Source of the DNA: a virus
Lineage: Duplodnaviria > Heunggongvirae > Uroviricota > Caudoviricetes
IMG/VR virus record: IMGVR_UViG_2698536369_000014
DNA length: 8,333 nucleotides
Strand: one strand, 5' to 3'
The notes under the pieces were generated by a model. That model had not been told where the DNA came from, ran no database searches, and worked only from the letters and a program-made list of their open reading frames with translations. Shown one piece after another: positions 1 through 8,333 of this stretch; position 1 is the stretch's first letter, and each line of letters starts with the position of its first letter. Both the position numbers and the translations under genes were made by a program.

Positions 1-85
1 AGGTAATGGCGTTATCACGGTAATGATTAACAGCCCATGACAGGCAGACGATGATGCAGATAACCAGAGCGGAGATAATCGCGGT
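1..85 (-). pseudogene. rzpD: Rz (i-spanin) fragment beginning at about codon 5, with no start codon, fused out of frame to the endolysin fragment; continues beyond the window start
   Basis: Reverse complement of 1-85 translates to [28 protein letters not shown], which matches my recollection of lambda/DLP12 Rz residues 5-32 ([12 protein letters not shown]...). No in-frame ATG lies upstream; the frame joins the lysozyme frame offset by one base at about 85/86. Confidence 0.6.
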
Positions 86-284
86 TATACGTTTTACCGA
101 GCATGATGTCTTTTCCTGTATGCCCGTGACATACAGTCCATACACCAACAATATCTTTGTATGGTATGTAGCTGACACCCTCCAGACCATCGTTACCACT
201 TGAGCCAGTGATTAACACTGATGCTATAGCAATTGCTCCGCCACCAATAGCAGCAGCAACGGCTTTTCGTAATGATGGAGGCAT
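86..284 (-). pseudogene. rrrD: SAR endolysin (phage 21 R-type lysozyme) 5' fragment, about 66 native codons then unrelated readthrough
   Basis: [27 protein letters not shown]...[33 protein letters not shown] matches the R21 N-terminus (SAR domain and E-D-T catalytic triad region). After GKTY the frame runs into out-of-frame Rz sequence and stops at 27. ATG at 282-284 overlaps the holin stop (TAATG). Confidence 0.75.
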
Positions 285-499
285 TATTCACCTCTCGCAG
301 CCTTGCGCTTATCTTCTTTAATCTTGAAATAAAGGTTTGTCAGGTACGTCAGCAGGCCAAATACCAAGCTACCCAGCACACCTATTGCTGCCCACTGTGA
401 GGGCGTGACTTTATCGAGCAGCTGTAAAAACCAGTAGCCAGCACTGCCTGCGGAGGTGCCGTAGGCAATGCCCGTTGTTAACTTATCCATGGATTTCAT
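284..499 (-). CDS. essD: Class II pinholin, S21/EssD-like, 71 aa, with dual-start motif (Met1, Met4)
   Basis: [26 protein letters not shown]...[13 protein letters not shown] is near-identical in pattern to the phage 21 S pinholin. GGAGGTGA ribosome-binding site lies upstream of the ATG at 497-499. Confidence 0.9.
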
Positions 500-593
500 A
501 GCCTCACCTCCGCAAATAACGGATGGTGTACACGGTTCGGAACGAAGAGGAAAGGTATAGAAGTTACATTAGCGTAAGGCTTGAACATCTATT

Positions 594-626
594 CAAAAAG
601 AAAAACGCCAGCGATTATTCTGGCGT
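594..626 (-). terminator. Intrinsic terminator on the minus strand, between the AppY-like gene and the holin
   Basis: 7-bp GC-rich stem ACGCCAG (605-611) / CTGGCGT (620-626) with an 8-nt loop, followed on the minus strand by TTTTTCTTTTT (plus-strand A-run 595-604). Confidence 0.55.
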
Positions 627-687
627 AGCTGAAAGCATCATACAATTATCAAATACGAAAATTACAAAATCATTAAAACGCATCACG

Positions 688-1418
688 TTACATCATGTCT
701 TTTTCTAAAAAAAATCTTGATGAATATTGATGGGGAGGAACACCAAAATATCTTCTGAAAACACTTACAAAATATGACGTGTTTTCATAACCGCATATCT
801 CAGCAACTTTTCCAACAGAATATAAATTGTAGCTTAATAACCTTTCCGCCATCACCATTCGCTCTTCAAGAATTAACTTACTAAATGATAAGCCTTCGTG
901 CTTTAATTTTCTTTTTAACAGACTTTCACTCAGATACAGTCTTGAAGATATATCACAAAGTCTCCATGCTGCAGATATATCCGTGTGAATAATAGCCTTA
1001 ACTTTACTTCCTAAACTATTAAGACATCCAAATAAAAAACTTTGCACTATTTTCTCTGAAGATAAGATAGCAAGACATGCAAGTGATATTTGATTTCTAA
1101 CAAAATCCACAGTTCTGCCATCACAATTCAAGCATGCAATCAAGTTCTTTAACAATGAAAAATCTTCACATTCCACCATCAAGTATGCCGGATAAAACCT
1201 TCTTACAGAAAAAGATGAGAGTGTGTTGCTTTTAAAGAAATCATTAACTGTTTTCTCTTCAACATCTACGATCATTACATGATCTATATTTGATGAAAAA
1301 AATCTTTTAAATTGTAATCAATGAGAACAGCACTTCCTTTTTTAAACAAAGTATCTTCTTTACCAATTCGGACATCAAACGAGTTCAACACCAAAATGAT
1401 AGAACATATGTATGGCAT
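688..1418 (-). pseudogene. AraC/XylS-family regulator of the AppY/YdeO/GadX type, split by a frameshift: N-terminal 43-codon ORF (1287-1418) and C-terminal 195-codon ORF (688-1275)
   Basis: C-terminal ORF carries an AraC-type HTH. Upstream ORF MPYICSIILVLNSFDVRIGKEDTLFKKGSAVLIDYNLKDFFHQI* has AGGTGG ribosome-binding site and resembles the AppY N-terminus (MDYVCS..SFD....FKK). The two frames are joined by adding one base at the A7 run 1296-1302, giving ...KDFFSSNIDHVMIVDVEEK... Confidence 0.6.
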
Positions 1419-1769
1419 ATTATCCACCTGATATCATTGGGGTTACACCAGGTAAGTATAGGTGGAAAATCAATATTCGCCAGTTCAACAATAAGGAAAA
1501 TCTCATTGCATCACAAGTATAAAATTATGTATTTAACTCACAAAGACAAATTATTAAACCAATCTGTTATATTATATATAGCTGCGTGGAATCATAATAT
1601 TATATATTTTGACTGGCATGTTTACCAACTTTAAGTTGCATCTCAATGGTTTCTTCAGCGTAAACAGAGTTTTTATACAAACTGACACTCTGGGTATCAT
1701 AGTGTAGTTTTTACGATTGTAAATATCCTGCATGCAGGAACTCATCCTTTTGGATGATATCGCATACAA

Positions 1770-2729
1770 TTAATTTACCATCAGTCTTAGAGCCAGTTCG
1801 TCCGGATAGGGATCGAAGTAATTCTGTGTAAGCAAGTAATCATTAGGATACTCACCCAGATAATGCTTCAGCAGAGTCAACGGCGCAAGAAGAGGTAATG
1901 TGCCAGAACGATAGTTAAGTATAACCTCGCTCAACTCTTTACGCTGGCGTGTACTTAAGTAGTTACTAAAATACCCCTGTATATGCATCAGCACATTCGT
2001 GTGATTTTTACGTGACGCAGGTTTTCTGAGAATCGCCATCAGCTTATCACGATACACCTCAAAGTATGATTCAAGGTCCGCCCACTCGTGTATTGCAGCC
2101 ACAAATGGTCCCATATCTTTATAGCCTGCCTGACTATGCGCCAACAACTGAAGCTTATAACGACTATGAAAAGCTAATAACTCTCTTCTTGATAATTTCT
2201 CCTTGTAAAGGTGATTGAGCTCATGCAAAGCAAAAACTCTTTCAACAAAATTCTCACGAAGCACTGGATCATGTAATCGCCCATCCTCTTCAACCGGTAG
2301 CCAGGAAAACTTTTCCATCAAAGTGCTCGTAAATAGTCCCACTCCATCTTTACGACCTCGATTACCATTTTCATCATAGACACGCACGCGCTCCATGCCA
2401 CAGCTGGGAGATTTAGCACAAACCACAAACCCCGATACATCCTTTAATTTGTCCATATAAGAACGACTAAACTCTGTCATTCTCTCTGTCACATCCTCAT
2501 TCTGGTCGTGGCTGAAACACATCCGTATATTTCCTTGCGTCGAGCGCACAAGACGTAGAGCAGGACGCGGAACTGGCAGCCCTATAGCCATTTCCGGACA
2601 TACTGGTCTGAATGTTACCCATTCCACTAATTTGTCCATTAAAAAGTCAGCTCTTTTGTGACCACCATCAAAACGAACAGCAGAACCGGCCAAACAACCG
2701 CTGATTCCAATCACAGTTTTTTTTATCAT
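1770..2729 (-). CDS. TudS(DUF523)-DUF1722 fusion protein, 319 aa; putative [4Fe-4S] desulfidase of the RudS/YbgA family
   Basis: N-terminal half has Cys12 (GISGC), Cys44 (RPVCPE) and Cys104 (VVCAKSPSCG), matching the three-Cys cluster ligands of TudS. C-terminal half has YbgA/DUF1722-like motifs (LLAPLTL, YFDPYP). Strong ribosome-binding site AAGGGGGAG before the ATG at 2727-2729. Gene is AT-rich. Confidence 0.8.
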   Translation of the reverse strand: MIKKTVIGISGCLAGSAVRFDGGHKRADFLMDKLVEWVTFRPVCPEMAIGLPVPRPALRLVRSTQGNIRMCFSHDQNEDVTERMTEFSRSYMDKLKDVSGFVVCAKSPSCGMERVRVYDENGNRGRKDGVGLFTSTLMEKFSWLPVEEDGRLHDPVLRENFVERVFALHELNHLYKEKLSRRELLAFHSRYKLQLLAHSQAGYKDMGPFVAAIHEWADLESYFEVYRDKLMAILRKPASRKNHTNVLMHIQGYFSNYLSTRQRKELSEVILNYRSGTLPLLAPLTLLKHYLGEYPNDYLLTQNYFDPYPDELALRLMVN

Positions 2730-2839
2730 ATTCTCCCCCTTGACTAATTCATTAACACATAAACTGTGTAGTGCACGGAATAAATTGCCTTTCTGGCGTC
2801 ATCACTGACAATTTTTCTGTTATGGACTATTCCTAATAT

Positions 2840-2889
2840 AGTATGAAAGTTCTTTAAGTGATCGGTCGTAATCATCTATCTTTCATACT
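2840..2889. promoter_or_regulatory. 10-bp perfect inverted repeat (AGTATGAAAG ... CTTTCATACT, 30-bp spacer) in the divergent promoter region between the desulfidase-like and Blc-like genes
   Basis: Arms at 2840-2849 and 2880-2889 are exact reverse complements, 33-82 bp upstream of the Blc-like ATG. Confidence 0.25.
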
Positions 2890-2921
2890 TACTTTCAACT
2901 ATCAAAAGTACAGGATTTATT

Positions 2922-3446
2922 ATGAAGTTATGGCCTGTGTTGACTGGCATTGCACTCTCTTTCACTCTTATAGCATGTAAGGCCCCGACACCACCTAAAG
3001 GTGTGCAGCCGATTACAAATTTTGACGCCAACCGCTACCTCGGAAAATGGTATGAAATAGCTCGCCTCGAGAACCGGTTCGAACGTGGTCTGGAACAGGT
3101 CAGCGCTACTTATGGAAAACGGAACGACGGAGGGATTCGTGTACTTAACCGTGGATACGATCCAACGAAAAATAAATGGAGCGAGAGCGAAGGTAAAGCA
3201 TACTTTACTGGAGATACTAAAACTGCAGCGTTGAAGGTTTCGTTTTTTGGCCCCTTCTATGGTGGCTATAATGTAATCAAACTGGATGATGAGTATAAGT
3301 ATGCTCTTGTCAGTGGTCCGAACAGAGAATACCTATGGATTCTGGCAAGGACCCCAACTATTCCAGATAAAGTAAAAGCAGACTATGTGCGAACCGCTCA
3401 AAAGTTGGGATTCAATGTCAATGAATTATTATGGGTTAAACAATAA
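2922..3446 (+). CDS. Outer-membrane lipocalin lipoprotein, Blc-like, 174 aa
   Basis: Signal peptide with lipobox LIAC (Cys19). Motifs NFDANRYLGKWYEIARLENRFERGLE and KVSFFGPFYGGYNVI...YLWILARTPT align with E. coli Blc at roughly 55-60% identity by eye, so this looks like a diverged paralog, not chromosomal blc. Confidence 0.85.
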   Translation: MKLWPVLTGIALSFTLIACKAPTPPKGVQPITNFDANRYLGKWYEIARLENRFERGLEQVSATYGKRNDGGIRVLNRGYDPTKNKWSESEGKAYFTGDTKTAALKVSFFGPFYGGYNVIKLDDEYKYALVSGPNREYLWILARTPTIPDKVKADYVRTAQKLGFNVNELLWVKQ

Positions 3447-3472
3447 AATCCCTACCCGAAATAATACTTATT

Positions 3473-3502
3473 AGAAAAAAACCAGCCTTTGGGGAGGCTG
3501 GC
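3473..3502 (-). terminator. Intrinsic terminator on the minus strand about 100 nt downstream of Q (tR'-like)
   Basis: Stem CCAGCCT (3483-3489) / AGGCTGG (3496-3502), loop TTGGGG, followed on the minus strand by T7 (plus-strand A-run 3475-3481). No U-run on the plus strand, so it is unlikely to serve the Blc-like gene efficiently. Confidence 0.6.
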
Positions 3503-3601
3503 TAAATCAGGAAACAAGCTGTTATATGATAATAACTACGTTGCGATTCCAACATTTAAAATGTTAGACTAATGAGAATCAGACAGCAACTTTTCCTTTA
3601 A
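3503..3601 (-). promoter_or_regulatory. Putative late promoter pR' and Q-utilisation region
   Basis: Position only: between the Q stop and the tR'-like terminator, as in lambdoid phages. Candidate minus-strand hexamers TTGCTG-17 bp-TAACAT and TTGGAA-15 bp-TATCAT; not confidently assigned. Confidence 0.3.
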
Positions 3602-3979
3602 TTATTTCGAACAATCAGCATCCATCTCCAATCGGAGATCCAACACCATCAGCATACCCTCCACTACGCCCTCAGCTTTCTGGAGCATCCTGCCAACCCA
3701 ACAATCAGATCGCCCATGCTTACGTGCAAGCGCCATAAAAGTCATGCCGCCGACATAATAGTCCACCAATAAATCATGCAAATCGCTGTTGTTCTTTTTC
3801 AGACGGGCCATGCACCCGCAAATGATCATCGCGTCATCGTCACAACATTGTGGGCGAGATTTTACTTTTGAAGGAATTAATCCCTTAAAACCGGCGGCAA
3901 TGGACGACCAGGTCACATCTTCATGATTATTAGCCGCCCACGCTCCCCAACGCTCAAGACCCATCTGAATATCACGCAT
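3602..3979 (-). CDS. quuD: Late-gene antitermination protein Q (phage 82 / DLP12 QuuD type)
   Basis: [62 protein letters not shown]... is near-identical to K-12 QuuD as recalled. Start taken as the ATG at 3977-3979 (GGAG ribosome-binding site upstream), not the TTG-extended ORF ending at 3994. Confidence 0.9.
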
Positions 3980-4064
3980 CAACTTACTCCACAAAACTCA
4001 GACCAGAACGCCAATTACAAGCAAAAATCAACAAAACAGTATTAGTTGATTGTTATCTCTGACT

Positions 4065-4205
4065 TCATACTCCTGCTCCTGTCAGTGTTTTGGCGTAATT
4101 CTTCAGTATTCGGTAATCGGTCAAAACATAACCGGGGAAACGATATAAGCGCAGACGACCCCAGCGGTGGCGAAGAAGTTCTGCCATATAAAACTCAAAC
4201 ATCAT
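4065..4205 (-). CDS. ylcG: Small DLP12 protein YlcG, 46 aa
   Basis: Not in the ORF track. Minus-strand translation [46 protein letters not shown]; its ATG overlaps the rusA stop (ATGA), matching K-12 gene order rusA-ylcG-quuD. Confidence 0.6.
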
Positions 4206-4564
4206 TCATTCCCCATTTCGGTGATGGTCAGTTCCAGCCTCCCACCTTTGGTAACGGGCATCTTCACAACGCGGTAATCAACGACCTGAGCATCATCCAG
4301 CCATAAACCTGCTTTGGTGAGTGCGTCAAAAGCGGCTTTTTGCAGATTATCCAGGTCACGGCGACGGCGATCCGGCATGTGGCACTCAATACGGATTTTC
4401 ACTGGCATAGCTAGGCCGATATCCAGCATTGCGTTTTTAATGATTCGGGTGACGTTATCGCGGTATGCCTGCCCCTCTGCGCTGACGTGCGTGCGCCCGC
4501 GATTATGGCGGTAATAGCGATTATTGCTCGGAGGCCAGGGTAATGTGATACTGTAGGTATTCAC
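4202..4564 (-). CDS. rusA: Holliday junction resolvase RusA, 120 aa
   Basis: [37 protein letters not shown]...[34 protein letters not shown]... is essentially K-12 RusA with the acidic catalytic motifs intact. GTG start overlaps the ybcO stop (GTGA). Confidence 0.93.
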
Positions 4565-4851
4565 GCCTTAATAACCCCCTCTTTCAGCCAGATAACCTGT
4601 GTTCTCGCCATACCTTCCAGCGCGCATTCTTTTGCATATGCAGCATCGACAAAATGTGTGCGGCGGTCGATTTCGTCGTGGCAGGCAGAACATGCAATGG
4701 TGGCAATCAGGTCTGGCGGTTTGATACCGGTACCGCACAATCCAGCCAGCCGGATATGTGCCAGTACAGACGTTTCAGAATTGCCATTACATACGCCAGG
4801 GATTCTTACCTGGCATTCCCGACCACGCGCTGCTTTTCTCAAATCAGCCAT
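4561..4851 (-). CDS. ybcO: YbcO (DUF1364) putative phage nuclease, 96 aa
   Basis: [23 protein letters not shown]...[11 protein letters not shown]... matches K-12 YbcO. Start taken at the internal ATG 4849-4851 with GGAGGA ribosome-binding site; the track ORF extends 13 codons further upstream. Confidence 0.85.
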
Positions 4852-5014
4852 GATTCCTCCTTGCTGCCAGTCGCAACCATTTTTTATCAACTAGGCTAGC
4901 GGTATATCCGAGCAGTGTTGGTATTTCGGATGGCTTCAGCTCAGGCTTACGCTTACGACGATTTGATACTCTGTAGATGTGTCCGTTCATGACACGAATA
5001 AGCGGTGTAGCCAT
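4844..5014 (-). CDS. ninE: NinE-like small protein, 56 aa
   Basis: Not in the ORF track. Minus-strand [56 protein letters not shown], with GGAGG ribosome-binding site. Start overlaps the ybcN stop (TAATG) and the 3' end overlaps the ybcO start by 8 nt. Confidence 0.6.
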   Translation of the reverse strand: MATPLIRVMNGHIYRVSNRRKRKPELKPSEIPTLLGYTASLVDKKWLRLAARRNHG

Positions 5015-5469
5015 TACGCCTCCTGCTTGTCACGGAGCTGCTGGAACTCGCAGCTCTGCGGAATAGTCAGATGGCAACCAATATTCATCGCCCAGGCTTC
5101 AACCTTACACAGGAAGACATACATCTCTCCGGTATCAAGATCGGAGGTATGGCGTAACGACTGGATAGTGGTGATATCACCGGTTACGACATCAACCAGG
5201 TCTTTGGTTTCATAACCGAGATATGTGTGTTTGAGAGCATCTTTTACCCAAGCTGGAGTGGCGAACGTTTTACCCCTGCTGATGAGGTATTCACTGATTT
5301 CGCTGTACCACATGTGGCTGAGTGCATTCTGGGAAAGACTGCGTTTCTCACGCCACGGTTTAAGCACCATGCGAAAGCATTTGCCCTCCTCCAGATAAGG
5401 CTGGATCTGCCGACCGATAGCGGTGAAGTTGCCGCGATGTAATTTGATGCCGTCTTGTGAGAGGTTCAC
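5014..5469 (-). CDS. ybcN: YbcN, DLP12 nin-region protein, 151 aa
   Basis: [62 protein letters not shown]... matches K-12 YbcN. GTG start at 5467-5469 preceded by GGAGGTG. Confidence 0.85.
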
Positions 5470-5567
5470 GCTTCACCTCCGCAGAGGTCAAACGCTAGAT
5501 GCAAAGAATTGCAGGTGCATTTCTGCATCTGTGAAGGGAGAAGAGAGTTTGGATTGTATGTGCGCAT
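5466..5567 (-). CDS. ylcH: Small ORF, 33 aa, at the position of K-12 ylcH
   Basis: Not in the ORF track. [33 protein letters not shown]; stop overlaps the ybcN GTG (GTGA) and a GGGGA ribosome-binding site candidate lies upstream. Assigned by size and synteny only; I do not recall the YlcH sequence. Confidence 0.4.
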
Positions 5568-5590
5568 AAACGTCCCCGTTTAGCGCAGAA

Positions 5591-5619
5591 GTCACCGGAG
5601 TTGTTCAGGCTCCGGTGAC
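5591..5619 (-). other. Perfect 10-bp-stem hairpin (GTCACCGGAG / CTCCGGTGAC, 9-nt loop) between ybcM and ylcH
   Basis: Exact inverted repeat read directly from the sequence. It lies 65 nt downstream of the ybcM stop and about 24 nt upstream of the ylcH start. The downstream minus-strand sequence is only partly U-rich (TTCTGCGCT). Confidence 0.3.
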
Positions 5620-5683
5620 ATAATTATGCCGTGTTGATTTCCCAAAATCAAAATCGATAGAATTGCTCCTTCTTAAAACACTT

Positions 5684-6481
5684 TTACTCTCTGGAAGCTT
5701 TTCTTATCTCTCTTGGTGTTATATTAAAACGATTATGAAATCTTTCAGTAAAACGAGAAGGACACTTATAACCATTTTCTCTGGCAATCTCGCTTATAGG
5801 TTTTACCGTCGTTTGTATAGCAGACAACGCATTATTTAACCTCACATCGTCCAGTATACTTTGGAAACTTACCCCCTCGCTTGCTAGACGGCGATGTAAT
5901 GTAGAAACAGAAATGTAGAGATATCGAGCAACCTTGTTTGCTGTCCATTTTGTGCCGGGTTCGGATAGCAGCAGGTTATAACAACGACTTATCAATGATT
6001 GTTTACTATATGATAAAAGTAAATGATTAACATGATTCACTCCTAACGAAAGTAGAACGCCCATTGCTAAGTGCTCCTGAATTTTAGTTGAGAAGCCTCG
6101 GGAAACAGATGTTTTTAGTTGCTCCCAACAATATATTAACTCAGGATTCTGAGGTAAAAAGAAACTTGTTTTGTTACGTATTTGATCAGTTACCGTATAA
6201 AGTTTTTGGAAACTCTCAATTAAATCAATGGGTAAGTAAAGCATTTCTGCAAGATAAAGCCCTGCTTCAGGATAATTCTCAATATAAAATTCATAACCAC
6301 AAGGAAATAATATTATTTGATTATTATCAACAGTTAAAGTATGCGTCTCCCAATTGATAACTTTCTTTCCCTGACGGATACGACACAAAGCTGGCATAAG
6401 AGGCTTAACCCTATGAATCTCATGATGTTTATGCATCCGTATTTCTTCGATCTTTAAGTTAGTCTTACCTCTTGCCAGCAT
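5684..6481 (-). CDS. ybcM: AraC-family transcriptional regulator YbcM, 265 aa
   Basis: C-terminal AraC HTH ([38 protein letters not shown]...) and synteny ybcL-ybcM-ylcH as in K-12 DLP12. ATG at 6479-6481 lies 9 nt after the ybcL stop, suggesting an operon. Confidence 0.8.
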
Positions 6482-6490
6482 ACTCTCACC

Positions 6491-7042
6491 CTACTTTATC
6501 TCATAAACTGGTGTTATCTCAGCGGTTGCGATTTTATTAGCATTAAGCATATAACCAACTAACGCTCCGCTGGAGTTAGAATCTACAGGAATCTTTTCAG
6601 TTTTTAGAGCCCATACTTTAAACTGGTAATGATGTGGTTTATCTCCTTTAGGAGGACATGCGCCACCAAACCCAGCATAGCCAAAATCATTTCGGCCTTG
6701 AACAGCACCAGTCGGCAGTTTTGTTCCATCACGTCTCCCTGCATCAACGGGCAAATATGTTACTGTTGCTGGAATATTAACAACAGTCCAATGCCACCAA
6801 CCACTGCCTGTAGGTGCATCTGGATCATATACAGTTACGGCAAAGCTTTTGGTACCTTCAGGAACACCAGACCAGGTTAATGAGGGCGATGTATTACCAC
6901 CTTCACACCCAAATCCAGAAAAGACATGAGACGTTGTAAGTTGCTCTCCTGTTTTTATTTCATTACTAGTGACCTGAAATGCTGCAACCTGCGCAGAAAA
7001 TGTTATGAATGCCAATACAGTTGAAACGATAAGTGTTTTCAT
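6491..7042 (-). CDS. ybcL: Periplasmic PEBP/RKIP-family protein YbcL, 183 aa
   Basis: Signal peptide MKTLIVSTVLAFITFSAQVAA, then ...VYDPDAPTGSGWWHWTVVNIP...GFGGACPPKGDKPHHYQFKVWAL..., typical of the YbhB/YbcL family. Ribosome-binding site AAGAGG. Confidence 0.85.
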   Translation of the reverse strand: MKTLIVSTVLAFITFSAQVAAFQVTSNEIKTGEQLTTSHVFSGFGCEGGNTSPSLTWSGVPEGTKSFAVTVYDPDAPTGSGWWHWTVVNIPATVTYLPVDAGRRDGTKLPTGAVQGRNDFGYAGFGGACPPKGDKPHHYQFKVWALKTEKIPVDSNSSGALVGYMLNANKIATAEITPVYEIK

Positions 7043-7258
7043 AAAAACCTCTTTGTTATGACCTATCGTTATTTTATTTGATATTCCTTTATCTCATTAT
7101 GCATAAAGGCGCAATGTTCATGCAAAAGCAATCACAATTGTACCCCCAACCCAATTATTTGCCACAATATACACAAAGCACATTGATACTATCTAAAAAC
7201 TATGCTTTATTATTAGTAATACCTACGAAAGTCGGTGTTATTTTTTAAACTACCATTC

Positions 7259-7309
7259 AAAATACGTGACATACACCATTTTGCTCATAATAATTTGTCA
7301 CGTATTTTC
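7259..7309. promoter_or_regulatory. 13-bp perfect inverted repeat (AAAATACGTGACA ... TGTCACGTATTTT) about 215-270 bp upstream of ybcL
   Basis: Arms at about 7259-7271 and 7297-7309 are exact reverse complements separated by 25 bp, in an AT-rich intergenic region. Function unknown (operator-like or structural). Confidence 0.25.
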
Positions 7310-7506
7310 AGTATTTGAATCTGCGACCAAGAGTTCTCACCTAACAAATGATTAAGATTGTATAGCTCATTTACTACCCCAATACAGCCGTACAAAACTC
7401 GCTTGTGGGAGCAAACAAAGTAATTACCCATTAAGTTTCGTTAAAGATAATTAATTCTGTCTTGCACTTTATCATCATAGCATAACTTAAAATCCGAGAT
7501 CATTAT

Positions 7507-8229
7507 TTAGAAATAAATCTCACCATCAACCATATATTTGAGAGCACTTATCGCCTGCTGGGCGGATATTACTTTCATTAAAAGATAGTGTTTAAAAACA
7601 ATGCCATTCATAAAATAGATGTCACAGGTTTTATTATCCGTATTAATTATGATTTTTTCGAATGTTTTATAGGCAAGTGTACGGCATAACTCTCGTCCAT
7701 TTTTACTGGTTAAGTCAATAGCATAAAAATCACTGAATGAATTTACACCTTTACTCTTCAAAGTTTTCAATGATACCGAAGCCCTTCGTAATTCCTTATC
7801 TAATAGTCTTATTTTCTCTGCTATAGCGGTAACTTCAGGCGCGACAGACAATGCAACGATTAAATTATTAATTTTCATCTGAAGCTCAATAATTTTTAAC
7901 TCTAAAGTTTCATTAGCATCTTTCTTGTTTTCAACTGGTTGAATTTTGCTACAATTAAAAAGCAATTCATTAATGATATTATAATCAACCAAATCTCTTT
8001 TTATTGATGGCCTGTCACATCGATGTAATCTTCTCATCGGACAAACATAATAGCCATGCAAACTTCCAGATACCGCATGAACAATCATGGTATTACCACA
8101 AGCCTCACACTTCATAACTGTTCGAAGTAGATTTATTAGCATAGGATTCTTGCTACTATTGCTAATACCAAAAGGTGCCAACCGAATTTCCTGTACAGCG
8201 TAAAACAAATCATCTGATATGACTCTGGG
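7507..8229 (-). pseudogene. ybcK: Large serine recombinase (YbcK-like) 3' portion, 5'-truncated by the IS2-like insertion
   Basis: About 240 aa with a zinc-ribbon-like motif (CEACGNTM...YYVCPMRRLHRCD) and a coiled-coil segment, typical of the C-terminal half of large serine recombinases. No catalytic N-terminal domain. The track ORF start (GTG at 8254-8256) and first 9 codons lie inside the IS terminal repeat, with TGA and TAA immediately upstream in frame. Confidence 0.7.
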
Positions 8230-8333
8230 TGGATTTGCCCCTATATTTCCAGACACCTGTTATCACTTAACCCATTACTGGCTTGCTGCCGTAGATATTC
8301 CCGTGGCGAGCGATAACCCAGTGCACTATGCGG
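8230..8333 (-). mobile_element. Right end of an IS2-like (IS3-family) insertion sequence, continuing beyond the window
   Basis: TGGATTTGCCCCTATATTTCCAGACA... matches the IS2 terminal inverted repeat as recalled; about 92% identity to canonical IS2 over the 104 visible bases. Confidence 0.75.
8241..8333 (-). CDS. InsD-like DDE transposase (IS2 orfB) C-terminal 30 codons, partial
   Basis: Minus-strand translation [30 protein letters not shown], with stop at 8241-8243. Canonical IS2 InsD ends ...[29 protein letters not shown] as recalled. Confidence 0.65.

Follow-up and report, generated by a model that had tools for sequence, protein, structure and literature searches.

A 307-bp deletion in the lysis cassette of a DLP12/phage 21-type Escherichia coli prophage fuses the SAR endolysin gene to out-of-frame Rz and leaves the pinholin gene intact

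The DNA analyzed here, a stretch of 8,333 bp hereafter called the window, is the reverse complement, base for base, of the complete E. coli draft contig CYBM01000060.1 (assembly GCA_001284545.1). It carries the right half of a DLP12/phage 21-type lambdoid E. coli prophage, comprising its late-regulatory and lysis end. Its minus-strand genes are arranged in the order Q, a moron block, the pinholin gene S, the SAR endolysin gene R and the spanin genes Rz/Rz1 (Table 1). The same prophage architecture was found over at least 80% of the window in 81 complete E. coli genomes, and the window region has a median of two and up to 10 matching places per E. coli genome.

Table 1. Features of the window and the evidence on which each was assigned.
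Feature	Position	Strand	Evidence or remark
ybcK (cut by contig end), ybcL, ybcM, ybcN, ninE, ybcO, rusA, ylcG		minus	Listed in minus-strand order; ahead of Q
Late-gene antiterminator Q, intact	3602..3979	minus	Pfam PF06530, positions 1-118 of 118, E 5e-50
Terminator-like hairpin at the position of lambda tR', about 100 nt past Q	3480..3503	minus	Consensus scan; assigned by position only
Blc-like lipocalin gene	2922-3446	plus (opposite)	In the moron block that separates Q from the lysis genes
YbgA-family gene, 319 aa	2729-1770	minus	2-thiouracil desulfurase/DUF523 and DUF1722; moron block
AraC-like moron gene	1427-688	minus	Between Q and the pinholin gene
Terminator-like hairpin with T-run, between the AraC-like and pinholin genes	605..626	minus	Consensus scan; pattern match only
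Pinholin gene (essD / S21 type), intact, 71 aa	284..499	minus	ORF and Pfam PF04971
5' remnant of the rrrD/R21 SAR endolysin gene, nt 1-199 (codons 1-66 and one base)	86..284	minus	Identity to RrrD of L001
Deletion junction, TA dinucleotide common to both flanks	86..87	minus	BLAST, flank comparison, MAFFT
Out-of-frame 3' part of the fusion ORF, 19 codons and TGA at 29-27	27..85	minus	Translated from Rz DNA, but not in the Rz frame
Rz (rzpD, i-spanin) coding DNA, codon 5 to about 33, cut by contig end	1..85	minus	Equals RzpD residues 5-32

An earlier note on this DNA had described the pinholin gene as intact, and this is borne out by a full-length match to PF04971 (Phage_holin_2_1, "Bacteriophage P21 holin S"; positions 1-63 of 64, E 2e-35, 120.9 bits against a cutoff of 26) and by the identity of the protein to EssD (WP_000839582.1) of intact relatives, including L001 (NZ_CP018206.1). 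The protein starts with MKSMDK and ends with KAARGE, and its gene is preceded by the Shine-Dalgarno sequence GGAGGTGAGG, which is of the GGAGG type. The dual-start motif described for S21-type pinholins (PMC9636201) is present as M1-K-S-M4, with Met1 and Met4 as the starts of a 71-aa antiholin and a 68-aa holin, respectively, and the last 21 nt at the 3' end of the gene equal the published cloning primer for phage 21 S68 (PMC9239132). Judged by its sequence, the pinholin of the window, a class II holin, would form nanometre-scale heptameric depolarizing channels. In a metagenome scaffold that carries the deletion described below (L008), pinholin codon 55 is changed from AAC to AAT (Asn, synonymous; window position 335), which is the only lysis-gene difference seen among the deletion carriers.

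The ATG of the next ORF, at window position 284, overlaps the end of the pinholin gene (ATGA-type overlap). This ORF (27-284, minus strand) encodes 85 aa, of which residues 1-66 are identical to RrrD of L001 and the other 19 are out of frame. The SAR domain is kept in the remnant (Gly/Ala-rich residues 8-27, identical to RrrD/R21), and a motif scan found the catalytic triad E35-X8-D44-X5-T50, in line with the E-X8-D-X5-T motif of SAR endolysins (PMC9239132). The lysozyme domain itself is incomplete: the remnant covers positions 3-37 of the 125 positions of the Pfam PF00959 model, and residues 67-165 of the 165-aa RrrD protein are deleted, with the 19 out-of-frame residues in their place. Because only 35 of 125 lysozyme-domain positions are kept, the 85-aa remnant should be inactive; with about 70% of the GH24 domain missing, it would not be able to degrade murein. 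The intact parent allele of relatives matches the structures 4ZPU (RrrD) and 3HDE (phage 21 lysozyme) over its whole length (residues 1-165, E about 1e-110), which identifies the parent gene as one for an R21-type SAR endolysin, as had been proposed. The fusion ORF does not count as a functional member of the R21/RrrD family but is what remains of a gene. That positions 86-284 might instead encode an alternative short protein family was considered and rejected, because the 90% cluster of the fusion protein is made up of RrrD fragments, namely contig-end fragments named "lysozyme RrrD, partial"; the exact 85-aa sequence has been deposited as "phage lysozome" and as "hypothetical protein".

The junction was mapped by comparison with two intact relatives. 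BLAST against L001 returned two collinear pieces that lie 307 bp apart in L001 and overlap by 2 nt in the window, and MAFFT alignment with the second relative, L009 (NZ_CM139235.1), showed the same single gap of 307 nt. The left flank ends at window position 86 and the right flank starts at position 87, leaving a 2-bp TA overlap: the left flank reads ...AAAACGTA[TA]CCAAAG..., the right flank ...ACAGAG[TA]ACCGCG... and the window ...AAAACGTATAACCGCG.... Retained rrrD sequence runs to nt 199, where codon 67 begins, and Rz sequence resumes at nt 13, where codon 5 begins. Thus rrrD lost nt 200-498, comprising codons 67-165 and the stop codon, and the ATGA overlap that holds the Rz start was lost together with Rz codons 1-4. 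The boundaries given in the earlier note (codon 66 of the endolysin, codon 5 of Rz, a junction at 85/86) are each exact against the intact relatives, and its estimate of a deletion of roughly 300 bp is now refined by both methods to 307 bp with TA microhomology. Its statement that most of R was removed also stands, while the share that was kept is about 40% rather than the 5' third it had named. As 307 cannot be divided by three, translation of the fusion passes out of the Rz frame, and the last 19 residues are indeed Rz DNA read in the wrong frame, as claimed. The identity of the DNA to intact cassettes is 99.8% to the left of the junction and 100% over the 87 nt to its right, and the match is therefore no chance resemblance. 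No longer direct repeats were found at the endpoints beyond TA and an imperfect GTA(T)ACC, and the 50-nt flanks match each other at 14 of 50 positions, which is the level expected by chance.

The window is a whole draft contig that ends 85 nt past the junction, inside Rz, a repeated prophage sequence. It could accordingly be asked whether the junction had arisen in short-read assembly, through a chimeric join or repeat collapse at the contig end, the real genome having an intact rrrD. Carriers of the deletion were sought by exact look-up of the 85-aa protein among 153 billion gene positions, and the protein was found on about 7-8 contigs. The carriers (L002-L008) comprise six NCBI draft E. coli assemblies (GCA_002226495.1, GCA_035819835.1, GCA_019548775.1, GCA_002510355.1, GCA_001284545.1 and GCA_002485275.1) and one ENA metagenome scaffold. 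An identical 33-nt junction string is present in 7/7 carrier contigs, four of which run on through Rz, Rz1 and bor/iss into Nu1. Compared with the window, the carrier contigs differ at one to four SNP positions and fall into five haplotypes; they are therefore independent samples of one clade with an inherited deletion rather than copies of one assembly. Moreover, an overlap of 2 bp is too short to make a de Bruijn, overlap or k-mer mis-join. Given the seven concordant contigs and this short overlap, an assembly artefact was rejected, its probability being close to negligible. The deletion is inherited in a small clade of strains.

The contigs break at a few recurrent places: the window and L004 end inside Rz or just past the fusion ORF, and L002, L003, L005 and L007 end inside Nu1/nohD. 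These positions suggest that the breaks in Rz and Nu1 are repeat-induced and that these genomes hold further lambdoid prophages with near-identical Rz and Nu1.

Beyond this clade, an 80-nt query spanning the junction, for which the E-value cutoff admitted continuous matches only, detected the junction in 0 of 5,426 complete E. coli genomes, of which 2,292 have both flanks about 387 bp apart, i.e. in the intact arrangement. The 80-nt junction query likewise had no match among 50,697 phage records, and isolated phages such as ev207, 2G7b, mEp332 and the PhiR series have an intact cassette with 97% identity. No exact junction patterns were found in GTDB species representatives or in JGI metagenomes; the look-up of the 85-aa protein was the one search that yielded carriers.

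These distribution data also bear on whether the 85-aa product might be a short protein retained by selection for some function, such as tuning the pinholin or other endolysins as a SAR peptide tethered to the membrane. The fusion ORF does keep its start, its translational overlap with S, the export/SAR domain and the catalytic triad, and the allele has persisted long enough for a few SNPs to arise within the clade. However, the exact protein occurs on only the few contigs named above in a search of that size, its 90% cluster otherwise consists of RrrD fragments at contig ends, its 19-residue tail is out-of-frame Rz, and the allele is in no complete E. coli genome or phage record searched. The divergence among carriers is too small for a selection test. 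We thus regard a selected function of the 85-aa product as very improbable and continue to treat the fusion ORF as a remnant of rrrD.

The deletion also affects the i-spanin gene. The Rz DNA in the window (85-1) includes the N-terminal transmembrane segment, and the Rz ATG, the first four codons and the upstream ribosome-binding region are absent from the window allele. The 307 bp that were lost had contained the ATG and codons 1-4, and the earlier statement that the Rz start was removed is therefore correct. Contiguity of the Rz match, on which that reading depended, is seen in the sister contigs, in which Rz shows no difference from RzpD between T5 and the stop codon; in L002, residues 5-153 are identical to RzpD up to the stop (Pfam PF03245, E 5e-54). 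Upstream of the junction, no stop codon interrupts the Rz frame over 38 codons, and a 187-codon ORF runs from a GTG at window position 199, with an ATG at position 190. No properly spaced Shine-Dalgarno sequence that could rescue an Rz start was found at any upstream in-frame GTG or ATG, and efficient translation of Rz is therefore unlikely; an N-terminally extended Rz may be made at a low level from the open upstream frame. In sister contigs, one public gene call is a 150-aa Rz (L002, 10197-10649) starting from an ATA created by the junction (window 83-88), and this call at an ATA codon is probably a gene-caller artefact. The o-spanin Rz1 lies outside the window. In L002 it is a complete, embedded 60-aa lipoprotein ORF in the +1 frame (MRKLKMMLCVMMLPLVVVGC...) with a lipobox Cys and a match to PF06085 (E 3e-20), and both Rz1 and bor are intact in the sister contigs.

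With regard to expression, Q is annotated as a 125-aa antiterminator in relatives and is presumed to be the activator of the S-R'-Rz' transcript, R' and Rz' being the truncated genes. A terminator-like hairpin lies immediately upstream of the pinholin gene, which points to a probable dependence on Q-antiterminated read-through; by analogy with lambdoid late operons, the pinholin is probably expressed only from read-through transcripts of this kind.

Work on S21-type cassettes provides the frame in which the lesion can be read. S21-type pinholins form heptameric channels of about 2 nm, which dissipate the proton motive force; SAR endolysins reach the membrane by Sec export and stay tethered there in an inactive state until this depolarization releases and activates them; and spanins act after the endolysin by disrupting the outer membrane (PMC9636201, PMC9239132). 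The S21 68 pinholin is lethal when triggered alone (PMC9239132). The 307-bp deletion, its endpoints, the reading frames and the inheritance of the lesion in a small clade are shown by the sequences. We consider it highly probable that the cassette, with an intact pinholin gene, an inactive lysozyme remnant and an Rz without its start, would support pinholin-driven killing without self-encoded lysis. One event of illegitimate recombination or slippage between two TA dinucleotides would have removed the 307 bp and left three products: the intact pinholin gene, the 85-aa fusion ORF (the SAR domain, the N-terminal catalytic lobe of the lysozyme and 19 nonsense residues) and a start-less Rz, which would be translated poorly or not at all. 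Should Q activate late transcription, the cell would die from the loss of the proton motive force caused by the pinholin, and neither wall degradation nor outer-membrane disruption would follow unless another prophage supplied an endolysin and an i-spanin. That the prophage would be unable to lyse its host by its own endolysin is a sound inference, and other prophages of the same genome could complement it.

The lysis cassette is not the only damaged part of the prophage. The AraC-like gene is frameshifted at about 1296-1303, where one T has been lost from a T8 run, splitting it into ORFs of 47 aa and 195 aa; the intact protein in relatives has 243 aa. The 195-aa ORF is present in all sister contigs with the 307-bp deletion. 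This second lesion in the same clade fits ongoing decay. In the two relatives with an intact cassette, this prophage type is in different states: L009 carries it at icd (9507-40877) with a full early region, in which iss is directly followed by a truncated tail-tip gene and the head and tail genes are absent. In L001 (10668-16308), Nu1, terminase and a frameshifted portal gene are found, and its left flank differs, with an inverse autotransporter where ybcK-ybcM would be.

Another view is that the deletion is real but without functional effect, either because the prophage was already defective or because R and Rz are supplied in trans by other lambdoid prophages. The degraded state of these close relatives (head and tail loss in L009, the portal frameshift in L001) and the AraC-like frameshift of the clade speak for the former, and the contig breaks in Rz and Nu1, which hint at extra copies in the same genomes, together with the several places matching the window region in E. 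coli genomes, speak for the latter. We regard absence of a functional effect as a genuine if lesser possibility; however, it is compatible with pinholin-driven killing without self-encoded lysis as the main explanation and limits only the phenotypic weight of the lesion. The reverse view, in which the deletion is adaptive and the pinholin-only module serves as a Q-controlled depolarizing switch for suicide or dormancy, the exported 85-aa SAR fragment perhaps modulating its triggering, seems to us very unlikely. If it were true, a pinholin-only switch could serve abortive infection or cell death without release of the cell contents. We prefer to interpret the lesion as decay of the killing function of the prophage, either neutral or of slight benefit.

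The affected cassette belongs to a well-known system. Its gene order and overlaps are the same as those of the S21-R21-Rz21/Rz1 cassette of phage 21, which it further resembles in the full-length P21 holin S match and dual start of the pinholin, in the parent endolysin (E 4e-110 against 3HDE) and in Rz and Rz1, which fall in the lambda/21 families. Different from phage 21, the cassette here lacks the 307 bp that span R codons 67-165 and Rz codons 1-4, and the genes that remain complete are those for the pinholin and, as seen in sister contigs, Rz1. The K-12 cryptic prophage DLP12 (essD-rrrD-rzpD/rzoD-borD) shares the lysis genes and the flanking genes ybcK, ybcL, ybcM, ybcN, ninE, ybcO, rusA, ylcG and Q; the RefSeq names in the relatives are accordingly essD, rrrD and rzpD, and the parent allele shares about 99% identity with the RrrD structure 4ZPU. 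Unlike in DLP12, the slot between Q and S is occupied here by the lipocalin / YbgA-family / AraC-like moron block; in K-12 DLP12 this slot holds nmpC. The integration site also differs, being icd in the closest complete genome. A literature search on DLP12 rrrD and essD found no papers.

The usual expectation is that the holin gene, as the most toxic one, is lost first. Here the holin is intact and the endolysin and i-spanin are hit, which sets this lesion apart from generic lysis-gene decay, albeit as a single instance. In that a small deletion disables a lethal function beside a second pseudogenizing lesion, the locus resembles the decay of the K-12 cryptic prophages (PMC3105296). Taken as a whole, the lesion is an ordinary pseudogenizing microhomology deletion in a well-known cassette, and the system is one that is already known.

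The value of the finding is mainly for annotation: the 85-aa database entries under the two names given above represent the deletion fusion and not a protein family, and the junction is a clade-specific PCR marker. Beyond this, it shows by what exact loss the endolysin and i-spanin of a DLP12/phage 21-type prophage became disabled in one E. coli clade. The resulting genotype, naturally pinholin-positive, endolysin-negative and i-spanin-negative, would lend itself to studying the effects of pinholin triggering on a cell that does not lyse, although a pinholin-only genotype is also easily built in the laboratory.

Follow-up and report, generated by a model that had tools for sequence, protein, structure and literature searches.

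Organisation of the Q-to-holin interval

The window, the whole 8,333-nucleotide stretch of DNA that was analysed, contains the Q-to-holin interval of a defective DLP12-type lambdoid Escherichia coli prophage, in which a three-gene cargo (window 511-3619) stands in place of the nmpC segment of K-12. The cargo consists of the lipocalin gene blc on the plus strand, followed by rudS, which encodes a TudS-DUF1722 fusion, and an AraC-type regulator gene, both on the minus strand. Homology to the DLP12 prophage of K-12, which lacks the 511-3619 segment and carries nmpC between the same Q and holin, ends at window 510 and returns at 3620 (breakpoints 510/511 and 3619/3620). These breaks bear out the first-pass annotation, which had placed the cargo between Q/tR' and the holin at the K-12 nmpC site; the extent it gave to the island, 594-3502, was slightly too narrow. 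Its three gene identities (a Blc-like lipocalin, a TudS-DUF1722 protein and an AppY-like regulator) likewise agree with Pfam and NCBIfam matches.

On one side of the cargo lies the quuD-like antiterminator gene Q (3602-3979, minus strand; Pfam Phage_antitermQ, 4.8e-50), which encodes 125 amino acids from an ATG within an open reading frame extending to a TTG at 3994. Its final ~6 codons (3619 downward) are inside the swapped segment, as homology to K-12 quuD stops at 3620, and a distant match to the Q21 structures 6P18 and 6JNX (E 1.6e-8) points to the Q21 family. On the other side, the first lysis gene is the class II (P21-type) holin gene essD (284-499, minus strand; Pfam Phage_holin_2_1, 2e-35), which starts 11 nt downstream of the point where K-12 homology resumes (510). 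The lysozyme gene rrrD (27-284, minus strand) is truncated to 85 amino acids by a ~305-bp deletion at window 86/87 that has taken away the 3' portion of rrrD along with the beginning of rzpD. With the lysozyme and the regulator inactivated, blc and rudS are the only intact cargo genes in the window.

As is typical of morons, the island differs from its flanks in base composition (38.1% GC, where Q and the nin genes have 48-50%) and is present or absent at one junction, with nmpC in K-12 DLP12 and versions carrying only the AraC-type gene elsewhere. All three genes had been called AT-rich; each does have a lower GC content than the flanks, but unevenly so, with 31.7% for the AraC-type gene, 43.4% for rudS and 44.0% for blc, and 33-39% for the intergenic regions.

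The desulfidase gene rudS

The 4-thiouridine at position 8 of tRNA (s4U8) is a near-UV chromophore, and its crosslinking stalls translation. The intact rudS gene (1770-2729, minus strand) encodes a 319-amino-acid fusion of a TudS (DUF523) and a DUF1722 domain, matched in Pfam by PF04463 (2-thiour_desulf/TudS; residues 7-149, 3.1e-40) and PF08349 (DUF1722; residues 192-309, 1.9e-40). The three cysteines of the [4Fe-4S] cluster are present as Cys12, Cys44 and Cys110, a numbering identical to that of both RudS_vir and RudS_ST (Table 1, PMC11417400). Furthermore, the catalytic residues are present as Glu46 (Cys+2), Arg55 (Cys+11), Ser107 (Cys-3) and Ser109 (Cys-1), assigned by their offset from the cluster cysteines relative to Glu51, Arg60, Ser111 and Ser113 of RudS_KT and not by structural alignment; in RudS_KT, this Glu, this Arg and the two Ser residues are essential (PMC11417400).

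The protein is 93.1% identical to RudS_vir (gp66) of phage 1H12, with a dN/dS of 0.11. It has been demonstrated that overexpression of RudS_vir lowers tRNA s4U, although RudS_vir, examined by overexpression only, was the less active among the assayed enzymes despite good solubility; RudS overexpression is also reported there to diminish the UVA growth delay (PMC11417400). As such, the window gene can be assigned to the RudS tRNA 4-thiouridine desulfidases, with s4U removal predicted from the 93% identity to RudS_vir.

A strong Shine-Dalgarno sequence, AGGGGGAG, precedes rudS, the gene that the late transcript meets first in sense orientation downstream of tR'. The divergent blc/rudS control region (2730-2921; 192 bp, 33% GC) has one promoter-like site directed towards rudS (2898-2871); it is kept among phage alleles and could not be aligned with its Citrobacter counterpart. 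In comparisons of alleles at a dS of ~0.2-0.35, rudS has a dN/dS of 0.11, blc one of 0.07 (range 0.06-0.1 between alleles) and the AraC-type gene one of 0.27; rudS and blc are under purifying selection.

The lipocalin gene blc

The blc gene (2922-3446, plus strand), antisense to late transcription, encodes a 174-amino-acid outer-membrane lipocalin lipoprotein (Pfam Lipocalin_2, PF08212, 7e-44) that scores 316 bits against the Blc-subfamily model NCBIfam NF007786 (cut-off 267). Its predicted signal peptide, MKLWPVLTGIALSFTLIAC, has the lipobox LIAC at residues 16-19. E. coli Blc binds lysophospholipids in the outer membrane. The prophage protein is 60% identical to K-12 Blc and ~80% identical to the lipocalin encoded beside rudS in Enterobacter and Citrobacter, and is a paralogue of E. 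coli Blc that is nearer to the rudS-paired lipocalin of those genera. Mathieu et al. 2020 (PMC6969025) list the gene as a moron carried by >50% of the lambda phages of the infant gut.

The AraC-type regulator gene

The third gene is a frameshifted pseudogene of a PatE/AppY/YdeO-type AraC-family regulator (688-1419, minus strand; HTH_18, 6e-15). When intact, it encodes 243 amino acids over 688-1419; in the window it is split into open reading frames of 47 and 195 amino acids, the longer of which (688-1275, minus strand) retains the AraC HTH_18 domain. Alignment with strain CE10 traces the frameshift to a 1-nt deletion in the homopolymer at 1296-1302, which is T7 here and T8 in the in-frame allele. 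The same gene is frameshifted in 232 of the 534 genomes with this allele, and this, together with the frequent damage to the cassette, argues that the regulator, at the least, can be dispensed with.

The regulator shares 31% identity with AppY over its full length (237 aa, E 3e-42) and 54% over 235 aa with ECs_0287 of Sakai Sp1, which is probably PatE, judging from synteny (Sp1 corresponds to OI-8 at thrW). The C-terminal double helix-turn-helix (HTH_18/HTH_AraC) and the full-length similarity place it in the PatE/AppY/YdeO group; YdeO was also the best NCBIfam match, with a score of 126.8 bits where orthology calls for 348. The regulator is a relative and not an orthologue of PatE, PsrA/PsrB, AppY and YdeO. 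Prophage-encoded AraC regulators already known include PatE, Psr and AppY (PMC10877973, PMC10057817), and PatE, PsrB and AppY activate the gadE and hdeAB acid-resistance promoters.

The spacer between rudS and the regulator gene (1420-1769, minus strand; 32.6% GC) contains two promoter-like sites, the best in the island (1723-1696 and 1628-1599, matching 10/12 each), both directed at the AraC-type gene. Homology to prophages that carry only the AraC-type gene begins just ~18 nt upstream of its start codon. In other prophages, relatives that are 64% and 56% identical occur unaccompanied in the interval between a Q of another family and a holin of the same family, together with the same terminator, as in the AraC-only prophage L156. 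Since it occurs alone at the site, shares its terminator there and has a GC content of 31.7% against 43-44% for the other two genes, the AraC-type gene with its terminator appears to be an independent moron, separate from blc-rudS.

Terminators and transcription

Directly downstream of Q lies the late-operon intrinsic terminator tR' (3473-3503, minus strand), with a 9-bp stem (3503-3480), a T7 run and a folding energy of -19.1 kcal/mol (z = -4.45, with 0 of 200 shuffles as good). It is 34 nt past the blc stop codon on the opposite strand, where the U-run is lacking and z is -1.48, and its stem is invariant in four diverged alleles of the module. The second terminator (594-626, minus strand; -12.1 kcal/mol, z = -1.7) has a 7-bp stem (626-605) followed by a T-run, 62 nt past the regulator stop codon and ~95 nt ahead of the holin start. 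It is kept in all module alleles and in the AraC-only prophage L156, giving the regulator moron a terminator of its own. Minus-strand terminator-like hairpins in general (2 matches) did not exceed shuffled sequence (3.2 +/- 1.6). Nevertheless, the bracketing of the island by two minus-strand terminators, as proposed at first, is borne out by both hairpins with their T-runs and their retention in diverged copies.

The late promoter pR' is expected at 3540-3630 (minus strand) from the architecture of lambdoid late operons. It was pinned down there neither by scan, which offered TGGAGA-18-AATAAT (3630-3601), nor by eye, which offered TTGCTG (3589-3584)-17-TAACAT (3566-3561), a 7/12 match to consensus; of the elements of a lambdoid pR'-tR'/Q unit, in which a promoter and a strong intrinsic terminator follow Q within ~150 nt, the Q gene and the terminator are present and the promoter position is a candidate. 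The pR' region is conserved in the four diverged module alleles and differs from that of K-12 DLP12. Candidate cargo promoters are found at 1723-1696, 1628-1599 and 2898-2871, with the overall number of promoter-like sites at chance level (14 against 11.2 +/- 3.2 in shuffles).

We infer the promoters of the cassette, the physiological benefit and read-through by Q. In the uninduced lysogen, transcription from pR' would end at tR' (3503-3473), expression of the cargo would depend on its own predicted promoters, and the terminator at 626-594 would keep cargo transcription out of the holin gene. After induction, Q-modified polymerase would pass both terminators and, before reaching the lysis genes, make sense transcripts of rudS and the regulator and an antisense transcript of blc, in parallel with stx in Stx phages. 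The insulation from the late operon suggested by the first-pass annotation could thus hold in the uninduced lysogen only, because the upstream hairpin is tR' and a Q21-family Q is expected to read through both hairpins.

Distribution and origin

Of 5426 complete E. coli genomes, 1156 (~21%) carry the block, 992 of these with 80% or more of the segment, and it is also present in 12 phage genomes, including plaque-forming infant-gut lambdas (PMC6969025). All 86 contexts examined place it between Q and holin, and the genes do travel together, a point that the first-pass annotation had proposed to check. CE10, phage 1H12, REL606 and strains 2D, MS20675 and EC361 all share the gene order Q, blc (antisense), rudS, [AraC], S, as do 80 of 80 IMG/VR loci as far as the contigs extend, although the neighbouring modules of these prophages differ. 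The three genes co-occur in most copies. Insertion sequences lie inside the cassette in about a quarter of the spread-sampled genomes, and the REL606 and BL21 copies are disrupted.

The closest RudS proteins outside E. coli (66-76% identity) are chromosomal, and no Q, holin or AraC-type neighbours were found at their loci. A Blc homologue (~80% identical) is encoded divergently upstream of rudS in 43 of the 62 chromosomal loci, and the blc-rudS locus occurs in Enterobacter, Citrobacter, Leclercia and others; in C. sedlakii, the blc-rudS spacer measures 188 bp, against 192 bp in the prophage. The chromosomal blc is divergent from a MerR-controlled lipid-modification cluster ending in rudS, the full order being blc and, across the divergent junction, genes for an MlrA-like MerR regulator, an SDR, an amine oxidase, DUF1365, a CFA-synthase-like protein, DUF2878, DUF3833 and RudS. 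On these comparisons, the prophage pair appears to have been copied from an enterobacterial chromosomal locus with the same neighbours. A single acquisition is probably behind all copies, and their constant orientation is therefore not independent support for expression from the late transcript. In Salmonella, MlrB and MlrA repress orf319 (RudS_ST), whose deletion left intramacrophage survival unchanged.

Interpretation of the cassette

Segment 511-3619 is probably a composite moron cassette for lysogenic conversion, made up of two units, the blc-rudS pair and the AraC-type activator, lodged in the Q-to-holin interval of a DLP12-type prophage. In the first unit, RudS would act as a [4Fe-4S] desulfidase that returns s4U8 in tRNA to uridine, and the lipocalin would be an outer-membrane lipoprotein of the lysophospholipid-binding Blc type. 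The second would be an AT-rich PatE/AppY/YdeO-type activator with its own promoter-like sites and terminator, whose targets are most likely host acid-stress genes rather than its neighbours in the cassette. What near-UV protection would bring to a gut bacterium is not obvious. The earlier suggestion of a membrane/tRNA stress-response cassette fits the chromosomal relatives, in which blc, the lipid cluster and rudS go together, but the idea of one module does not stand, as the regulator also occurs alone at the site.

The three genes could, however, form a single regulatory module in which the AraC-type protein is dedicated to blc and rudS and replaces a regulator of the MerR/MlrA type. Chromosomal loci do have an MlrA-like regulator beside rudS, MlrB represses the Salmonella orf319, the phage cassette has the AraC-type gene and lacks the MlrA-like one, and most copies keep all three genes. 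This is nevertheless unlikely: homologues of the regulator are found at this site where blc and rudS are absent, the gene is set apart as a unit by its composition and terminator, many genomes with intact blc and rudS have it frameshifted or deleted, and the characterised relatives of the regulator act on host acid-resistance promoters. A reading of the segment as junk that is decaying in a cryptic prophage, with no current function, is more improbable still. The truncated lysozyme, the frameshifted regulator, the common insertion sequences and the disrupted copies in REL606 and BL21 would suit such decay, whereas the intact rudS and blc with all catalytic residues kept, a dN/dS of 0.07-0.13 across diverged alleles, carriage by viable phages and the enzymatic activity of the orthologue RudS_vir argue against it. 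The finding that the first-pass annotation had named as counting against it, a conserved chromosomal locus of the ordinary kind with no relation to prophages, is what blc-rudS represents in Enterobacter, Citrobacter, Leclercia and others; for E. coli it is scarcely credible, being ruled out by the context survey, in which 86 of 86 copies lay between the Q and holin of a lambdoid prophage, and by the lack of the segment in K-12.

A tentative alternative concerns the beneficiary, in that RudS might mainly serve the phage and not the lysogen. The enzyme would then be made in large amounts after induction, which is often UV-driven in nature, and would erase host s4U, keeping crosslinked tRNA and the stringent response from stalling late-protein synthesis. 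The co-orientation of rudS with the late operon as the first sense open reading frame past tR', which is the position of stx in Stx phages, the Q21-family Q, the retention of the cassette in plaque-forming phages and the shorter UVA growth delay under overexpressed RudS (PMC11417400) are consistent with this. Against it, blc is antisense in the late transcript, the orientation may have arisen by chance in a single capture, and low dN/dS in long-defective DLP12-type prophages fits a benefit to the host. The full form of the proposal, in which prophage RudS is a lytic-growth auxiliary switched on by Q after (UV-triggered) induction that strips s4U8 and so averts translation arrest and the stringent response, is doubtful. 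If true, it would be the first phage use of a tRNA-modification eraser, and s4U levels and UVA responses would vary among E. coli strains with prophage content.

The 2024 paper that defined RudS presented it as the first tRNA s4U "eraser" from bacteria and said that E. coli has none (PMC11417400). Contrary to that statement, about one-fifth of complete E. coli genomes carry an intact or near-intact rudS on a lambdoid prophage, at the site of the toxin genes of Stx phages. Natural lysogens and phage 1H12 make prophage-dependent s4U content, UVA growth delay and stringent response directly testable, and with them host against phage benefit. Similarly, the comparative data link RudS to a Blc-type lipocalin and a MerR-controlled lipid-modification cluster, which offers a lead to its physiological setting.

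Comparison with known systems

In the literature searched, there was no description of the cassette as a unit, of its origin or of its prevalence. The first-pass annotation had not recognised the combination as a described module, which agrees with this search as far as the unit is concerned, but its parts, namely RudS_vir, the blc moron and PatE-type regulators, have already been published singly (PMC11417400, PMC6969025, PMC10877973, PMC10057817). In other respects this is a typical moron cassette with known components.

One of the closest known systems is phage 1H12, which has the identical Q-blc-rudS-AraC-holin arrangement; its RudS_vir shares with the window protein the domain fusion, the length of 319 aa, Cys12, Cys44 and Cys110, and the Glu, Arg and two Ser residues. 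The paper that defined the family (Jamontas et al., NAR 2024, PMC11417400) treated an isolated enzyme and did not discuss the phage context. The Salmonella SPI-2 mlrB (orf242)-orf319 (RudS_ST) locus and the enterobacterial cluster encode an enzyme of the same family and length as the prophage rudS, which differs in having no MlrA-type regulator, in an upstream region that cannot be aligned with theirs and in its place in a late operon. The E. coli Blc encoded next to ampC shares the subfamily profile and the lipoprotein signal with its prophage counterpart, and the window gene is the same as the one listed under the name 'blc' among the morons of infant-gut lambdas (PMC6969025). The regulator resembles PatE, PsrA/PsrB, AppY and YdeO in being AraC-like, prophage-borne, AT-rich and similar over its full length, but it lies directly upstream of the holin, whereas appY and patE are located differently. 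Finally, stx in Stx phages and nmpC in DLP12 are mosaic presence/absence cargo inserted at the same site, between pR'-tR' and the holin; their payload is a toxin or a porin, while the cargo in the window encodes a lipocalin, a regulator and an enzyme of tRNA de-modification.

Cargo between Q and the holin

The window is part of a DLP12-type lambdoid prophage whose late genes lie on the minus strand, and its gene order is ybcK, ybcL, ybcM, ybcN, ninE, ybcO, rusA, ylcG, Q (3602-3979, minus), the cargo, the holin gene essD (284-499, minus) and a truncated rrrD. The interval between Q and the holin (S) is the classic cargo site of such prophages. Homology to K-12 is confined to 86-510 and 3620-8229, so the exchanged segment is placed at 511-3619, where, as the first-pass annotation had proposed, it stands in place of nmpC.

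The identities first suggested for the three cargo genes were borne out, unambiguously at the sequence level, by Pfam and NCBIfam profile matches. The lipocalin gene blc (2922-3446, plus) matches Lipocalin_2 at 7e-44 and the NCBIfam Blc subfamily at 316 bits, above the cut-off of 267; the TudS-DUF1722 fusion gene rudS (1770-2729, minus) matches both domains at about 1e-40, and the AraC-type ORF (688-1275, minus) has an HTH domain match. All three are lower in GC than Q and the nin genes (48-50%), as had been noticed by eye, but not to the same degree: GC is lowest in the AraC-type gene (31.7%) and between the genes (33-39%), and rudS (43.4%) and blc (44.0%) differ less. Between alleles with dS of 0.2-0.35, rudS, blc and the AraC-type gene have dN/dS values of 0.11, 0.07 and 0.27, which indicates that purifying selection has acted on the cargo genes.

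Compared with strain CE10, the prophage has a deletion of about 305 bp (junction 86/87, with a 2-bp overlap) that takes out two-thirds of the lysozyme gene rrrD from its 3' side, together with the initial codons of rzpD. This leaves RrrD at 85 aa, so the prophage copy in the window is unable to lyse its host. No tRNA or known RNA family of the kind found in Stx phages turned up in the window, the sole RNA-family match being a sub-threshold one on the tR' hairpin. A second AT-rich cargo pair (5684-7042, 38.8% GC), shared with K-12 DLP12, lies in the early region and comprises ybcM, an AraC-type regulator just 22% identical to that of the island, and ybcL, a PEBP/RKIP-like periplasmic protein.

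A tRNA desulfidase in E. coli prophages

The name RudS was given to TudS-DUF1722 fusions in 2024 (PMC11417400). RudS removes 4-thiouridine (s4U) from tRNA and, when overexpressed in E. coli, reduces the UVA-induced growth delay; one of the six enzymes assayed, RudS_vir, is gp66 of Escherichia phage 1H12 (PMC11417400). This phage has exactly the cassette of the window, and the two RudS proteins are 93.1% identical. The cluster cysteines (12, 44 and 110) are kept in the window RudS, as are Glu46, Arg55, Ser107 and Ser109, the equivalents of the essential Glu51, Arg60, Ser111 and Ser113 of RudS_KT.

It has been stated that E. coli is without TudS/RudS homologues (PMC11417400). This is true of K-12 but not of about a fifth of complete E. 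coli genomes (1156 of 5426), which match the 3.1-kb segment and have a prophage copy; in 992 the match spans 80% or more of the segment. The matches, almost all chromosomal, form three main allele groups at about 99%, 94% and 89% identity. The segment also occurs in 12 phage genomes, namely IdasGreatGrand, 1H12 and the Lambda_ev series, and 1H12 and the Lambda_ev phages belong to a set of temperate coliphages that were cultured from the infant gut (PMC6969025).

Whether the three genes travel together between Q and S, a check proposed at the outset, could be answered positively: the order Q, blc (antisense), rudS, the AraC-type gene where present, and holin is found in six annotated contexts and, as far as the contigs reach, in 80 of 80 IMG/VR loci. 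Outside Q and S the neighbouring modules vary (rusA-ylcG or DUF968-rem-hokD upstream; rrrD or ydfR-rrrQ downstream), so that Q, cargo and S travel as one mosaic block. Roughly a quarter of spread-sampled genomes have IS1, IS2, IS3 or IS911 within the cassette (equivalents of window 500-3600; for example, compared loci L004, 7192-8354, and L007, 4245-4942). In strain EC361, IS1 stands where the AraC-type gene would be, and rudS is disrupted in the B strains, by IS3 in REL606 and in BL21-type NEBExpress by loss of all but blc and the rudS 5' end. Two short contigs (L060 and L065) of a metagenome-assembled genome labelled 'Candidatus Nanosynbacter sp.' (D148_maxbin.008) have Q, blc, rudS, the AraC-type gene and holin at 94-100% protein identity, and this is almost certainly E. 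coli sequence contaminating the bin.

Probable composite origin of the cassette

The nearest RudS proteins outside E. coli, at 66-76% identity, are those of Citrobacter, Enterobacter, Leclercia, Kluyvera, Klebsiella, Pectobacterium and their relatives, and Q, the holin and the AraC-type gene are absent from all of these rudS loci. Divergently upstream of rudS, 43 of the 62 loci have a lipocalin that shares about 80% identity with the window's, against only 60% for E. coli's own Blc. The divergent spacer measures 188 bp in C. sedlakii and 192 bp in the window; the phage and Citrobacter intergenic regions have no nucleotide homology. Enterobacter-type loci have blc divergent from an MlrA-like MerR gene, a transthyretin-like gene and rudS, and Citrobacter braakii-type loci have a longer cluster of MlrA-like MerR, SnoaL, SDR, amine oxidase, DUF1365, CFA-synthase-like, DUF2878, DUF3833 and rudS; two loci combine the divergent blc with the long cluster. 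In these other Enterobacteriaceae rudS is thus the final gene of the cluster and blc its divergent partner (compared loci L008, 1167-8960; L031, 6021-8960; L057 and L058). These arrangements indicate that the phage has a trimmed copy of a chromosomal stress locus whose lipid-binding or lipid-modifying set shares a control region with the tRNA eraser. In Salmonella, the MerR-type regulators MlrB and MlrA repress orf319 (RudS_ST); unlike the chromosomal loci, the phage copy has lost the MlrA/MlrB-type regulator gene, and its intergenic region has no sequence relationship to theirs. A candidate MlrA/MlrB-type operator, the inverted repeat AAAATTG-N21-CAATTTA, 86 nt before the rudS start codon in two alleles (the window, by eye, and strain 2D), was dropped: the 1H12 allele has only a degraded form of it, and it does not resemble TTGGACA...TGTGTAA, the motif conserved in the Enterobacter loci.

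The regulator appears to have a separate history. Its family is nearly restricted to E. coli, and relatives 64% and 56% identical occur by themselves, flanked by a Q gene of another family (PF03589 or PF06323) and by a holin of the same family (compared loci L153, 5045-6907, and L156, 6001-7134), the gene in L156 being followed by the same terminator as in the window. Regulators of this family therefore seem to have been carried repeatedly in the part of the Q-S interval next to the holin. Along its whole length the regulator shares 54% identity with ECs_0287 (Sakai prophage Sp1), by synteny probably PatE (Z0321); its identity to AppY is 31%, and its top NCBIfam profile, under the cut-off, is YdeO. 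PatE, PsrB and AppY activate gadE/hdeAB acid resistance. The gene has the layout of a classic moron, with 32% GC, two promoter-like sites (1723-1696 and 1628-1599) and a terminator to itself, and on the simplest reading blc-rudS went in between pR'-tR' and an AraC moron that was already present.

Transcription and function

Minus-strand hairpins followed by T-runs lie at 3503-3480 and 626-605. Two such terminators are no more than are found in shuffled sequence, but the upstream hairpin has a much more stable fold than its shuffles (z = -4.45), and both hairpins are kept in diverged cassette copies. The lambdoid pattern is for Q to be followed closely by the late promoter and a strong terminator. 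Here Q is a distant Q21-family member, and the hairpin at 3503-3473, about 100 nt past the Q stop codon, fits tR' by analogy; for pR', the promoter scan and by-eye reading yield two weak candidates. The proposal that two terminators insulate the cargo from the late operon does not hold for the upstream element, which would instead be the late operon's own gate. In a lysogen, tR' would halt pR' transcripts and the terminator at 626-594 would halt cargo transcripts short of the holin. After induction, Q-modified polymerase should get past both, and read-through would give rudS and the regulator in sense and blc in antisense.

The best supported reading is a lysogenic-conversion cassette, by which the host gains a tRNA s4U eraser and a second Blc-type lipocalin as a set against near-UV or photo-oxidative and envelope stress, to which an intact regulator would add acid-stress-type control. 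The main rival, also consistent with the data, is that RudS mainly aids lytic growth after UV induction. Pure decay of blc and rudS is unlikely because of the dN/dS values, the intact residues and retention in viable phages. Decay of the regulator in the window copy is plausible: the gene is intact in CE10 (243 aa; window 688-1419) but in the window is split into 47-aa and 195-aa ORFs by T7 at 1296-1302 in place of the in-frame T8. Among loci with this allele, 45 have T8, seven T7, two T6 and one T9, and, judged against the SNPs of the module itself, the out-of-frame forms have at least four independent origins. Exact matches in complete E. coli genomes number 232 for the T7 form and 240 for the T8 form. 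In the other two allele groups the run is broken up. It could be a mutational hot spot, with selection relaxed or negative, or else a phase-variable switch.

Comparison with known systems

The three genes had not been recognised as a described module, and this holds for the unit but not for its parts. In the literature searched for the three genes as one module, only the remark on blc as a moron came up. No account of the whole cassette was found there, nor of how common it is in E. coli, of a composite origin from a chromosomal blc-rudS locus or of the recurrent regulator frameshift. The components are each already known, as RudS_vir, as the blc moron and as the PatE/AppY-type prophage regulators.

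Follow-up and report, generated by a model that had tools for sequence, protein, structure and literature searches.

An AraC-family regulator gene interrupted by a frameshift at a homopolymer in a DLP12-like prophage

Are two adjacent open reading frames (ORFs) on the minus strand of a prophage contig two genes or the broken halves of one, and, if the latter, is the break a sequencing artefact, a reversible switch or a lasting lesion? These questions are raised by the window, by which we mean the whole 8,333-nt stretch of DNA analysed here. A preliminary description, made from its letters, had joined the two ORFs into a single AppY-like gene that one added base would repair, placed the site of the break in an A7 run, and left three alternatives for its nature: a pseudogene, a slipped-strand on/off switch or a homopolymer sequencing error. 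The first of these is borne out by stable inheritance, secondary lesions and the decay of the surrounding prophage: the A7 allele is very probably a heritable pseudogene, produced when a cargo gene of a decaying prophage lost one base through slippage at a mutational hotspot.

One gene in two reading frames

The run lies exactly where it had been placed, at positions 1296-1302, as seven adenines on the plus strand in the context ...TTTGATG AAAAAAA TCTTTT..., which is T7 on the coding strand. The N-terminal ORF opens with an ATG at 1418-1416, reads MPYICS...NLKDFFHQI and closes with a TAG at 1286-1284; it has 44 codons instead of the 43 first counted, whereas the 195 codons given for the C-terminal ORF hold. 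The ATG of this second ORF (1275-1273) is found 8 nt 3' of that TAG. The 44-aa fragment is also called as a gene in independent contigs (L080-L082). All features are collected in Table 1.

When one T is added to the coding-strand run, the two ORFs fuse across LKDFFSSNIDHVMIVDVEEK. This junction, which the preliminary description had predicted, agrees letter for letter with the intact allele (732 nt, 243 aa; WP_001146308.1), and the repaired protein has 243 residues rather than the approximately 242 that had been estimated. The single-base repair is thus realized in nature, the intact 243-aa allele being present in at least 240 complete genomes. For example, strain TL012 (L002) has A8 at the site and a single 243-aa "helix-turn-helix domain-containing protein" under the same accession; the T8 run of the intact allele spans codons Phe40-Phe41-Ser42. 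Within the gene, the copy of strain ECCTRSRTH03 (L001) differs from that of TL012 solely in having A7 in place of A8, and PGAP labels it a "frameshifted" pseudogene, a label that is shared by five other A7 copies. Similarly, the copy of strain KKa019 (L003) has A7 and is annotated as "frameshifted", and it carries in addition a 1-nt deletion toward the 3' end.

The N-termini of AppY, YdeO and GadW align with the 44-aa piece (MPYICSIILVLNSFDV against MDYVCSVVFICQSFDL), and in the intact protein the alignment with these three N-termini covers residues 1-48. Because the short piece aligns in this way, and because intact one-ORF versions exist, the two ORFs belong together: a -1 frameshift at the homopolymer has divided a single AraC-family gene between them. 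Positions 688-1418 are accordingly best annotated as a single pseudogene and not as two genes. The frameshifted state is already known, as RefSeq marks copies in the identical state as "frameshifted", and the finding is real but ordinary.

Table 1. Features of the interrupted gene and of the flanking cassette, in window positions
Feature	Position	Strand	Evidence or remark
Whole frameshifted AraC-family gene	688..1418	-	731 nt; aligns over its whole length with the intact alleles of L002, L009 and L010
A7 run, frameshift site	1296..1302	.	One base below the T8 of the intact allele
N-terminal fragment ORF	1284..1418	-	44 aa: 41 native residues, then HQI and stop
C-terminal ORF, 195 aa from internal Met49	688..1275	-	AraC-type double helix-turn-helix; starts MIVDVEEK
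Second 8-base run	707..714	.	Coding-strand T8 over codons FFL, close to the 3' end of the AraC gene; unbroken in the window
Terminator-like GC hairpin and T-run	605..626	-	62 nt downstream of the AraC-gene stop codon; consensus match only
YbgA-family protein (2-thiouracil desulfurase domain and DUF1722), intact	1770..2729	-	Pfam and RefSeq annotation of homologous loci
Blc-like lipocalin, intact	2922..3446	+	Pfam Lipocalin_2, 7e-44; annotation of homologous loci
Antiterminator Q, upstream boundary of the cassette	3602..3979	-	Annotation of homologous loci; Pfam Phage_antitermQ on L080
Holin essD, downstream boundary of the cassette	284..499	-	Annotation of homologous loci

The second 8-base run is itself variable among relatives: position 714 is polymorphic (A/G) in 10 of 59, which interrupts the run, and the deletion in KKa019 removes one base from a 5-base run (700-704) beside it. 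The terminator scan returned one candidate, compared with 0.4 expected in shuffled sequences. Promoter matches between 480 and 1800 were no commoner than in shuffled sequences, so we claim no promoter, and an Rfam scan of the whole window found no RNA family.

Frequency and inheritance of the run states

A break at a homopolymer in a short draft contig of 8,333 nt invites the suspicion of an error, as such runs are error-prone and the true state could have been A8. We therefore looked up the exact 195-aa product, which occurs in 46 indexed blocks, and retrieved nine loci, all of them identical to the window at 900 of 900 positions over 601-1500. The window (CYBM01000060.1, GCA_001284545.1) is itself among the nine. 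The eight others are independent assemblies or samples, from NCBI, ENA and Logan and from different sequencing runs, and they share both the A7 and the private SNPs of the window. The 232 complete genomes with A7 described below also count against this explanation. A sequencing or assembly error, one of the alternatives raised in the preliminary description, is thus very unlikely, to the point of being negligible.

To place the two states in a wider sample, we used positions 640-1500 as a megablast query on a set of 5,426 complete E. coli genomes. The locus was present in 1,034 of the 5,426, and in 561 of these at an identity of at least 99%. The run state was then read in the complete genomes with probes of 86-89 nt that differ in run length alone, counting only perfect flanks. 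Among 583 carriers, 240 had A8, 232 had A7 and 13 had A6, while the remaining 98 had SNPs in the flanks; some of the A6 and A7 calls come from long-read-only assemblies and could be homopolymer errors, and the A7 count is inflated by ST410, a single heavily sequenced clone. This comparison of A7 and A8 in related strains, which had been proposed at the outset, therefore finds both states in large numbers. The genomes with A7 include YD786, AMA1167 and KBN10P04869, which are reference strains for ST410, a high-risk clone (PMC6052333, PMC10472685). In the less clone-biased sample of IMG/VR prophage contigs (n = 57), A8 was found in 50, A7 in five and A6 in two. The A9 probe had no exact match among the complete E. 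coli genomes. The sole record that spans all 89 nt of this probe, in NCTC11023 (NZ_LS483297.1, 3644249-3644337), has one mismatch, and it may represent a 9-position tract with a substitution.

The inheritance of the run was examined in an alignment of 59 copies restricted to the gene region (980 gap-free columns, with the run masked), since a haplotype table built with wide flanks (445 variable columns) was swamped by non-homologous sequence. None of the 11 multi-member haplotype groups mixed run states. On a neighbour-joining tree, Fitch parsimony placed A8 at the root and required eight changes at the run, all of them contractions, a count that is approximate because the prophage recombines and offers few SNPs. 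The 980 other columns together required 84 steps (0.086 per site), with at most two in any column, so that the run changes approximately 90 times faster than the average site. At least three haplotype backgrounds include both A7 and A8: A7 in the window and L003 but A8 in L022; A7 in L014 but A8 in L002, L017 and L019; and A7 in L020 but A8 in L016 and L018. Inside the ST410-like A7 clade (L012, L015, L029, L047, L043 and L044), there is no A8 member and no reversion was found. Overall, the intact state is ancestral, and the lesion is recurrent, yet stably inherited once acquired.

Could the run instead be a phase-variable tract, in which slipped-strand changes between T7 and T8 turn the regulator ON and OFF among subpopulations? 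Such a reading would be consistent with the position of the tract early in the coding region, with the abundance of both states in complete genomes (232 with A7 and 240 with A8) and with the return of the change on several haplotype backgrounds, in at least eight events. Recurrence at one site would also be expected from a switch or from selection for loss. However, the changes run in one direction, from A8 to A7 to A6, with no A9, and neither mixing within identical haplotypes nor reversion in the A7 clade was seen. Second frameshifts build up on A7 copies, which a reversible switch would not tolerate. Moreover, the tract is not conserved, being interrupted in alleles that are 87% and 90% identical (TTTTCTTTT and TCTTTTTT, respectively), and A8 predominates in the IMG/VR sample, in 50 of 57. 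A rate of approximately 90 times the site average is that of an ordinary, unstable 8-nt homopolymer and lies orders of magnitude below that of a contingency locus. Of the properties by which contingency loci are recognized, a tract that sets the reading frame is found here; two-way switching among close relatives and retention of the tract in homologues are not. The switch that had been put forward as an alternative is thus highly improbable.

We consider that the A7 allele, as a heritable pseudogene, arose as follows. Through replication slippage, the T8 coding run of a 243-aa AraC/XylS-family regulator lost one T, and translation of the resulting allele would now end after 44 residues. As the most mutable site of the gene, the T8 run has suffered the same -1 lesion several times independently, and the lesion has become fixed in whole lineages, the ST410 clone among them. 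In the lineage of the window, at least two other lesions accompany the frameshift in what is a decaying cryptic prophage. The gene is "moron" cargo of this DLP12-like prophage, carried together with the lipocalin and YbgA-family genes in the stretch from the Q antiterminator to the holin. The product of the A7 allele is presumably non-functional.

The intact protein and possible residual expression of the shortened allele

In the intact allele, residues 158-234 match Pfam HTH_18 (54.9 bits, cut-off 33.6) and HTH_AraC (44.1 bits, cut-off 26.6). This C-terminal double helix-turn-helix is the domain by which the AraC/XylS family is recognized, and it marks the intact protein as a member. The complete HTH_18 domain is retained within the 195-aa ORF of the window. 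Among solved structures, the matches were the DNA-binding domain of GadX (3mkl, 2.5e-20), Rns and ToxT.

The identity is 32% to K-12 AppY, 32% to YdeO, 33% to GadW and 26% to GadX. The label "AppY-like" from the preliminary description is therefore apt only in a loose sense: the 32% identity to AppY is matched by that to YdeO and GadW and exceeded by that to ECs_0287, a regulator of the Sakai prophage Sp1 (54% identity over 235 residues). Of the relatives compared here that may have been characterised, ECs_0287 is the closest. Likewise, the alignment of the repaired protein to AppY, YdeO and GadX, which had been suggested as a check, extends over the full length of AppY, at identities of just 32%, 32% and 26%, respectively. 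The top NCBIfam match was the YdeO model (NF007407), over the full length and with E=7e-37; its 127.3 bits fall below the cut-off of 348, and YdeO was rejected as an equivalog. GadX was rejected in the same way, with 85.5 bits for its model (NF007432) against a cut-off of 500. The acid-resistance regulators YdeO, GadW and GadX thus resemble the protein along the sequence but score far under the equivalog cut-offs. The names of the sequence clusters were generic only ("AraC family", "helix-turn-helix domain-containing").

AppY, from the DLP12 prophage of K-12, is an AraC-family activator of 249 aa that is encoded in the same kind of prophage and aligns over its full length, including the N-terminal MxY(I/V)CS(V/I). 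However, appY occupies the far right end of DLP12, beyond tfaX, whereas the gene studied here lies between Q and the holin; with this difference in position and an identity of 32%, the protein is not the AppY orthologue. By its similarity, the protein is best described as a member of the AppY/YdeO/GadW subgroup that is an orthologue of none of them.

A closer parallel comes from the O157:H7 proteins PatE, PsrA and PsrB, which are likewise small AraC/XylS proteins (approximately 245 aa) encoded as cargo of lambdoid prophages. PatE is Z0321 on OI-8 (PMC10877973), and ECs_0287, given its location in Sp1, is the probable PatE orthologue (Z0321, OI-8). Both PatE and PsrB are reported to be activators of gadE and hdeA that increase acid resistance (review PMC10877973; PMC10057817). 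The 54% identity, measured against ECs_0287 on the premise that it is equivalent to PatE, indicates a paralogue and not an orthologue. The two genes also differ in their position in the prophage, that of the window belonging, with the lipocalin and YbgA genes, to the cassette between Q and the holin, and the copy in the window is frameshifted. Between diverged intact alleles, dN/dS is 0.20-0.24, indicating purifying selection on the intact gene. Most likely, the intact protein is, like PatE, PsrA/B, AppY and YdeO, an activator wired into the acid-resistance and stress regulons of the host.

Given that the DNA-binding domain survives the frameshift, the A7 allele might still be partly expressed. 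Transcriptional slippage or +1 recoding at the U7 run could restore the frame, or reinitiation at Met49 could yield the 195-aa protein, possibly with altered or constitutive activity. The restart ATG lies just 8 nt past the TAG, the 195-aa ORF has the whole HTH_18 domain, and there is a precedent in an AraC-family regulator of Shigella, MxiE, which is reportedly made by transcriptional slippage on a T9 run. In mxiE, the reading frame is likewise interrupted at a T run close to the 5' end; there, however, the split is the conserved, designed state, whereas here the unsplit T8 is ancestral and widely found and the run has only seven bases. Runs known for efficient slippage are longer than seven. 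No recoding is required by design, since the in-frame allele is ancestral and widespread. A programmed frameshift of the mxiE kind was rejected, as the in-frame A8 is ancestral, accounts for 50 of the 57 IMG/VR contigs and is present in isolated phages.

For reinitiation, the sequence before Met49 (ATAGATCATGTAATG) contains no purine-rich ribosome-binding site. Residues 1-48, which a restart would omit, are part of a conserved N-terminal domain common to AppY, YdeO and GadW, and secondary frameshifts accumulate downstream in A7 copies. Low-level reinitiation could yield an N-terminally truncated protein. However, the missing ribosome-binding site, the loss of the conserved N-terminal domain and the accumulation of downstream frameshifts make both reinitiation and rare slippage unlikely, and residual expression of the A7 allele is improbable.

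We also considered that the T8 run acts as an evolutionary "fuse", meaning that loss of a PatE-like acid-resistance/virulence regulator was repeatedly selected in some lineages, for example during the emergence of ST410. If this were true, the recurrent A8-to-A7 events would be adaptive parallel knock-outs and not neutral decay. In a weaker version, the A7 allele would keep a low level of activity by slippage or reinitiation. To this reading we give a small chance, and we favour the heritable pseudogene in a decaying prophage, to whose setting we now turn.

A cargo gene in a decaying prophage

The window is a DLP12-like lambdoid prophage with the gene order ybcK, ybcL, ybcM, ybcN, ninE, ybcO, rusA, ylcG, Q, the three-gene cassette, the holin gene essD and the lysozyme gene rrrD. 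The cassette consists of the lipocalin gene, the YbgA-family gene, whose product is also described as DUF523+DUF1722, and the AraC-family gene. The same cassette is found between Q and the holin in Qin-like prophages (L010). The AraC protein is also encoded by isolated temperate phages, in intact copies, with an identity of 99.2% in IdasGreatGrand and 82.7% in the Lambda_ev series. Its occurrence in DLP12-like prophages, Qin-like prophages and isolated lambdoid phages marks the cassette as a mobile "moron" cassette. To our knowledge, none of its lipocalin, YbgA-family and AraC genes has a known phage role.

Further damage to the gene was found on A7 copies. L003 has a second -1 frameshift at a run near 700, and L014 and L058 have one at the run at 1338. 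The lineage of the window has two private changes in the AraC gene, both nonsynonymous: I23T (position 1351) and P69S (position 1215). In strain 20A24 (L021:1495-3562), the A8 run is intact but an IS3-family insertion splits the gene, which has been knocked out there independently and in a different way.

Similarly, the prophage around the gene is eroding. Compared with L022, a 305-bp deletion at window position 87/88 (587|893 in L022) has taken away the 3' portion of rrrD together with the beginning of rzpD. The minus-strand ORF at 27-284 is the 85-aa lysozyme stub left by this deletion, and the same stub is called in L080-L082; with rrrD and rzpD truncated in this way, the prophage cannot lyse its host. 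At the other end, the last 104 nt (8230-8333) correspond not to ybcK but to the terminus of an IS3-family element (L021:1745-1848). This element cuts the ybcK recombinase gene at 8229/8230 and is probably the reason that the draft contig ends there. As anticipated for a pseudogene, the locus is disrupted where its intact homologues are constrained, and both the disrupted lineages and the prophage around the gene have gathered further lesions.

In all of this, the locus resembles other homopolymer frameshift pseudogenes of cryptic prophages, which likewise combine a -1 contraction of an A/T run, a PGAP "frameshifted" label and damaged neighbour genes. Nothing substantive sets it apart from these; only its high allele frequency, to which ST410 contributes, is notable. 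The A7 allele is nevertheless a common natural knock-out of an uncharacterised prophage regulator of the PatE/AppY type, present in approximately half of the carriers among complete E. coli assemblies, including ST410. Strains carrying A7 and A8 thus offer a ready natural comparison for prophage control of acid resistance, and the locus provides a clean example of an 8-base homopolymer dominating the decay of an AT-rich cargo gene. The stakes are modest, and no new question is opened.

Two observations concern neighbouring genes. The same prophage encodes a second, unrelated AraC-family regulator, ybcM (5684-6481, minus strand), which is intact and whose N-terminal domain gives a weak, sub-threshold match of the ExsA_N type; its regulon was noted as uncharacterised in a 2023 paper (PMC10057817). 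Finally, position 2717 carries a private G-to-T change in the lineage of the window, which extends a T7 run to T8 within the first codons of the YbgA-family gene and, from the reading frame, alters its codon 5.

Follow-up and report, generated by a model that had tools for sequence, protein, structure and literature searches.

Does a gene in the late region of a lambdoid prophage code for an enzyme that erases a modification of the host's tRNA, and, if so, is it the phage or the lysogen that profits from it? The window analyzed here, an 8,333-nucleotide stretch of viral DNA, contains an intact open reading frame of 319 aa on the minus strand (positions 1770..2729), which is very probably rudS, i.e., the gene of a RudS-type tRNA 4-thiouridine (s4U) desulfidase, a TudS-DUF1722 fusion, and represents a moron within the late region of a DLP12/phage-21-like prophage. 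The reading frame begins with an ATG at position 2729, preceded by a strong Shine-Dalgarno sequence (AAGGGGGAGAAT). The N-terminal TudS/DUF523 catalytic domain (residues 7-149, 2283..2711, minus strand) spans the full length of the Pfam profile PF04463, 2-thiour_desulf, with E 3.1e-40, and the C-terminal DUF1722 domain (residues 192-309, 1803..2156, minus strand), all-helical in the structural model, matches PF08349 with E 1.9e-40. The profile search that the original prediction had proposed for DUF523 and DUF1722 thus returned both domains as highly significant, and the C-terminal half is, as expected there, a YbgA/DUF1722 domain, 49% identical to YbgA of Escherichia coli K-12. The domains follow each other in the order (TudS N-terminal, DUF1722 C-terminal) that defines RudS proteins (PMC11417400). 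A stand-alone TudS, a single-domain protein of about 150-170 aa, is ruled out by the length of 319 aa and the fused DUF1722 domain. Scored against the NCBIfam YbgA equivalog (NF007549), the protein reached 190.8 bits versus a cut-off of 237, with only residues 160-315 matched; its RefSeq name is nevertheless 'YbgA family protein'. A cluster of 2556 sequences (P0001) matches it at 99% identity. In PHROGs, the rudS family corresponds to phrog_3275 and is still entered as being of unknown function.

The function of the protein can be extrapolated from RudS_vir, which is gp66 of Escherichia phage 1H12 (H3V29_gp66). Both proteins have 319 aa and align without gaps at 93% identity, and none of the 22 substitutions falls on a ligand or catalytic residue. 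RudS_vir was synthesized and expressed in E. coli BL21(DE3) by Jamontas et al. 2024 (PMC11417400), with a resulting decrease of tRNA s4U. In the same study, tRNA s4U in E. coli fell with every RudS variant tested, including RudS_vir, but not with stand-alone TudS or YbgA, and mutants of the Cys ligands of RudS homologs lost activity, all of these RudS assays being performed by over-expression. As the window protein is 93% identical to RudS_vir and displays every testable sequence and fold feature of RudS, the predicted resemblance to a tRNA s4U desulfidase is borne out, and homology to the tested proteins supports the view that the window allele would lower tRNA s4U as well. The pairing of such an enzyme with a phage, previously regarded as unexpected, had however been noticed, since a phage gene was picked for testing in 2024 (PMC11417400). 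Both the class of enzyme and its presence in this cassette were already published in that year, and with a phage-borne representative described, the locus does not constitute a new kind of system. The two phage alleles have in common Cys12, Cys44, and Cys110, the catalytic residues, and the cassette (Q, blc, rudS, an AraC-like gene, and holin), and both belong to lambda-like temperate phages. They differ in that the window allele represents the commonest class in E. coli and that the window prophage is a defective remnant.

The proposed ligands of the [4Fe-4S] cluster needed one correction: Cys12 and Cys44 of the three-cysteine TudS pattern hold, whereas the third ligand is not Cys104 but Cys110, located within an S-P-S-C motif. 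Cys12, Cys44, and Cys110 (codons 2694-2696, 2598-2600, and 2400-2402, respectively, minus strand) are therefore the predicted ligands. In TudS, C10, C43, and C104 are the ligands, accompanied by E45, S101, and S103 (PMC10611767); these residues form C-x-E and S-x-S-C motifs. The three window cysteines pair with TudS C10/C43/C104; in the profile alignment (E 5.6e-17), TudS S101-P-S103-C104 (PDB ID: 6Z92) pairs with Ser107-Pro108-Ser109-Cys110 of the window protein, and the TudS segment E99-G-S101-P-S103-C104-G falls on the SPSCG motif of the family, as represented by a profile of 46 diverse homologs. Such a profile was needed to place the third cysteine, because phmmer searches of PDB sequences with the whole protein or with residues 93-168 aligned just the first ~60 residues with TudS or returned noise. 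Conservation points in the same direction: among the 46 diverse members, Glu46 and Arg55 are invariant, and Cys12, Cys44, Ser107, Ser109, and Cys110 are at least 90% conserved. Cys104 does exist in the window protein; it is invariant only among close homologs (at least 70% identity) and variable across the 46 diverse members. The assignment of Cys110, based on the TudS profile alignment and on conservation in the 46 homologs, agrees with the ligands reported for RudS_vir, Cys12/Cys44/Cys110 (PMC11417400).

The catalytic residues Glu46, Arg55, Ser107, and Ser109 are encoded at 2592-2594, 2565-2567, 2409-2411, and 2403-2405 (minus strand). Mutagenesis of RudS_KT indicated that E51, S111, S113, and R60 are essential and that S243 and R244 of the DUF1722 domain are important (PMC11417400); mapped by motif offset rather than by a direct alignment, these six residues correspond to Glu46, Ser107, Ser109, Arg55, Ser239, and Arg240 of the window protein, all of which are present. 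The AlphaFold2 model built on a diverse alignment is of high confidence (pLDDT 96.4, pTM 0.92); a first run on a shallow alignment of sequences at least 70% identical gave pLDDT 52 and was discarded. The sole significant Foldseek matches among PDB structures were those of TudS (PDB ID: 6ZW9, 6Z96, 6Z93, and 6Z92; probability 1.00, TM-score normalized to the target 0.70-0.74), so the structure prediction suggested as a check places the catalytic half in a TudS-like fold. No solved structural relative of the helical DUF1722 half was found by Foldseek in the PDB. With TudS (DUF523Vcz, PDB ID: 6Z92/6Z96), the window protein shares the fold, the C, C-x-E, and S-x-S-C motifs, and the conserved Arg; TudS differs in being a single domain of ~150 aa with about 26% identity that acts as a thiouracil/4-thio-UMP desulfidase on free bases and nucleotides.

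By homology, the following course of the reaction may be proposed. Cys12, Cys44, and Cys110 would hold the [4Fe-4S] cluster, whose fourth iron would bind the sulfur of s4U8 flipped out of the tRNA. Glu46, positioned by Arg55, Ser107, and Ser109, would activate a water molecule for the attack on C4, and the sulfur would depart via a [4Fe-5S] intermediate, leaving U8. The helical DUF1722 half probably grips the anticodon arm of the tRNA; binding of this arm by DUF1722 was reported on the basis of mutagenesis and modeling of RudS_KT (PMC11417400). Host tRNA would thereby be deprived of its chromophore for the near-UV cross-link with C13, and UVA would no longer lead to uncharged tRNA, accumulation of ppGpp, and growth delay.

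The published behavior of RudS_vir bears on whether tRNA is what the phage enzyme mainly acts upon. Although RudS_vir was present at high protein levels, its effect on s4U was smaller than that of other RudS enzymes, and a uracil auxotroph fed with 4-thiouracil started to grow after a shorter lag with it than with any other RudS (PMC11417400), which suggests that tRNA may not be its sole substrate. Together with the TudS-like catalytic domain, the lag and the decrease in tRNA s4U smaller than expected from the protein level might point to an enzyme acting mainly on free thio-pyrimidines or nucleotides (4-thiouracil, or 4-thio-UMP from tRNA turnover) in a TudS-like salvage or detoxification. 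We consider this unlikely: RudS_vir still lowered tRNA s4U significantly and stand-alone TudS did not, no RudS supports growth of the auxotroph as TudS does, and purifying selection on the DUF1722 half is at least as strong as on the TudS half (dN/dS 0.077 versus 0.162, calculated against the 1H12 allele).

The window covers the late-regulatory region of a DLP12/phage-21-like lambdoid prophage with its late genes on the minus strand, in the order ybcK, ybcL, ybcM, ybcN, ninE, ybcO, rusA, Q, a three-gene insert, holin S, and a truncated endolysin. The Q antiterminator (3602..3994, minus strand; PF06530, E 4.8e-50) is 87% identical to QuuD of K-12 and is annotated in relatives as a protein of 125 aa starting from 3979. 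The insert consists of blc on the plus strand, followed by rudS and a gene of the AraC family on the minus strand. The blc gene (2922..3446, plus strand), coding for an outer-membrane lipocalin lipoprotein (Pfam Lipocalin_2, E 7e-44; NCBIfam Blc subfamily, 316 bits versus a cut-off of 267), points away from rudS and runs against the direction of late transcription; it is counted as a common lambda moron (PMC6969025). In the divergent intergenic region between blc and rudS (2730..2921), where any autonomous promoters would be expected, the window allele and that of 1H12 agree at 89.6% identity. The third gene (688..1427, minus strand) is a pseudogene of an AppY/YdeO/GadX-like regulator with HTH_18/HTH_AraC hits; its best NCBIfam match, YdeO, is far under the cut-off, and it is 31% identical to AppY over the full length. 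The intact protein (243 aa) is found in phage IdasGreatGrand and in L007. The gene was also considered as PatE/PsrA/PsrB of O157 prophages, with no O157-labeled strain among the matches listed. Downstream lie holin S of the phage 21/EssD type, the first lysis gene of the late operon (284..499, minus strand; PF04971, E 2e-35), and the RrrD-type endolysin remnant (27..284, minus strand).

This arrangement is stable among viruses. The order Q, antisense blc, rudS, (araC), S is kept in all 80 IMG/VR loci examined, each matching the full 319 residues of RudS at 97-100%. Q accompanies the cassette in 79 of these 80, the exception being a contig that starts inside the cassette, and its allele is constant across the viral loci (96-99%, with one exception at 77%). 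The GC content within the cassette is 0.32-0.44 versus 0.48-0.51 in the flanks; like other lambdoid morons, the cassette combines a variable slot between conserved phage genes with atypical GC and a terminator of its own. The corresponding place in DLP12 of K-12, flanked by quuD and essD, is occupied by nmpC, a porin gene in antisense orientation, and in Stx phages stx is placed there, downstream of Q/pR'/tR' and upstream of holin S (PMC8065619). Whereas the Q-S slot elsewhere carries a toxin (stx) or a porin (nmpC), here it is occupied by an eraser of a tRNA modification, a lipocalin, and a regulator. No Rfam families, tRNA genes, or PADLOC defense-model hits were detected in the window. This bears on a purely speculative reading, in which tRNA is manipulated in phage-host conflicts by changing its stability or its susceptibility to tRNA-targeting nucleases: loss of s4U in Vibrio cholerae leads to degradosome-mediated decay of tRNA-Tyr and tRNA-Ser, and over-expression of RudS_KT halved two tRNAs in E. 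coli, but neither rudS nor its neighbors gave PADLOC hits and no linked nuclease or tRNA gene was found. Of the explanations weighed here, it appears the least credible.

Signals flanking the cassette suggest how it might be transcribed. A putative late promoter pR' (TTGCTG-17 nt-TAACAT, 3560..3588, minus strand) lies some 14-42 bp past the stop codon of Q; its position is what suggests its identity. It was not picked up by a consensus promoter scan, and the Q-downstream region of the window is unrelated in sequence to that of K-12 DLP12, so no known promoter serves as an anchor for pR'. Q and the cassette are separated by a tR'-like intrinsic terminator (3473..3503, minus strand) with a 9-bp GC-rich stem and U7 (RNA fold z -4.3); allowing up to 2 mismatches, it is present in 83 of the 84 related loci. 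This succession of Q, promoter, and terminator corresponds to the pR'/tR' arrangement by which lambdoid phages regulate their late genes. A second intrinsic terminator (598..626, minus strand) separates the AraC-like gene from holin S; it is present at up to 2 mismatches in 63 of the 84 loci, and in at least 16 of the remainder its stem is 1 nt shorter. The promoter scan found 13 matches versus 11.1 expected from shuffled sequences, i.e., it performed no better than chance, and no autonomous promoter is therefore claimed; the blc-rudS intergenic region contains a single weak promoter-like match (2898-2871).

Since rudS and the AraC-like gene are oriented like the late genes and follow Q and the tR'-like terminator, Q-modified polymerase would be expected to transcribe rudS together with the lysis genes, and by analogy with stx in Stx phages its late transcription upon induction is probably Q-dependent. 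The terminator before S would at the same time permit autonomous, non-lethal expression of rudS in the lysogen. The use of this slot for toxin genes by Stx phages yields a testable hypothesis on the timing of rudS expression.

The layout raises the main rival to a benefit for the lysogen, namely that RudS serves the phage itself as an auxiliary gene of the late operon, made after SOS induction triggered by sunlight, which also cross-links s4U8 with C13. With s4U erased, tRNA would remain chargeable, ppGpp low, and the burst uncurtailed. Besides the co-orientation of rudS with the late genes and its site in the stx slot, bounded by the tR'-like terminator and holin S, this reading is favored by the constant linkage of rudS to the same Q allele, by the lack of the light-sensing MerR regulator of the Enterobacter mori locus, consistent with control having passed to Q, and by the S24 (LexA-like) repressor kept in related carrier prophages. 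We regard it as possible, but distinctly short of probable. It would require that s4U be erased from the existing tRNA pool within a latent period of ~1 h at native expression; the terminator before S suits a stand-alone moron; and rudS is intact and under purifying selection in a prophage no longer able to lyse. The specific version, in which Q-controlled RudS in a sunlight-induced prophage strips s4U8, averts uncharging and the stringent response, and so protects late synthesis and the burst, is slightly more doubtful still. If true, it would represent a phage-encoded eraser of a host tRNA modification working for the virus.

The decay of the window prophage is evident at several sites. Through a 307-bp deletion at position 86/87, the endolysin has lost its C-terminal two-thirds and is fused, after residue ~66, to the rzpD region, which lacks its own beginning. 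The reading frame of the AraC-like gene is shifted by the loss of 1 bp from a run of A at about 1295, and ybcK is broken from 8230 by the end of an IS3-family element. The inducibility of this lysis-defective prophage by UV is an assumption, its repressor region being located beyond the window. Throughout this decay rudS is intact, with three substitutions compared with a close relative. Against the 1H12 allele, the gene shows a dS of 0.30 and a dN/dS of 0.108; rudS is under purifying selection. Its retention in a remnant unable to lyse favors a benefit to the lysogen.

The distribution of the gene is relevant to whether it has any function in E. coli at all. At a coverage of at least 80%, rudS occurs in 1064 of 5426 complete E. 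coli genomes (about 20%). Three allele classes were distinguished: that of the window (at least 99% identity, 596 genomes), one at about 98% (430 genomes), and that of 1H12 at about 92% (110 genomes). In about 380 genomes, blc and rudS occur without the AraC-like gene. The gene was also found in 12 phage records, some of them from phages isolated as particles. K-12 has no rudS, and BL21(DE3) keeps Q and blc together with a 49-codon rudS stub cut by IS3; IS insertions within the cassette are present in several genomes. Such insertions, the BL21(DE3) stub, and the decay of the window prophage would suit a neutral passenger, i.e., rudS and blc derived from an enterobacterial chromosome, hitch-hiking with the Q-S module, and functionless in E. 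coli. This is very improbable considering the dN/dS of 0.11 over a dS of 0.30, the full-length conservation in all 80 viral loci, and the retention of most of the gene in a fifth of the genomes.

The chromosomal relatives of the phage protein shed light on its origin. None of the chromosomal RudS proteins of species representatives exceeds 76% identity to it, and they fall into two lineages. In the first (55-63% full-length identity, 48 loci), phr directly follows rudS. The second (69-76% identity) was seen in two settings. Twelve loci (Citrobacter, Klebsiella, Serratia, and related genera) have rudS at the end of an amine-oxidase/DUF1365/CFA-synthase/DUF3833 operon; a further 13 (Enterobacter, Leclercia, Kluyvera, Buttiauxella, Raoultella, and Lelliottia) have it in divergent orientation to a blc that is 74-82% identical to the phage blc. 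In Enterobacter mori, blc and rudS are separated by a MerR/MlrA-type regulator; Kluyvera has them side by side, like the phage cassette. Because of the resemblance of these divergent pairs in Enterobacter and Kluyvera to the phage cassette, the latter looks like a captured chromosomal blc-rudS unit devoid of the MerR-type regulator. No similarity was detected between the blc-rudS intergenic DNA and the corresponding Kluyvera region, or between the Blc lipocalin and the DUF3833 protein preceding Citrobacter rudS. Phage and chromosomal RudS of Enterobacterales (e.g., RudS_ST, Salmonella STM1389/ORF319) share the two-domain architecture and length; the phage copy differs in its late-operon site, the AraC-like gene downstream, and the absence of a MerR-type regulator and CFA operon. 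The linkage to light response typical of chromosomal RudS (phr, MerR/LitR, and carotenoid/CFA operons) is absent from the phage cassette.

The link between ybgA and photolyase in K-12 was confirmed, as ybgA and phr not only neighbor each other but overlap. YbgA consists of DUF1722 only, without a TudS domain, and a comparison with this host protein had been suggested for the window gene. The 49% identity with the window C-terminal half is to be set against 61% with the C-terminal half of RudS from Escherichia sp. ESNIH1, a member of the phr-linked lineage. YbgA is hence nearer to that lineage than to the prophage gene, so prophage rudS is not a duplicate of the host locus. Judged from sequence and gene context, ybgA-phr of E. 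coli corresponds to rudS-phr in other Enterobacterales but is truncated, the TudS domain having been lost.

Taken with the intact gene in a lysis-defective remnant, these relationships make lysogenic conversion the preferred role: the prophage might return s4U erasure, and hence tolerance to near-UV growth delay, to E. coli, whose own rudS has decayed to ybgA. We hold the chances of this role to be about evenly balanced, with late function in the service of the phage as its main rival. In a milder version, carriage of rudS by about 20% of E. coli may explain natural variation in near-UV tolerance.

The prevalence in E. coli, the presumably Q-dependent late-operon slot, and the apparent origin of the blc-rudS cassette are incremental additions not found in the literature consulted, in which no report joining lipocalin, YbgA, and prophage was found either. 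The statement that E. coli lacks RudS, made in PMC11417400 and in a July 2026 review, holds for laboratory strains only. Since about one in five complete E. coli genomes contains an apparently full-length prophage rudS, conclusions on s4U and near-UV drawn from laboratory strains may fail for natural isolates. The carriers include the commensal E. coli HS.

Full-length RudS, the fusion of TudS and DUF1722 domains, is encoded directly 5' of phr in most other Enterobacterales (retrieved loci L120-L171). E. coli ybgA looks like this phr-linked gene minus its TudS domain; in K-12 the order is ybfD-ybgA-phr (L009 3093-5926), with the H-repeat transposase gene ybfD immediately upstream of ybgA. Divergent blc/rudS units are found on the chromosomes of Enterobacter mori (L105 5021-7960), where a MerR/MlrA-type regulator is located between both genes, and of Kluyvera cryocrescens (L115 6352-7960), where the two genes have no regulator between them. 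The phage cassette probably derives from an arrangement of this Enterobacter mori/Kluyvera type.

Within E. coli, a shorter cassette comprising blc and rudS without the AraC-like gene is present in approximately 380 complete genomes (match rows H77-H88). The Qin-like prophage of BL21(DE3) (L090 6001-7397) encodes Q and blc. Of rudS it has a 49-codon 5' stub cut by IS3; the annotation names this stub "2-thiouracil desulfurase family protein" and marks it as partial. BL21(DE3) was the expression host in the RudS study (PMC11417400).

Two metagenome-assembled genomes (MAGs), assigned to "Candidatus Nanosynbacter" (L119, a 3.2-kb contig) and "uncultured Clostridiales" (L096), contain rudS and neighbouring genes of enterobacterial or E. 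coli-phage type, and those of L119 are 94-99% identical to the window genes. Both contigs look like mis-binned contamination. Two longer forms of the protein are each confined to one contig: cluster P0002 (403 aa) combines RudS with a GGDEF domain, and cluster P0006 (500 aa) combines it with DUF3833. They are likely to be read-through or assembly artefacts.

The AraC-family gene of the cassette (window 688-1427, minus strand) is split by a frameshift at about position 1295, where an A-run has lost 1 bp (A7 in the window versus A8 in relatives). Its intact form, encoding 243 aa, is present in phage IdasGreatGrand and in many genomes. The protein shares 31% identity over the full length with AppY, the regulator from the K-12 prophage DLP12, and is matched weakly by the YdeO/GadX models.

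The spacer between rudS and the AraC-family gene (window 1428-1769) is AT-rich (GC 0.33). When the alleles of the window and of Escherichia phage 1H12 are compared, no other segment diverges nearly as much: the spacer is 58% identical, with indels, as against 87-96% for the other segments. In one phage, a 57-codon ORF is annotated in this spacer. The blc-rudS spacer contains a 43-codon ORF (window 2744-2875, minus strand), a doubtful gene for which the IdasGreatGrand annotation gives a "hypothetical protein".

Besides the AraC-family frameshift, the window prophage is decayed in two more places. Comparison with intact relatives places a deletion in the lysis region (window 1-120, junction 86/87), where 307 bp are missing. 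The C-terminal two-thirds of RrrD, the endolysin, are lost together with the beginning of rzpD, and the lysis cassette is therefore dead. At the other end of the window, positions 8230-8333 are the terminal part of an IS3-family element, being 98% identical to an IS3-family copy (L008 10245-10348). As the ybcK sequence gives way to this element at position 8230, the recombinase gene is interrupted.

Follow-up and report, generated by a model that had tools for sequence, protein, structure and literature searches.

The lipocalin gene that runs against the late operon of the prophage described here is best understood as a prophage moron, with a probability of roughly 0.7. In this reading, it encodes a Blc-type lipocalin with a Blc-like pocket and a predicted outer-membrane location, it stems from a divergon that has lost its regulator, it has a promoter of its own, and the inverted repeat upstream of it is incidental. 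A lipocalin moron in phages is already known in the literature: in the accessible part of Mathieu et al. 2020 (PMC6969025), a moron termed 'blc' is reported for over 50% of the 19 lambda phages from the gut. RefSeq annotates the phage gene as 'lipocalin family protein', and it corresponds to PHROG 2809.

Prophage setting and cargo genes

The window, i.e., the whole stretch of 8,333 nucleotides that was analysed, belongs to a DLP12-like lambdoid prophage whose late operon occupies the minus strand. The lipocalin CDS (2922..3446, plus strand; 174 amino acids plus stop), an open reading frame backed by Pfam, NCBIfam and PDB matches, is the sole plus-strand gene in the window. Across an intergenic gap of 192 bp it diverges from a minus-strand gene (1770..2729) for a RudS-type tRNA 4-thiouridine desulfidase, in which TudS/DUF523 is fused to DUF1722 (Pfam 2-thiouracil-desulfurase and DUF1722). 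The earlier note on this DNA had described the lipocalin as a prophage gene that points against the late genes and diverges from a desulfidase gene, and this arrangement is borne out. Both genes are part of a cargo (moron) block, which extends approximately over 515..3479 between the Q terminator and the holin and also contains a frameshifted AraC-like gene. Homology of K-12 DLP12 to the window ends at ~514, and in K-12 DLP12 the same slot, between quuD and essD, holds nmpC plus IS5. The antiterminator Q of the late operon is encoded at 3602..3994 on the minus strand (Pfam Phage_antitermQ). Downstream of it, a terminator scan identified a GC-rich hairpin followed by a T-run (3480..3503, minus strand), which is a candidate late-leader terminator (tR'). 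The folding energy of this segment is -14.9 kcal/mol (z -4.05) for the minus strand and -13.3 kcal/mol (z -2.44) for the plus strand, where it follows the lipocalin stop codon as a hairpin without a U-tract.

The third cargo gene (688..1419, minus strand), a YdeO/GadX-like member of the AraC family, is disrupted by the loss of one nucleotide in a T8 run (~1297-1303), as judged by comparison with the intact gene of another locus (L001, 243 aa). Its GC content of 32% differs from that of the lipocalin (44%) and RudS (43%) genes, which suggests a separate origin; the flanking phage genes Q and rusA, with 48% and 52%, respectively, are richer in GC than all three, as fits a moron block. Precedents for envelope-protein genes in or beside the Q-to-lysis region are nmpC of DLP12 and bor/iss of lambda-like phages, which are likewise oriented against the late operon and atypical in composition. 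These morons encode a porin or the Bor lipoprotein rather than a lipocalin, whereas the cargo described here is a three-gene block that includes an eraser of a tRNA modification.

Phage 1H12 and the Lambda_ev phages carry the same cassette and match the window over 1653-3600 at 91.5% identity; their AraC-like gene is intact, unlike that of the window. Over the lipocalin gene, the copies in loci L002 and L072 show no differences. The RudS protein of the window is 93% identical to the Lambda_2E9 copy and falls into an allele group that includes phage 1H12, the enzyme of which, RudS_vir, was tested and characterised by Jamontas et al. 2024 (PMC11417400). The accessible part of that paper gives Cys12, Cys44 and Cys110 as the cluster-binding cysteines of RudS_vir, and C12, C44 and C110 can be read in the translation of the window's gene. 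In the accessible parts of PMC6969025 and PMC11417400, neither a link between lipocalin and RudS nor an origin from a MerR divergon was found, and the literature search yielded no paper that ties a lipocalin to a lambdoid antiterminator or holin. The phiv142-3 paper was set aside as irrelevant, lipocalin appearing in its reference list only.

A Blc-type lipoprotein

Pfam Lipocalin_2 covers residues 35-174 of the protein (E 7e-44), i.e., the lipocalin fold is present. The NCBIfam model of the Blc subfamily (NF007786; curated cut-off 267 bits) aligns over the full length with 316 bits, and Blc chains in the PDB match residues 16-174 with E-values of 1e-66 to 1e-69. The signal peptide (2922..2978, plus strand), read from the translation, ends in the lipobox L16-I17-A18-C19, which is intact, as had been claimed; the N-terminus reads MKLWPVLTGIALSFTLIAC-K. 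The codon of Cys19 is 2976-2978, and the residue at +2 is Lys. According to the +2 rule, Asp at this position alone keeps a lipoprotein in the inner membrane; with its non-Asp residue, the lipocalin is thus predicted to be sorted to the outer membrane. A Shine-Dalgarno-like AGGA (2912..2915, plus strand) can be read directly 6 nt before the ATG and is kept in all relatives.

The comparison of the ligand pocket with that of Blc, which the earlier note had proposed, was carried out for the 19 Blc residues within 4 Å of the heme/vaccenate ligand (PMC8177097). Eighteen of them are identical in the phage protein, and the remaining one is a K77R substitution. Over the mature proteins, 97/155 positions are identical, and the enrichment of identities in the pocket has a hypergeometric P of ~0.001. 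As the pocket matches that of Blc, the same activity is expected: by analogy with Blc, the lipocalin may bind lysophospholipids, fatty acids or other hydrophobic molecules of this kind on the inner side of the outer membrane.

A second lipocalin lineage and the origin of the cassette

The lipocalin shares 59% identity with chromosomal E. coli Blc at the protein level and ~66% at the DNA level; it is a second lipocalin, as first proposed, and not a duplicate of the host blc. Both proteins belong to the same fold family, have the same length and align without gaps (Blc: PDB 1QWD, 2ACO, 3MBT), and both possess the lipobox Cys19 and the motifs GxWYEIAR, FYGGYNVI and YLWILxRTP. They differ at +2, which is Ser in Blc, and at position 84, which is Asn in the phage protein; blc resides in the locus frd-ampC-blc-sugE, in contrast to the prophage location of the lipocalin. 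Identity to the ampC-linked lineage as a whole is 57-61%, whereas a second lineage in the Enterobacterales (lineage B) reaches 74-82%. The chromosomal members of lineage B share diagnostic residues with the phage protein (LVAC-K, ARLENRFERG, VLNRGYDP, ALVSGPNR), and both lineages are present in genera such as Buttiauxella and Scandinavium. In these alignments, the phage lipocalin is a paralogue of blc, not an orthologue, and a member of the MerR/RudS-linked lineage B. Its description as a diverged protein is overstated for a member of a well-populated second Blc lineage with a nearly unchanged pocket.

On chromosomes, the lineage B lipocalin diverges from the gene of an MlrA-like MerR regulator; RudS is encoded nearby on the opposite strand, and the upstream region is homologous to that of the phage copy. 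The neighbours are arranged as MerR-[transthyretin-like]-RudS in Enterobacter, Leclercia, Buttiauxella and Raoultella and as MerR-SnoaL-SDR-oxidase-DUF1365-CFA synthase in Cedecea and Scandinavium. The window's RudS is 69-73% identical to the RudS proteins of the chromosomal lineage B loci, and the sequence upstream of the phage lipocalin can be aligned to the intergenic region between merR and the lipocalin gene on chromosomes. Unlike the chromosomal loci, the phage cassette contains neither the MerR gene nor the transthyretin-like gene, and it has lost the ACTAC repeats that are conserved in the chromosomal intergenic region. The GC content of the phage lipocalin gene is below that of the chromosomal lineage B copies, and synonymous sites are saturated between them, so that the capture cannot be dated nor the donor genus be named. 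Upstream of RudS, the chromosomal copies share a strong promoter block that contains a dyad, to which the phage sequence aligns poorly, and alignment of these regions did not locate the exact junction of the merR deletion. Judged by gene order and homology, lipocalin and RudS_vir probably entered the phage as a pair from a single chromosomal divergon, the regulator being lost. The phage cassette would then be a MerR divergon minus its regulator, moved into the cargo slot between Q and its terminator on one side and the holin on the other.

Candidate promoters

A consensus promoter scan of the plus strand upstream of the lipocalin revealed no strong sigma-70 promoter. A candidate comes from the alignment with the chromosomal relatives: CATACTTA at 2884..2891 (plus strand) is aligned to their conserved CTACACTTA block, which it matches in part, and may, by homology, be the -10 element of the lipocalin promoter. 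CTACACTTA is also found upstream of E. coli blc, and a -10 element of the CTACACTTA type thus occurs in both lipocalin lineages; an rpoS mutant shows reduced blc expression (PMC4512719). In the phage, positions -13/-12 of this sigma-S-type element are altered from CT to TC, or to TA in one allele, and the lipocalin promoter may therefore be weak or located elsewhere. In the leftward direction, TATATT or TACTAT on the minus strand (2835..2843) is a putative -10 element, which aligns with an invariant AATATA block beside the merR start in the chromosomal relatives. The only nearby hit of the scan, a minus-strand 9/12 match (TTGAAA-16-GATGAT from 2898 to 2871), was rejected because its -10 begins with G. 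In the lysogen, a weak promoter that belongs to the lipocalin itself and is probably of the sigma-S type would most likely drive its expression, and during lytic growth Q-modified late transcription would cross the gene in antisense direction.

The inverted repeat

The perfect 10-bp inverted repeat described in the earlier note is present: its left arm AGTATGAAAG (2840..2849) and right arm CTTTCATACT (2880..2889) are fully complementary and separated by a spacer of 30 nt. It exceeds chance expectation at most weakly. Such a repeat arises in ~1% of dinucleotide shuffles of the 192-bp intergenic region, and the shuffled 8.3-kb window contains on average 0.79 perfect 10-bp repeats with spacers of up to 60 nt; the real window contains four separate ones. 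If the candidate -10 elements are right, the right arm would overlie the lipocalin -10 and the left arm would abut what is left of the earlier merR promoter.

The interpretation of the repeat as a sign of dedicated regulation found no support, and neither did the expectation that it would be kept in close homologues: its symmetry decays, and it is perfect in the commonest allele only. Among 82 loci, complementarity is 10/10 in 65, 9/10 in 11 and 8/10 in 6, a comparison of low power because these loci fall into no more than three main allele groups. The 8/10 form is that of phage 1H12 and the Lambda_ev phages. Substitutions in the arms affect 17 loci and are never compensated (left arm, T>G at 2844 in 16 loci and G>A at 2845 in one; right arm, C>A at 2884 in 6); in one locus (L082), the end of an IS element abuts 2844. 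Between the two main alleles, the arms differ at 2/20 positions and the whole intergenic region at 21/192, i.e., the arms evolve at roughly the rate of the remainder. In the chromosomal relatives, ~2/10 positions are complementary, as counted by hand on the intergenic alignment.

A genuine operator newly formed in the phage lineage, at which a dimeric AraC-like or host regulator co-ordinates both genes, would fit the perfect symmetry in most loci, the central and locally improbable position between divergent genes and the presence of a regulator gene in the same cassette. This regulator gene, however, is frameshifted in the window and in several other loci, where the repeat is unchanged, and its GC content points to a separate origin. 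No further copy of the arm motif, with one mismatch allowed, was found in the whole window, including the region upstream of the AraC-like gene, which argues against a dispersed operator motif. Comparison by eye of the intergenic sequence with the GAD box (GadX/YdeO-type) and the MlrA box gave no convincing match. Together with the uncompensated decay of the arms, these observations make an operator unlikely.

Alternatively, the repeat may act at the level of RNA, as a hairpin in Q-dependent late read-through or in a long RudS leader that influences processing, stability or pausing. Late transcripts of the minus strand must cross it, and the 60-nt segment folds better than shuffled sequences (plus strand, -11.6 kcal/mol, z -3.0; minus strand, -12.4 kcal/mol, z -3.8). 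The stem is AU-rich, however, with a 30-nt loop, and the substitutions break pairs rather than covary. The Rfam scan of 2600-3700 (E up to 1) returned no match to the repeat and two sub-threshold chance matches near the terminator. Moreover, the mRNA of neither gene would contain both arms if the candidate -10 elements are correct. A role as an RNA hairpin is accordingly given little credence, clearly less than an operator. As it is not conserved, the repeat is probably not a regulatory site, although its perfect symmetry in the majority allele, its local improbability and its folding make a lineage-specific function conceivable.

Distribution and selection

Of the 5426 complete E. coli genomes, 1037-1133 (~1/5), among them laboratory B and C strains, possess the cassette; 12 phage records and at least 129 stretches in IMG/VR also contain it. 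The window's Q allele is nearly always accompanied by the lipocalin (1085/1133 genomes).

The loss of MerR, the alteration of the ancestral -10 at -13/-12 and the negative scan for a consensus sigma-70 promoter could indicate that the lipocalin is silent, decaying E. coli cargo with a degenerate promoter and no role for host or phage, and lesions are indeed frequent in the neighbouring cargo genes. The coding sequence speaks against such decay. Residues 1-174 are encoded at 97-100% identity in 80/80 IMG/VR loci examined, comparison of phage alleles gives a dN/dS of 0.07 with a dS of 0.18, the pocket is conserved, and the open reading frame is intact even where IS elements have removed RudS. 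The lipocalin is under purifying selection, and decaying cargo is the least probable of the readings weighed here.

Biological implications

As first described, the finding carries very little weight: the gene is real but ordinary, and the inverted repeat does not resemble a regulatory site. One modest point that emerges is that the phage lipocalin represents a distinct MerR/RudS-linked lineage and is not a drifted copy of blc. About one fifth of complete E. coli genomes carry the cassette, despite the statement in the accessible part of PMC11417400 that E. coli is devoid of RudS homologues.

A parallel to the chromosomal loci of Cedecea and Scandinavium is provided by the lipocalin Smlt2367 of Stenotrophomonas maltophilia, which belongs to the sigma-E/ChrR regulon and has genes for a CFA synthase and an oxidoreductase alongside (PMC11832516). 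It is induced ~165-fold upon removal of the anti-sigma factor ChrR, and the ChrR system is named for singlet-oxygen stress (PMC11832516). The likeness is one of family and gene context, and the regulator is an ECF sigma factor as opposed to the MerR protein of lineage B. With the exception of PMC11832516, the literature search found no lipocalin in a LitR or photolyase cluster.

It is conceivable, although doubtful at present, that lipocalin and RudS form one portable module against near-UV or photo-oxidative stress, derived from a divergon of Enterobacter-type bacteria with an MlrA/BluR-like MerR regulator; once this regulator was lost, the module would no longer have responded to the signal that first controlled it. 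RudS would strip the photosensitive s4U from tRNA, and the lipocalin would deal with lyso-lipids or damaged lipids in the outer membrane region. If so, lysogens (~20% of E. coli, including B and C) would be protected constitutively or under sigma-S control, and the cassette would neatly illustrate how a stress module can become prophage cargo.

The prophage lipocalin and its genomic slot

The window is E. coli prophage DNA, lambdoid and DLP12-like, the late operon of which is read on the minus strand. From the left end, it holds a partial rrrD (lysozyme), the P21-type holin gene essD (284-499), a YdeO/GadX-like AraC-family gene (688-1419, minus strand), a DUF523+DUF1722 gene of the tRNA 4-thiouridine desulfidase type (RudS; 1770-2729), the lipocalin gene (2922-3446), which is the sole plus-strand gene, and the antiterminator gene Q (3602-3994), followed rightward by ylcG, rusA, ybcO, ninE, ybcN, ybcM, ybcL and a partial ybcK. 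A single match spanning at least 80% of the window is found in 81 complete E. coli genomes, with 99.4-99.5% identity among the matches listed. Homology to the DLP12 prophage of K-12 ends at ~514; the K-12 slot between quuD and essD is filled by nmpC and IS5, likewise on the strand opposing the late genes, whereas the window carries the lipocalin/RudS/AraC-like block at the equivalent position. GC content is 44% in the lipocalin gene, 43% in RudS and 32% in the AraC-like gene, and 48-52% in Q and rusA.

The lipocalin ORF encodes 174 residues with, as the earlier note had read from the sequence, an intact lipobox (L-I-A-C19). The residue following the lipidated cysteine decides lipoprotein sorting (+2 rule); it is Lys in the lipocalin, the predicted destination of which should accordingly be the outer membrane. 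The protein matches Pfam Lipocalin_2, passes the NCBIfam Blc subfamily model at 316 bits (curated cut-off 267) and matches solved E. coli Blc structures (E 1e-66 to 1e-69). Its alignment to chromosomal E. coli Blc, represented by the copy at the frd-ampC-blc-sugE locus, is free of gaps, with 59% identity; the gene is therefore no duplicate of host blc. The ligand pocket, defined as the 19 Blc residues within 4 Å of the ligand (PMC8177097), is identical at 18 positions, the exception being K77R, as compared with 97 of 155 positions in the mature proteins (P ~0.001); the divergence from Blc falls outside the pocket.

A second lipocalin lineage and the origin of the cassette

Beyond E. coli prophages, the nearest relatives of the lipocalin share 74-82% identity. 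The genes of Enterobacter (seven species), Leclercia, Buttiauxella and Raoultella are divergent from one for an MlrA-like MerR regulator; behind the latter come a transthyretin-like gene (at most of the loci) and a gene for a 319-aa DUF523+DUF1722 protein. Cedecea and Scandinavium have SnoaL-like, SDR, amine-oxidase, DUF1365 and CFA-synthase genes downstream of the MerR gene instead. The ampC-linked Blc lineage of E. coli, Salmonella, Citrobacter and others has merely 57-61% identity to the window lipocalin, and both lineages are present in Buttiauxella and Scandinavium. The window RudS is 69-73% identical to the DUF523+DUF1722 proteins of the MerR-linked chromosomal loci, and the 5' flank of the phage lipocalin gene can be aligned to the chromosomal merR-lipocalin intergenic region. 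Homology and gene order are most simply explained if the phage block represents the chromosomal divergon minus its regulator and, where present, the transthyretin-like gene. Alignment of phage and chromosomal RudS upstream regions did not locate the deletion junction, and saturation of the synonymous sites between phage and chromosomal copies means that neither a capture date nor a donor can be assigned.

The upstream regions of the chromosomal RudS genes (loci L089-L098 and L084) share a promoter block of strong conservation. Within it lies an imperfect dyad, AATACTTGGACAAAT...TTGTGTAAGTTTTAG, plausible as a candidate operator for the neighbouring MlrA-like regulator; the phage copy aligns poorly at this block. 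Upstream of the window RudS and pointing to it, positions 2766-2776 (minus strand) read GTGCACTACAC, identical to the conserved -10 block of the chromosomal lipocalin genes (TGCACTACACTTA), which may be due to chance or may be a remnant of rearrangement when the cassette formed.

The inverted repeat between the divergent genes

The lipocalin and RudS genes diverge across 192 bp, and this gap does contain the reported perfect 10-bp inverted repeat, AGTATGAAAG (2840-2849) and CTTTCATACT (2880-2889), with a 30-nt spacer. The sequence observation of the earlier note thus holds and its interpretation is supported in part; the repeat, taken there as a sign of regulation, is most likely incidental. 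It is statistically unremarkable when the whole window is scanned, where dinucleotide shuffles yield a mean of 0.79 perfect 10-bp repeats and the real sequence holds four separate ones; in the 192-bp intergenic region alone, such a repeat arises in ~1% of shuffles. Across the 82 related loci compared, from phages and prophages, the arms are perfect in 65, 9/10 complementary in 11 (2844 T>G in ten, 2845 G>A in one) and 8/10 complementary in six, which combine 2844 T>G with 2884 C>A, the allele of Lambda_2E9 (L002) and phage 1H12; none of the 82 shows a compensatory change, leaving 17 with uncompensated arms. Comparison of the most divergent pair of phage alleles gives 2 differences in the 20 arm positions and 21 in the 192 positions overall, so that, on these counts, the arms change at the same rate as the entire intergenic region. 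The corresponding positions of the chromosomal relatives, counted by hand on the intergenic alignment, are ~2/10 complementary.

These uncompensated changes, the equal rate and the chromosomal non-complementarity argue against a regulatory dyad. That the repeat is an operator specific to the phage and serves the AraC-like protein is hence unlikely, although the perfect repeat is the majority allele and the main allele groups number just three. The same allele distribution, together with a folding z of about -3 to -3.8, could be invoked for an RNA hairpin, which is nevertheless very improbable given the uncompensated arms. The arm motif has no additional copy elsewhere in the window, and an Rfam search gave no match at the repeat. 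The AraC-like gene carries a frameshift, one T being lost from a T8 homopolymer (~1297-1303); in about eight other IMG/VR loci, the match to the intact protein starts only at residue 36-41, the same spot, and this shared break point suggests recurrent slippage or sequencing error.

What the arms overlie can be read from the chromosomal relatives, in which two blocks are near-invariant across genera with variable sequence between them: CAATATACTACGAAT, beside the merR start, and TGCACTACACTTA, ~30 nt ahead of the lipocalin start. The latter includes CTACACTTA, which fits the sigma-S-type extended -10 consensus; the identical nonamer lies upstream of E. coli blc. In an rpoS mutant, blc is down-regulated (PMC4512719). 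The right arm covers the phage version of the second block, TCATACTTA, homology to which marks CATACT (2884-2889) as the candidate -10 of the lipocalin gene. The left arm adjoins an invariant AATATA, on the minus strand TATATT, a good candidate for the -10 of the former merR promoter that could now drive RudS. Since the arms overlie or adjoin homologues of conserved promoter blocks, the repeat appears to sit in the promoter region, with a symmetry that looks accidental. Both chromosomal blocks contain repeated ACTAC cores that the phage copy lacks; speculatively, these served the absent regulator and were lost for this reason.

Other repeats occur in the window. The AT-rich stretch preceding ybcL contains a perfect 13-bp inverted repeat, longer than that upstream of the lipocalin (7259-7271 / 7296-7308; AAAATACGTGACA / TGTCACGTATTTT; 24-nt spacer). 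A perfect 10-bp repeat (449-458 / 505-514) pairs the essD Shine-Dalgarno region with early essD coding sequence and could be a translation-control structure for a dual-start holin (MKSM...). On the minus strand, ybcM is directly followed by a GC-rich 10-bp hairpin (5591-5600 / 5610-5619; GTCACCGGAG / CTCCGGTGAC) that has no obvious T-run.

Distribution and selection

Of 5426 complete E. coli genomes, 1037-1133 carry the cargo block, strains B/BL21(DE3), C and HS among them, as do at least 129 IMG/VR stretches. The lipocalin falls into PHROGs family 2809, annotated as of unknown function. Among the morons (prophage cargo) of 19 gut lambda phages, passages of Mathieu et al. (2020, PMC6969025) list "blc, a bacterial lipocalin", present in over half of these phages. 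The lipocalin is a known, widespread prophage moron of the second Blc lineage. Among phage alleles, dN/dS is 0.07 at dS 0.18, indicative of purifying selection within phages; because of this selection, the gene is unlikely to be silent cargo.

The lipocalin is intact where RudS has been truncated or replaced by IS3, IS1 or another IS. In B strains (L169, a BL21(DE3) derivative), RudS is truncated by IS3, so B-strain laboratory hosts would express at most the lipocalin alone. In strain TBU0218 (L171), IS1 replaces RudS and homology to the window starts at 2867; in the IMG/VR locus L082, the RudS side is replaced from 2844, within the left repeat arm, by sequence resembling an IS end, and the contig stops 160 nt beyond. 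The Q allele and the lipocalin (window 3250-3750) are both covered in 1085 of 1133 matching genomes; as this allele hardly ever occurs where the lipocalin is missing, Q, leader/terminator and lipocalin appear to be inherited as one block.

E. coli plasmids carry a third set of lipocalin genes (matches H67-H75; 364 plasmid places) with 67-73% DNA identity to the window gene, which we presume to be Citrobacter-derived blc beside blaCMY-type ampC. A 2113-bp contig of a "Candidatus Nanosynbacter" MAG (L088, JARKOR010000135.1) encodes a lipocalin with 99% identity to that of the window; the contig is almost certainly a misbinned fragment of an E. coli prophage.

The RudS neighbour

Phage 1H12 and eleven other phage records are 91.5-99.3% identical to the lipocalin/RudS part of the window. 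The DUF523+DUF1722 protein of 1H12 is the "RudS_vir" of Jamontas et al. (2024, PMC11417400), passages of which report that RudS enzymes strip 4-thiouridine from tRNA and lessen UVA-induced growth delay, that RudS_vir is active, though weaker than the other enzymes assayed, and that RudS genes often reside in light-responsive, MerR-controlled operons, Enterobacter cloacae among them; lipocalins are not mentioned in these passages. They also state that TudS and RudS homologues are absent from E. coli, contrary to which ~19-21% of complete E. coli genomes carry the prophage cassette; the gene beside the lipocalin is mostly annotated there as a YbgA-family (DUF523+DUF1722) protein.

That lipocalin and RudS form a single functional module against near-UV or photo-oxidative damage is a tentative and rather doubtful proposal. 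It is supported by their common origin, by Stenotrophomonas, where removing ChrR, anti-sigma factor in a system that takes its name from singlet-oxygen stress, strongly induces a lipocalin within a CFA-synthase operon (PMC11832516), and by MerR-dependent blue-light responses in Vibrio (PMC5241685).

Transcription in the prophage

A 9-bp GC-rich hairpin (3480-3503; -14.9 kcal/mol, z -4.05), with a T-run behind it on the minus strand and no U-tract on the plus strand, lies ~100 nt downstream of Q. In lambdoid phages, the late-leader terminator tR' is expected at such a distance, making the hairpin a candidate tR'; the lipocalin gene would therefore lie just past the terminator and converge on it. 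Upon induction, the lipocalin gene would be traversed antisense by Q-modified polymerase, which would go on to transcribe RudS and the AraC-like gene in sense, and transcription of the lipocalin from its own promoter would be a feature of the lysogen.
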